Part shown: piece after piece, positions 1 to 64,000 of the stretch
Position numbering within the stretch: the first letter of the stretch is position 1
Layout of the letters: each line of letters begins with the position of its first letter
Assembly: GCA_907165135.1 (NCBI GenBank)
Contig: OU015566.1
Location: forward strand, 434,001-498,000
Length of the DNA: 64,000 bases
Direction: 5' to 3'
Source: Oikopleura dioica
Taxonomy: Eukaryota > Animalia > Chordata
Made by a program: the position numbers and the translations under genes
The notes under the pieces: generated by a model
Database searches by the model: none
Seen by the model: only the letters and a program-made list of their open reading frames with translations
What the model was told of the DNA's origin: nothing

Positions 1-1467
1 AGAGGCAGTTGGAACTTCCTTAACTTGAGAGAGCAAAATTCAGTCAAGGATTCGTCTTTGACCGAAGAGATTCTCACTTATCAAAGTTTAATTTGTACCC
101 TTTCCAGAACACCAAAAATCAATGTTTCAAATTAAATTGAATTTTTTGATTAAGTGATCAAAGCTGATCTTCGGATGAAAAATCTTTATATGTTTTTCTT
201 AGTTCCTTATTCCTGTTTTTTCACGAAAAAGGCAGGCAAGAGACGACAATTTTCGGCAAATGCCTGTTGTATGCACAAAAAAAAGGAAAAAAATCATTGT
301 CATCCGGCTCAACATGAAAAATGTGCATTTTAAGGGACCCCCGATTTCTCAAGTCTTAATGACGGGTGTCTATGCGGCATTTTTAGAATCCTCGTGTTCT
401 GAGGATCATTTTGATATATTATATGTTCCCCTTACGAGCATTTTTACCCAAAATTTTGAGCCTCGAAAATCGTAAAAATGCATGTAATTTGTACTCAGCG
501 TGGAAATCACATTTTTTTCGACTTTTCGATGTCATCGAAAATAGACGTGTAAGGAGTCTTTCGAACGTTTACAGTGCACTGAGTAAGAATATGATAACCG
601 CATTCGGATTTTCGGCCATATATCGGCGCTAGAGAGCAATTTAGAGCCAGAAAAGGGCCAAAATGGCATCAAAAAGTTTTTGTTAAGAAAAAATTTCTCT
701 TACTTGACCAAACGATGTCTCTGTACTAGAGATTGTTGATAAGGGATCAAGAAAGAAAATAAAAATTGATTTAAGTCTCTATATAAGAGCAAAAAAAAAC
801 TAGTTCGACTTTGAAAAAGGCCCAAAACGGGGGTTTTCGCGAGTATCTATGTATTCAGCCCGCTTTTTCGAGGTGTTTGCCCTTATGAAAATTTTTTTCT
901 GTACTAGAGTTTGTTCACTGAGAAACGGGCTTCAAAATGAGCCATTAACCATTTAAAAAGCTTAGCCCAGAAAAAAGTAGTTCGACGTCAAAGTTGGCGA
1001 AATCGGGGGATCCCTAAAGGCCACTTTTGAAATTTGCTGTCATCCAAAAATCGGCCTTAAAATGGGTTTTCACTGTAAGTCAAAAATTTATACTTTTTAT
1101 AAAGAACTACTGTCGTGGATTTTTATCCGACGCCAATGACTCATTAAAAAAGAGGAAAGTCAAGGCCACGTTGCAGGCATTATGAGTCATATGCGCCGAA
1201 AAAGATCAAAGAATGTAGTCGCAACAAGAATCTGACTCTTTCGACAATTTATAGCGGCAATAATTATCGGTCATATTATAATTTTCGATCGAGCAGAAAA
1301 AGATTATTCTCGATTTTTTGAGGAAAATTGTTGACGGGAGGGGGGTGGTCCTTAAACAAATTAATTTCCTACGTCGATTTAAACTATCGGGGTTATTTTC
1401 AGTGTGGTTTCTTAATTGAACCAAAATCAGTTCGCCAGAAGGAGCCGATATAAATCTTCGAAAAGCA

Positions 1468-2692
1468 ATGTTTCACCAATACATAAAAATATTAAAAAGC
1501 CGTCCAATACTCGTAAGACATGAACATGAAAGTGGATCTGGCGAGTCAAGACGTACTTACACAACATATGAGCCTCCGAAATTTGCTATGGTCGAATCAA
1601 ATTTTTCTGAACCTTCGCCGGATTTTGTTTGCTTTTTCATTACCGAAATTCTTCCCGGTAACATGCGTTTTATGCGGGCAAAATTTATTAAATTATTAAG
1701 GAAAACCGAGGAATACTGAAGCTTGTTGCTGTTGCTCAAATCCGTTTGACGACCGATTGTATCAATTTCCAGTGAAAACAGATATTTGCGGCTATAAATC
1801 TGGCTGGAATGAGCTGATGCCTATTTCAGAAGAAGACATGATGATAATGGAATGCGTGAGTGTTTGCTACTCAAAAATATTTTTAATAATTTTCAGACTG
1901 GCTGGAATCAACAACAACTTTGGGCCGGAATGAAGGAAGTTCAACGCGCTTGTAAGTAGGATAATAAAATCAAAAAAACCAAAAGTGGATATAAAACAAT
2001 TGTCCGCACCAGGGTCGGTTAATACGTGCTTAAATAAAGGCTGCTAAATGGCGCCGACAACACTTATGGTGCTTTTGGCGGGTAGGCAGTATTTTTCCGC
2101 AAAATTCGCCGAATCGTCTCTATCTTCGAATTGGAGGACTTTATTTGATGCTGAAACTCAAACCTTAATCCGCACCCAAACCAAAACTAAGGCCGATTTT
2201 CGGATGACAGCGAATTCCAAAAATGGCCTTAAAATGGATATTTTTTGTCTCGAGTCGGATGACAACAAATGAAACTCTTGGAAACACGAGATATAACGCA
2301 GTCGAATAATTTAAGTTTTTTCAAGTGACACTGTTTTTTTCAGATATTGAATAGAAATTGAAAGAAAGTGGCCTAAAAATGGATTTTTTGAGAATGACGG
2401 ATTTTTGGGATTTTCCGAAAAAGTGGCCTTAAAAAGGCCGGCCTTAAAATAGGTTATCACTGTAATATCATACTAAAAATGACCAAAAGCGCTGATTTTT
2501 CGTAAAGCTTTGTAAAAATTGCTTTTTGACTATGGTGCGGACAATTTACGTTCCGAGATAAAGCCTGCATTCAAAAATATGAATATTTAAGTGGACAAGA
2601 CTTATTGGACTTCAATCTTCTGTCGATCCCTATGGCTTGTCCTGTTTGTTGTTGGATGGTATTTCGCGATTAAAGACATGACTTCAAACTGA
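1468..2692 (+). CDS. Unknown spliced gene, Cys-rich stretch plus C-terminal hydrophobic segment (5' and 3' ends uncertain)
   Basis: Phase-compatible GT-AG exons ?-1657, 1701-1855, 1897-1951, 2592-2692 (introns of 43 and 41 nt, then 640 nt) give ...EILPGKPRNTEACCCCSNPFDDRLYQFPVKTDICGYKSGWNELMPISEEDMMIMECTGWNQQQLWAGMKEVQRALDKTYWTSIFCRSLWLVLFVVGWYFAIKDMTSN*. Further coding-like sequence at about 2840-2965 (HNPEYFVIPGGYSIFWPE...) and AATAAA near 3053 suggest the 3' end may extend. No family recognised. Confidence 0.55.
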
Positions 2693-3115
2693 TCTTTCTG
2701 AATTCCCATAAATTAATGAAAATTGTATAAGCTTACCAGTGACGTCCTGTTAAATTTATTCTTTCAAGTTTTACATTTTCTAACAACAAAAATATATCTC
2801 TTTTTGTCATGTTTATAGTATATTTTATAAGTTTACTGACACAATCCGGAGTATTTTGTGATTCCGGGAGGTTATTCTATTTTTTGGCCGGAAAATACTA
2901 AGCCCCGGCCGGAAACACCTCCTGAGATGCGGTCGAAAGCCAACATGAAGAAAGCTTATCGATAGATAGCTCTTTGCCAATCTTCAAGTAAACATCCATG
3001 AATACATACTTTAAGAATTATAAGAAACAATCAACATGTATTTTTTGCTTTTAATAAATACTTAATTTCAACAGAGACAGGTACAAATACATGGAGTCAA
3101 AAAAACGTCTCTTAA

Positions 3116-3808
3116 GGGGGAGTATAACGCTTTTTTGAAAGTCGGTATTTTAATCATCTCTCTCAAGATTCTTGTAGCTTAGGCCTGGACTACTAAAAAA
3201 GATAATAATTTTTTTTCTTATTTTTCAGAAAAAGTACCTTAGAATGACATTTAAAGTTGTTTAACCGCGCCTAGTGAAATTTTCCCGCGACATTCTGTAT
3301 TAATTTTCTTTATCCAGAGTCGTATATTTTTTTCATTTTTATGAATTTTTTCAATCAGAGATGAATGTTCTCACAAGAAAAAAGCAAAAATATCCTACTC
3401 GTCATTTTTAACTACCGATTGACCTCATGAAAATCTTCATTTTTGGAACCACTTCTGCAAAAAAAAAATTTTGTTGAGAATTTTTAGAGTTTACAAAATT
3501 TCCTTTAAAACAGCCCTAGATAAGGGAATGAAGTTTCTAAAACCATTAGCGTTTTCATGATTGAAAATTAATTTCTTAGAAAAATTTCAATTCTCCGAGA
3601 GGCCAAAATCGCAATTTTTTGAAAACGGGATTCAGTTTCAGCTTTCTACTGCCAAAACCGCTTGAATTAATGAGAATCCGAGAAAAACAGCCCTAGATAT
3701 TGGTCATATCTAACTACTCGAGGAAGAATTTTTGGGATAGCTAAGGTGCTCTGGAAATAAGAGCAAATCTCCGATCCCCCTTTAGCCGAAAATGCGTGAT
3801 ACTCCCCC
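3116..3808. mobile_element. TTAA-flanked MITE (GGGGGAGTAT termini)
   Basis: TTAA at 3112-3115 and 3809-3812; inverted ends gggggagtataacgc / gcgtgatactccccc. Shares its right TTAA with the next MITE. Confidence 0.7.
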
Positions 3809-3812
3809 TTAA

Positions 3813-4206
3813 GGGGGGGGGGTCGACGAGAATCGGGATTTTTAGAAACAAAATTCCGAGAAAACCTGATTGGCTGGAAAAATTTGGACTTTTTAGTTGA
3901 AAAGAAAAGGGTTGAAAAAATCTATCGGCGAAAAGAAGAAAAAATTTTGACCAGAAAAAATGGCCGAAAACTTGTCTCAAAGTGGACCCCAAATTGCCAT
4001 TTTGGCAATTTTCTGATTTTTTCGTCATTTTTTTTCGGACACTTTTGGTAAAGAAGTGCACAAAATTTCTGCGAAGACTCGCGAAACTCTTTGCCGATAG
4101 ATTCTTAATACCCTTTTTTTCCCAACCGAGAAGTCAAAATAAACTTACGCAATCGGGTTTTTCGGGAAATTTGTTTTTAAGATTCTTATTCTCGTTGACC
4201 TCCCCC
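3813..4206. mobile_element. TTAA-flanked MITE family A, copy 1
   Basis: TIR GGGGG..GTCGACGAGAAT / ATTCTCGT(T/C)GACCTCCCCC with TTAA on both sides; homologous to 6726-7117 and 7961-8349. TTAA target with purine termini resembles Kolobok-type non-autonomous elements (inference). Confidence 0.85.
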
Positions 4207-6725
4207 TTAAACTCATAATAACAATATAAATACATTTTTCGTAAATAAATAAAATAAACCTAAATGTGATTCTTGACATTTATGCATAAAGAATATTAAA
4301 AGAGACGTTTTCAAAACGAAGAGGGGGTTATAATTCGGGCCTATGATTCGAGCCATCCAATATCTCTAGAATCTGAGCTAATGGTTAGGGTTAGGGACTG
4401 GGAACTCTTCAGGGGGGTCCGGGGGGCGAAGCCCTCTAGTTTAGGCCTTAGATTGGGGTCCCGGGGGGCGTAGCCCCCTTGGTTAGGTTTAGGCTTAGGG
4501 GCAGCCCGAATGATAACCCCCTACTACCTTTCAAAAAAATATCGAGTCAAAAAAACGTCTCTTCTAAAAGAAATTCAATTAAGTAAGTATTTTAAATTTT
4601 TTGTTCACACATCTGTTTCTAGACTAATAATTGTTGATTTTTAAAAGTTATTTAAAATTGTTATACTCTTATTTTAAAAAATCTTTCTCAAACTAACAAT
4701 CGTTAGTCTAGATACTTATCTGCGCAGGAAATATCGGAAACACTCATATAAATATATTTATCTCATAGAAGACGCTTTTCATCTTCACAAATATATAATC
4801 GTATCTATATCAAATAGCAAACTATATCAAACAGTATGATTTATTTTGAATTCAGGTATCGCATGCGAGCGATACATGTGAGCAGAGTTCGAAATCTGAA
4901 AAGAAATAGCGACTGCCACTGCCAAGCGACTGCAAGCCTTTTTTGCCAAGTGACTGCCGAAATCGGCAGCTGCCACTTGCAGCTGCCAGTTGACTGCCAA
5001 AAACTGCCGATTTCGATACTTTTTGTAAAAATTTTTACAGTCAAACTAAATTCAAAACAGTCGTTTTGACAAGTTGGCAATATAAAAGAAATATTATCAT
5101 AAATATAAATGTCTCTTCTGATAGGAAAAATGGAATAAAATAGGTCACGGGAGCAAAATTTGGTCATTTACGTTATTTTTCTTTGTCATTCTAGAAAGAA
5201 AAACTAATATCTTTTGAAGTGGCAGTCGGTTGGCAGCATTGATCCAAATGCATTGATCCAAATGCCGACTTTATCTATTTGGATAAACTATATGGATAAA
5301 CTCGGCATTTGGATAAAGTCCACCCCAATCGTTGGCAGCTGTCAGTTACTGCCAGTCCTTGAAAAGTGTAACTGCCACTGCCAAGTGACTGCCAAAATTG
5401 GCAGCTGCCAGTTGCAGTCGTGGCAGAACTGCCAGCAAATTTCGATTTCTGCATATAAGAAGACTCGATTTATTCTTGAATGTCTCTTTTGAAATTTAGT
5501 TTCGATAATTTGCCAACAACAATTTGATAACGGTTTTTTTTCTTCTTTTGTAAACCCCAGTTTTCTAAACATTTTCTTTATTTAAATTGACCAAAAATTT
5601 TAATTGACCAAAAATGGTAAACTAGGCAAAATAGGCGATACGATGATAAAATTTGCAATTAGTCGAAGAAAAATATATCGAAGAAAAAATTTTAAGGCCC
5701 TACGTCGGGAAATTTTTCTGAAGACTTATGCACCCCCGTCAGCTTTTTCGAAAAATTGATTTTCGGAATTTCACTATTTTGACCCCGGAAATGGATTCCA
5801 CGTGTAAAAAAACGATTTTGAGGCCTCATTTTTTGAGGGTCTTTCTCGACTCCTTTTTTTTAAATTTTTGAGTTTTCTTGATCAAAACTTGCTTATGTCA
5901 AGATTTTATACTTTATCTAACTTCCAGACGCATTCAGAACAAAAAATATGGCTTTTTTAAAAATATTCATTTTTTGAAGAAAAAAGCTGACGGGGGGGGT
6001 CCTTATGAGCACTTTTGTGGACATTTGTGGACATTGTGTTTTATATTATCCAGAAAATGTATTTTTGGATGTCAACTTGAAGATTCGCAATTTAGAAATT
6101 CACAACACATGCAGGTGCCTCGTCCCGCCACGGTCCCGAAATGGAGCAAAACTGGGCAGTTGTCAGTTGTTTCGCACCTAAACCGTCGCTTTGATGCGAT
6201 TTCTTGATTTCCGATTATAAATAAGCGCTCGAGACGTTTATTCTTATCGCGAAAAAAATTTGAGCCGCAACTGAAAAAACGAAAGAAGATCACCCTTTCA
6301 AAAATCTTGAAAGCTATAAGTAAACGTGTCGAGTGTAGGGCGCCCTAAGGGTTACCTCAGTATTTGTAATAAAGATAACAGAATTTTAAGCATCATTTTA
6401 AGGAAAAATCGAATTCAGACGGCTCAATTTACAGTATTTTAACAAAATTTACTGTAGAATGTTACTGTTCAAAATATTTTCTTTTTGATATTTGATTTAT
6501 AGACTGCGCTCTTTTCAATGTCGTATTTTGAATTTCTGTTTTAAAATTTTACTGATTAGGATCATCAGACTTTTGACAATAGAGCTAGAAGTCCTCAAAA
6601 AAAAAGTTCAAATGCAATTTATTTTTCATATATAGAATACAAAGACAAAATAAAAACGAAAATGTCTTGGCAAAAGAACTCCTCAAACTCATAATTACCT
6701 TTAACTTTCGTTTTTATGAGCTTAA

Positions 6726-7117
6726 GGGGCGGGTCGACGAGAATCGGAATTTTTAAACCAATTTTCCCGAAAAACCCGATTCTGTAAACATATTTTGACT
6801 TATCAGGTGAGAACAGAAGGGTATTTAGAAGACAGCGGCAACGAGTTTCACGAGTTTTTGCAGGAATTTCGTGCACTTCATTACCAAATGTAGCATAAAA
6901 AAAATAGCGAAAAAATCGCAAAATTGCCAAAATTGCGATTTGGGGTCCACTTTGAGACACGATTACGCCCATTTTTTCTGGACAAAATTTTTTCTAGTTT
7001 TCGCCCCTGTATTTTTCAAACCCTTTTCTACTCACCTGACCAATCAGAATTTTTCATTCAAAGCTAGTTTTTCCGGAATTTTGGTTGAAAAAATCCCGAT
7101 TCTCGTCGACCTCCCCC
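6726..7117. mobile_element. TTAA-flanked MITE family A, copy 2
   Basis: Same TIRs and TTAA flanks as 3813-4206; explains ORFs 6619-6972 and 6871-7236. Confidence 0.85.
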
Positions 7118-7186
7118 TTAACTGTACTTCTTATTTGTATTTATTGATAAATTTTGAGATATTTTTGAAGGAATCAATTTTTCTCT

Positions 7187-9121
7187 TCAACGATTGTAAA
7201 CATCAACTCTCATACTTCCGACTCCAGGAGAGCTAGATCCGGAGTAAAAATTTCCGAAGAAAACCAAATCGAACTGATCGTATATTTCCACATCGATCTC
7301 GTCATTGCCGCAGAATTTCTGTCCTAAAATATTTCGTCAGTTTTGAACAATTGCTTGTCTGAATACCATTTAGGCACGAACTAAAATAGGGAAGTAATAA
7401 GCTAGGAAGTGACAAAAAAGGAAGTGCATTTTCTGAAGACCAATAAGATCTCTGCATTTGGCCTACCGGCCAATGAAAACCCATTTCAAAAAAATCACTT
7501 CCTTTTTTGTCACTTCCTAGCTTATTACTTCCTTATTTTGGTTCGGCCCACCATTTATTTCAACGAAGGCATCCTCGCATGAAAAACTCGATAACGAAAC
7601 ACTTCCTCTTGCTAAAATTATCTTAAGAAAAATAATTTACTTCATTTTTGTACCGGAGATACGAGAATTACTCGGGTTTAGAATCGTCAAGCTGCAGTCA
7701 AGTCCCGCAATGGAGGGGTCGATAAAGGATTCGTATTTGTCTCCATTGAATGCAATTTGATTTGCAGGGAATGTAAGGTGATTGGTGGGAGGGCCATCAA
7801 CAAAGTGTCCGCACCAATTTTGAGGTGATGGCTCGACGTTCGACAAGATGACAAATCCAGCGATTCCAGCAGCGGCGATTATTATAACCAGACAGCAGCA
7901 AATTGATGCGCAGCATTTCGATGCGTTCGACTCTATTATAATAATTTTCTCTTGGATTAAGGGGGGTCCACGAGAATCGGGATTTTCTCAACCAAAATTT
8001 CGAAAAAACCTGATTGGTTGAAAAAATTTTGATTATTTAGGTGAAAAGAAAAGAGTTTGAAGAATACATCGGGGAGGATGAAAAAAATTTTGACCAGAAA
8101 AAATGGTGGTAAACTTGTCTCAAAGAGGACCCAAAATTGGCATTTTGGCAATTTTCTAATATTTTCATCAATTTTCTCCTGCCACATCTGGTAAAGAAGT
8201 GCACGAAATTTCTGTAAACACACGTTTATTGTATACCCAATGTATTTTTCAAAGGCTTTTCTTGCCACATTTCAAATCAAAAAATTTCCATCATTTCAGG
8301 TTCTTCAGGAAATTTGGTCTTAAAATTCTGATTCTCGTCGACCTCCCCCTTAAAATTGCTCTTACTTTGCTTATCTTCCTGATAAGACGAAACTGGTTGG
8401 TTTGCGCTCTGGTTGAAATTCGTGTTTGAAAATTGTTGACCTGGAGCTGGAGATGGCTGTAAATTGGAACTTTGAAAGGATGGTGGAGGATTCGGCTTCA
8501 TTTTCTCCAATTTTTTTTTCAAAATTAATATTACTTTAAAGATTTTCAACGGGAAACTCTGACAATTCAGGATGATGTTCAGCATCTATATAATGGACTT
8601 AACCAATTCTTGGAAGTGAACTTTTGGATAACCATTAAGATTGCTGTATTTGGCCTACCGGCCAATCAAAACCCTTTCCATAAATATCTGTTCCAAAAAT
8701 TGGTTTTACCCAATATAATATAGACTATATTAGAGAGTCTTTAAGGATTTGAAAAAAAACATATATTTTCGGAAAAATGGCTCATCTTATACAGAGGCTT
8801 TAATCTATTCAAATCTTGCCGTGAAAAAAAATTATCTTCATTTAAAACGATGGCTTCATTTCATCAATTTTGAAACTATTTGAATTCTTCATTAAGAATG
8901 CTTCATTTTATCAAAAAAAAAGAATGAAACGGAGTATATGGATCAGATGAAGCCGAATCGTTTGCGATTCGGTTGAAATTCGAGTTTGAAAACTGTTGAA
9001 CTGGAGCTGGAGATGGCTGATAATTGGAACTTGGAAAGGATGGTGGAGAGCTATAAGAACTGTCCCCGTAGGTGTATGTCGAACCCCAAGGGTTTTCTTG
9101 ATTTTGGCCGTAGTACGACAT
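7187..9121 (-). CDS. Type II membrane protein with Pro/Ser/Gln-rich N-terminus, Cys-rich TM and CUB-like domain (cluster gene 1)
   Basis: Exons 9121-~8931 (MSYYGQNQENPW...; junction to next exon unresolved), 8495-8366, 7932-7672 (KSNASKCCASICCCLVIIIAAAGIAGFVIL...DCSLTILNP), 7611-7552, 7323-7187 (SCEDAFVEINGQKFCG...VDVYNR*). The last four junctions are GT-AG and phase-compatible. Confidence 0.75.
7375..7546. mobile_element. Small foldback element in intron
   Basis: About 50-bp near-perfect inverted arms (aaatagggaagtaataagctaggaagtgacaaaaaaggaagtg / cacttccttttttgtcacttcctagcttattacttccttattt). Confidence 0.7.
7961..8349. mobile_element. TTAA-flanked MITE family A, copy 3 (intronic)
   Basis: Same TIRs and TTAA flanks; lies in the intron 7933-8365. 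Confidence 0.85.
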
Positions 9122-9606
9122 TTTGAAACTGAATAATGAAGGAGCAACAGAATAAAATACAAATTTTATTCTAGAAATTATCAACATTTAGAGTTGTTTT
9201 AAAAACTCGAACTTTCTTTTGCTTTTTTGTCGACCCCACCGTCAAGTTAAGGAGGTGTGCGGCGGTAAAAAATGAACTCTCTAGGGACTGACCTCGAAAT
9301 ACCTCGAATAATTCTGAACAATTATAGGCTCCTCTATTATTTGAGGTTGGCCTTAAAACTCCCTTCTAACTCATGAATGAGCTCAATTTTCATCAAGCTT
9401 ATGAGAGAAGAGTAATGAGAAAAATAATGAGCCTTCGGGAAAACTGTATCCACAACGTATATATTATTTGTAACATATTTTCTAGCAAAGATTCTTCATT
9501 CAAGAAATAATTTTGTTTGAAAGATATCAGTGTACGTATTGAAAGATCAACTTTGCAATTCGATTAAAGAATGAGTTTTGATTTATTTTTAAAAATTAAA
9601 AAGAAA

Positions 9607-12600
9607 TTAATATCGATCAATATTTTTAAATCGTTTTTCCGCTTCTTTCTTGAGTTTCGAAATTTGACTTCTTGTGGGTCGTTGTGCAGGATCCTTTGTG
9701 GTGATGAGAGACTCATTGAGAGTCGAGTTCGATGAAGAGATGGATCGTGCTATAAAAGAACTTGGAGATAGAAATTGAAATAAATCAAACCATTTGGATC
9801 TTCTTCCCAAATCCACAGTTCAAATCCAGCATGCTGGTCTTCGTTGGGATTCTCATCGCTATGCCAGTATACGTCGATTTCAGTTTGATCAGTCGACCAT
9901 CCAAGAATCATGTTTAAACCCATTACATCATTCGAAAGCTTAAATTTTATTAAAAGATATTGAAATATATATTAAGCATCGAAATTCTGGAAATTTTCCT
10001 GCAGAGAAAGAATTTTCAGTCTTTTTACGATTATGAGTTTATTATTATTTTTTTTAATAAAGATTTGATAAAAGAAAACTTATGTTATATAAGGAACGGG
10101 ACTTTTTATGAGTTTTTAAGAAGAGCAAGATCAAGCTCTATAGATCGGGGTTCTAAATCTAATCCCGAACTCTGTAGTCTAAGTCTCGTCTAGTCTAGTT
10201 TGAAGCATTTTCAAAATTGCTAGTCTAAGTCTAATCTTGTCTTGAGATTTTTCAAAATTGCTAGTCTTAGTCTAGTCTAGTCTGTATTATGAATTTTAGA
10301 CATGTTTTAAAAGCAATAATTAAGCTAAATACGATGACTTGAGTCAAAAAAATTGAAATTTATGCATTCTCATATGCTAAAATAAAATCAGGGCGCGTCA
10401 AAACTGATGTTAACGTCCGATAATGGACTCTGTCTCCTCAGATTTTTTAGTCTTAGTCTAGTCTAGTCTTGCCGACTATCTTTGAGATCCGAGTTAGTCT
10501 AGTCTTACTAGTCTTTAAAACTAAGACTACAACCTGGGGACATTTCTAGCCCTATGAGTCACCCATATTATTTCTGAGCTCTCCATGGCTCATTGGCCGC
10601 TTGACTCGAGGCGCGCTATCGAAAATTCCTGTAGCCAACAACAAGACCGAGTCAAGCAAGTTATGAGTCACCAAACCGGGCTAAAAATGTCCCCAAGGAG
10701 TAGACTAGGCTAGGTCCTAGCCGGGCTAGGACTTTAGTCCGAATCAGACTCGTCTATTTTGAACCCTGCTGTAGATGTCGGGGTCTGCATTGACGATCAA
10801 AATTTTGGCTCTTTTGGCCCAATTTGATAAGGAAATTTTAAAAAATAAAGTTTTCTCTAAGATCAGGCGCGGAGCGCACCTAAGCGCCTGTGTAATGTAA
10901 AATACTGATACATTTTTTCATGTGCAGACCGTACGCGCCCTACATCCAGTTCGTCCTCAAAGATTTATTTTTTCGAGCTGCCGAGAAAAATTTTAAGCGA
11001 TTTGGATGAAACTTTTTTTGGGGCAATGTATCAAACTTCTGGACATTTTTGAGCAAATCGAATAATGTCCAGAAATTTCATAATAATTAACCATAGTTAA
11101 TTTCAATCTGACTGACGAAAGACGCAGAAAGCGGGCGATTTTTTCTTCTTTTTGCTCATTGCAACTTATTCTGTCAAATTTTTGCCACAATTAAGGGTTT
11201 GAGCTACTTGTTGGATAAATTTGAGACCTAGTCTTCAATGGGATAGTTCCTTCACTATGCAAACAAAAAAGCGTAAATCGATATCGACGCCCTGAAATTT
11301 ATCTCTCGCTTTTCCTGACAATAGTCTCAATAGATAGATAATTAATTGAATTTTCAAAAATATAAAATAATTTTCGAGAAAAAATTAATTTGTTAACAAA
11401 TTAAAACGACAAAAATTCTTCTTATTATCGTACATGAATATTGTTGTTTTTTTTTTCAAATATAAATTTCTTTAATATTCTGCGATAATATTTGTTTCTT
11501 AAAATTATTTGATTAATACTTACATAGGAGTATCCACAAATATTTTCTTCAACTGTTTCAATTTGAAGGTAGTCTCCGCACTCAGGGTCAATATCGAGGA
11601 TGTTGAGGTAGTAGTAAAGAGGAAATCCGTTCGATTTGACAGTCACTAAAATATCCAATTTTCAAACGCCACTTTGAGGGTGAAGGAGGAATTGTTTTTT
11701 GACCCAAAGCATCCATTTTCGGGGTCAAAATTTTGAAATTCCTATAATAAATTTTTCGAAAAGTGTTGACGGGGGGGTCCTTAATAATATTTTGCCAATT
11801 CGACAAATAATTATTTTCTATCCAAAATGAGAGAAGATTTTATAAAAAGTTCTTGCTCCAGAACAAAAAAGGTATAAAATTCATAATTGTCTAGAAATTA
11901 AAAAATTTGAAATTGTTCATTGTTAAGCCAACTGAGGCTTTCATAACTTACGCCCACAGCTCATGTCATCAGCGTAAAATTCCTCCGGTTCTTCGCCACC
12001 CGCTTGAGCTTCTTCAGACATGGCCTGTTCCAGCCATCCAGCAAAGTTCATTGGTGGTGTTAAAATGAGCATCTTTCCAGGCGAGAGAATAGAAACAGGG
12101 ATGTAAAATATTGAAATTTGGATTTGAAATTAACCAAGTCAAAGGTTATCATTAAATTATTGGTCTATATGCGCTCTGAGCCTGATATCATAGAAAAACT
12201 TATTTTTGATATGGATTCACAAAAATGTGACTATTCCAATCACAAATATACAATCAATATGCGTCTCCCATCTTAGAAATGACCTATTCTTTATTTTACT
12301 TATCTATTTCTTTTTATTACTATATCTTTACAAACCGGTGGAAAACTGGAGAAGAGGAGAATTTTTATGAAAAATATTTATTTTTTGAAAAAGATCTGAA
12401 TTTTTTGAAAGAATAATGAATTAATATCTTCTGAGCTTAGCGAAAATGTGATCGTTGAAGTACAATGTATTTATAGAGGTCTTTTCATTAATGAAATAAC
12501 TATAAAATGACTGTGACATTTTCAAAAATATACAAAGTATTTTACATCCCAGAGTAAACGGATTATCTGCTGAACAAATTGTTTCTTGTGACGAGAATGC

Positions 12601-14845
12601 GTAGATAATTCCTAAATTAAAGTCGAGAAGAGTTGATTGGATTTGAATTCTCACCCATATTGATGTAATATAAACCAGTCAGTGCAGCAATGATAACAGG
12701 GATCATAAATTTTATTCGTTTCTGAATAATTCTATTATGATATTCATATAACAGTCTCTACTAATTTGGGGCGGCGATGTTACACGCCAGTTTAAAAATC
12801 TACTGCCGGGACAAACAAAATAAATACGGATACACAGCCTCAAAATTAAATTAAAAAAAAAATCAAGTTTCTGCGTGGCGTTAAGAAGATTATTATCGAT
12901 GCCGTAATAAAAAGAGACCAATAACCGGTTTTTCGAATTCGCTTCGCTCCAAAACCGCAAAAGTCCCAGTGTGAATTCGGACCGCTGGCCGATCTGATAC
13001 CGATCCGTAGGTGTAATGGCAGAAAAATCGAGCCTATGATCACCTTTTAAAAACTTCCAATATGATTCAGAGTTAGAATCGCTAGATTCTGGCGATCATT
13101 TTGGTACCAAGATCATCAGAATCGGACTAGATTTTCGACCGAATACTCCATTATGCCTATTGTCCCTGTTTAAAGAGCAGGTTCTGTTCTACCAGAATCG
13201 ATTCACAGAAGTTGTGAACAGGGACTCTAGCGAGGACCAGTGCCTAAAGATGCCCGAAAAATGAGTAAAATCGAGGTGAAATCGTTGGTCTGAGTTCTGA
13301 GAGGCCAAACTTTACGTTGATTATGCCCTATTTTTTCGGCTTCTTTCGACGCTGGAGTATTCATCCCTTTCCGGGCGCTCGGAGTCTGAAAAACCAAAAT
13401 GAAGTTCAGAGGCTCATTATCGGTCGAAAATCTAGTAAGATTCTGATGATCTTGGTAGTACCAAAATGATCGTCAGAATCAACCATCGTGGCCTTTTTCT
13501 ACGGCGCCTATGACTCATAAAAAAAGGTAAGCCAGCGCGCGTAACGCATACTTTCTCTCGAAGTCACATCCAATGGGGAAAGTCGATCTTGCAACGTGGC
13601 CTTGACTTTCCTCTTTTTTTAATGAGTCATAGGTGCCGTAAGAAAATCCACGATTGTAGCGATTCTAACTCTAAATCATATTGGAAATTTAAAATAGGCG
13701 ATCATGGGGTCGATTTTTCTACCGATCCGATCAGAGGTCCAAATGTGAAAAGAAATCGCGAGTGCAAAGTGACTGCCAGCTTTTTTTAAATTGCAACTGC
13801 GACTGTAAATTGACTGCAAAAAACTGCCGATTTCGATGTTATTTATATAAATTTTTAAACTCAAACTTAGCTTAAAACAGTCTCTTTTACAAATTTTCCA
13901 TATGAAAGAAACATTATCTAATATTAAAATGTCTCTTTTGATAAGATAATGTAATACAATAGGTCTCGGAAGCAAAATTTGCCACATAAATATTTTTTGA
14001 AGAGGCAGTAGGTTGGCAGCACGGTCAGTATTGAAAATGGCACGAATTTGCTGAAAATGGCACGAAAGTCGAGACAAATTTTTTTGTGCATTGAAATCAC
14101 TCGTTTCGGCAAAAATGAGTTATTTTAATGATACTTAAAAGTGTAGCGATCGGACCAACTCAATGAAACATAATCAGGCGCGGAGCGCATATATACCCTG
14201 ATTTAAGTAGTTGGGTAGTAGTTATGCTAGGTTAGGTTTATGGATTAGGGTTAGGGCTAGGCTTGAAAACAGAAACAAACGAATTATTCGTTTTTAAAAA
14301 CGAATAATTCACCGTAAATTTATTGTACTTTTTTGAAAAAACGAATAATTCACCGTTAGCTTATTGTACTTTTTTCTGTATTTATCGAACCATTCAGTTG
14401 CCTTGAAGGCCGAAAACTTGCAAATAAAATTTCAAAAGCAACATCTTAAGATTTGTTACTTTGAACGGCAAAAACTGCAATTTTGTTGCGAACAAGTTTA
14501 TGGATTTTAAATTAAAATTTTGATATTTTACAATCTTATTACCTTAAGAATTGCTTTTTTCTTCAGTTTTGGCGCTTTTTCTGGAATCTCTGGAAACTCA
14601 TCAGGGTTGAGAGCGACTTTTTCTGTTTCAACTTTTAAAGCTGGTTGCGCAACTTGGGCATTTTGAGCATACATAGGCTGAACTGGTGCTTGTTGAGGAA
14701 TTGGTTGGCCATAAGCATCAACTTGAGGAGCAGGTGCATACATGGGTTGAACAGGTGCTTGTTGAGGAATTGGCTGAGGAGCTATTTGAGGAGCTGGAGC
14801 ATATTGAGGTTGATACTGCTGAGCAGCAACCTGAGGCGCGTGCAT
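9607..14845 (-). CDS. Type II membrane protein with Gln/Pro/Ala repeat N-terminus and CUB-like domain (cluster gene 2)
   Basis: Exons 14845-14543 (MHAPQVAAQQYQPQY...KKKAILK), 12721-12655 (TM: KRIKFMIPVIIAALTGLYYINM), 12611-~12546, 12072-11952, 11645-11524 (LDIDPECGDYLQIETVEENICGYSY), 9938-9791 (IDVYWHSDENPNEDQHAGFELWIW), 9749-9607 (stop). One junction (12546/12072) is unresolved; the others are GT-AG and in phase. Confidence 0.75.
10190..10530. repeat. Degenerate (TCTAG)n / AGTCT-rich repeat element
   Basis: Many tctagtctag and gtcttagtctag units; complementary agactaggctagg units at about 10700. Confidence 0.6.
14174..14370 (+). repeat. Dispersed repeat with telomere-like GGTTAGGG units and ACGAATAATTCGT palindromes
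   Basis: Reverse-complement homolog at about 18150-18377; the terminal motif atcaggcgcggagcgca also occurs at 10862. Confidence 0.7.
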
Positions 14846-16562
14846 TTTACTTTTTTACAAACTGAATTTGTATCCCGTGCTTTCTTATAAAAATACCCGC
14901 ATTCTAGAGAAGTGAAACCAAAAAAAAGCTTGTAAGAAGAATTCAAGAGGCAAGATTCTCTTGTCAAACGTTTATTAATTTAATAGTTTTTGTTCTGAGT
15001 CATAAATCCCTGATAATAATAAATGGCGGTAGAGTTTGGTCAAATCTTGTACCGCTCTTTGAAAGATATAAAATGAAAAGTCCGATTCTGTCTTTTGATT
15101 TTCAAGGGTATGGTACGCGCAGAGGCGATCTCCTCAGGCCCTATCAATACTGGGAAAGCGTACAACAGCTCAAAATGAAGTTCTATCCTTGATCTTCTGA
15201 TTTACACGAGCTTTTATCGGAATTCAAACAAAAATGTCACGTGCGGGTGGCTTCAAGTTGCCGTCTCGGTCAAAAAACGCGAAATAAGCCTATATTCAGA
15301 GGAGATCTCCTCTGAAATTACAAAAGGAAGCCCCCCCCCAAAATCATTTTTTATAAGAAAAGTTTGGAGCCTTATCTTTAATATGATATGAGCTTTTTTC
15401 AATCGGTCAAAAATTTTTATGTTAAAAATTTTAAAGTACGAAGCTACTTCAAGAAAGATTCCTGCTTGCCCAGATCTACTCAGATCTACCGGAAGAGACG
15501 ATTTCTTCTTCCTCTTACTGCGTTTAACGTGTCTTTTTATACTAAAAAGTGCTCATAAGCCTTGTAAAAATCTAGTTTGACTTTTAAAATTTTGCAAAAA
15601 AATTTTTTTTCGGGCAGAGTGAACAGCTCACTCTAGAGTGAACAGTGAACAGGGGTTTTCGGCGGATCTCGAACCCTCCTGCTGGGCGTGCGCTAGAAAT
15701 TTTTGTTTGTATGACTTGTATCGCTTGTTAGTACTGTTTCAGTTTTGCGCCTAAGGTGGAATCTGTAGAAAATTTTATACGCTTTTGAATTGTGCAGGTT
15801 TCTGAAAGATCATATAAAATTTGCAGGACTAGATGCCTTTTGAAGTTGCGCCCCTTTTTGGATCTAGCTCATCAATGTATAGTCATGGAGAAAAACGGAA
15901 AGCTGAATGAAAAAGCTGAAGAGCTGTAGATATCAAATGCAATAAGAAAATAACAAAAATCTTTTAAACAAGAATATCTGCGGGCGCTTGAAAATCGGGG
16001 CGGCGCTATCTAGCCGGGTCCCTTAATCATCACCGTCGAAAAAACAAATCTCATTTTTTTCAATCTAGAAATTTTAAGTATTTAATTATTGATTTGAATA
16101 ACAAGGCAATCTTCAGAAAAACCCTTTTTTCGTAAAAAAATTGATTTTGACAATAAATAAGGATGCCAAAGTATTTTCTAAAATTTCAAAAGAAGAAACA
16201 AATTGTCTTTAAATAATTTTTTTAATGTAAAAATAAAACAATGATGATAAATCGGCTGAAAAAGAGCAATTTTTATGATTTTGAGTTATTTTTTCATAAA
16301 AATGGAAAAATTTTCATTTTTTTTTGACACAGGTAGTTTGAGAGCAGAGATATTTTTACGATTAGCATTGTTTTACTAAGCTGATCATCGAAATTTGGCA
16401 AAATTTTTGAATTTTTGAGTAAAAAATAAGCATATTTTTGTTTTCAACGAAATTCTCGGAAAAACACGATATTCTCTAGAATATGTTTTGTAAATTGTAA
16501 TTTTGAACAAAATCATTCAGTTTGCAATTGACTCAATTGCGGGAAGGACATAATCTGCAAAA

Positions 16563-19500
16563 ATGATTATGAATGTCCAGCAAAATGCTGGTGCTCCAGG
16601 TATGAATAAAAAAGAACTTTAGCTGAAAGTCTATCGGAAGGGTGAGGGCATTAAGAATTTGCTGCGAATTGATTTCTTTTAGAATTATTCAGCTTAAATT
16701 CGTTCACCGTTCGTTCATCGTGTTTTAAAGAGACAAAATTTAGATAAATTAGATTTGAAATTTAAAATTAAATGGCGACTGCCTCTGATGTACATTCTGC
16801 AATTTGGCTGTTAATTTCGAAGAATTCCAATTTTGATTTAATTGACACTGTCATTGACAGAAAATAAAATCGAGCTTAATACTTCTTAACCTTTAAACAA
16901 TTGACTCTTTTGAAATCGTTTTCTTACTATTTTATTTTAAAGAAAAAAATGATTTTTGACGAAATAGCAGTTGACAGCAAAGTTCCAAATGTAGCAATAA
17001 TTGCTGCTACATGCTACACGTGATACATCCCTCAAAAAAATTCCCTGCTACATGCTGCACTTGCTTCATAAGAAATATTCTATCGCGGAATTTTTAAAGT
17101 CAAACTAGATTGCTTCTTTGTTTATAAGCACTAAAAGGTCCCAAAAGAGACGTTATTAGTAGCGAGAAGCTAAAAAATCGTCTCTTTCGACAGATATTAC
17201 TGTAAAATGTATCTGTCATATTTTTGTTTTTGCAATATTGCATTCTAGAACAAAATTGTTCCTTTTTCACTAAAATTTTCTGCTGAATTTTTGGGTCGAT
17301 ACTTATAAATCTGCTCTGAAATAGATAATTCGCTGAATAAATTATGAGCAGAAAAAATAAGAGGGTCACTTCGTGAAAAAATTTTGAAAACACTGACAAG
17401 AAATCCGATTTTTGATAATCCCCGAATGTGAGATACTTTCACAGAGTTTAAGAAAGCGCAATAAATAACTTATAACCTTTAATTATTTTTTAGCCTACCA
17501 GCCTCCAGCGCCGGCTCCGGCACCAGTTGTGATCCAGGAAAAGAAGTCAAACACTTGTTGCATCGTCACAACCATCTTGATCTGCCTCTGTATCGGTGTC
17601 CCGCTCATTCTCTTCCTCACACTTGTTGTGTTTGCTACTGCTGCAGTTAGCGAGTAAGTTATCTCAGATTCCTTAAAGTCAATTTTTCATGATTATAAAC
17701 CTAAGAATGATTAATTGGATTAAGAGCAAAATTATTGATATTCTCATTCCTTATATTCTAGATATGAAAATTTTTATTTCAAATGCATAAAAATGATTAA
17801 TCAAACTCAAAAATTTGTATTCAGAATCAACGATCACTTGGCTACTGCTTCCCCTCCACCTGGATGGAACTCCACCTACTCTTATTCCACCTACTCTTAT
17901 CCTAGCTCTTCTTCCACTCCAGCTGCCTTTGCGACTTCGTTCACTTCGATGGGCTCAATCGACTCTTCTACCGTTGACATTTGCGCTGGCGATAACGAGT
18001 ACTCTGTTTCTTCTGGTGGTACTTTTGAGTAAGTTTTTTCTTTGCTGAGCGGTTGGCACAAAAACTCGTCAGTTGGTATCAACTGATTTAACCCGCTGCC
18101 GAGCGCGTAGCATCCTAAATTGTACAAGCCCTTTTTATGGTAACCGGTGAAAATAATTCGTTAGAACGAATAATTTGTTTTCCTAACGAATAATTCTTTA
18201 CATACCGAATGATTCGTTGTTTCCAACGAATAATTCGTTTTTTAAAACGAATAATTCGTTTGTTTTTGTTTTCAAGCCTAACCCTCACCCTAACCCATAA
18301 ACCTAACCCTAACCCTAACCTAGCATAACTACTACCCAACTACATAAATCAGGGTATATATGCGCTCCGCGCCTGATTTCAGAGATAAATAAAGAGCTGT
18401 CTTTCTTTCAGCCGCACCTTTAGTCAGTTCTTTATGAAAAATTGAGTTGTGAACCAAGCGGGAGGACCGCCTTTCAAAACGAATAATTCTGTAACCCTAA
18501 CGAATTATTCGGTAACCCTAACGAATTATTCGTTTTAAACGAATTTTTTACGAAAAATAGCTGTTTTCCCTTGAAAATAATTCGTTAGGGCAACGAATAA
18601 TTCGTTGCAACGAATTATTTTCACCGGCGACGCTTTTTATGCTTTTTAAGGCAAACTTAACATTGAGATTTCTCAAAATTTTCTTGTTTATATAAAATTT
18701 TAACCTTTTTCAAATAGATCTTACGATTTGAAATTACAAAAATATTTTTGTTTGCCGCTAGAAAATGGGAAAGAAGAAGTGAAGTCAGCCCTTGCGGCGC
18801 TTCTTTCCTATTATTTTGCGACGCGACATTGTCTTTTTCTCTAGACTTGATCAAGAGCGCCGCTAAAGAAACCGTCATTCTTTCTCGATTATCGGTCCTT
18901 TTCCTCTTCGGAAACTTTGTAAAAAGTGTAAATCTTATAGAAGAGGCTTTAGTGAATATCCAAAAGAAAATATCATGAATAAAGACAAAGTAAAATGGGG
19001 AGAAAAATGCGCTTACTGTCGTAGCATTCCGAAACTCCGGAATCCGAATGCTTCGCTTACGGCAAGCCAATGTAGTTGAACGCTCGGCAACGGGATAGAA
19101 ACTAAAGCCTTGATGCGTGGCGTAAAAACGACGCGCGTCTCTCGAATATTCATAACAAACAAAATTTCAAACTATTCGTACTACATAAAGAACCTTTAGA
19201 AAAAACGTCGTCAATAATATAAATGTCTCTTTTAAAAAAAATATAAATCAAATAAATGTCAAAATTTGCAGCTTCTAGTGGCAGTCTTAGTTGTACCAAC
19301 AACTAAGATGGGAGATACAGTGGGTTGCGCAGGTAGTTTCCCTCTTAATCTTACGACGACAAATGTGCCATATATGACACAAAAATTTTAAACGCCCATT
19401 TTTCTCTCTTCTATCACTTCAATTTCTTCCATTTCATTCATTTTTGGTCATTGGTCTGGGATTGACACTAGGTTCATGGTCGAGTTAAGGTTTCGGGCTG

Positions 19501-21729
19501 TGTTTTGGTTTGGGTTAAGGTTTGGTTTCGGGCATTCTATTGCTCAAAAAATGGCGTTAAAGTTCATGTGCCATATATGGCACAGTTGTCGTCAGCGGGT
19601 GAATTTCCGCTTTGGTTAAGAGCGGGCCAAGAGCAACGAATCCTGCAATCATTTTAAGCGAGTCTAGAAAGGAATAATAAAAAAGCGCGGGCAAAGTGGC
19701 AACCAAAGCTGCAATCCGAAAGGGGCAACTACCTGCGAAACCCACTGTATGCCGTCAATCAAAAAAAGATTTATCAAAAAAGCTTCACAAATAAATTTAA
19801 CGAAATATTTTAGATCACCAAACTACCCCAGTCCTTACAACAACGACGCCGCCTGCACGAATAAATTCACCTCTTCTTCCGATGGTATAACGTTTGCAAT
19901 TGTCAACTTCCACACTGAAGCTGGTTATGATGAACTTACTTTCCGGGGTGATGATGCAACTGAATATGCTTTCACCGGATTTGTTTCAAATGTAAGTCAT
20001 TTTTTTTCTTGATGAATTTTGAACATACTCGTTCAATGATTTTGATTTTGAATATTTGTAACGCCGTTACAATTTAAACTACTTGTAATGTAGCCGCCCT
20101 ACACCCCAAAAATGTTGCTTTTTGATCTAGGAATCCAAAAATATTTCTCGACCACCTTCCCCTTAAGTTCTAAAGATATAGGTTGAGCGTAATAGCGTTA
20201 ATAGCGATTAAAAGGTTTTATCGACAAAAATTGTCGAGCTCCAGTTGCGGAGTTAAGGGACTACCCGCAGCGAGCTCGCGCCGCTTTTCATGAGCGCAGA
20301 ATTTTTTCTTACCTACTTCAAATTTAATGAATTTCAGATCTAGTGTAAATTTTTCTCCTCTTTCGTCTCAAATTCGAATTTTTTTCATATCATGATTTTT
20401 AATTTCAGGAGGCAGAAAAAGTGACGCTCAACTTCAATAGGAATCAGCTTCTAAAATATTTGTCACTCGAAGTTACAAATACCCTCATCGAAAAGCGCAT
20501 TCAATTTTGACCAGGTCCAAGTTCGCGTGGTCTTAAAATTTAGCTTATATCAGGTCATTATGCGGGGATAAGTGCAGTATCTTGGTGTGAAGCCGGTGTC
20601 TCGCCTATTCAGCGAAAATAGTGCAAATTTCCCGCCGCGCGAAGGGGGTTTTTTGATAAATCCCCTGATGACGATCTTATACAAACAAAAATCGAAGACC
20701 ACGCGAACGTGGACATGGTCAAAATTGAATGCGCTTTTCGATGAGGGTATTCATAACTTCGAGTGACTAGTATTTTAGGAGCTGATTTCTTTTGAAGTTG
20801 AGCGTCACTTTTTCTCCCCCCTGAATTCAAAAATTATAATATGAAAAAAATTCATATTGGAGATCAAAGAGGAGAAAAATCTACACTAGATCCTATATTT
20901 TCATGAAATTTGAAGAAGGTAAGAAAAAGTTCTGCGCTCGTGAAAAGCGGCGCGGTGGTCCCTAAACTCGCTGCGGGGTGTCCCTTAAAAAAGGTTTCAC
21001 TAAATATTTTCTATTGCGAAGAAAAAAGGAAGGAATTATTCGATTTTTTAGAAAAATCGAGTCTCATTCTCGACCACCACCCAATCGCCTCCTAAAATTT
21101 TGTCGTCAGAATCTAAGAGGCGCCGTCAATATGGATTTTTAGGGGGTTTCAAAAAACCATCATTCAAATAGTGCCCATATCAATAATCTTTTTAAGAAAC
21201 AATAGACTTGAGCCAAAAATTTTATGATAAAAATTAGTTTTAGGGCTCAAACTGAGAAAATTGTTAAAAATGGCCATTTTCTGCCAATTTTCACGAAAAG
21301 GCCCTTTTTGGCAAAAATTTTTTCTAGTTTTTGAATATTGATGACCTCCCTGAAAATTGATAAATCGAAAAAAAGTTGACGATTTGTCAATAATTCATTT
21401 CGTAAGAAACTTTCTCATGATTTTAAGCGTCACATGATCATATCTTTTGCAAAAGATCCAACATGGTCCAAGTGAGAACCACTAGCGCTTATCAAATTTG
21501 AGTAGCTCCTAACAAGAAATATAAGATACACAAAATTAACATTCAAATTCAGTCAACACGATTCTCCTTTTCTTCTTCTTACGTCGAGGCCCACTTCAGC
21601 AGTGATTACGCGTTCGCTTATTCTGGTTTCCAAATTGATGTTATCGACGGCTACGAACCATCAAATGAAGTGAGCATGGTCTGGCCGAACGTCAGATTCA
21701 CTGGCGAAAAACCACCAAAGGAAGAATAA
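16563..21729 (+). CDS. Type II membrane CUB-domain protein (cluster gene 3, complete model)
   Basis: Exons 16563-16599, 17494-17653 (APAPAPVVIQEKKSNTCCIVTTILICLCIGVPLILFLTLVVF), 17825-18028, 19814-19991 (SPNYPSPYNNDAACTNKF...FHTEAGYDELTF), 21553-21729 (HFSSDYAFAYSGFQIDV...KPPKEE*). All junctions are GT-AG and in phase. SPNYP, F.TE..YD and F.SD...GF are CUB hallmarks. Confidence 0.9.
19318..19747. mobile_element. TA-flanked Tc1/mariner-type MITE
   Basis: TA|CAGTGGGTTGCGCAGGTAGTT ... AACTACCTGCGAAACCCACTG|TA. Confidence 0.8.
20257..20984. mobile_element. TTAA-flanked, largely palindromic MITE
   Basis: TTAA|GGGAC...GTCCC|TTAA; inverted arms continue inward, including about 130-bp arms at 20404-20535 / 20695-20826. 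Confidence 0.8.
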
Positions 21730-22265
21730 AAAAAGTTAAGAAACTGGCATTTTATATCACCTGCAATAGTCAATAAACGAGTATATCTTTACCGGACAAA
21801 CGAAAAAAAAAATCAAAAGTTTTAAATCAAAGCTCTTGATAAATGATTTTTTTTTATTTAATTTTAAGCTTTCGAATTATACAGACATGAGCATTCTGCT
21901 TTATTTCTGTCAACCCAAATGATTCAAATAATGGATAAATTGGCTGCAAATTTTATGATTGTAGGCGGTCACGAGGAGACTTTACTCCCAGATAGCAGAA
22001 ATTCGAACAAGGAGACTTTTTTCTCCCATTGAAGGAGTAGTGGGCGATTTGTTAAATTTTCGAATTTCAAATTTTTTAATTTTAGAAAGACAACGTCAAG
22101 AACATCAAAAAAGGTTCGGGAGCTTTTTTCTCAACGACAGCGAAAGATTGTGAAAAACGAGTTTAAAAATTGGCATTTTTGAGAGAATTCGTTGAATCAT
22201 ATTTTTTAAGATTTGAAAAATGCATTTATTTTAATATTTTAAGAAAGCTCACGACTCGCGTTGTA

Positions 22266-22700
22266 CAGTGGGTATGGTCAAATTAGCAGGTAGTTTTTTT
22301 GGCAGATTTCGACAAAATATGCTAAATTGACCATTTTCTCAGAAAATGGTCAATCAAAATCTGTTCATCAAAATCACTCCCTAGGTTTCATTACTTACTT
22401 TCTTACACGCACTTCTTGTGTCTCATCCTATCTTAATTGTTCCTTTTCTTGGTTTACTCTTCAAATTGTTGGGGAGGGGTCGAAACGGTTGTCTCTTCGA
22501 ACAGTTCGGGATCCCGAACCATTCGGGATTCTCTGAATGATTCGGGAGTGTAAGGAACTTTCATCTAACGGAAGGGTCAAATTTTCGCATGATTAAATGG
22601 CCAAGTTTTTTTTTCCGGGAAAATAAGGATTTTTCAAAATTTTTTCGATTTTGAGCAAAATCTGCTAATTTGACCGCTGCTAAATTGACCATACCAACTG
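22266..22700. mobile_element. TA-flanked Tc1/mariner-type MITE
   Basis: TA|CAGTGGGTATGGTCAAATTAGC ... GCTAAATTGACCATACCAACTG|TA. Confidence 0.8.
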
Positions 22701-23965
22701 TATTTTTGATCATTACAATGACTCAGTTTTCTACCTGTATTACGAGTGAGCGCATTTTGAATTTCATTTTTTGACATTACGGGAGACACTTAATTATGCC
22801 GCCTTGCGCCGCCAAGCGTCGCCCTGTCACGCCGGATCCGAAAATATTTTTTCTTTCAAAAGCGGATATTTAAAATTTTCACGTCAACTTTGTTTTTCTG
22901 TTGTATCAATATTGATTAAAATTTAATAAAGGAAAACTTTAATTGAAGATGCCAACCTTATTCAGATTTTGGCATAAAATCACTAATTTATTGAGCACGC
23001 GATGGGCAAGAGGCCCTTACGCGAGCATTTTCTTGAAGAGAACTCTTTGGGTTGGCGGGGCCCATCTCTCGCTCTTATTCATATTTGTTCCTTAGGTTAT
23101 GGTTGAGTCGGATCAGAGCCGGATGGTTTCGGACCAGGCGGCGCTGGGTCCTTTTGCCCTTTTGGTCCTAAAATGACGGGGTCAAGTCCAGAGTTCGAAA
23201 TCCGAGAAAATGTAGCTGCTACCTGGTACCACTTGCTATCAGTCACACAGGGCTGATTCCTATCTGCTACCATTGCTACCATTCAAGAAATTCTTATCTT
23301 CAGAGAATTTTGAGAGTGAACATCGATTCGAAAGTCATGGTCACTGTTCAGTCGAGTGAAGTATTCACTTTGCCAAAAACGAGACAAAATTTTTTTTCGC
23401 AAATTTTTAAAATCAAACTAGACTTTTTATTAGCCGTAAAGCCTTTTTTTCTCAAAAGAGACGTTAAAATTAGTAAGAGGAAAAAAATGGTCTCTTTCGA
23501 TAAATCTTAGTAACAAATGTTTTCACATTTTTTTTGCAATAATACATTCTAGAACAAAATTTAATTTATGACATGATTTCAACATGATGTTTATTTTACT
23601 CAATAATAAACAAGTTGTCATCAAGAACAGAGAAAAAGGGAAGATTAAAATACAAATGGTAGAAATGTTGTAACCACTTGCTTGTAACCACTTGATACCA
23701 ACTCTGATGACATTACTACCATTTGCTTCCAAAAGTGGTGTCAATGGTAACATGCTTAAATTACTTTGGGCGACCTTCAGTAACGCTAGTAGTTATTGAG
23801 AACTATTCTGCATGCATAGTTCGTTTCGATCGTTTCCCAATCAGATTGGTTTGAAAAATTAAATTTCGGCATTTGGTCGAATTTTGATGTCATACTACCG
23901 AGTTTAAAAATCAGTTTTTGAGTTTATTGAATTTTGCCTTTTTAGAGAAGGAATGATCGTTTGAT

Positions 23966-26528
23966 TTAGTTTGTTTCTTCCTTTGGTGGAGCTTCGCCGG
24001 TCAATTTAACAGAAGGATAAACCGTGTCAATATCGTTCCATGATTCGTATCCATCGATAACCATCACACGAAATCCACTCATTTGGACCATATCATCAGA
24101 GTGAAAATGAACAGTGACATCTGAATCAAAAGAAATTCGAGTTCCCTTAAATAAAAATTAAAAAAAAGAGAGATTAAAAGAATATCATACTGTTAGTTGT
24201 CCACTAAACTCATAATCTTGTCCATTGCTATCGCGGAATACAAGAAAATCATAATGTTGCTCCGTGTTAAAGGAAGTAAACTCAAAAGTGAGGCCGTCGA
24301 ACGTGGAATAAAATTTGTTGGTGCATCTTGCCATGTCTTGGTAATGGGATGGGTAGTTTTCCGATCTAAAAAAAGAGATTTTTAGAAAAAATCTCATGCG
24401 CAATCTCTGCTGACTTGCCCTAGTCATATATAAAAAAAGAATGATCGGGGAAGCTGACAAATTTAAAGTCCCAATTTTGCTTTTTTTTAATCCGAATTTT
24501 CAAAGTGAAAACAATTTGGTATAAATTTATTATACACTAGATATACTGTACTAGAATTTATCAATAAACGATATTTGTATTATAATTTGTTTAATTAACG
24601 CCGGAACGCATAAATTTTTTTCAAGGTTGAACGCAGATCGTACCAATTAATTGGTATGCCCCTTTTACCGATTTTTAACAATGAAATTGATAAGTCTACT
24701 GATTAAATGATAGAGATAAATAATTCTCAGACGCTTTGCTTCAATTTCATCCACATATTATATAATATAATTTATATTAATATAAATATGAGTAAATATG
24801 CGTTTATTCCAAATGTGTCGACAGACGACGTAATGGCGATTTATTGTTGAAAGAATAAAAAATATTCGAGTTCAAAATTTTGTTCAATAGCTAAAATCAA
24901 TAATTTTCAGAAAAATTTTTTTGACATCGGAATCGAATTCCTCGATAAAAAGTAGCTCCATAAGTGGGGGTTCATTTTTTTCTAGCGTAAAATAAAAGTT
25001 GAGTTATGTGGCTTTAAAGAACCTTGTACCAATTAATTGGTCGCCCTGCGTTTCGGCGTTTAATAAAACTGATGGCATTGATAAACCTCCTTTACATGTT
25101 TTGAGAATGAATCGTACATCGTTCCAATGTCATTATCCCTCCTCGGCCAAAGCCAATTTTCAGTCACGTTTTTAACGAGTTCATGAAAATTGTTTCCCTA
25201 TCTTTCAAAGTTATGATTTAAGGACATGAAAGAGAATAAAGATATCAGTGATTTCTGTAAATTTTATAATATCGGACGTGCACTTAGCATTCCGAATTCA
25301 CGACAAAAGAATGAGATTTGAATGGTACGATTTTCCCGCGCTTAAAAAAGGGACTTGTCTATTTTGAGATCATACTACGCATCGCAGTTAAATAAGATGA
25401 AGATATGATACCTTAATCCTAGTACAAGGCTTGTTCTACAAGCAACGTTCCATTACCGACGGATAATTATGATGCGTGAGTGGTACCGAAAATCCCTATT
25501 CATTTCAAATAACCCCTTTGATGCAAAAATATTTGAATATCTTACTCAAAATAGCCAAAGCCAGAAACATAATACATATAATCCCCATCGCAGATTCCAA
25601 AAGTTGAACCGGATATAAATGGACCGTTGGTTGAGAGTGTCGTTGCAAAGTCGTAGTTGTTGCTTTAAGCAGAGTTCGAAATCTCACAGCCTTTTTTATC
25701 GACCAAATCGGACAAAATGATTATTTTGGATATTTTTTCAACATCTCTCGCTGTTGTTGAGAAGAAAACTTTTGGACCTTTTTTCCTCCTCTTGACGTGG
25801 GCTATCTGAAAATAGAAATAAACCTTACAAATTCGAATTTTTGTCAAACTGCCCCACACCTCCATTAAGGTGTCACATTTTTTGTCCCAAGATTTGCTCA
25901 AAAATGTCCAGAAGTTTGAAACATGGCCCAAAAAAAGTCGTCCCATCAAACTCACTTAAAATTGTTCTTGTTTTCCCAAAAGTGTGATAAATTTCTCACT
26001 TTTTCTTCAAAAAAACAAAGCATAAGTAACGATGGCTTTAGTTTATCCTTCAATCTAATTTTCTGTTATAAAGAGAATGTTATTAAGAGAAATCGGATAA
26101 TTGATCAGAATTAACTCATTATTGAAATAAACTGTGGAAAAAAATTTATCTGCATTTAAAATTTGTAAATATATATTATAATAACATTACAATAAATTAT
26201 ACTATAATATATATTTATATAAAAAATATTCTATATGAAAAATTAATTTGCTTAGAATTTTAAACCCTGTCTTGAGATACCAGGTTCTGTTGGTGGACCA
26301 GATGGTGGACTTAAAAGGATATTAAATTTTGGTTGCAAATATAAAAGACTAACCCGCTAGTTGCAGCAGTAGTCGCAGCAGCGCCGACTCCAAGAAGAAC
26401 GAAGATACTGATGAAGATGCAAGGGCAGAAGATGCAGCCTATAATAACGTAGCAGACTGCATTGTTGCTAGATTTTTGCTGTTGGATGACAACCGGAGCT
26501 GGAGCTGGTGAGGGTGGAGCCGACGGAG
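23966..26528 (-). CDS. Type II membrane CUB-domain protein, paralog of 16563-21729 (cluster gene 4; first exon not located)
   Basis: Exons 26528-26354 (APAPVVIQQQKSSNNAVCYVIIGCIFCPCIFISIFVLLGVG), 26309-26281, 25662-25546 (phase mismatch with previous exon, so an exon is probably missing), 24365-24191 (SENYPSHYQDMARCTNKF...FNTEQHYDFLVF), 24145-23966 (VHFHSDD...SGFRV...GEAPPKEETN*). Exon-by-exon homology with gene 3. Confidence 0.85.
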
Positions 26529-28681
26529 CTAAATTTCCTTTTATTTTTTTTTAAATAAATTGAGGAAAAATGTCGGGCACACTCTATGATTCTTGAATAA
26601 CCCTCGATTTGCCGGGATTTTCCCCTCATCTTCGGTCCGCTGGGACTTTTGGCGCAAATTCCGGCGAACCGAGGACAAGAATTTCAAAGTCTCTAGTAAA
26701 AGTGAAACTGTTTGGGAATATTTTGATAACTAATGCCTGGCCCTTCACAAAGAACGAGAAAGACATAAAATGAAGAAATTTTTAAAATATATTTTTATGT
26801 TAAGGAGCACAGGTTTCCGGGGTGGGGAGTAAATTGAGAGGTCCCAATTTGCTCCAAATTTTTAAATTTATTTAAAAATCAATAGTTTAAAGTCAAGAAT
26901 CTAGTCTGCTAACCAAAAAATGAGAAACGGTTACTTTTAACTTTTCTTCTGAGAAGAGACGTTTTTTCGGCTCAATATTTTTATAAACGTCTCTTCATAA
27001 ATTTCATATAAATAAATTGCCAAAATAACATCTAGTTTGACTTTATTTATTTCAGCAAAAGGTATTTTTCTCAGAACATGAGCATCATTATTAATAAGGA
27101 TACCGTGTCAGTGCAGATTTATATTAGAAAAGACTTTTTTTGATTCGATAATTTTTTAAATGTTCCTTCTCTTAATATAAATAAAAGGGAAAAAAATCAC
27201 CTTTTTTTTCAACTGTTCAAAGAGTCAACCCTTGGCTGCGCAGGGCGGCATTATTCAGTATCCCCTAATTTTTAGGCTGATGATTAAACTTGCTTTGCTT
27301 AGCTTCAAACCCAATTTTAGAGAATATATCAACGCCCCTCAAGTCAAGCGGCCCTGTTACAATTTTATTTTCTATCTTACGTGGAGCATTTTGTTGAACA
27401 TTCAGAATCATTTTCGACTCTTTCCTGCTTTTTGTAAACTGGAGAAAAAACTATAATTCATCAATAAGTAAATACCAAAATGGAACATTCTAGAAAAAAG
27501 ACATAATTGTGTTATTGTAAAAGTTCAAATAATTGCCATTTATTTGCGAAATGATTGACCTCTTATAGTATAAGACTTATACTTTATTGATATTCTATGG
27601 GTTAAATGAGCAGACAAATCAGAAAATAAATAATCGTGTGTAATTGATAAACTAAATCTTTTGAAAGAATATCCTGCAGATAATAACGGTTGTAAATTAA
27701 CAACCTTCTGAAAAGGTCCTTGGCGCGGTTATGTTAAACAAAACTATTTTGATTTTTTCTAGAAAATAATAATAATTACAAAAATTCATAAACAATGAAT
27801 TAGTTAAAAATAAGACATGAGTTCGAAATCTCTGGGCAATTATTTCTAAATTTCCTGTCGTCCAACCCACAGCTTGAATTTTCCAAGGGCTAAGGAAGAA
27901 GCTGGTCTTTATGGCACTATTGAGAAAAGCGTCTTTTCTGGCACTGAAATTTGATTTTGTGAATTTTCAAAGCCCCGCTATATTATAATGACATGAGTTT
28001 TGCCATGCGAAATGTACTGGACTCTATGTGACTGTAGCATATTTATTACACAGTGGGTAAAACACTGGGCTTTGCTTGAGTGTGTGTTTTGTAGAGAAAC
28101 TATTGCATGAGTGAGTGATCCTTGCGGATCGTGCACAGAAAGGGCGAGGTAAAACAGCTGATAGGAAGTGAGAACAGTTGATTCTCGGCGGAAACGGCCG
28201 TATCTATCTAAGCTCAACGGGATACCGTATAAGGTTTCGGGAAACCTTACGTTTCATGTCTCATACGTAGTCATGGGTGAATACACATGAATGCGACGCG
28301 GTATTCCTTGTACCACCGGTTTCACAGGTGAAACCGGTTGATTGATTACTTCTACACTGCGCCACCTAACAATTATCACCCTATAAAACTGGAACTGTTC
28401 TCAACTAAACACGCACACTTTACGCACATTCAATAAACGGTCACTTAGACTTGGACATGTAGTCCTTTTTGTACGCAGGCAGCGTTGGCCAGTCCCGGAA
28501 CCTTTTAACCGATTGAGGACTTTATGTCACTCACATCAATAAAAGCCAAAATTTTACCACGAACGAAGCATATCCAAAAATTTTGAATTCTGATTGTCAG
28601 TCTCTCAGAGTCTGCTATTAACATTTAAAAATTTCGAACTCTACCGGTGCCGATTTGGGCAGCGGATTTCAGTTATCCTGT

Positions 28682-29632
28682 ATGTCTGCCCTCTTTAGTA
28701 ATCTTTATTCTGGTGTTGTCTCGTGGAAGAATAAAACGTTCCGCCAGGTTTTTGAGCGATTCGAGCAAGTGCGATACTCGGCTCTTCGCCTAAAACAGAT
28801 TGCAAACAATACGATCGTCTTGCCTTCCCGTTCAGATGTTGAGTCAGATTTCAATGACTGCGGCGAAAAAATTTTGGACTTCAACAAATCATCGTCAAAG
28901 AAAAAAATTGTCTCGGAGTGTTCGCTAGCTATTTATGACTGTATTCGAATGAATGATTATCCATGTGATGTATTTACTGTTGAAACGTATGATGGGTTCT
29001 TGGTCGAAATTAATCGCCTCAGAAATGTGGGAAAACCAGCAGTGCTTCTTCAACATGGGATTCTTGGAGATTCGGGTCATTGGGTTTCTGCCGGACCAGA
29101 ACATGGGCTCGGTAAGTTGCAAAATTGGATGATATTCGACTGCAAATAATCTCCCTAAGGGCATAAAAATGTGAACATAAGGGGATGGTGGTCGAGAATG
29201 AGACCCGGTTTTTCTAAAAAATTCAATATTTTCTTTTGTCGAGCCGTTTTCTCTTTACAAATAAATAGAAAATGGTTCGTGAAGCCTGTTTCAACGATAA
29301 AATTGGCTCTCGCTCAGTTTTAACCCATAATTCTGACAACAGAATATAAAAGTAGATAAAAAAATCCGCAAAATTCATTTTCTGGGGGTATTTTGAGTGA
29401 TTTCTTCTCGAATTTTTAAGGGAAAATATTTTCTAAACTCCACGCTTTTACGTCGACTTAACCATTATCTCTTCGAAAACTAAAGGAGAAATTCCGTTAC
29501 TCAGGTGGTTTTGGCTCAATCTTGGTCAAAATGTACATTATTCTCGACCACAACCCCCTTAAGGATTTTCCAGAAAATTAAAAACTCTACTGTGTATTTC
29601 AGCGTACCTACTTTTCAAAGAAGGCTACGATG
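28682..29632 (+). pseudogene. Acid lipase (LIPA/LIPF family) 5' fragment, truncated
   Basis: Exon 28682-29111 (YPCDVFTVETYDGFLVEINRLRNVGKPAVLLQHGILGDSGHWVSAGPEHGL) and exon 29603-29632 (AYLLFKEGYD) match the N-terminal region of acid lipases. The expected VWLGN..RGN and GHSQG motifs are absent; the frame runs into a MITE. Confidence 0.8.
29181..29558. mobile_element. MITE with GGGG..TGGTCGAGAAT termini (in lipase intron)
   Basis: ggggatggtggtcgagaat ... attctcgaccacaaccccc|TTAA; related ends at about 37770-38125, 21065 and 20147. Confidence 0.75.
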
Positions 29633-29637
29633 ATGAA

Positions 29638-30163
29638 CCCCTGCCCGCATGAAAAATTTGTCACCCCTGCCCGCATATCGACCTACGCGTAGGTCGGGCC
29701 TTTTGAGGGTCTTTCAATCGTGATAAAATTTTCGAAAGGATATGAATGGAAAGATTAAAGGCTGAGCTATCTCCTGGACATAATCAAATTTCAAATGTCA
29801 AATGTTAAATGTGAACAAATGCCGTTTTTCCAAAAGTATAATTGGGGTGGTGTCTGGAATCGACAAAAAAATTCCGACAAAAATTTTCAAAAAAAAGACA
29901 CTTCAGAAAAAATACTCTTAAAATTTTTTGAGAAAATTTTTTTCTGAAAACTATGCAGAAATGGCTTTTTCAGGCCATAATGGACATTTCTAGGCAATTT
30001 CGAGAAATTTTTGTAAGCGCACCAGATAATGGTGGGCGATTGAAATTGACATGAAAAAATTGAAAATTTTTGTCGGGATTATATTGTCGATTCCAGACAC
30101 CTCCCCGTATAATTGCGTTTAAAAGCCAATTTACCTACGCGTAGGTCGATATGCGGGCAGGGG
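29638..30163. mobile_element. piggyBac-like MITE (CCCCTG...CAGGGG|TTAA)
   Basis: TIR cccctgcccgcatatcgacctacgcgtagg / cctacgcgtaggtcgatatgcgggcagggg; right flank is TTAA, left flank TGAA, and the left terminus is duplicated. Confidence 0.75.
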
Positions 30164-30385
30164 TTAAGCATATTTATTTTGCATTATAAACTTTACAATA
30201 ACATTTATAATACAAAGTTAAACAAAGTATACAAAGCCTTTTCCCACGCCGTTGGAACCTTGATTTCTCATTTTTTTAATCCCATTGCGGTTCAAATAGT
30301 TTTGATTGAAGAATCAAAATTTTTAATATTCGAAATTTATAAAAATATTCTCTGGCATTGTTGAAAAATCATAAATGTTTTTAAG

Positions 30386-30825
30386 CTCACCATCAAACTA
30401 TTGATATTATGAGTGCAATCAAAAAATTACTTCTGCTTCTTCTGGCATCACATTCGAGATTGAAAAACTTGACGCCGATTTTTGTGCTGAGGATCTTGTA
30501 TTCAAAGATGAAAATGAAGATGAATATGCCTTTTCTGGAAATATCACAGAGGTAATATTACTTAAACAGTCTCGTTATCGTTTCTGTATGGGCTAACGGC
30601 TTTATTAAATTCTCAGGAATTATTTTTTATTTTTAATTTTAGGTTGCCCGCTTTTCGTTTTCTTCTCCTTTCGTCTGTATTCATTATCGAGGCAATACAA
30701 CTTCAAATATACGCTTTTTGATATCGATCGAAGCGGGATTCGAGCAAAGAAACAACATAAGCGTCATTCATCCTCTCGTCATGTCGAAGACCCTTTCAAG
30801 ATACGCAAAAGCAAGAAATGAATAA
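30386..30825 (+). pseudogene. CUB-domain paralog, last two exons only, with in-frame TGA (cluster gene 5)
   Basis: Exon 30386-30551 (SPSNY*YYECNQKITSASSGITFEIEKL...EYAFSGNITE; TGA at 30402-30404) and exon 30643-30825 (VARFSFSSPFVCIHY...*) have the same phases as exons 4-5 of gene 3. No upstream exons were found. Confidence 0.75.
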
Positions 30826-31919
30826 AAATAAAAGAGGTTGAATACTCACGTGGGCCATTGACCATCCATCATTTCTTTTGTTTGGAATTTTGAAAAAGTT
30901 TGCGACTGTCACTGCTTGTTATTGCCAAATTGGTAAATACACTTTAGCAGTTGGAGAAGAAACTGAAGGGCTGAAAATTCTCTTTATATTATAGAAGTTT
31001 ATATTAAATGAGCAAAATTAAAATCAAACTAGATCAACAACTACCTTTTATTTAGTTTACTCTTAAAATAAACATTTTTACAAAATCGATTGATTCTTTT
31101 GAGAATACGAACGAGAGTTAAAATTCAGATAAAAATTTGATCTTTCTTTTTTTTTCAATTTCATTCAAATTTTAAGTGTTTAGTATATAGACTATTTAAT
31201 ACAGTATAAAGACAAAATTTTCTGTTTATTTTAGATTTCTTGGGTAGTAAAGAATACGAGGAGATAATTTTATTCACAAAATTTTTTCGGTGCATAAGAA
31301 ATTTTGACAAAAAAAAATGGCATCAAAAATTCAAAATTTGCAGACTTTTTCTTATGAAAACCTTTGTTTTTCTCTTTTATTCTAATTAAAATTAAGGGTA
31401 TAAACTAAGGGTAAGCGAGTATTTAACCTTTTCATTTTATTTACGCTGTAATGTTAAAGTTGCCCTGAGATATAATCTCTCATTTTCTCAAATGATTATA
31501 CCACTTTCGTTAATGTCTCTTTTCAATGTCTTATTTTCAAAAAGAAAAATCATTTGCTTTTCGAATCGTATATTCTCAACTTACAGTGATCTTGAACTCT
31601 TTTCATTCCACCCCAAAGTTGAGCTAGAAGTAAAACTTTAGAAACAAATTAATATCTTTTGAAGTGGCAGTAGGTCGGCAACTGCAAGTTACTGCCAGCC
31701 CTTGAAAAATGTAACTGCAACTGCCAACTTGGCAGTGCCAAGTAACTGCCGACATTGGCAGCTGCTAGTGGCAGTCGTGGACAAATTTCGAACTCTCTTA
31801 TCAGCGATTTAAAATGGGCGCTGCTTCGCTACAAATGCATGAGAATAGCGAATTTCGCTTCGCTACTTGTGTGTCGTATATGACACACGGATGCATTGAA
31901 ATTGTGTCATTCACTACCT

Positions 31920-32280
31920 ACGGTAGTAAAGGTAGTAAGAGAAAAAAGTTTCGGTAAAACTACAGAAATATTGTGAGCTTATTTTCTGATTAATATTTCG
32001 GTAATAGCCGAAACTTTCTTTCATTTTTACCCCCTTTTTGAGCAAAAATATTTCGGCAGGCTACCGAAATCTTTCTCACTTTTAACTTAAAAGTTTTAAG
32101 TCCTTATCAAGCAAAAACATTTCGGCAAAAAAAGCGTTGACGATCATATAATCTCATCGATTCTTTTGCAAGAAAATTATTATATCTAATTGCCGCTACC
32201 TCGGGGCTCCGCCCCTTCGGGCCTAAGATGCCGGGGTCTAGTCTAGGGTTACTAGGGTTACGTAGTATAGTCTATACTGT
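31920..32280 (+). repeat. Dispersed repeat; inverted copy at about 33320-33925 carries an extra insertion
   Basis: Shared gtttcggtaaaactacagaaatattgtgag...aattgccgctacctcggggctccgcccc sequence in opposite orientation. Confidence 0.75.
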
Positions 32281-33602
32281 ATAGAAAAATGTTTCGGTAA
32301 AAGCGACCGAAATATAAATCATTTTCAAGGGGTCAGATGTGATAAATATTTCGGCAGGCAGCCGAATGAATCTTACAAATAAGACACGTTTTTAGGAAAA
32401 AATATTTCGGTACGAGCCGAAATAAAAATCAGAAATTGATGTCTTTTGAGCAATAAAGTTTCGGCAGTTTTCTCCATTCTCATCCTGATAAGCCCTAGTA
32501 TGTGCATTGAATGAGTTTGGCTTCTGATGAGTTTTCACCTCAAAAATCTCGAGTAATTTTCTGTTCTCATATCAGAAGGAGATCATTTCTCGGGCTTTAT
32601 TTTGGAAAAATGGTGGAACCCAATGATTAAAAATTAAAACCGTCGTATTTGCTTAACGCGCGAGCGCACAAAATTTTTTCCCCGGTGAGCGCACGGCGCC
32701 CCGAACTCGGGGCAACCCCCTTTTTCTGTTCTAGCGCAAAATCAGTCCAATCTTAAATCAAAATAAGTCTTTGGCAAGTATTCTTAAACACTTTTAATTA
32801 TTTTTTAAAGTGAAAAAAGAATAATATAAATAGAAAATCCGACTTGAATCCGATAATAACTGATGACATCAGTCTGATGTTTCAATTTTAAGAGTTTTAC
32901 GAATGAAAAATCGGAAAGATATAAAAACTCTTTTGTTTCTTCGGTAAAAATTCGGGTTATTGCTAAGATAACAGTTTGGGCAAGTTTTTTTATGAAAATA
33001 ACAAAATTTCAAAATAATTTTATGTATTTTTGCCCAAAGTTGCCTTTTCTTATCAATACCAAAATCAAAAATTTTCAGAAAAAAAGTTTTTTTCGACGTC
33101 AAAACTGTTTTTCTCGTAAAATTTTAGCCCCAAAAAGATGGGGTCTCGAAAAATTTTGTCCACAAAAAATTGGAGAAAATTGAGGATAAAGGGGCTCCGC
33201 CCCGAGTTCGGGGCCCCGTGCGCTCACGCGTTGAATAAAAAATAGGGTGAGGGGGCACCAGCAAAAATGACGGAACAAACTTACCCGAGGGGGATAGGCT
33301 AGGGTTAGTTAGGATTACTGAAGGTCACCCTAAGTAACCCTAGACTAGACCCCGGCATCTTAGGCCCATGGGGCGGAGCCCCGAGGTAGCGGCAATTAGA
33401 TATCATAATTTTCTTCCAAAAGAATCGATGAGATTATATGATCGTCAACGCTTTTTTTGCCGAAAAGTTTTTGCTTGATAAGGACTAAAAAGTGAGGAAG
33501 ATTTCGGAAGCCTGCCGAAATATTTTTGCTCAAAAAGGGGGAAAAATGAAAGAAAGTTTCGGCTGTTACCGAAATATTAATCAGAAAATAATCACAATAT
33601 TT

Positions 33603-33866
33603 TGTTTGGTATTTTATTTGTAGTAAAGCTTTCGGTAGCAAGCTACCATCATCAGTACTAAAAAAGTTGTAAAATATTGGAACGAAGAAGTCTTTTCACC
33701 TTTGAGAGGCTTTTAAGGCACACTAAAGTTTCGAAAGAGAAAATTGGAGATAGTTGAATTTGGTCTAGAAAAAACTATAACCGACTCTGTTCTAAGCTCT
33801 ATTTTAAGCTTAACTACAAATAAAATACCAAACAAAATATCTTATGATGTCAAACAACCAGAGAAC
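33603..33866 (-). mobile_element. Non-coding Penelope-like mini-element with hammerhead ribozyme and inverted tail
   Basis: 264-nt insertion absent from the sister repeat copy, flanked by an 11-nt direct repeat TCACAATATTT (33592-33602 and 33867-33877). It carries a hammerhead, AATAAA, and a 35-nt inverted repeat (33597-33631 / 33806-33840). Confidence 0.7.
33621..33660 (-). ncRNA. Minimal type I hammerhead ribozyme
   Basis: Minus strand UAGUA-CUGAUGA-U-GGUAGC(UU)GCUACC-GAAA-GC-UU^UACUA: 5-bp stem I, 6-bp stem II, intact core, palindromic AGCU stem III, followed by AATAAA at 33618-33613. Confidence 0.85.
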
Positions 33867-34554
33867 TCACAATATTTCTGTAGTTTTACCGAAACATTTT
33901 TCCTTACTACCTTAACTACACATTGTCGTAAGTAGGACTTTTTTTCCGCCGGAGGAGAAATGTTATTTTTGGGTTGTGGGTCGGGTTTAGGTATCTGCCT
34001 GGGACTAAGTTCGAGCTCATCCTGATTGGGCTCGAGCTTGTATCAGAATTCGAAATTTATTGGCAGTACTGCCACGACTGCCACAGGCAGCTGCCAATTT
34101 CGGCAGTCACATGGCAGTGGCAGTTACATTTTTCAAGGGCTGGCAGTACCTGGCAGCTGCCAACCTACTGCCACCTCGAAAGATATTATTAATATCATAT
34201 TAATTTCGGTGTTTCCTACCTGAGTTTTCTTCAACTCAAGCGCACACTCTTTTAAAGATTTCACTTCGAATTTAGTTCAACGTTACAAACTTTTGTGAAG
34301 ACTTAACAAAAATTTTTGCAAAGTCGCCGCCCAACACCCTCACAAAGATGCTCTAAATGCGGGGGTTTGAGTCTGGAGAGGGCCATTTTCGGCATTATTG
34401 CCATTTTTGGTCTTCAGACCCGCCTTCAATAAATTACCCTAACTCTCCATCATAAATAGAAAAAAAAATCTCCGAAAATTTCCGCTTGGTGGGGGGGTCG
34501 ACTAAAAATTTTTCTGCGACCACTCTCTCATTATTTGTCTAAGAAAATATTTCG

Positions 34555-34675
34555 TAGCGAGTTTCCTTACACCGACCAAATCCTTACACCGACCAAAATC
34601 CTTACACCGACCATTTTCAGAATTTGGTCTGTGTAAGGAATTGGTCGGTGTAAGGATATGGTCGGTGTAAGGAAA
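34555..34675. repeat. Inverted arrays of CCTTACACCGACCA repeats
   Basis: Three ccttacaccgacca units followed by three (t)ggtcggtgtaagga-type units. Confidence 0.7.
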
Positions 34676-34803
34676 TACCATTAATTTCTTTCTAAAGTTC
34701 TCTAGAACCACAAAAAACAACGCTTATGATCCAAATTCTCTCCCGAGACCTATATTATTCAATCTTTTGAATCAAAAAAGACATTTATATCTCAGATATG
34801 GTA

Positions 34804-35240
34804 GACGACGGGTTTCATTCTTTATAAAGAATCATTCTTTAGAAAAAGAATCATTCTTTGAAAATAAAGAATCATTCTTTTTCGGGTGGCTCCAAAAAGA
34901 ATGATTCTTTTTTGTTTTGATAAATGCTGCTCTAGAAAATACTTGTTGAAGACTTAGTGTGAGCTTCCTCTTCAATTTTTCTGCAGATTCTAACGGAAAT
35001 CACAGAAACCAGAAGCTATTGAGCGCTTCGCGCCTGTTTTTAAAGGAATCTTGAGAAAGTTTAGATTATATGATCGAAAAAAATTATCACTGTGGCAATA
35101 TTTTCGTAAAAAATAATTAGAAACAATTTTTTCTAGAATATCGGAAAAAGAATGAAGCCCGTTTTTTCGCCGGGAAATAAACGGCTTTCATTCTTTGCGA
35201 AAAAGAATCATTCTTTATAAAGAATGAAACCCGTCGTCAG
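34804..35240. mobile_element. Foldback element with internal AAGAATCATTCTTT repeats
   Basis: gacgacgggtttcattctttataaagaatcattc ... gaatcattctttataaagaatgaaacccgtcgtc. Confidence 0.75.
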
Positions 35241-35552
35241 CCCTCAGATATCGTCTCTTTTATATGTTTAACTTGTCGAGAAGACTGTTTTTAACTTAGT
35301 TTGACTTTAAAAATTTTTAAAAAAAGAATCGAAATGGGCAGTTTTTGGCAGTCGACTGGCAGCTGCCAGTGGCAGCTGCCGATTTTGGCAGCCATTTGGC
35401 AGTGACAGTTGCAATTTAAAAAAAACTGGCAGTCGCTTGGCAGTGGCAGTCGCCTTTTTTACTAATCGCAAATATTATATCATTTATCATCGTCAGATTT
35501 ATTAAGAATCAAATTTTTGGCCGATTAATATTGTTTTGATACAGATCGAAAT

Positions 35553-38500
35553 TTAATGGAGCTTTTTCTCAATAGCACGAGCTGTTTCGAGAGCTTTGCT
35601 GGTCATTCGAGGAAGGTCGGTCATCGGTGCATCTCCAGCGTATAAAAAGAGCACGATTACGCCCATTACATTGCCAGTTTTGAGTTCGAGCTCGACAGTT
35701 TCTCCGGCAGCGCCAAGCTCGATGTTTGTGAATGGTTCATCGACTTCCATCGTACCACATTTCTTTGCCCCATTGACGGATAAGTAATTTGTTGTGCAAG
35801 AAGCCATATCGGTTGTAAAATCTTTTAATGGATGATATAATTAACAGTCTGATATCATTTTAAAGCAATCAGGAGACGTCACAAACAGAGCGACATCATA
35901 AACGGCGGAAATTTCTTCCAAAACGGGGAAATTTCTTAAAAAAAATGAGTCTATCTATCAAATTCGGCGCGGGTCGCATATAACAATAAGAAGATATGTG
36001 CTTTGCGCCAGATTTGATAGAATTATCAGAGATCGAAATACTGGTCTCAAATAAACGATATATCAAATATTAATGTCTCTTTTGATAAAAAAAATATCCG
36101 TCTGTTTGTTCTGTCTCCCAATCGCTTCCTAGGATCCCTAGGTCATCTTGTTTCTCCTTCCCTTAGTTTTTTTGCGCATCATAAGAAATAAAAATTGAAT
36201 CAGAATTCGTTATAAAATTGAATTGAATAAAAACATGAAAAATTTTGGGCGGGCGGGCAAAAATAGCCTTTTTGAACGGCGTTCGCAATTAACGAACTGT
36301 GTTTGGAAAATCGAAGAAATCTCGATCGAAAATCGAGTTCTTCTATTTTCAAAATGCGTCCTGGCAACCCAATGAGTTCTCTATCAGAAAATGCGCGATC
36401 ACAAAGAAAATCCTCACGACACAATTTTATTTCCTTGCAAAGTTTGCAAACGGCGTACGCAAAATTTCGAACGTGGCCGCCCTACACCCGCAAAATTTTA
36501 CCGCCACCGAATTTTACATAATTTAAATATATTTTGGTTATATCATCTGTTCCTGTAATCGTTTCAGTTTCGCCGAATAATTCTTCTGTCAGTATTATGC
36601 TACCCGCTCCAAGATAGATTTTGTCCTCACTTTTTTTGGGTGTAAGAGAGATGTAACAATCACTCGCAGGCACAATAATATCGTCAAGAGAATATTCGTG
36701 TGTATCCGGATGTTTAAAGTTGCCCTCGCTGTCAAAGTAATTTGGAGAACTAAAAATAAAGATAAGCGAGAAAATATAGGGAGTTTGAGAGGGGAGTCGT
36801 CAATATTGATTTTCAGCGATGATCATGATTACGCTTATGTCGAGTTTTTATAATATATAAAGCATCATTAATAATGATAATGACATATTATAATCGGTTT
36901 AATAATGAAGCCTTTTTATAATACTATTGACATAAGGGGTCAATGAAAAATGGGTTCGGAAATCTTAATAAAGGGGGCGAGGGTGGGTTTTTGGTGGGTT
37001 TTTAGTGGGTTTTTATAAGTTGGGATGGGTGCCACCTCGATTCTTCAAGATGGGTTTTTCTATGGGTTTTAAGTGGGTATTTAGTGGGTTTTAATGGGTT
37101 TTAAGCGGGTCTTTGATGGCTTTAGACAACTTCGGCCCACCGATTACAAGGGAAAGTGTCAAACTGCGATTCTTCGTTCGCGACAAACTTTTCCCGAAAA
37201 TAATACTGGTTACTGATTGGCCGGTAGGCCGAATACAGGCCTCTGATTGGCATATTTTTCCCATGGATTTTCCATGAAAGTTTGTCGCGAACGAAAAATC
37301 GCAGTTTGACATTCGCCCGATTACAACATTCCTTAGGGAAAAATAAGCAAAAAGAGAAGCGTTCGAGAGACATTCAAATGCTCATCCTTTTTGGCCGAAA
37401 TCCCGGCGAACCGAGGATGAGGGGGAAATCCCAGCGAATTGAGGGTCATCCTCTCCTTTGATTTTTAATAAATTTTTGATTAAAAGTGGCCATTTTTATG
37501 ATGACAGAATTACGGAAAATCGGAAAAAGTGGCATTGGTATACCTGAATAACATTGAAACAAGTCTGGTTTGACTTTAAAAATTAAAAAAAAAGTCACTC
37601 TAGAAACCCCCTTAGAAACCTATTAAAAACCCACCTTTAACCCATTTAAAACCCACTAAATGCCCATTCAAGAGAAACCCACCTAAAACCCACTTTATGA
37701 AAAACCCATCCCCACCTCAAAATATTTAGGTGGGTTTCCGACCCCAGGGGGTCATCACGTATACTGAAGGGGGTGGTGGTCGAGAATATGGGCTTATTTT
37801 GAACAAGATTGAGCCAAAACCAACTTAGATACGATATTGATTCTTTTGTTTTCGAAGAGATAAAGGTTAAGCGGATGTAAAAGCGTGAGGTTAAGAAAAG
37901 ATTTTTTTTCAAAAATTCGAGAAAAAGTCGCTCAAAGTAACCCCCAAAAGTGAATTTTGTGGATTTTTGTCTCATCTTATACATTCTTTTGCCAAAATAA
38001 TGGGTTGAAACTGAATGAGAGCCAGTTTAATTTACTAGCTCAGGCTTTACTAACCATTTTCTATTCATTCCTGAAGATAAAACTGCTCGACAAAAGGAAG
38101 AATTGAATTTTTTTGAAAAATCGGGTCTCATTCTCGACCACCACTTCCTAACGTCATTAAGGTAAACCGGAACAGAATTCGAAATCTTTGGGGCCAAAAT
38201 TGTGAGCTCCCAAAGGGCCAGGTTACCATTTCGACTCAAAAATTTGTGGTCACTTTATCTATTCAGAAAAGACTATTTTTCAATACAGCGAGAACTCAAA
38301 TAACGGAAACTCGGTACAAAAAACTGATCAAATGAATTTCGAGCTCATAACAGATTCAAAATGTGGCCGATTTTCGAAAAAAGCGGCGGAATTTCGAAGC
38401 AGGGAAATTTGAGTTTTCACTGTATTTCACTGAAAAAAGAAGGTTAAAAAATGTGCGGTTCGCGACCCTTTAATTTAAGGACAAATGCTTCTGTATCTTG

Positions 38501-39031
38501 ATTGACATACTAGAATCCGACAAATCCGTCGATGCTGAGGTCATCGTCATCAGCCCAAACTTCGTCTCCGACAAGGAAATGAGCGCTGCCACCTGCCTGA
38601 CAAAGGTTGTTATGTGGCTTATTAAAGTTAAAGATTGAGTCAAGAGAAAAATAGAAACCCATCTGAAATTTACTGGATTATGTCTCCTTTTAAAAATTTG
38701 ACGAAAATGGCAAGTTCAGCTTGTGGTTGCTTCAAAATTTTTTTGATTTAAATTAATTTATCAAATTAAATGTCAATCAAATTTTGTCAACTTAAATCCC
38801 TAAAAAATTGAAATAACCAAAAAATATTTGTATTAGACATAGTCATTAGATATTCTCAGCCAGATTTGACCTCTTTAATAAAAAAATTTTAACTATATAA
38901 TTACTTATATACTTTTCAAATTTCTTTTAACTTTTTTCCTGAGTCACCGGTTTCGGGGCCATCAGAAAATATAATGCAGCACCAATAAGAAGGACAGCAA
39001 CGATGACGGGACCGACCAGTTTACTCGACAT
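35553..39031 (-). CDS. Signal-anchored CUB-like protein (cluster gene 6, complete model)
   Basis: Exons 39031-38948 (MSSKLVGPVIVAVLLIGAALYFLMAPKP), 38617-38511, 36749-36502 (YSPNYFDSEG...DCYISLTP), 35821-35553 (DFTTDMASCTTNYLSVNGAKKCG...H*). All junctions are GT-AG and in phase. Confidence 0.85.
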
Positions 39032-40959
39032 GATCGTTTGCCTTGTTTTGAACAGAATAAACTGAAGAAATGATGCATATAACGCGGTTATATAGTTTCG
39101 CTGTGACTAAATTCCTGGAATTTCAGCGTTCGAGAGAGAATAACACCGGTTAAAAATGCTCTTTTGAAGAAAACAAGATTGTTCTAGAATCGAACCAATA
39201 AAACAAAATTAATCAAAACGAAAGTCAAAATTTCGAATGAAGCCGCAAGACCATAGTTAAAATTTTAACCTTTTTATCTTTGAAATACGCCCGAAAACCG
39301 CCTGCGCCGGCGCAAGTAAAATTACACTTTAACTATTCCGAGTCGGAATTTCCGACTGTAACTTGCTAGTTGTATAGTAATCACGCATAACAGCTATGGT
39401 AAGAGGAATATTCCCGAGCACGCGCGATAACTATACTATGGATAACTCTTAGCGGCCTTAGAGTCAAGGTTACCGTTTGGGTAGTATGTAAGCAAGTGCT
39501 CATTACCTACACACTACCTAGGGGAAATATAAATGAGCTTATTCTAGGGATGGAGGGTGGGTGAGAGTTTTGAGAGTTGCATAATTCTCGGCTTCGCGAG
39601 TTTGGATACTCTCAAAATTCTCTTAACTTTTCCCCTAAGAATATTATAGCCCTTGGCTATAATTTTCGGAACTGGTTTGCGTGAGTACCGGACAGCCGCT
39701 TAAATGACTCGCTCTCTTACGCCCGTATCACCTCCCACTTCTTTTCTGGGTCATGGCGCTGTCGTTCCCCTGGTTGCTTATCCGAGTCTACTGGCGCTTG
39801 AACTGATAATCCGAATACTATATTCGAAAAAGTTTCTAGAACAAAGACTCACTCCCGTGGCTGGAGTCCCGCCGTTAACGCGCCTCACTTGGATCCTTGG
39901 GCCTCACCCTAATAACAGACTCTCAGCAAAATTCTTAACTCTAGCCTGGTCTCAGAAGTATGTAGCAATGAAGTATTACTTCATTACTACATGCAGTTCT
40001 AGAGATAAATTTATTTTGGAAAATTAGCCATTTTTTGCTTTATTTTTTCAAAAGAGACGTCTCAATTTTTTCTCGAGTTATCTATGTCTCTTTTCTTATT
40101 TTGTTGGCAGTGGATGGTAGCAAAGTCGTTACTACATACTACTTACTACAATTTTCTGAGTAATGGTAGTATGTAGTAGCCGTTTTTGGAAACCGAGGTA
40201 ATAATGTAGTTATGAAGTAGAGGTATTACAGGCACCACCAAAAATTCTGTACACCCAAAATTCTGTACATTTTGGGGAAAATTGAAAACAAATTATTTTT
40301 CAAAAGATTTTATATTTTCAGGGTGATATAACTTCTTTAAAAAAAATGAAGTAATTTTTGGAAAAATATGTCCAACAATTTTATCAAAAATGTCAAAAAA
40401 ATTTGATATATGCTTATAAAAATGTTCCATCCAAATCGTTGAAAATTTTTTTTTCTTCGAGGAGAAATCTGATCGACCTTAAATGAAAAAAAAAAATTCC
40501 TAGGGCACGGGATCAACCTTAACTTAAATTTTTTAAGAAAAAAAATATTTTTGACAAGAAAACATAAGAACTGACAAAAAGCTAAGATATACAGTTTCGC
40601 GAAGAAAATGTCGAAAAAGTCCATTAAAAACTGTTCCCTTAGGTTTTGAAAAATATTTTTTGTTTGTTATTTTAAAGCTTTACCCCCATCGGCCAAAATG
40701 ACTAGAATGGACGTCTTGGATTTTTATATTTCTCGATTGCCCCAAGAAGGGATGATATTTTTCGTTGTTTTAGACCTCTATCGTTGAAAAATTCGTATGC
40801 TTGAATGTTACCAAAAAGATATGGCCAAATAAAAATTGTTCAAAATGGACGCTGGGGGTTAAGACACTTATAATCTTGAGACAATTGACTTGACTTTATC
40901 TTATAATAAAAATTGCTCTTAAAGACATAATTATTTTTAGATATTGATTATCGTAGAAA

Positions 40960-41005
40960 TTTATTGGCAAGCTTTCGAGTTAACGCCATCATCAGCAGGG
41001 TTGGC
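40960..41005 (-). ncRNA. Degenerate hammerhead-like motif (possible solo PLE pseudo-LTR relic)
   Basis: Minus strand CTGATGA-TG-GCGTTAACTC-GAAA-GCTT-GCC-AATAAA. The core, AGCT palindrome and polyA signal are in the same order as at 33621, but stems I and II are imperfect. Confidence 0.45.
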
Positions 41006-41286
41006 CAAAAAAAAAGAGATGGTCCTTCCGTTTCCTTTAAACTTTCCTAGGTTTGTTTATTTTGGTACATTTAAAAAATATTTTCAAAAATAATAATAAA
41101 TAATAATAAATTATTTTATAAATAATATAATAAATTTTTAAATATGCTGTACTGCGAATGGCAACTTAAAAGTTAAAAGGCCATTATTGTTCAAGATAAT
41201 TCGAAATAGACAAATTTATTCTTGAAGCAACTCAGTATCAAAAAGATAAAACTGATACAGAAACTTAAAGCCACTTGGAATCAAAA

Positions 41287-44200
41287 TCAATTAAAAGCAG
41301 TTATAACTTCTTTGCCAGTAGCTCGGACGAGGACTGCTCGACAAATGTTTTTAGTCAAAGAGTCAAGAAATCGCATAAAGTGACGTTCAGTTTCTTCGTC
41401 GTGATCAATTGGGAAGGGTGGCATGTTGATGAAGACAAGATCCGAAGAAGCGGAATGCTTTTGAATAAGTCGATTTAGACCAGATGCCTCATGAATTTTC
41501 TTAAAAATAATCTTTTATCAAAGCATTTTCATAAAGCCTTAACTCTCATGACGGTAGCTCTCGGTTTAAGTTTTTTAAAACTTGAGATAGCACTGTTCAT
41601 AATACTTGTTCTTGCGACATTCATCACATGATCAATGTCTCTTGCAACCGTCTTTCGCGAGGGGCTTTCCGATGTTGCATAAGCATCTGTGTCCTCATCA
41701 CTGATTTCAACGATGTTCACTGAATATTTTATGTTAATTAACTTCGGCAATAATGCATATAATGAGTTGAGTTTCCATCATTTTATTGGGGAGTCACTTA
41801 ATAGCGCCGCCTTGCGCCGCCCAGTCCTGCTTCAAATTTTTCTTATCGAAGATTTTCGGCGTTTCAATGATGATTTTTTTCTGTTTTCTTATCAAAACGT
41901 TTATTCTCGTATATTTGAATAATCTGACCACCAGAAAAAAGAATACTTATAATTTAGGGTGTAATTATTGGGAGTCTAAATTATCTCCAGATTTCGCATA
42001 AAATCATCAATTTATTAAGCAAGCGACGGGCCAAAGGCCCTTACGCGCGCATTTTCTGGTAAAGAACTCATTGGGTTGGCGGGGCCCAACTTTCGCTCTT
42101 GTTCTGATCATTTAGTTTGGTCAGGATTTGGTCAAGGCGGCGCAAGGCGGCGCTATTCAGTACCCCCCTTTTATTGTGTTGAACGTTTTCGAGCAAAGCT
42201 CTTCATCAGAACACTAGGAGAAGGTAGAAACATAAGGAACAGAAAGGAAGAGTTAACCTGTAAAATTGTGCGGATGGGACTGACTCAAATTTTCTAGGTG
42301 CCAAAGACTTGGACAAAAAAACAGAACGTCTAGAGAATTTTTACGTGCGCCGCAGGGGCAAAAATGACAGGGGCACCGGAGTGCGCACGTAAAAGCCCCA
42401 TGTGACATGGGCCATGTCAGTTTTACACAAAGAGAACGGCCTTATGAGCGACTTGTTTATTCAAAATTGGAGATTGTAGCTTAATTTCAAGTGCTTCTGT
42501 TTGTTTTCTTTCTGTGAAAGGTAAATTTCGATGAAGTACCGAAAATCTCGATCGGAGGAACTGAGCTTTAATTGAAGGTTTGGTAGCACCCGGTAGCGCA
42601 TTTAGACCGGTCTCATATTGGTCACATTCATTGATATGCGGGTAAATGGCGGTATTTCCACTCGATTGCCCATGTTGCTCGATTCGGGCTTGGAGATTTT
42701 CACTTTCGCCGATGTAACTATTATGGCAAAGGCATTGAAATTTATACACGCAATTAACTGCTTTCAAGGGATCTGTTTTCGAATACAGATTATTTAAAAT
42801 CGTGTTTCGGATTGTAATCGTCTTGGAAGCGACAAGAACATTGTATTTCGGAGCGATTTCATGAAAAATATTTTTGATATTTTTAATAACCCGGCGCACT
42901 TTAAAATCCGTGAATGGGACTAAAAGGGAAAAATTTCTATCGGGTCGTTCTTGCTTTTCAAGTGCCCAGTCTATCATCTTTGGTCTAGGATTTTCTGCCT
43001 GATCTCGAGCCGAATTGATTGCTGACATAGTGAAGCCGGAATCAAGGTTCTTTTTTATGATGATTTTGTGATCTTTACGCTTTTCAGCCTCGGTTGAATT
43101 TTTCATATTTGATCTCTGAAAATCCCCAATTATTAACTCATTTTTAAAGTTTTTCAGGGCAACGCCCGTGTTACAGTGCATTGTTTTCCCGAGCTTTTGA
43201 TTTCAAAAAAATTACTCCCTTCCGGGCAATGAAGTTTAAAATCCAAAAATTTGAGTTCTCCGTCGACTGGTAGGTCTGTCGTAAATTTCAAATTTGAATG
43301 GGCTTGTTGGAAGGCCTTGGTAACTTCTGCCCTGTTTCCGATGGGTGTGATATGGAGGAGATCATCCATAAATCTTTTGTAGGCAATAATTTTGCCCTGT
43401 TTTTGAAATTTTTCAACAATCGGTTTCTCGATCTTTGAAAGGAAAAAATTTGCTAGGATCGTAGAAAAGGATGCACCCATACTGAGGCCCTTTTACGTGC
43501 GCGCTCCGGTGCCCCTGTCATTTTCGCGGCGCACGTACAAATTCTTTAGACGTTCTGTTTTTTTGTCCAAGTCTTTGGCACCTAGAAAATTTGAGTCAGT
43601 CCAATCCGCACAATTTTACAGGTTAACTCTTCCTTTCTGTTTCTTATGTTTCTACCTTCTCCTAGCGTTCTGATGAAGAGCTTTGCTCGAAAACGTTCAA
43701 CACAATAAAATGATGGAAACTCAATTATAAAACGTCAACTTCAATATAATAATGAGTTGATACTTCTTACTCAAGAAATTAACTTAAAGACGACCACCCT
43801 CATCGGATTTTTCTTTCAATAACTGGAAATTTTTATAGACACCATGTTTTTGATTCTAAAGAATATAGCTTGTTTAATTCAACTTTCGTAGCGACTAAAC
43901 GCGAGGTCGAATCTTTTTTATTTCCAGAGCAAGCCTACTTAATAATGCACGAAAAACTCAATTCTGGTATTTTTCTTTAATTTTCACCTAAATTTTTCAA
44001 GAGTCTAGAGCGACTTGAAATCTTACGGTCGCGATTTCTAAAAATTTTTCCACTTATCCGCTAAAACTAAACCGTGTTCTCTGTTGTTATGGTGCTAAGC
44101 TAGAAAATTGAAAGAATAAAATTCTCAAACTCGGTCATATTTTCATTCTAGTATTCTTCTCTTTCTTGCTCTTGCTTTTCTTCCCTGCACGCTTTATCGC

Positions 44201-47200
44201 GTGCAGCCAATCAAAGCGCTCGCAAAAACACGCACTCTCTCCCGGAAAAGAGGAGGCGAGAGAGCGAGCAGCGAGCGCAGCGCTTTTCATAGCTTCCGCG
44301 CGCTGAGGTAGCCTTATGAAAATGGCTGTAAAATCGGTTTCTTTCGGATAAAGAGAAAACTCTACCGTCAATTTTGTAGATAAAGGTCTTGAAAACTTAT
44401 TTATCGAAAAAACTCGACCGATTAAGTGAAAATTTTTCGATGAATCGCGATCGTAAGATTTTAAATCGCTCTAGAGTAGGGTCGGCCCTTTTCTAGTGAT
44501 GACCGCGGACGACTCTGATATTTTGTGGATATGATGGAGAGTATTAACCTGGCAAAATTTGAGCCGCGTCCGCCAAGATCAACAATGGTACGCCAGAGGG
44601 TTAAAAATCAAAAAAATTTTTTTTTTCAATAAATCGGATTTTCCTTCAACAAGAAACCAAAAAAAATGCACAGACATAATTTTTCGAGGCAAAAAAAAGG
44701 AATGATTATAATTTTAAAATTTTGATTTTCGTAATTTGAAATTTAAAAGTAAATTAATAGATAAAAACCATAATAAATCGAAAAATAGGAATAAGTTTAA
44801 TTTTTATGAAAACGGGTGTGGGTGGGGTTGGGGACAAAACTGAGATTGATCACCTTAGAGTTTAAATCCTCTCTCAAGCCCCTTTCGAAGGGCCGTCAAG
44901 CCCCTTAAAATTAAAAATCAAGGAAGGGGGCTGAGACGGCCCGAAGGGCCGTCAAGCCCCTTGAAATTAAAAATCAAGGAAGGGGGCTGAGACGGCCCGA
45001 AGGGCCGTCAAGCCCCTTAAAATTAAAAATCAAGGAACGGGGCTGAGACGGCCCGAAGGGCCGTCAAGCCCCTTAAAATTAAAAATCAAGGAACGGGGCT
45101 GAGACGGCCCTTTCCATTTGAAAAATCTTGTTTGAAAAAGCAGTCTTTTATATTTTTCTTATTATTTTTGACTCAAAAAACGTATTTTTCATCCACCTGT
45201 TCGTGGAAAATTGAAAAAATTTTTGATTTTAACCCCCTGGGGTACCATTGTTGATCTTGGCGGACGCGGCCCAAATTTTGCCAGGTTAACACTCTCCCCT
45301 AGGCATCATATCCACAAAAAATGAGAGTCGTCCGCGGTCATCACGTGAAAAGGGCCGACCCTACTCTAGAGAGAAAAATTCGAGAGAAAATTCGAGAGAA
45401 AAATTTTTAAAAAAATACAGAAATCGAATTCTCCGTCCATTTTTAGGTAGGATTGTACGTGAAATGAAAAAGATCCGACCTCGCCTTTAGCCGCTACGAA
45501 AGTTGAATTTTACAGGATATATCCTATAATCTTAGTCGTCCCAATCTACATATATTTTGGAATTGTCATTAGGGAATAGACAAATCCCATGCTTTTTTGC
45601 AAATCTATCTCATTAAAAAATTGGCCTGAGTTTGTTTATCGCGTTCCACCTTATTTTCGTTATATTTTTACCGTCTGCGAAGATTCTCATTTCAGAGAGA
45701 TATTCAACAAGTGCATTACGCATAGCTTCGACATTGTCGGAAGAATCAGCTGTAATGAAAACGCGAAGCTTGGCTTTCTTTCTTTTTCCAATCAAGGACG
45801 CAAGAAGAATACTGATTCCTCCATCTTGTCGGATCCACCAGACATCGATATTTCTTTGCGAACCGTTTTTCTGTTCTTCAGTGTTCTTGGAGACAATCAA
45901 GGCGCAATCTCTCTCGGCAGCATGACGAGCAGTATTGAAGAATAATGAGTATTTTTTTCTGTTAGGGCGTTTATTTTTATATAACATTCAATTTTAAAAA
46001 ATTATGAGTCATATTATCAATAATAATTTGATTTACAAGACTTGGTAAAAATTTATATTTTAAAAACATAAATTTTGCAAGAATGAAAGATGAAACGCTT
46101 TTCTATTAGTTACAACTGTAGGGAAATTCAGAACAATACAGTTTGGCTTAAGACCACTGATTCCTATGCATTGACAGATGAGTGGAATGTTTTCGGCGAG
46201 TTTTGGCGAAACCTTAGAATAGTTAAAAGAATCTAGTCGAGGTGGTTGAAGGTCCCTAAATAGAGGACGCTCTTATATCCGAGCATAACCAGATAACCAA
46301 ATAGATACAAGATAATAAAAAAGAGCCAATTTACGATTTTGCGGAGAAGAATCACGATAAATGGTGTTGTTAAAATTTGAAATCGTACGAGGATGGCAAA
46401 ACTGTGGTAACGGGCTTTGAAATTGACAATTTTGAAATTAACGCCGGAGCGCATATCGACACAATTTTCGGTAACGCGACTTTAAGATCCTCGTAATTCA
46501 ACATTTACTTTGCACGAAAAAATAATGAACCATTTTGAAATATTTTAGCATTTGAACGAAATTTGCTAGTCGCATAGATTTATTCTATTTTAGCGTTTAA
46601 CTGTTTCAGCGTTTCAGTAATTCAGTTAACCATCAACATTATTGGCAGTCGAAAAGGGGCATATTTTTCAAACTTTAAATTTCAATTTACGACAAAATTT
46701 ATTTATATAGTTAATTTTTATTTTTCGCTTTTCATAAGTGCTGCGTAGCCGCATCCCTTGCCCGCAATTTTTCTATTTTTTTCTTTTTAGAAGAAGCAAA
46801 ATTTAGTGCACCCTTTATCCGCGCTTTATGAATAGGGAAACTCCTCCCATAACTGTACCAGAATTTATCGCTTCCCATTTCTTATTCATAGACTTTTTTT
46901 ACTTACTGCAATAGAACACTCGACTGGAACGATGTTCATCTTTTTAAATTTTTCTCGTAGGTCCATTTCAATATCGTCTTTATCCTCCGAGTAATCCTTA
47001 TATTTTCCAGGAATTAGTGTTTTGATAATCGTGAGACCTCTCCCCTCCTTCAATTGAGCCACGAATTCTAAATTTTTTTCCATTAGCACCCAAAGTCGAT
47101 TTAACCAAAATTAGATGCATTGTTGCGAAAATTCCATACATAAATTTATCAGGAAAATCTAAATTTATCCTATTCCAAATATGGTAGAAAATTCGTGCTC

Positions 47201-50200
47201 CCGCTCCCTCCCTGCTCCCTCACCCAGAACAAAGGGAGCTTTCTCGCAAAAAATCCGTGTTCATGCTCCCTCCCTGCTCCCAAAAAGGGGAGCTCCAAAT
47301 TTTGCTCACTTCTTTAAGTTTATCATTTTATAAAGTAAACTTTAAGTGACAACATCATCGTTGTTAAGTTATCATATAGCGATGATAAAAAACGTATAAA
47401 TAGGCAGTACTTTCAATGATAGAGGTTGACTTCAATGTTTTACTATTTGCGAATCTTCAGAATCAAAGATAAATTCATTCTATGGAATTTAAAAAACCAA
47501 ATCAATGTTAAATTTTGACAACTTATTTATATTTAATTTCTGAAGAAACATTTGAAAATCAAACAAATCAAATAACGTCTCTTCTAATTTAAATCTGCGC
47601 AAACGCTGTATCTTTATTTATAATTATGCTAATAATCTGAGAAAAATACATTATTCTGAAATTTTTAAAATCAAACTAGATGTATTTTTGATTATTTATT
47701 TATATAAAACTTTAAACGTTTTTGAAAATGTCGTATCAATAAAACGTCTTTTTTTTTTAAATGCTATAAAGTAAGCGTGTCCCATTTTTGGTGCGCATAT
47801 AAGATTCTAGACTAAAAATTGTTGATTTTTAAAATTTTTTTTAATGAGAAACTTGTGCCCCTGCTCACTCCGTGCTATCAAAAAAGGGAGCTTCCAGTGG
47901 GAGCTCCCAATTTTGCTCCCAAAAATTTCGAACTCTGCCTGAAATATCTCTTTTTTACCTTTAAAAACTTTTAAAAATCGAGAATAGAGTCTATTCAATA
48001 GACATGCTCAAATCTATGATCAAAATGAGGTAAAATGATCAGAATCTAATGCAGCTTGAGTACAGTTGAGCACAGGTACATTTTCGAAGATATCAGCTTC
48101 AAAAATATGTACCGAATTTTGGGTGTTCGCATTAGTTATATTTTTAAAAAACTTTACAGAAGAGCTTTTAAGCAACCATTTTGTTGCATCTTATTGCCTG
48201 TTTGAAAATATTAATTTTCTGCGCACCGAAAAATAGGAAACGCTTACTTTATAGTATTTTTCTGAGAAGAGACGTTTTTTTGACTAGATATATTAATTAA
48301 CGTCTCTTTTAATATTTCATATAAATATATAGCCAAAATAACATCTAGTTTGATTTTAATAGTTTCAACAAAATTTATTTTTCTCAGATAATGAGCATAA
48401 TTATTAATTGAGATACCCTTTTTTGGGAGCAGGGAGGGAGCAGGAGCACGGATTTTTTTACGAGGGAGCTCCCTTCTTTTCAGGGTGAGGGAGCAGGGAT
48501 TTTCTACCAGATTTCGAACTCTGTTTCGACCACTGTTTCTACGCTTTTTCCGGCTAAAAGCAAAAAAACTACCAAATAGCTCTGGATGTTTGATGGTTGA
48601 GGCAAGATCATCATCATCCAACTCATTGAAGACGAGCACTTGTGGTCGCCAGGATTTCGTGTGGCTTGACAGATGCTCGTTTAGTTGACACATTGCGCTA
48701 ATAGCTTATCAATGGTTGAAAATTTTACATAATGAAAATAACAAACTGTTTTAAAAAGCCCGAAAGATTGATGATGATTCTATTCTATCGACCATTGTCC
48801 TACGGTTGTGTACATTCCAGTGATTGAATCTCCCCACTCTTTTTTGCCACCAAAAACATTGACGCAAATGAAAATCGCACATGCAAGAAGCAAAATTATG
48901 AATGCGGCAGCCACATTCGTTATAAACATCAGAATCAAACAGCAAATACAGCCGACCAGAGAAATTGTCCAATGATAAAACTGAATAACAAGGTGAATAA
49001 GGCTCTCGAAAAAAGGTTTCCCTAAGGGTGACATGGCTTTTTAAAGTGGGGTTAGGAGGTTTCAAAAATTCAAGATGCTTTATGTTTATCAAGACCAATT
49101 TTTTTATGGTAAAATATTATTTGTTTTTGTAATAAGCAATTAAATTGGTACAAAAATACAAAAATTCTTAATAACAATGTATTTTCTGCGGATATCTATT
49201 CTGGAGAGACGTTTTTGCATCTCAAAAATAATCGTATGTTTCCTTTCAATATTTTTTGTTTAATGTGATAAGTCTTAACCTTTTTTGACCTTTATTGTTA
49301 TGGTCCATAAGTTATGGACCATAACTTATGATAACAACAACGAGAGTCGAGTCTCGAGCCAAGCTCGCAGAATCCGAAGCTGAGAGGCGAGCGCGAGCAC
49401 CAACTGCGAAGCGCGAGCTCATCAGTCAACTCGGAACTACAGCTCAGAATCAAAGTCGTGCTCGAAGTGAGACTTGCGAGCGAGTGCCCCTATAAAAGTA
49501 CCTGACCATGCCCATTTTCGCTCACTCTGGCCTTGCCCCAGAATCACAAATAAACACTCTTTTACGTCAAATTTAAAAGTAGTATGCTCACTTAGCAGGA
49601 ACTTAGCATATTACAACATTATAACAATGAAAAAAATGGAATTAGTGGAGCTAGCTCACATTCAGTTGAATCCGTCATTTTCAGGAGGAGTGGGAGTTGA
49701 ATGAGAGGGGTTAACCGAGGCTTTATCTGAATCAACGCCGAAACGCACAGCGACCAATTAATTTGTACAACGCTCTTCAATACCATTTCAATACATTTGG
49801 AAGTTTGCAAATTTACTCATATTAATGTTTTGATATCGGTATAATATAGGAATGAAATTGAAGCTTAGCGTCTGAGAATTATTCGTGCAAATCATTTATA
49901 CAGTGAGCTAATCAGTTTCATTGTTTAAAAGGGGTAAAAGGGGCATACCAATTAATTGGGATGATCTGCGTTCGACGTTGAAAATTTTTTATGCGTACCG
50001 GTGGTTTTAAAGCACCTCGATTTAATTTAAGGTGAGATGGGTTGGTTTAAAATCACCTCGAGATTTATCGAAGTCTGGTTAGGTGGGGTGCTTTTAGAAG
50101 AAATATTGAAAGAGCAAGATTGTGCAAAGGTGAGGTGATTGAGGTGGGGTTTTGTAAAATCTGGTCTGAAATTTTTCATTTTTGGTTATCGAGACTACCA

Positions 50201-53200
50201 CTAATACCCTTTCACCTCTTACCTTAAATGTTGGTCGCCACATTGGTAATTTCATCAAACTATTTATCGTTGTTGATAAATTCACAAAGAGGTAGCACAT
50301 AAGGTAGAAAATTGAGATGATCGGATTTATGGCTTCAATTTCACCGATCCATATGCAAGCCAAACATATGAGAACTAAATATTGAATAAATTGAATTTAT
50401 ACTGTAAAAGTCTTTTATTAATAGGCTATCAATGAAAACCTATCATTATAAAAATAACATACATGTTGGAATTATGGCAATAGTTGGCTCGTTTAGTACG
50501 CCACGTCCCCTCGCAAAAATATTGAATTTAGGAATAACATCGTCCTTAGCAATTGCCTGTAAAAGGCGAGGAGCACCAGTAAGCGATTGAAGCCCAGAAC
50601 CAATTGAAGCAAATAATGAACCAATAAGAATTATCCATGGGTGCGGCCAAGCAACAGAAGCATTCATAAGTATCTTTAATTTTAACCAAAAAGTATATTG
50701 AAATTTGTCATACTTGATTTCCGTTTCCGTTGTAAAGTGCGCTTCCAAATTTATCTCGCATTAAAGCTCCATCAGAAATAAGACCAATAAAAAGTGTGCT
50801 TGCTAGGTAAGCGATACCGGTGCTCAAAATAGCTGCAATCGTGCCACGTGGTATAGATTTTGATCCGTTCGCAAGGTCACCTGATCTATTAGATCCTGCC
50901 ATGATTCCTGTGACAGATGGAAAGAAAACTCCAATAAGCACCATGATGTTCGTAAATTCATTTCCAGAAGAAAGAGTTGATGTCACGTATGGAAAAGAAG
51001 TTTCTGTGTTGTTGATATCGATTTCTTCGCATGCATCTTTGTTCTCAAAAATATCTAATAAGAGGTTCATCGTGATTTTATCAGAATCAACAATATAGAA
51101 AACCAAGATTTAAGTATCTTACAATAAAAAGAGGTAAAACTTTGTTTAAGTTTAAGCTCCCTCATTTCTTTACAAAAGCTCAAGACCTTTTTCAGCAATC
51201 GAGAAATTGCTCCCCTGTTTTTTTATTATTGTTTTACCTCAGAAGAAACATGTTTATTGAGGATGACGTTTATCTTATCAGTTTAACTTCAGGGGGTAGA
51301 AACAGCTTTCTCGATTTTGGACCGTAGCTACATAAAAGATAATATCAGATTTATTTATGTTTACAGAATTTCCTCATAAATGCTCCTTAAAAAGGGGTTC
51401 AGCTTCACAAAATGTGAATGAAATTTGTTTCCCTGTTACGTGACTCGAGATATTCGAGCTTGAAAATGTGCAAAAATCGAGAATTTCGGAGAGATTAGTT
51501 GCTTCTGAGCCTAATTACTCAAAAATTTGATGATAAACCAAATTTCGAGGGAGATGTTCCTAGATGTTAAATGTTTCTGTCTAAATATGAAAAGAAAAAT
51601 TGAAAATCAAAGATTTTCTTGTCTGTAGCGCCGGTCAAAAATAACCTATTTTCGAAAAAAGCTGTTTCTACCCCCATAAAGAAAAAATTATTTATCTGTT
51701 GATGAGAAATTTTGTCGCGGAGCCATCGTCCAAAAAGTTCAAGATAGAAAAAAATTCAACTTACTACATAATTTATCTACAAGAATTTGTCGCCTTACCC
51801 AGATTCTCCCGTAGATATTTATGCAAATAAGTAGTAGCAATCTCAGAATTCTGTAGCAATGAAAAATTTGTATATCTTTTTTTGAAAGAGACGCTACATT
51901 TTTCGACAGAATAAACGTCTTTTTTCCGGTTTATTCAATGGTCGTTGTGATTTTAAGATCTCCAATTATTAATAAATAACCGCGTTAAACGCTTGAGCGG
52001 AGCGAGCAATTGAGCGAATAGTCCAAAAAGAGCCGTGAGCTTATCAAGCGGAATTTGAGCGAGCGGACTCTAAGCAGTTTCTCTCAAAAAACATTTTTTC
52101 AAATTTTTTGTAAAGTTTCGACTAGCGTCGGAGATAAATTTCCCAAATGCAGTTGAAAAAATCGAAAGATTAGATAGAAAAGTGTTTTTTACCAATTGTT
52201 TCGCTCGGTCGCCGCTTTCTCACGCTCAAGTACCGCTCACCGGTCAATAAAAATTTGAGCCCTGAGAATATGATAGAGAACCTTTCCTTGTATTATTTCA
52301 TTGCGACGAAGGTGAGCAACCCAAGCATCATCTTTGCAAATCCACTGATGCTGATGATCATCTTTATGACGATCAGGGAACTCAATAAATTCGAATTTAT
52401 CACATTGAATCACATTTTCAGTTTCATTTCTTCGATCTTGAAAATATAATATTAGCTTAATTTAGCTTCTGATTTACCTGTAAGAAGCTCTGGAATATTA
52501 ATACGCCCATTGTGTATTCTGTAATGCTTAGGTTGCCAATTCCAGTTTTCTTCGGAATAAACATCAGCAGATATTTTTCGAGAGAGACCAGGAACTCCAT
52601 GTCTATTCCAAACAGGTGCAGCAAGAAGGGATTCGTATCGACAACCAGCATAAGGGGCTAAGAAAAGAGTTCCTAAATGTCATAAGCTATTCAAAAATAA
52701 TAGCAGAATAAGAAAGAAACGATCGATCACAAATAAGGCTGATTATGCGAAGCAAAATACAATGAATTTTACTAACGTTTAACGAACTCTCCTTCGGGAT
52801 CAAAATTAACCAAATTGTGAACATCATTATCGGCTTGACAGAAATTCTTAAAAATTTCAGTAGGAGTCTTGCATTTCCACTGATTTTGGTCATAGACGCA
52901 TTTTGCCTGATAGAAATGAGTATCATTGCGGCCATTGACTGTTGTTCTTGGTAAGCAAAAATCGTTGGTATCAACATCGGCGCAGTCATTTTCTTTATTA
53001 TAAAAGTCAGTTTCCACAAATTTAGGCATTTCTTCAAGAAATTTGAAGCACAAACCATCACGAGGTCTCTGAAAATCTTTGAATAGAAAAATCAATGCAG
53101 AAAGATTTTTAATCTGACCTTTGCAACAGTATCTCCAATCATACACATTATGGTATTCATATTTGGGCCAGATGCGGATGAGAAAAATCCAATAAATAGG

Positions 53201-55431
53201 GCAAGAGTTGACACAATAACGCAGATCAAAACTGGAAATGCTAGCTTGTTGATATATTTCATCCCTGCAAGCACCACAAGAGCCATGCAAATAAGAAGGA
53301 TCGTTCCCAAAACTCGGAAATTATCGTACATGCCAGAAATACCAAAGGAGGATCCAAGGAAGGACTCACCGTCGATGTCAAATATTCGAAGGACGCCCAT
53401 GTAGAGTGTCACAATTTCGATGGAACCTGAATTTGCAGGATGAATGAAATAGTTTTCTTAGGAGTTTTCAGCGCCACACCAAAGTACGCCAATGTCGCGG
53501 TGCAGGGCCTCTTTGCCCTTGATTGTTTTCAATTTTTCACGGACAAAAATATAAAAAGTGAATCAAAATAGACGAAATTCGGATACTGCTGAGATCCAGG
53601 AGGATCAAATAGTACGATTAAGCCCTTCCAATAAATGAATAGTTGCACTGTAACAGGGTGTCGGGCGGCGACGGTACAAATATGACTGGTATAGCAGTTA
53701 GCGGGACGGAACTGGGCACCGATACTTCTTGCCCTGTTTCGCACCCCGGGTATAGCTGAGGTGGAGCTCTATCCAAAAGTGAATTTTATAATGGGTAAAA
53801 ATTGTTTATCAAAAAGATTATGATTTTTTACCGGCAGGACGAAAAATTTGTACCCGCGGTATAAATTCTACTTTTGCACCGCGGCCGCCCGCCTCTCTGT
53901 AGCACGATTCTCGGAGATTGCGGGCGACTACGTTTGTAATCGGTTCTAAGAACCGGATAAGTATATAAAATAATAATGAGCTCTATTTAATAAAAAGCTT
54001 TAAAACGGGTGTAGAGCGGCTACGTAACAAATACCAGTAGTAGTTAAAATTGTTACGGCGTTACTAAAACTCAAAATAAAAATCATTCAACGAGTGTGCG
54101 TTTCGCGCTTGAATTGAAGAAAACTAGTTTTGGTTTACCTTATTGCGTATTCTGTCAAAAATAATAAAGATTACGAAATTGAAAATAATTTTTATTGCGA
54201 AAAAAATCTAAATTTTTGTAACGGCGTTAAAAAATTGTAAAGGCGTTACAAATTTGTAACGTAGCCGGCCGTCCCCCTGAAAACTCATACAGTTAAACTA
54301 AAAAACTTCTTAGCAGATAAGAACTATTATTAATAGTCTATTTACTTTCATAAGAGACGCTGTAAGAGGCTGATAAATCGTCTCTTCCGACAGATACATA
54401 AGACAGAATAAAAGGCGCATTCCAGCCCCGTTCCTTGATTTTTAATTTTAAGGGGCTTGACAGAGGCCTGGAACTCTAAATTGATCAATCTCAGTTACGT
54501 CCCCAACCCCGCCCACACCCGTTGATATTAAAATTTGAATTATCCTTGTTTTGTTCTTAATTATGGTTTTTATAAGACGTCGTTAAATATCTTTAACAAC
54601 TTGTTTCTCTTGAGTAAAAACAGTTGTAAAAGAGTTTTTACAGTGAAATTAACGATTTTTAGTTTTTCATTTTTTCCCTCTGATGGATGAGGATGGATCC
54701 GGATGAGGTTTTTACGACGATAAAAATGATTAGTGATCACCAAGGATCAATTTTGTGCATAAAATCCCTAATCTAAATCGGCTTTGAGAAAAATCGCATT
54801 TTGACCTCAGGTGACCTCAGGTGACCTTTGATGACCCCAAGTCACATGTTAAAACGATCAGTGGAACTTAGGCTTTCCATCGATGTATCATTCATCATTA
54901 TAAGAGCATGATATAAAAATCGATTTTCCCACTGTGCACCCCCTACGCATTACCCAAAAACGGGTCGATATGTTCTTTGACTTACCAATTATCATTCCAG
55001 CAGCAGCGATTGTGATTCCACAGTAGAACATAAGTCCAACGGCGGCACCCCAGCCGGGACCGAGTGATCTCGAAATCATGTAGTAGCTTCCACCTGCTGG
55101 GACTTTTCCGTTTGTAGCAATAGCGCTCATTGAAATCGATGTGAGCATTGTCGTCAAGCAAAAAAAAGAAATCATCCCAAAGCATTCCCAAATACCAGCA
55201 AGGCCAACCATCCAGGGCAGACGAATGAACAGAAGAACACCAAAAATATTTTGAACACAAGGCAGATACACTCCCATCATCGTACCGAGCTTAGACGATT
55301 TTTCATCTTTTTCATTTTTCTCGATTTCGCCGAGACTTGGCGTGAAGCTGGTATAACTTCCAACTTGCTGAGAAAATTTTAGTTTTTTGTCTCCTCCAAA
55401 AAGTGTTTTTTCTTTTTTGGGATATATAATC
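41287..55431 (-). CDS. K-Cl cotransporter-type cation-chloride cotransporter (SLC12A4-7/KCC family), divergent
   Basis: Exons 55431?-54986, 53426-53119, 53068-52777, 52657-52478, 52436-52282, (unresolved), 51054-50714, 50673-50463, 50374-50223, 48980-48793, 48697-48573, 47067-46907, 46212-46097, 45958-45672, 41719-41544, 41499-41287. KCC motifs: [90 protein letters not shown]...[20 protein letters not shown] at 41220-41215. The start codon was not located. Confidence 0.95.
41789..42168. mobile_element. MITE inserted in the left PLE pseudo-LTR
   Basis: Direct repeat TTTTATT(G) at 41781-41788 and 42169-42176; subterminal inverted repeats gcgccgccttgcgccgcc / ggcggcgcaaggcggcgc; related partial copies at about 22780-23150 and 55480-55590. 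Confidence 0.8.
42176..42214 (-). ncRNA. Minimal type I hammerhead ribozyme in PLE 3' pseudo-LTR
   Basis: GUGUU-CUGAUGA-A-GAGC(UUU)GCUC-GAAA-ACGU-UC^AACAC: perfect 5-bp stem I, palindromic AACGUU stem III, UUC cleavage triplet, followed directly by AATAAA. Confidence 0.85.
42423..43489 (-). pseudogene. Penelope-like reverse transcriptase C-terminal half plus GIY-YIG endonuclease, frameshifted
   Basis: [28 protein letters not shown] and FLD (RT motifs 4-7); after a frame change near 43160-43180, [21 protein letters not shown] and [13 protein letters not shown] (GIY-YIG with the PLE Cys/His residues). Confidence 0.92.
43665..43703 (+). ncRNA. Hammerhead ribozyme copy in inverted 5' pseudo-LTR
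   Basis: GCGUU-CUGAUGA-A-GAGC(UUU)GCUC-GAAA-ACGU-UC^AACAC; same as the 42176 copy except one stem I mismatch (C at 43666); AATAAA at 43704-43709. Confidence 0.8.
44470..45370. mobile_element. Foldback element with about 150-bp arms enclosing a minisatellite
   Basis: ctagagtagggtcggccctttt...ggttaaaaatcaaaaaa at 44470-44620 is inverted at about 45215-45370. Confidence 0.75.
44887..45110. repeat. Four-copy 56-bp minisatellite of hairpin-forming units
   Basis: Unit gaagggccgtcaagcccctt(a/g)aaattaaaaatcaaggaa(g/c)ggggctgagacggccc, four times; single-unit relatives at about 54422-54460 and 62320-62365. Confidence 0.9.
49296..49618 (+). mobile_element. Solo LTR (323 bp) in KCC intron
   Basis: TGTTA...ACAACA ends with 4-bp TSD TTAT (49292-49295 and 49619-49622); TATAAAA near 49491 followed by AATAAA near 49549. 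A 4-bp TSD is typical of Ty3/gypsy elements. Confidence 0.85.
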
Positions 55432-55758
55432 CTGATAAGTAAAAATAATGTTTGACATTGTCAACATCTCCGAGAATAACGGGGGTACTGAAGTGTGCCG
55501 CCCTGCGCCACCCAGCGTCGCCCGGTCCGAAACCATCGTGCTCAACAGATTTATAACAGATTTTATGCCAAAATCTGAGTTTGGTTGAGAATTACTGGCA
55601 CCCTAAATTATGCGTTCCAACACCCCTAGCCCGCACTTTTTTAATTTTTTCTTCTCGAAGTAGCAAAAGTGAGTGCTGCGTTTCCGCACCCTTAACCCGC
55701 TCTTTGGGGTGCAGAAACTCCTCACACAACTGTCATATAATTAATAACTAGTATTTAA

Positions 55759-56509
55759 GGGACGCCGCCGACCGAGCCCCGCGCGCGCTTCTCGCTCTTT
55801 TCACTCTCACTCTTCAGCTGGTTTAATTCTTTCGATTATCGTGATTTTTCGTACACGAAAATCATATTTTTATGCTCTTTCATCTCCATTTCTTAAAATT
55901 TTCATAGCTTATTGCAACGCCGAGTTAGGGCGAAAACATTGGCGCTCGTTTTCAAGTGTACATAAGTACTCGAATTATTCGGATTGGCACTTCGAGACTG
56001 CCCTCATTGAAAAGCCCGTGCGTTCTTGCATAAGGCCTACTTATTGAGATTTCCCGGAATAGTTTACTTATCCGATTATCGTGGGATAAATGCGGGTTAC
56101 CTGGAGCGCTCGGCGTGAAACACGGGCATTTTACACTGTTGGCGCGGGATTCCGCTGCGCTGGTCAGAACAACCTTTAATTACCGCCTGATTACGAGAGC
56201 TGCATTAATTATAATCAAATCTCAATAAGTAGGCCTTATGCAAGAAGGCACGGGCTTTTCAATGAAAGCAGTTTCGAAGTGTCAATCCAAATAATTCGAG
56301 TACTTATGTACACTTGAAAACGAGCGCCAATGTTTTCGCCCTAACTCGGCGTTGCAATAAGCTATGAAAATTTTAACAAATAGAGATGAAAGAGCATAAA
56401 AATATTAGTTCGTGTACAAAAAATCACGATTATCGAAAAATTAAACGAGCTGAAGAGTGAGAGTGAAAAAGAGCGAGTAGCGCGCGCGGAGCTCGGTCGG
56501 CGGGGTCCC
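55759..56509. mobile_element. TTAA-flanked long-TIR MITE (arms of about 290 bp)
   Basis: TTAA|GGGAC...GTCCC|TTAA; arms 55759-56050 and 56217-56509 are near-complementary; same terminal type as 20257-20984. Confidence 0.85.
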
Positions 56510-59500
56510 TTAAACGAAAACCCGACAATTTTGAAAATAAGGAATCATCGTCCGAAAGTATATTTTTTGGAAAAAAAATTGAGAATGCTTGATTGGAATA
56601 TTTTAATCTTTGGCTATGGAGTCTCTTGTTGCTCAAAAGGATTTGATCAGCTTTAAATTGAAAATTTACATTTTTTTTACTGAAAGTCTCTGAATATTCT
56701 TTTAATGATTATTCGAAAATCCCAACGAAAAAGATTAAATAGGGCCACAGTCTACTCAATGTAAAATACACAACAAAAATTGTCGCTTAACCAAGTCCGC
56801 CCGTTTTGTGAGCGCAAAAATCGTTATTTGTAATCAAACTCAATTCAAATTGTTTTAATAACGTTCAAAAGAAAAATATTTTGAAATAAAACTGTCTGTT
56901 TCACAGATAATATTTAAGAATTATCATTTATTTTAAAATTTTCGAGAGGTGGCTGCACGAGTCAGCGAAAAGCCTGATTCGCGAATTTTGTTTTTTTCAA
57001 CAATCAGAATCGACAGGGGCAACCGGGAGAATAATTCTGTGCACTGAACTATTCTGTGAAAAACAGAATTATTCTCACGATAACACCCCCCTTTCCGGGA
57101 GAATAATTCTGTGAAAAAAAAAGAATAGTTCTGTCCACAGAATTATTCTCCCGCCCAGCCAATCGACAGTTCGCCGAAAAAAAATGGAACAATTTTCCAA
57201 TCAGACTCTGATTAAGCAAAATTATTGGCAAAATTTTGTTCTAAAGCATTTTTTCTTCCCTTCCTGGTTCTACGCGAGCCATTTGGAGAAAATTCCAAAA
57301 CTAAAATAGTATTAAAGTATTAATGAATATTTGTATTTCAGGAAAACAGGTTCTAGAGATCATTCCCAGAGATATGAGAGACGCTCTGATTAAATCTTCA
57401 ATGATTTTAATAAGAGGAATTTTTCCTCATGAAACCCCGAAGACGAATTATAGCCGAACAATTCAAATTGGAAGCTCATTTTGGATTTTCCAATCAAAAT
57501 TTTCTTTTAATTTTAATTTTTCATTCTGTGGTTAGGGTTTGTTGCATAGTTGGAAAAAGCACGTGCGCGTGCGTGCGTGTTTTGCGCACGAGACCGCATT
57601 CGCACGCGAGTTTTTCGAACACTCGCGCAATTAGAAAAAAAAGGGTTTTTAATTCGAAACTTTGAGTTTTTGGCCTTCCTCAAAGGATCTCAACAGAGAA
57701 AAATAATTTTTTGTTGTTTTCAAAGCCTTGACTTGTTATTATGGAAACAAAGTCAAAATAAATAAGTGCTCATACGAAAAAATACAGTGAAACCTAAGTT
57801 AAGGCCACTTTTTGGATGACAGCTAATTCGAAAAGAGGCTATATTGGGTGACTCTCCAACTTAGTTGGATGACGCTTAAATTTTTCTATTTCTGGAGCAA
57901 GTGACCGAATCATGGACCATGATTCATGGAAATCAAAAATGAAAGGCGGAGATAATTTTTCGCACGAACCAAGTATGAATTCTTAAAACTCAATGCGCCA
58001 TTTGAATGAAACCTTCGGTTATTTTTTCATTCTCTTAAAAATGGATTTGCTAAAATAATGTCGCAAGAAGAAAAGAGAATCCACATGACATTGACCGAGA
58101 AAAAAAAAGATATTCAGTGAAAACCCATTTTTAGACGACAGCGAATTTCAAAAGTTGCCTTAAAATTGATATTTTTTGCCTTTTGTCGGATGACAACAAA
58201 TTTTCCCATATTTTTGGTACAAAAATGAATCATATGGGTTTATAGGGAAAGGCCCGAGTCTACCGCATGTTTTTGTCGCCCGAACCAAGTGGGATTCCAA
58301 ATGTGTTCTTTAAATTGGACTCTTGGTGATTCTTTCTTTTATTCTTTCAAAAATATTTTTCTGCCAAAATATCAGAGAAACGGATCGAAAATCTCCATCG
58401 AAATCTTCATGCACTTGAACCCAGCAATCTTCAAGCGATCATGGATCAACACTGGACTACTTCAAGAGGATTATTTTCGAGAAGAGATCGAGCAGTTTGA
58501 AGATCTCGATGTTGCAGAAAATGTTCTGGACAAACAAGAAGAAGAATTGGTCGAGCATTTTCTGGCGCTTTAAATTGATGAAACACGTCCTGAGACTCCG
58601 ATGGAGATTGAAGAAGTGCCTCAAGTTCAAGTGACAGACAATGCCAACACTAAACAGCCATCGACTTTCGGATTTTGAATAAAAAATAAAAAAAGTGGCC
58701 TTAAAGTGGATTTTTTTAGGATGACAGATTTTGGAGACTTTCCGAAAAAGTGGCCTTTAAAGGGTGGGCCTTAAAATGGGTTTTCACTGTAGAGCGATTC
58801 TAGTGAAGACGCCGAAGAAGAGTGATGCAATGAAGATTATCAACGGGTGTTTTGAAAGAAACATGATGGAAAAGACATTCCGACGCGGACATTTTATGCT
58901 CAGCGGTTCAAAATCAAGGTTTCAAATGTCTCAAAAATCGACGATTTCATCAATTGAGCATTATGAAAAGAAGATCAAGAAAGAATATGAAAAAATCAAA
59001 ATACGTGGACTTGCTACAAACGAAAAATAAGGAGCGAATATTTAAAAAAATTGAAAAAAATGGCCTTTAGTTGGATTTTTTTCGGATGACAGATTTCGGA
59101 GATTTTTCAAAAAAAGTAGCCTTAATTTGCTTGGCCTTAAGTTAGGCTTTTACTGTATATTTATATAATTTTTCTTAAATAGAGGTTAAATTGATTCTAA
59201 ATGATTCAACTCTCAAACTCATCACTACGAGCTTGAAATGCTGCTTCGATGATAGTATTTTGGGCCTTCAACGACCAACTCTCATTGGCGAACTCAATAA
59301 ACTTCGTTTCTCATGGAACAGTGCGTCTGGCACTGTATTATCAACAGAGTTCGAAATCTTGGGGAGCAAAATTGGGAGCTCCTAAATAAGAAAATAGGAG
59401 AGCAAGGAGGTGATGAAAAGCTATTGAGCCTTATTTAGTCTCAAAAGAGACGTTTTGGGTGGTAAGACGATAAAAATCGTCTCTTCCGATAGTTCTTAGA

Positions 59501-59790
59501 ATACATGTATTCTCGTTATATTTTTTTTTTCTAGGAAAATTCTAGGACAAAGTTGTTGCTTTTTTACAACAATTTTCTGCTAGAAAAAAAAACTGCACAA
59601 AACCTGCTCTGCTCTGCACTGCTCTGCATAACATATTTCACCTAATACACCAAATTTTCACAAAATTCACATAATCCTTGCCATGAGACACCTAAGCTCA
59701 GATACAAGTAAGATAAGCGAATAAAAATATTTTATTGACAGAAGATTTCACTTTCTGTACATTTTAAAGTAAGTGATTTTCTCCAAGGTC

Positions 59791-60868
59791 TCAAAAATCA
59801 CCAGCAACAACAGTAAGATTAAATCCCGCCTTTCCAAGAATATATTCACTTGGATAGTAAGTCTCACTATCACTGTTCCATAGAAGCTGCAATTCGTTCA
59901 ATCCTGTTTGGACACTCGGCAAATTGTTATGAGCCTGATATCAAATTAATAAAATATAAATTCTGAAAGAACTTACGCCAGTCATGCATTTCACAGAATC
60001 TCCAATTTGAAGATAATCTCCGCAGTCAGGATCGACGTCGAAATACAGTTATTTATGGAATTTGTGGACATTTTTTGTCCCCTAGTTTTCTGAAAAATGT
60101 CCACAAATTTGATAAAGAGCCTCGAAAAAAATGTCCCAACGAACTTGTTTAAATTTTTTCCTAGAAAGAAAATTTGATGATTTTTCTCAAAAAATAATGA
60201 GAAAAAGAATACAAGATTGAATCTAAAGACGTAAATCTGAACAAAAATTAAGATTTTTGACGAAAAACAGTTCTTTGCAGGTAAAATTGGCTTCAATTAC
60301 GAAAGTAAGACCATAAATTTAGAAGTAAAAGATATCAATTGAGAAAAAATGTCCATAAAGTTGATACCCTCTTTTTTTGAATATGTCCCAAGAAAACCCC
60401 TTATAATCTGAAAAATGTCCACAAATTTGATGTCCACAAATTCCATAAAAAACTGTAGTTGATTTTGTAGCTGATTGGCTTTACATTTGATTTAATCGTC
60501 ACTAAAAATATTTCAAGAATGACAGAATTTTGAGAAAATTTACAGTCACAGTTTTTATTTGGTTGATAGGAATCTCGTTTATCGCAATCGTCGGGGCAAT
60601 GCCACCCACTAGTACTACGGGTCCCTGTTTGTCGAACCAGAATATCTTCCAAGTTTTTTTGACCGATATTTAGACCCCTGCAGAAACAGCCCTTTTGGCC
60701 TTTTGGAGGAACTAAATCTCTTGTCTCTCCATTTTCAAGAATAAGTGGATTTTCAACATTGCAAATATTAGTCGAAGGATTGGAGGCGATCGTCATCACA
60801 ATTGAAACGTACAAGGTGACCATTATTGCAAAAACGCACAACTTTCGACATACGTCATTTTTGCTCGT
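59791..60868 (-). pseudogene. Type II membrane CUB-like gene with a MITE inside a coding exon (cluster gene 7; 5' exon not securely located)
   Basis: Exon 60868-59977 (TSKNDVCRKLCVFAIMVTLYVSIVMTIA...SYQPNKNCDCKF...KINY|FDVDPDCGDYLQIGDSVKCMTG) is open only after removing 60046-60455 plus one TA. Exon 59934-59791 (LLWNSDSE...AGFNLTVVAGDF*), AATAAA near 59731. DCGDYLQI matches gene 2. Confidence 0.8.
60046..60455. mobile_element. TA-flanked Tc1/mariner-type MITE (410 bp)
   Basis: TA|CAGTTATTTATGGAATTTGTGGACAT ... ATGTCCACAAATTCCATAAAAAACTG|TA. Confidence 0.9.
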
Positions 60869-61269
60869 CTAGAAAATATTTCATATTTTGCGTCTTGTTT
60901 AAATATATTGTTATGAAATAAGGGTCCGATAGCAATTTTTTTTTCTATTTATGTATGTTCCGGAGATGGATATCAAAACTTGACTTAGAAGTTATATCAA
61001 AAAACATTAAAATATAACATAATTATGATGATTTCGAAAATAAATTAAGAATAGCCGATTTTGTCCGATTTTGACTCAAATGAGTTCAAGCCATTACACA
61101 GGGCTGGCAAATTACTGTAGGGTCCTTACAGCCGTACTACCGAAAAATTGTTAGGGTTCTTACTTAAAATTAGTTTGAATTAGAACGGCATCCCCGTCCT
61201 ACCCGTCCTAAAATGAGAAAAACGAATGACCCGCCATGATTGGGGGACCAATAAGCGCGCGCAGAGTTC

Positions 61270-61570
61270 GAAATCTTCTTCACGCGCTGAAGTATACTTC
61301 AGCTATCGGTTCTTATCGAACACTTTACCTGCCACTTCATCTGCCACAATCAGCGTGATTTAAATCATGGCGCCTTAGAGCCAATAAGCGCAAAATCTGA
61401 AAAAATTCTGGCGGACGGATTCTGATGGCCGACAGAACCAAGTTGAAGGGCGGAAGGGCGGTTGAAGTAGAGGGAAGGGCGGAAGTACACTTCACGCCCT
61501 TCAACGCCCTGCAACGCCCTGAAGTATACTTCATGAAGTATACTTCATTCTGAAGGGCGAGTGAAGTATA
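61270..61570. repeat. Element with repeated GAAGTATACTTC palindromes
   Basis: gaagtatacttc at about 61289, 61521 and 61535 with ttcacgccct / agggcgagtgaa inverted units. Confidence 0.6.
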
Positions 61571-64000
61571 CTTTTTTACCAACTCTGGTTCTAACTCAAA
61601 TAAGTACGGCTGGAGGGACGCTAATTTGCCAGCCCTGCCATTACATATAAATTATAAGTTATAAAACTGGACTGACGATACAATTTGAAAAAAAAATAGC
61701 TTATTGCCAATAAGTTATTAGTTTGCTACCTCTGACATCTTTTATAAACTGACTGTTTATTGTTTTTTCATGAAAAAAATATCCAGATTCTAGAGAATTA
61801 CAAATCTTGTTCTTACCAAGAGGTTAGATTTTCCGTAAATTAGATTTTCCGTAGATTCGATTATCCGTCAAGGACTTAAAATTCCTGAATGTTCTTTCGA
61901 AAATAGCAATTTCCTTAATTCTCAATCTCAAAAAGACAGATGCCTGGGGTTGCGCTGGTGGGATTTTGGCCGAAAATGGTCTGTTTTCAAAAAATGCTGA
62001 GACCACGTGACCATATGTAAAAATTGACGAAGATTTCATAAAAAATAGTAAAAACTTAAAATTTTTGATTTTTGGACGGTAAATCGGCATTTTTTTCAGA
62101 AAAAACCGGGTTTTTCGCACGTTTTGCCGATTTTCTCACGTGGCCAAACTGACACCACCACAAGAAAGCTCAGACGATGCTCTCAATAGATCCATTCTAA
62201 TCTCGTCCGGCAACGCCCGGCAACGAAAATGCGGCCGATTTGAAAATTAACGTTTTGGCCGAAAATGGCCTTTCTTTGGAAAAATATAATAAATAATGCT
62301 GAAAAATGAATAGAAGGGGCCGTCTCAGCCCCGTTCCTTGATTTTTAAATTTAAGGGGCTTGAGATCGGCGTTGGACTCTGAGGTGATCAATCTCAGTTA
62401 TGTCCCCAACCCCACCCACACCCATTCGAGGTGGAAATACAAATTATTCAAGTTTTACCTTTAATTATGGTTTTTATTTAATTTTTTAGAAATTTTAATT
62501 TCTTTATTTGCGGATTTTTTATCACGCTTCGACTTCTTTCGACTCGAAAAAATCATTTCTGAGCTTTCAAAATGATAGTTTAGGTTTTCTTAGGCTTAAT
62601 TTTGCAAAAATAAAAAATTCGATTTTTCGACACCTATACCCTAATTTTTCGAAATTTTTTTTTGATTTTTTTCTTGATTAGGACCTCAGAAATATGTCCA
62701 CGAAATTTCATCCCTCCATGTCAAGTGCAAAAAAAGTCCATTTTCCCACTGGCGCAACCCCACAGATGCCGCCAGTCTAGGGTTAGTTTGGGTAACCGCA
62801 GCCTATCTCCCTCGGGTAAGTTTATTCTGTCATTTTGGGTAACCGGTGAAAATAATTGAAAATAACATCCCATGACACCCAAGAACTCAAAATTTGGTCG
62901 ACTCTTAAAAAAGCTCTTAGAATCAAACGGCAAAAAGCGCTTCTTATGGACCCCCTAATCAAGGATTGTGAATACCGACATTCGACCAACGATTTTGTTT
63001 TACAGTAGTTGTAACGGCTTTTCAAATTCGTAGCGTAGCCTTTTGACACCTAGATTCTCGATTCGAATTGGCAACACCAGAGAAAATGAAAAAATTGTTT
63101 CCCAAAGACAATCAGCCCTTCTAATCGAATAAAATAAAGATGAGCAATTGGTTTATAATCATGCAATGAATTATTAAGATTTCTTTAAGGGAAAGTGTCA
63201 AACTGCAATTCTTCGTTCGCGACAAATTTTTCTCAAAAAAATACTGGCCACTAATTGGGCGGTAGACCTTATACAGGCGTCTGATTGGCTAAATTTTCTC
63301 ATGGATTTTCCAGGAAAGTTTGTCGCAAACGAGGAATCGTAGTTCGACATTAGGCCATCTTTGAAGCCGAAGATATTGTTTTATGGGTATAGTTTTATTA
63401 TGAAGATGAAATTAATTTTCCAAGAGTTTTTCTCAGTCTTTTTTCGATGTTATAATACCAAGTTCAGCAAGGGTGATGAGTGTCCCGAAAAGAAAGAATA
63501 CGGCGACGAAAAATATTCTGATAACCCTGGCGATCGTGTAGTATCTTGACACTAGAGCATAGGTTTTCACCAATTTTTATTTCTTATATACTTACATTCT
63601 TCAGAATATTTCTTCAGTCCATTGAAAAGCTGTTCTTTTGTCCAGCCAGTCTTAATTCAAAAATGAGTTTTTGTTTAATTTTTCTTGAAGGCTCTATTGT
63701 AATACAATAATTGTATTTAATTTGGTTCTTTTATGGATTTTGAGGAGCTCTTTAAAAATGAACTTTTAAAATAAATTTTGGCCCCGGTTTCTGATCTTAT
63801 CTTGGGTTCCAGGTAATAGACTTTGAAACCGGGTAGCAATATTGGATTGTTACCGGCACAGTCGACCCTAAGCATATTTGTTTATATAAGAACTTACTAC
63901 TTCCATAAGCATCCTTTCTTCGTCGGAAAAAGCCATTGCTTCGTTCCAAGCAGGCCTGATTCCAAAAAAGGTTGCTTCGACAGGATATTGATATAGACGA

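Follow-up and report, generated by a model that had tools for sequence, protein, structure and literature searches.

The question raised by this locus is whether a short non-coding insertion carrying a hammerhead ribozyme motif belongs to a mobile family of its own or is a fragment of a larger retroelement. It lies in the 64-kb window analysed here (the whole 64,000-nt stretch of Oikopleura dioica DNA), which is soft-masked, AT-rich eukaryotic DNA. Our analysis indicated that the insert is likely to be a dead-on-arrival, ORF-less integration product of a Penelope-like element (PLE) family with a hammerhead-bearing pLTR.

The insert region is hosted by a large inverted repeat with arms at ~31650-32220 and ~33365-34188, and both the filled and the empty site are found within the 64-kb window. 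The direct repeat TCACAATATTT is present at 33592-33602 (copy 1 of the target-site duplication) and again at 33867-33877 (copy 2), 11/11 identical, and the sequence between them, 33603-33866 on the minus strand, is the whole ORF-less PLE-derived insertion of 264 nt. In the sister repeat, which runs on the opposite strand, the 11-mer occurs as a single copy and without an insert at 31966-31976 (plus strand, AAATATTGTGA), which identifies the empty target site. The flanks align with the sister repeat at ~95% when the insert is removed, a value taken from a local alignment in which the insert was excised and both duplication copies were kept, which leaves an 8-column gap at the 11-mer. The last 6 nt of duplication copy 1 also match the element's own continuation, which means a 6-nt microhomology at the 3' junction. 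Inside the insert we found only ORFs of 21-40 codons, and the longer ORFs just overlap it from the flanks, so the 264-nt insert holds no ORF above 40 codons and no RT/EN ORF of its own. The original prediction of a 264-nt insertion with an 11-nt duplication is therefore borne out by the 11/11 repeat and the empty sister site, and its description of the insert as lacking an ORF agrees with a longest internal ORF of 40 codons.

The internal anatomy of the insert is that of two unequal arms. The direct arm (33603-33772, minus strand) is a 5'-truncated pLTR according to its alignment to the family pLTRs, and the window copy is without roughly the first 80 nt of the pLTR. Its 3' end lies 10 nt past the AATAAA at 33613-33618 (minus strand), where the direct arms of the family end, and we refer to this point as the short start site; the AATAAA itself is invariant in 9/9 distinct aligned family copies. 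The inverted arm (33806-33834, plus strand) is a reverse copy of the last 29 nt of the element, which starts at the helix III palindrome of the hammerhead and copies up to the direct-arm 3' end with one mismatch, at the base immediately 3' of the predicted cleavage site. The inverted arm alone is followed by an AC-rich tail of 32 nt (33835-33866, plus strand), which ends at an identical position in independent insertions, the long start site. Between the arms there is a junction filler of 33 nt (33773-33805), which overlaps 2.2 repeats of a 12-nt unit at 33785-33810 and gave only weak, gapped matches to pLTR sequence in either orientation. Taken as an inverted repeat, the arms are 33597-33631 and 33806-33840, 35 nt in length and 97% complementary, and this is the predicted inverted copy of the element's own 3' end near its other end.

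Inverted repeats of 35 nt, a flanking direct repeat and the absence of an ORF could also be read as a MITE, i.e. a small DNA transposon with terminal inverted repeats and a target duplication, in which the hammerhead-like motif would be coincidental. However, the inverted repeat of the insert is terminal at one end only, and at the other end it is 26 nt inside the element, or 32 nt if the 6 repeat nt that fall within the target duplication are discounted. The hammerhead motif and the relatives of the insert, described below, bear on this reading as well.

For the hammerhead search we used a descriptor built from published min-HHR features, which required the core CUGANGA...GAAA with one additional nucleotide behind A9, a G10.1-C11.1 pair, a palindromic helix III and minimum lengths of 3 bp for helix I and 4 bp for helix II. 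In the 64-kb window the descriptor matched a minimal type-I hammerhead motif at 33621-33660 (minus strand) and two other places, both inside the large PLE at 41767-43724, and it gave zero matches on the reversed sequence and in 200 shuffles. The motif begins with a helix I of 5 bp and the core CUGAUGA followed by an unpaired U; next come a helix II of 5 bp capped by a loop of 4 nt, GAAA, AGCU as the palindrome of helix III, U17 and the return strand of helix I, after which comes the AATAAA; the predicted cut is between 33626 and 33625. All the required positions are in place in the window motif (C3-U4-G5-A6-N7-G8-A9, G12-A13-A14, a non-G at 17 and the A15.1/U16.1 pair). Genome-wide we counted 14 occurrences of the exact hammerhead pattern of the family, against 0 for the control.

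Comparison of nine distinct copies gave covariation support for the structure of the motif. The core is invariant apart from position 7 (A/U/G), the unpaired U after A9 is present in 9/9 copies, and G10.1-C11.1 in 7/9, the window copy included. Helix II had compensatory double changes in 4/6 pairs, paired cells amounted to 88% as observed and to 20-50% with the partner slid, and 0/500 shuffles reached the observed covariation score. Helix I is nearly invariant and so uninformative for covariation, and the helix III palindrome AGCU is invariant in the family of the insert, while other PLE families of the genome have the palindromes AGATCT, ACCGGT and AACGTT. The block from the hammerhead to AATAAA had 34/47 invariant columns versus 52/105 in the rest of the pLTR (p = 0.013). 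This hammerhead has all the features published for min-HHRs (PMC4209133), which are covariation, a short helix I, the additional base behind A9, G10.1-C11.1 and a palindromic 15.2-16.2. The Rfam hammerhead models did not report the motif, either at the gathering threshold or at E up to 10, but this silence is not evidence against it because the motif is a minimal hammerhead without helix III. The descriptor, the core and the covariation of helix II thus bear out the predicted minimal hammerhead with AATAAA at the end of the insert, and a hammerhead that covaries counts against the coincidental motif of the MITE reading.

A motif of this kind could mean that the locus is active, either as a regulatory site or as a producer of circRNA, i.e. 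a functional retrozyme in place, and the intact hammerhead core with a poly(A) signal behind it would be in favor of such a role. The isolated 53-nt motif is predicted to fold with helices I and II. But the predicted fold of the whole 264-nt RNA (-58.7 kcal/mol, z = -3.3) contains a panhandle of ~30 bp, in which the 3' end is paired with the inverted arm and helix I and the cleavage site are buried. Moreover, the 4-nt palindromic helix III of a single motif requires a second copy, and in the window we found no second hammerhead nearby that could complete helix III and no tandem partner. Published min-HHRs cleave weakly, and only as dimers or with protein (PMC11167929, PMC4209133). The ribozyme at 33621-33660 is therefore probably inert, a silent, inherited motif, because a single motif needs a helix III partner and the predicted panhandle hides the cleavage site, and we see very little chance that a functional retrozyme is located here.

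By chaining genome matches and the hammerhead pattern, we reached a full-length relative at G000:C5:15850500-15856000 (hereafter the C5:15.85 Mb element). It has a 12-nt duplication and consists of an inverted pLTR with its tail, a direct pLTR followed by the tail, an ORF of 822 aa and a second pLTR; this second direct pLTR ends 14 nt past AATAAA, and the element carries the same hammerhead as the insert. An RT motif (FVDD) and a motif of the GIY-YIG type can be seen in the 822-aa ORF. Pfam gave no match for this ORF, even at E = 10, and the PLE identity of the protein rests on BLASTP to the large PLE of the window (its C-terminal, GIY-YIG ORF fragment of 252 aa, E 2e-23, 27% identity), on its nearest Atlas clusters (RVT_1, HTH_animal and GIY-YIG) and on the visible motifs. 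On these grounds we assign the C5:15.85 Mb element as an autonomous PLE of a second family.

The direct arm of the insert aligned with the pLTR of this element at 69% over 175 nt (E 4e-7), and the homology spans the arm from the conserved TCTAGACCAAAT block to its 3' end. Intermediates were found in the copy at C5:3.41 Mb, with 84% identity to the direct arm, and in the copies at C5:7.38 and 12.95 Mb, with 77-78%. The 32-nt tail of the insert matches the spacer between pLTR and ATG of the C5:15.85 Mb element, and an AC-rich 20-mer of the tail is common to three sublineages with two or three changes. Judged by this pLTR homology, the insert belongs to the second PLE family, which is unrelated in DNA to the large PLE at 41767-43724, and the predicted second family with PLE layout was right. 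The search for an autonomous partner, which the original prediction had proposed, succeeded in part: the relative at C5:15.85 Mb was found, but at 69% in the pLTR, and none closer than ~70% is in the assembly. The whole-genome DNA search with the insert gave few matches, and together with the same search using the neighbouring sublineage it detected no closer pLTR in an autonomous copy of the assembly. Nor did we find an autonomous partner by the tail pattern with up to 3 mismatches (the matches at C1:4187334 and C1:13461129 were left out), and tblastn at all short-copy loci found no RT coding sequence within 1.5 kb of the short copies.

We compared the insert with its ORF-less relatives, each of which has its own duplication of 11-13 nt and a different build. 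In the window sublineage, the copy at C3:1.86 Mb has ~60 nt and comprises the hammerhead and 3' end only, the window copy has 264 nt with a short inverted arm with tail and a truncated direct arm, and the copy at C5:3.41 Mb has 282 nt with a complete pLTR and a direct tail but no inverted arm; all three have 11-nt duplications. In the neighbouring sublineage, the copy at C5:12.95 Mb (316 nt) starts with the tail and 17 nt in inverted orientation, followed by the full pLTR, and the copy at C5:7.38 Mb (~565 nt) is an inverted dimer, both again with 11-nt duplications. The copy at C1:0.65 Mb, which belongs to the autonomous family (94-95%), is an inverted dimer of ~500 nt with a 13-nt duplication, so ORF-less stubs of inverted pLTRs with a target duplication also arise from the autonomous family itself. 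The signature of the insert, duplication plus inverted copy and tail, recurs in five relatives, and in every two-armed copy the inverted arm stops at the tail end and the direct arm 10-14 nt past AATAAA. The MITE reading was rejected on the asymmetric termini and on the homology of the body with a pLTR that belongs to an RT/GIY-YIG element; the relatives at C5:3.41 Mb and C3:1.86 Mb, which have no inverted arm yet have the 11-nt duplication, also contradict it, and we regard it as highly improbable.

The same comparison does not support the distinct non-autonomous, retrozyme-like family of the original prediction. The copies have homology to the pLTR of an autonomous PLE, they come in three lengths and layouts, and they are not tandem: no tandem array with the period of the element was found, with one copy in the window and single or inverted copies only elsewhere. 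Constant-length copies with duplications had been expected, and what we found were duplications with lengths of ~60, 264 and 282 nt in the window sublineage, essentially the variably truncated ends of a PLE that the original prediction had named as evidence against such a family. A SINE-like family of constant length is likewise not what these three layouts represent, and unlike in such a family the shared homology covers the whole direct arm and not merely the 3' end.

A genuine non-autonomous lineage can still be proposed, in which pLTR-plus-tail units, each made up of hairpin, hammerhead, AATAAA and tail, would be transcribed alone and mobilised in trans by the RT/GIY-YIG protein of a related autonomous PLE. 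In favor of it, the window and C5:12.95 Mb sublineages have no autonomous copy in the assembly, and in the neighbouring sublineage two independent ORF-less insertions are 99% identical; this suggests that the sublineage was recently active although no autonomous source is visible, and it counts against a by-product. Several ORF-less copies begin exactly at the 5' hairpin of the pLTR, like a defined unit, and this also counts against a by-product. Because the hammerhead, both start sites and the tail all precede the ATG, these signals could be retained in a unit without an ORF, and the hammerhead-to-AATAAA block is the better conserved part of the pLTR. In addition, animal retrozymes have been argued to derive from PLE pLTRs (Li et al. 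2026 preprint), and non-autonomous PLE derivatives have been reported for Chlamys elements (PMC8557442). However, the copy numbers are tiny (2-3 in the window sublineage and 3-6 in the neighbouring one), length and architecture differ in every copy, the window copy misses the start of the pLTR, and the autonomous family yields the same ORF-less stubs while a tandem array is missing. The missing autonomous copy is itself weak evidence because the assembly merges the sequence of a single male into one haploid representation (PMC8008620). We consider a trans-mobilised lineage of this kind unlikely. We prefer the integration by-product because the lengths vary, the copies are very few and such stubs are also made by the autonomous family.

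As an integration by-product, the insert can be derived from the way in which PLEs are known to integrate. Work on the anole PLE showed that its protein cuts the two strands of AT-rich targets and extends both of them, and that cDNA synthesis begins at two neighbouring internal sites of an AC-rich stem-loop; the interval between these sites is the genomic tail (PMC11167929). In the typical PLE layout, the 5' end carries a 5'-truncated copy in inverted orientation, and a tail of 30-40 bp is found at one end (PMC8557442). The insert fits PLE integration because its end points match the two RT start sites, the cleavage of both strands and the tail (PMC11167929). We infer the order of events and the priming from both strands from this published in vitro work on the anole PLE.

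In the proposed mechanism, the RT/GIY-YIG protein would cut both strands of an AT-rich target ~11 nt apart, which would give the duplication. One strand would prime cDNA at the short start site, 10 nt past AATAAA here and 10-14 nt elsewhere, and this cDNA would halt after ~170-200 nt to form the direct arm including the hammerhead. The other strand would prime within the AC-rich tail, at the long start site, which lies 32 nt downstream of the short one, and its cDNA would halt after ~60 nt to form the inverted arm with its tail. The two short cDNAs would finally be joined via a small filler. In L1 twin priming, cDNA synthesis on one RNA is primed from both strands of a staggered break, and the outcome is a 5'-truncated insert with an inverted segment. 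PLEs differ from L1 in their GIY-YIG nuclease and in having two defined internal start sites, which put a fixed tail on one arm. If the insert was formed by the proposed mechanism, the hammerhead, the AATAAA and the tail would be features inherited from the parental pLTR/5'-UTR and not adaptations of a mini-element. The 33-nt junction filler and the 6-nt match between target and RNA at the 3' junction are unaccounted for by the mechanism; 'no homology' initiation was reported for the anole PLE, from which the microhomology of the window insert differs, and both the filler and the microhomology count against the by-product reading.

Most properties of the insert have counterparts in known elements. 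It shares with canonical PLEs (Craig et al. 2021, PMC8557442; Frangieh et al. 2024, PMC11167929) the inverted 5'-truncated copy, the tail of 30-40 bp at one end, the AT-rich target, the two adjacent AC-rich cDNA ends and the hammerhead near the junction of pLTR and ORF. In the anole PLE, however, the hammerhead and the start sites are within the first 120 nt of the ORF, whereas in the family of the insert they are upstream of the ATG. Dispersed single min-HHRs have already been read as truncated PLEs (Cervera & De la Pena 2014, PMC4209133), and most genomic min-HHR motifs in that study are single and ORF-less, as is the insert. The ribozyme architecture also corresponds: helix I has 4-5 bp, helix II is long, helix III is minimal and palindromic, A9 and G10.1 are separated by an unpaired base, and G10.1 pairs with C11.1. 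Shared as well are the location in a pLTR and the occurrence of paired motifs on opposite strands at distances of 100-700 bp. What differs from that study is that this is a new sequence family in O. dioica, with the duplication, the tail and two end points resolved per copy. With the animal non-LTR retrozymes (Cervera & De la Pena 2020, PMC7229834; Li et al. 2026 preprint) the insert has in common that it is ORF-less, hammerhead-bearing and probably PLE-derived. But animal retrozymes are tandem units of 150-400 nt with canonical type-I hammerheads and circRNAs (PMC7229834), whereas the insert is dispersed and solitary, has an inverted arm and carries a hammerhead of the minimal type. The insert is a truncated PLE copy with a min-HHR, new in its sequence and not a new class.

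The family of the insert is not isolated in this genome. A six-frame genome search with the 822-aa protein gave at least 56 matches, many in open frames of 820-850 codons, and the hammerhead descriptor found 40 motifs at those PLE loci versus 0 in the controls. The usual layout at these loci, other PLE families included, is an inverted motif, a motif, the ORF and a motif. The paper on the O. dioica OKI2018_I69 genome described PLEs as "almost absent" from the assembly (PMC8008620). Our searches show a genome with many PLE families whose ORFs appear intact, and the Pfam miss on one tested ORF may help explain why PLEs land among unclassified repeats.

A bolder extension of the trans-mobilised lineage would have ORF-less pLTR-plus-tail lineages propagating themselves via a PLE with a ~70% pLTR and being recognised through the conserved hammerhead-AATAAA-tail module. 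We think this rather improbable, but if true, it would mean dispersed, non-tandem, retrozyme-like PLE parasites in a compact chordate genome and would offer a natural experiment on the RNA features needed by the PLE reverse transcriptase. The element itself is ordinary, as truncated ORF-less PLE copies with minimal hammerheads are known from many animals. Its value is that it and its relatives give a copy-by-copy natural record of the PLE integration signature, i.e. cDNA start sites fixed at two positions, an inverted arm, a tail confined to one arm and duplications of 11-13 nt. This record agrees with the in vitro study of one vertebrate PLE (PMC11167929), with all the signals lying upstream of the ORF here.

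A large inverted repeat (window 31650-32220 and 33365-34188) hosts the 264-nt insert in one of its arms, which are about 570 nt long, 86-95% identical, separated by about 1.1 kb and studded with TTTCGG...CCGAAA mini-hairpins. In form, this host repeat resembles a foldback-like element or one with long TIRs. At the 3' junction of the insert, the target site and the element RNA agree over six bases (33597-33602 and 33835-33840), directly downstream of the short start site for cDNA at the 3' end of the direct arm, so the target duplication may be 5 nt plus microhomology instead of 11 nt. The corresponding match in other copies was 0-2 nt. At 33773-33810, where the two arms join, 2.2 copies of a 12-nt unit were present in a sequence that had no clear source in the pLTR.

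The pLTR opens with a hairpin (11-nt stem, loop of about 19 nt), and in both the full-length autonomous Penelope-like element (PLE; L040:1300-1375) and an ORF-less dimer (L041:1575-1625), a single shared copy of this hairpin was the meeting point of the inverted and direct arms. Joining of both arms in one shared hairpin suggests that two cDNA ends anneal via its palindromic stem. Separately, a 35-nt piece of PLE tail from the C5:12.95 Mb sublineage, which neighbours the insert's own, was seen inside a different repeat that occurs at C5:12.22 Mb and C1:10.88 Mb, at the same position in both (L034:~1500-1535 and L035:~1500-1535), with neither pLTR nor ORF adjoining.

A genome-wide six-frame search of the assembly gave at least 56 matches to the PLE RT/GIY-YIG protein (loci L045-L074), many of which run uninterrupted for 820-850 codons, and the matches fell into numerous divergent families with 25-41% amino acid identity. 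The helix III palindromes varied by family (AGCT, AGATCT, ACCGGT and AACGTT; loci L046-L074); in all of them A9 is followed by the unpaired base and G10.1 pairs with C11.1. The abundance of protein matches contrasts with the paper whose published statistics agree with those of this assembly (O. dioica OKI2018_I69; PMC8008620), in which Penelope-like elements were called "almost absent"; they may be inside the 44% unclassified repeats of that study. In the apparently intact 822-aa protein of the full-length element (L040:1608-4076), a GIY-YIG block and the RT motif FVDD can be seen, and its Atlas neighbours carry RVT_1/HTH_animal/GIY-YIG. Searching this protein against Pfam-A returned no family, even at E = 10. 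The family of this protein would escape profile-based TE annotation.

Follow-up and report, generated by a model that had tools for sequence, protein, structure and literature searches.

In Oikopleura dioica, a KCC-type SLC12 gene has an intron that contains two inverted repeats, a fragment of a reverse transcriptase (RT) and two hammerhead ribozyme motifs. What is this structure, how did it arise and does it affect the gene in which it lies? We addressed these questions in a window of 64,000 nucleotides (assembly GCA_907165135.1, contig OU015566.1, positions 434,001 to 498,000), for which an original prediction had placed a Penelope-like element with inverted pseudo-LTRs at 41767-43724. The locus very probably arose by one insertion of a canonical Penelope-like retrotransposon (PLE) of the endonuclease-bearing type. 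It is made up of a 5'-truncated sense copy, which runs from RT motif 4 to the stop codon and on through a 241-nt 3' pseudo-LTR, and a 235-nt inverted pseudo-LTR placed head-to-head with it and bearing a 24-nt tail at its outer end (Table 1).

The insertion site is AT-rich, and the whole unit is flanked by a 12-bp target-site duplication, ATAATGAGTTGA, which has two matches in the window as opposed to 0.02 expected. The last 4 nt of the left duplication, TTGA at 41767-41770, are also the end of the element (microhomology), and the left edge of the PLE body was therefore set at about 41771. On the right, the element reaches 43748 through the tail. The predicted span (41767-43724) therefore fell short of the right end by the tail, and its first 4 nt are shared with the target duplication.

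Table 1. Features of the PLE insertion and of the flanking host exons (positions in the window)
Feature	Positions	Strand	Basis
Host KCC-like exon downstream of insertion	41524..41719	-	Acceptor AG 41721-41720, predicted from sequence
Target-site duplication ATAATGAGTTGA, left copy	41759..41770	+	String count in window
Sense (ORF-side) pseudo-LTR, outermost 18 nt	41771..41788	-	Arm comparison
Nested MITE, 380 bp, 33-nt terminal inverted repeats	41789..42168	.	Repeat and genome search
Sense pseudo-LTR, main part (3' UTR of element)	42169..42395	-	Arm comparison
Minimal type-I hammerhead motif, sense to ORF and host gene	42174..42216	-	Motif scan
RT thumb, linker and GIY-YIG endonuclease, 252 aa, stop codon at end	42423..43181	-	ORF, alignment
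RT piece, motif 4 (GLSMG) to motif 5 (FMDD)	43154..43489	-	ORF, Pfam, alignment
Single frameshift between RT-frame and endonuclease-frame pieces	43181..43190	-	Reading frames
Inverted pseudo-LTR arm, 235 nt, antisense to host gene	43490..43724	+	Arm comparison
Hammerhead motif of inverted arm	43663..43705	+	Motif scan
Penelope "tail", about 24 nt, only at outer end of inverted arm	43725..43748	+	Comparison of copies
Target-site duplication ATAATGAGTTGA, right copy	43749..43760	+	String count in window
Host KCC-like exon upstream of insertion (...EMRIFAD)	45672..45954	-	Donor GT 45671-45670, predicted

The left arm is interrupted by a MITE that the right arm lacks. The MITE is bounded by an 8-bp target duplication, TTTTATTG, at 41781-41788 and 42169-42176, and it parts the outermost 18 nt of the sense pseudo-LTR, which ends in ...GGAAAC without a tail, from the remainder. 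It had 71 matches genome-wide, and 8-bp duplications surrounded all six copies examined. Once the MITE and one of the two copies of its target duplication had been taken out, the two arms (241 and 235 nt) were 97% identical in opposite orientation (229 matches, 6 mismatches and one 6-nt indel), which bears out the prediction of inverted pseudo-LTRs. Without this correction, the arms matched over 185 nt (42169-42353 and 43526-43710, 97%), 38 nt (42358-42395 and 43490-43527, 95%) and the terminal 22 nt (41767-41788 and 43703-43724, 100%). An AATAAA, an AACGUU palindrome and a minimal type-I hammerhead motif are present in each arm. After insertion, the copy gained the substitutions and indel between the arms, the frameshift and the nested MITE, and it is therefore dead: a broken, 5'-truncated and otherwise ordinary example of a well-described kind of element.

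The RT frame begins with GLSMGASFS at 43489 and abuts the first nucleotide of the inverted arm, 43490, so that the RT is cut at GLSMG exactly where the arm begins, as predicted; this is the point of 5' truncation. RT and endonuclease together retain 360 codons at this locus; they form one contiguous frame in relatives and are parted by one frameshift here. Both domains of the window copy scored below the Pfam gathering cut-offs (RVT_1, 17.8 bits; GIY-YIG, E = 0.0013). In aligned relatives from the same genome, RVT_1 reached 8.4e-11; across the alignment, GIY-YIG matched 5 of the 9 sequences, all under the gathering score (best E, 0.0013). Pfam gave only a weak GIY-YIG match for three full-length relatives, and RVT_1 was recovered by scanning all members of the alignment. 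The protein alignment contains the motifs GxSMG, YxRFxDD and FxCxC..YIGE(S/T)..R..H..E..N, and the GIY-YIG motif of the window copy aligns with those of 7 relatives. In a PDB profile search the best match was 8bgj (1.2e-9), a CRISPR-associated RT (PMC10415136), followed by retron and group II intron RTs and, later, by telomerase (E = 0.09); telomerase-like RTs and other RTs were not set apart by this search. The ESM Atlas returned animal clusters with RVT_1, GIY-YIG and HTH_animal, which we treat as leads only.

RT motifs 4 and 5, together with a GIY-YIG domain C-terminal to the RT, identify an ORF of the PLE type, in agreement with the original prediction. The Penelope/Poseidon clade is distinguished by a CCHH motif within the endonuclease and by the absence of an upstream CX2-5CxxC linker (PMC8557442). 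As read from the alignment, the stretch from the thumb to GIY-YIG lacks a cysteine pair, and C-x-C and His/Cys columns lie inside the endonuclease; by motif, rather than by a tree, the element would belong to this clade. It resembles canonical endonuclease-bearing PLEs, such as Penelope of Drosophila virilis and Poseidon PAc of Anolis carolinensis, in several respects: RT with a C-terminal GIY-YIG domain in a single ORF, Cys/His motifs inside the endonuclease, pseudo-LTRs that can lie in inverted orientation, a partner copy that is inverted and 5'-truncated, a tail that, where present, occupies one end, a pseudo-LTR with a hammerhead motif, and an AT-rich insertion site with a target duplication. 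Unlike them, it belongs to a small family in a tunicate, whose sister families have full units of about 2.75 kb, and its hammerhead lies about 20-30 nt from the 3' end with AATAAA directly after.

The sense hammerhead motif consists of a 5-bp stem I (GUGUU/AACAC), the core CUGAUGA, an unpaired A, stem II (GAGC/GCUC) and GAAA, with the palindrome ACGU as helix III. Cleavage is predicted after the C, between 42181 and 42180. Both the perfect stem I and, by hand numbering, the cleavage position agree with the original prediction. In the inverted arm, a C.A mismatch weakens stem I (GCGUU/AACAC). The window contains exactly two copies of the string CTGATGA-12 nt-GAAAACGTTC, one at 42181-42209 (-) and the other at 43670-43698 (+), as opposed to 0 expected, which places one hammerhead core in each repeat, as had been proposed. 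Both arms carry the complete core: C3-U4-G5-A6-N7-G8-A9, G12-A13-A14, A15.1-U16.1 and H17 other than G.

Rfam reported no hammerhead at E up to 1 in 3.5 kb or at E up to 10 in 91 nt with lax filters. We relied instead on a motif scan and a covariation count; published minimal hammerheads were likewise found by a dedicated descriptor rather than by a covariance model (PMC4209133). Elsewhere in this genome, other Penelope families carry the same design at their 3' ends, in at least 14 stem variants. Both stems were present in 38 of 101 core-only matches, compared to 0.35 in shuffles. This comparison is the noncircular control, since the covariation set was itself chosen by a stem filter. Across 20 variants, the conserved core columns were invariant and 93% of cells were paired (24-38% in slid controls); the covariation score was 0.845 versus 0.163, with none of 500 shuffles as high, and 75 cells were changed on both sides versus 20 in shuffles. 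Helix III, which lay outside the filter's selection, was 98% palindromic in six different versions. Because the stems co-vary so strongly, the motif is, as judged from sequence variation, a real feature of these Penelope families despite the Rfam miss. Folding of a single 61-nt sequence did not give the hammerhead fold and did no better than shuffles, as expected of a dimer-dependent minimal motif.

The design matches that of metazoan PLE minimal hammerheads (Cervera and de la Pena 2014, PMC4209133) in its core (CUGANGA...GAAA...UH), in a helix I of 4-5 bp, in one unpaired nucleotide 5' of helix II, in a near-absent helix III with a dimer-permitting palindrome and in the close opposite-strand pairing of motifs at truncated insertions. 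Helix II is short in the Oikopleura motif, at 4 bp as opposed to 7-8 bp in the Schistosoma families (PMC4209133). Non-LTR retrozymes (PMC7229834; bioRxiv 10.64898/2026.07.22.740005) also carry type-I hammerheads related to those of PLE pseudo-LTRs. However, retrozymes are noncoding tandem repeats with circular RNAs, whereas the KCC-intron locus is a single insertion with coding sequence and a target duplication.

Could these motifs act on the host transcript? The gene lies on the same strand as the PLE ORF, and KCC-like exons, identified by searches of one exon at a time, stand on both sides, as the original prediction held. The predicted GT-AG intron that holds the insertion is 3,952 nt long, and its acceptor site lies about 50 nt downstream of the element. 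We consider it improbable that the KCC pre-mRNA is cleaved, terminated, edited or silenced through the sense hammerhead, through the AAUAAA behind it or through the hairpin formed by the arms. The sense orientation, the closeness to the predicted acceptor, the intact stems of the sense hammerhead and the very stable predicted hairpin speak for such an effect. Yet helix III has only 2 bp with a 2-nt loop, and the monomer therefore cannot fold. The window contains one further sense hammerhead (33619-33662), and its palindrome is AGCU, not ACGU. Minimal PLE hammerheads cleave poorly without the element protein (PMC4209133, PMC11167929), and none is encoded here. The predicted fold of the intron RNA pairs 210 of the 227 nt of the sense arm with the antisense arm, at a duplex energy of -389.5 kcal/mol. 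The arms should therefore form in the host pre-mRNA a hairpin of about 230 bp, the potential double-stranded RNA of the original prediction, in which the lone sense hammerhead is buried. Since the antisense arm, which is transcribed first, would pair with the whole sense motif and there is no second sense copy, self-cleavage of the host RNA is unlikely. The AATAAA of the arm, cited as a poly(A) signal in host transcripts, is indeed there, but the same string occurs 92 times on the minus strand of the window (1.4 per kb) and 6 times within the KCC intron; its frequency rules it out as a special poly(A) trap. Finally, the host exons on either side of the insertion and the last coding exon were open where examined, and the flanking pair joins in frame. 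Most likely, the insertion has had no effect on the host beyond a longer intron.

We also considered a DNA-transposon origin of the inverted repeats, in which a MITE or foldback element would have captured an RT fragment unrelated to it or would merely flank one. Terminal inverted repeats within a flanking direct repeat are superficially MITE-like, and the left arm does contain a genuine MITE. However, a genome search for the arm, one of the two checks that could have refuted the original prediction, gave no more than 11 matches, spread over about 7 loci. All were anchored at the element 3' end, with 5' ends scattered by variable truncation (query positions 1, 105, 107, 125, 149 and 196), and ORF remnants, where present, adjoined them. 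At the KCC locus, the arm runs straight on from the 3' UTR of the ORF and the tail is found at one end only; target duplications are unequal in length (12 and 13 bp); and in full-length families this arm recurs in direct orientation, as a pseudo-LTR on either side of an 840-aa ORF. The arms thus show none of the marks of MITE or foldback elements, namely, many two-terminus copies, a constant target-duplication length and independence from an ORF, and we reject this origin as highly improbable. An inverted duplication created by long-read assembly is less credible still: tandem and inverted PLE structures are known to trouble assemblies (PMC8557442), but 6 substitutions and a 6-nt indel distinguish the arms, the MITE is confined to one of them, a clean 12-bp target duplication surrounds the unit and the same architecture recurs at independent loci.

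The genome contains at least 78 matches to the endonuclease and 35 to the RT, including at least five intact PLE ORFs of 820-850 aa with contiguous RT and endonuclease. Five full-length sister families consist of an inverted arm, a direct pseudo-LTR, the ORF and a second pseudo-LTR. In these families, the inverted arm lies 15-70 nt from the 5' pseudo-LTR, and it alone bears the tail, which equals the 25-30 nt following the 5' pseudo-LTR, ORF start included. The 24-nt tail of the window copy recurs in four other copies of its family and holds a GTCAAC motif common to the tails of other families. The assembly contains no full-length copy of the window element's own family, and the origin of its tail was accordingly deduced from the other families. 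Another insertion, independent of this one and flanked by a 13-bp target duplication, has an inverted arm that ends at the same nucleotide as in the window copy.

These features are consistent with an insertion in which cleavage of both target strands by the PLE endonuclease supplied two 3' ends, each of which primed reverse transcription. One cDNA would have started at the upstream initiation site, which leaves no tail, and stopped inside the RT gene; the two cDNAs would then have been joined at 43489/43490. The hammerhead motifs would be inherited parts of the pseudo-LTR. PLE hammerheads are thought to process tandem transcripts as dimers, with help from the element protein. We suggest, tentatively, that the inverted arm is a run-off cDNA of the 5' leader of the RNA rather than a random 5'-truncated copy. 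Priming would then have occurred at the downstream initiation site, just within the ORF start, and synthesis would have ended at the RNA 5' end. A run-off cDNA would explain the shared end nucleotide of the inverted arm in two independent insertions, the restriction of the tail to the inverted arm and the 15-70 nt spacing in the five full-length families. This origin of the arm is doubtful, and a modulation of the KCC transcript by the hammerhead or hairpin is less likely than it.

The features of the KCC-intron locus are all previously described for PLEs: minimal hammerheads in pseudo-LTRs, with the unpaired nucleotide 5' of stem II and opposite-strand pairs (PMC4209133); inverted 5'-truncated copies and the tail (PMC8557442); and the cutting and extension of both strands, two RT start sites that define the tail and protein-assisted hammerhead cleavage (PMC11167929). 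The significance implied by the original prediction is not upheld, given these publications, the commonness of AATAAA on the strand and a sense hammerhead predicted to be locked in the hairpin with no sense partner. The locus itself, a decayed retroelement in an intron, matters very little.

Two side results may be of use to those who study this genome. PLEs were described as "almost absent" from the Okinawan Oikopleura dioica genome, with its 44% unclassified repeats (PMC8008620). The endonuclease matches, the hammerhead variants, the intact ORFs and the 100% identical pseudo-LTRs of three of the five such ORFs examined indicate that part of these unclassified repeats are probably active PLEs. 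The architecture of tail and inverted arm is very clean in these compact elements, which could serve as natural footprints for the model of two start sites and two-strand priming developed in vitro with the Anolis element. If the run-off origin of the arm is true, each insertion of this kind records both ends of one terminally redundant RNA, used by two cleaved target strands.

The element is a decayed Penelope-like element (PLE), and the features described for it in the original prediction are all textbook properties of such elements. Pfam matches of its ORF pieces to RVT_1 and GIY-YIG were both below threshold. In a search of the genome, matches to the endonuclease piece numbered at least 78 and those to the RT piece 35; several of these fell within open frames of 820 to 850 aa. 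In an alignment with seven relatives, whose members matched RVT_1 in Pfam at up to 8.4e-11, the window pieces corresponded to RT motif 4 (GxSMG), motif 5 (YxRFxDD), the thumb, the linker and the GIY-YIG block FxCxC..YIGE(S/T)..R..H..E..N. Canonical PLEs are defined by a single ORF in which the RT precedes a C-terminal GIY-YIG endonuclease (PMC11167929, PMC8557442); the relatives have both domains contiguous in a single frame, and one frameshift at ~43181-43190 parts them in the window. A motif reading of the alignment found no cysteine-pair linker upstream of the GIY-YIG block, which points to the Penelope/Poseidon type by the criterion of PMC8557442, a motif criterion rather than a tree. A PDB profile search did not place the RT; enzymes from CRISPR-associated, retron and group II intron systems outscored telomerase. 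The assembly contained no closer full-length copy of the family, the best other copies being fragments with protein identities of 65-79% and DNA identities of 77-96%.

Coordinates of the element, its nested MITE and the host gene matches (window positions)
Feature	Position	Basis or remark
Inverted arm pair, 185 nt, 97% identity	42169-42353 / 43526-43710	Repeat search
Inverted arm pair, 38 nt, 95% identity	42358-42395 / 43490-43527	Repeat search
Terminal 22-mer, perfect inverted pair	41767-41788 / 43703-43724	Repeat search
RT-frame ORF	43154-43480 (minus strand), extending to 43489 as GLSMGASFS...FMDD	
Endonuclease-frame ORF, overlapping the RT-frame ORF	42423-43181 (minus strand)	
PLE "tail," 24 nt	43725-43748	Common to four other copies of the family
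12-bp target-site duplication ATAATGAGTTGA	41759-41770 and 43749-43760	Directly outside the element
380-bp MITE, 33-nt terminal inverted repeats (GGGAGTCACTTAATAGCGCCGCC...)	41789-42168	Separates the terminal 22-mer from the rest of the left arm
Pfam AA_permease / SLC12 matches	54987-55271, 50774-51007, 45682-45954, 41293-41532 (minus strand)	

Repeat search, ORFs and a string match for the hammerhead bore out the predicted coordinates and features, save that the element had been ended at 43724; its true end is 43748, after the 24-nt tail shared with four other family copies. Such tails are a published feature of PLEs (PMC8557442, PMC11167929). The nested MITE, the frameshift and the target-site duplication were likewise absent from the original prediction. 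Other ends in the family stop at ...GGAAAC, without this stretch. The sequence ATAATGAGTTGA occurs only twice in the 64-kb window versus 0.02 expected, and its last four bases are shared with the end of the element. After excision of the MITE, the arms, 241 and 235 nt long, are distinguished by 6 substitutions and a single 6-nt indel. The MITE is flanked by an 8-bp target duplication, TTTTATTG, and belongs to a family of 380- to 500-bp elements with at least 71 matches genome-wide; all six copies examined (window 41789-42168 and L073-L077) had 8-bp target duplications of their own. The AATAAA after the left hammerhead was doubled by this duplication.

Five full-length sister families (L080-L084) share one layout: an inverted arm of ~200-235 nt is separated by a gap of 15 to 70 nt from a direct pseudo-LTR, after which come a 2.5-kb ORF and another pseudo-LTR. 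In all five, the 25-30 nt at the outer end of the inverted arm are identical to the sequence after the 5' pseudo-LTR, and tail sequence is missing from the end of the sense copy's 3' pseudo-LTR. The tail-matching stretch includes the ATG of the ORF in L080, L081, and L084, and the ATG lies beyond it in L082. The tails of these families and of the window element have in common the motif GTCAAC (43734-43739 in the window), which may mark a downstream start site of reverse transcription. GTCAAC also overlaps the ORF start codon in several families (ATGTCAAC). A second, independent insertion of the window family (L003; 1339/1500) is flanked by a separate 13-bp target duplication, CTTTTCTATTCAT, and its arms are 100% identical. 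Its inverted arm ends at exactly the same nucleotide as that of the window copy (43490), where a GC-rich hairpin has its base, ~28 nt past the stop codon. The shared endpoint of two independent insertions, together with the 15- to 70-nt gap in five families, suggests an origin of inverted arms as run-off cDNAs that extend to a fixed 5' end of the RNA. Work in vitro on the Anolis element showed cleavage and extension of both target strands, with reverse transcription initiated at two neighboring internal sites, the distance between them defining the tail (PMC11167929). By such a route, one target strand would use the upstream start site to prime the sense copy, which would stop, or be joined, within RT motif 4; the other strand would prime from the downstream site and run to a fixed end, probably the 5' end of the RNA, yielding the inverted arm. 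On the simplest reading, that of two-strand priming, it is of no particular significance that the RT breaks at GLSMG.

The string CTGATGA-12 nt-GAAAACGTTC has exactly two matches in 64 kb, one per strand, versus 0 expected. The ORF-side (left) copy indeed has the perfect stem I claimed for it, 5 bp of GUGUU/AACAC, with cleavage predicted between 42181 and 42180 (numbered from the window sequence); the right copy has GCGUU in stem I, leading to a C.A mismatch. Rfam did not detect a hammerhead in the element, and single-sequence folding of the 61-nt RNA alone did not produce the hammerhead fold. The motif agrees point by point with the minimal hammerhead of metazoan PLEs, which has a conserved core, a helix I of 4-5 bp, one unpaired nucleotide before helix II, a nearly absent but palindromic helix III, and opposite-strand pairs at truncated insertions (PMC4209133). 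A scan of the fetched loci revealed the same design, with very different stems, close to the 3' end in many other PLE families. Among 101 core-only matches, taken without stem preselection, both stems were present in 38, as opposed to 0.35 with the stem regions shuffled. Across 20 variants, 93% of cells were paired (24-38% in slid controls), both sides were changed in 75 cells versus 20 in shuffles, and the covariation score was 0.845 versus 0.163, with 0 of 500 shuffles scoring as high. Helix III, left unconstrained by the stem filter that picked the variants, was palindromic in 98% of cells and occurred in six versions (ACGU, AGCU, UCGA, CGCG, CCGG, and GAUC), which fits dimer formation. Judged from stem covariation, the excess over shuffles and the helix III palindromes, the motif is a conserved structured part of PLEs in the O. 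dioica genome, its catalysis being predicted. In most, but not all, families, AATAAA follows stem I by 0-10 nt (e.g., 42170-42175, minus strand), and may serve as the poly(A) signal of the element itself. Another minimal hammerhead, belonging to a different PLE family, lies at 33619-33662 (minus strand; stem I UAGUA/UACUA, helix III palindrome AGCU).

The minimum counts in the assembly, which matches O. dioica OKI2018_I69, were 78 matches to the GIY-YIG endonuclease, 14 stem variants of the hammerhead and 5 intact PLE ORFs of 820-850 aa. Three of the latter have 100% identical pseudo-LTRs, suggestive of recent activity. A 28-nt query, taken to be part of the O. dioica spliced leader, had 51 exact sites and 55 when as many as 2 mismatches were allowed, most of them in inverted pairs; none was on contig 3, and a control pattern had no match. 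The PLE census contradicts the OKI2018_I69 genome paper, which describes PLEs as almost absent from the assembly (PMC8008620).

The predicted location in a KCC intron, on the host strand, held up against the SLC12 matches, exon searches and predicted splice sites. Searched exon by exon, the first host exon matches KCC2, KCC3, KCC4, and KCC1 at ~1e-34 versus 3e-20 for NKCC1, and KCCs are also the best matches of the exon upstream of the insertion. The latter ends in ...RIFAD before a predicted GT donor at 45671-45670, and the downstream exon begins, in phase, after a predicted AG acceptor at 41721-41720, which gives a predicted intron of 3,952 nt. The host gene has the same orientation as the element, its ORF and the hammerhead of the left arm.

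Minimum-energy folding of the intronic RNA (2.1 kb) paired 210 of the sense arm's 227 nt, all hammerhead nucleotides among them, with the antisense arm, which is transcribed first (duplex energy, -389.5 kcal/mol). Helix III of the monomer cannot form, and a second sense copy with the same palindrome is absent. Cleavage by minimal PLE hammerheads requires the element's protein or a partner (PMC4209133, PMC11167929), and AATAAA occurs at 1.4 per kb on the minus strand of the window. Given these points, self-cleavage or premature termination of host RNA by the element appears unlikely.

Half of the intron consists of the element and its MITE, the 3' end of the element lying ~50 nt from the acceptor site. 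The same intron contains a pair of 53-nt inverted repeats with 366 nt between them and a tandem of two 56-nt units (44004-44475 and 44886-44997), probably further small repeats. The next host intron is predicted to span only 44 nt (41480-41523, minus strand), and its comparison with the 3,952-nt intron shows the scale of single-intron inflation by transposable-element insertions in a compact genome.
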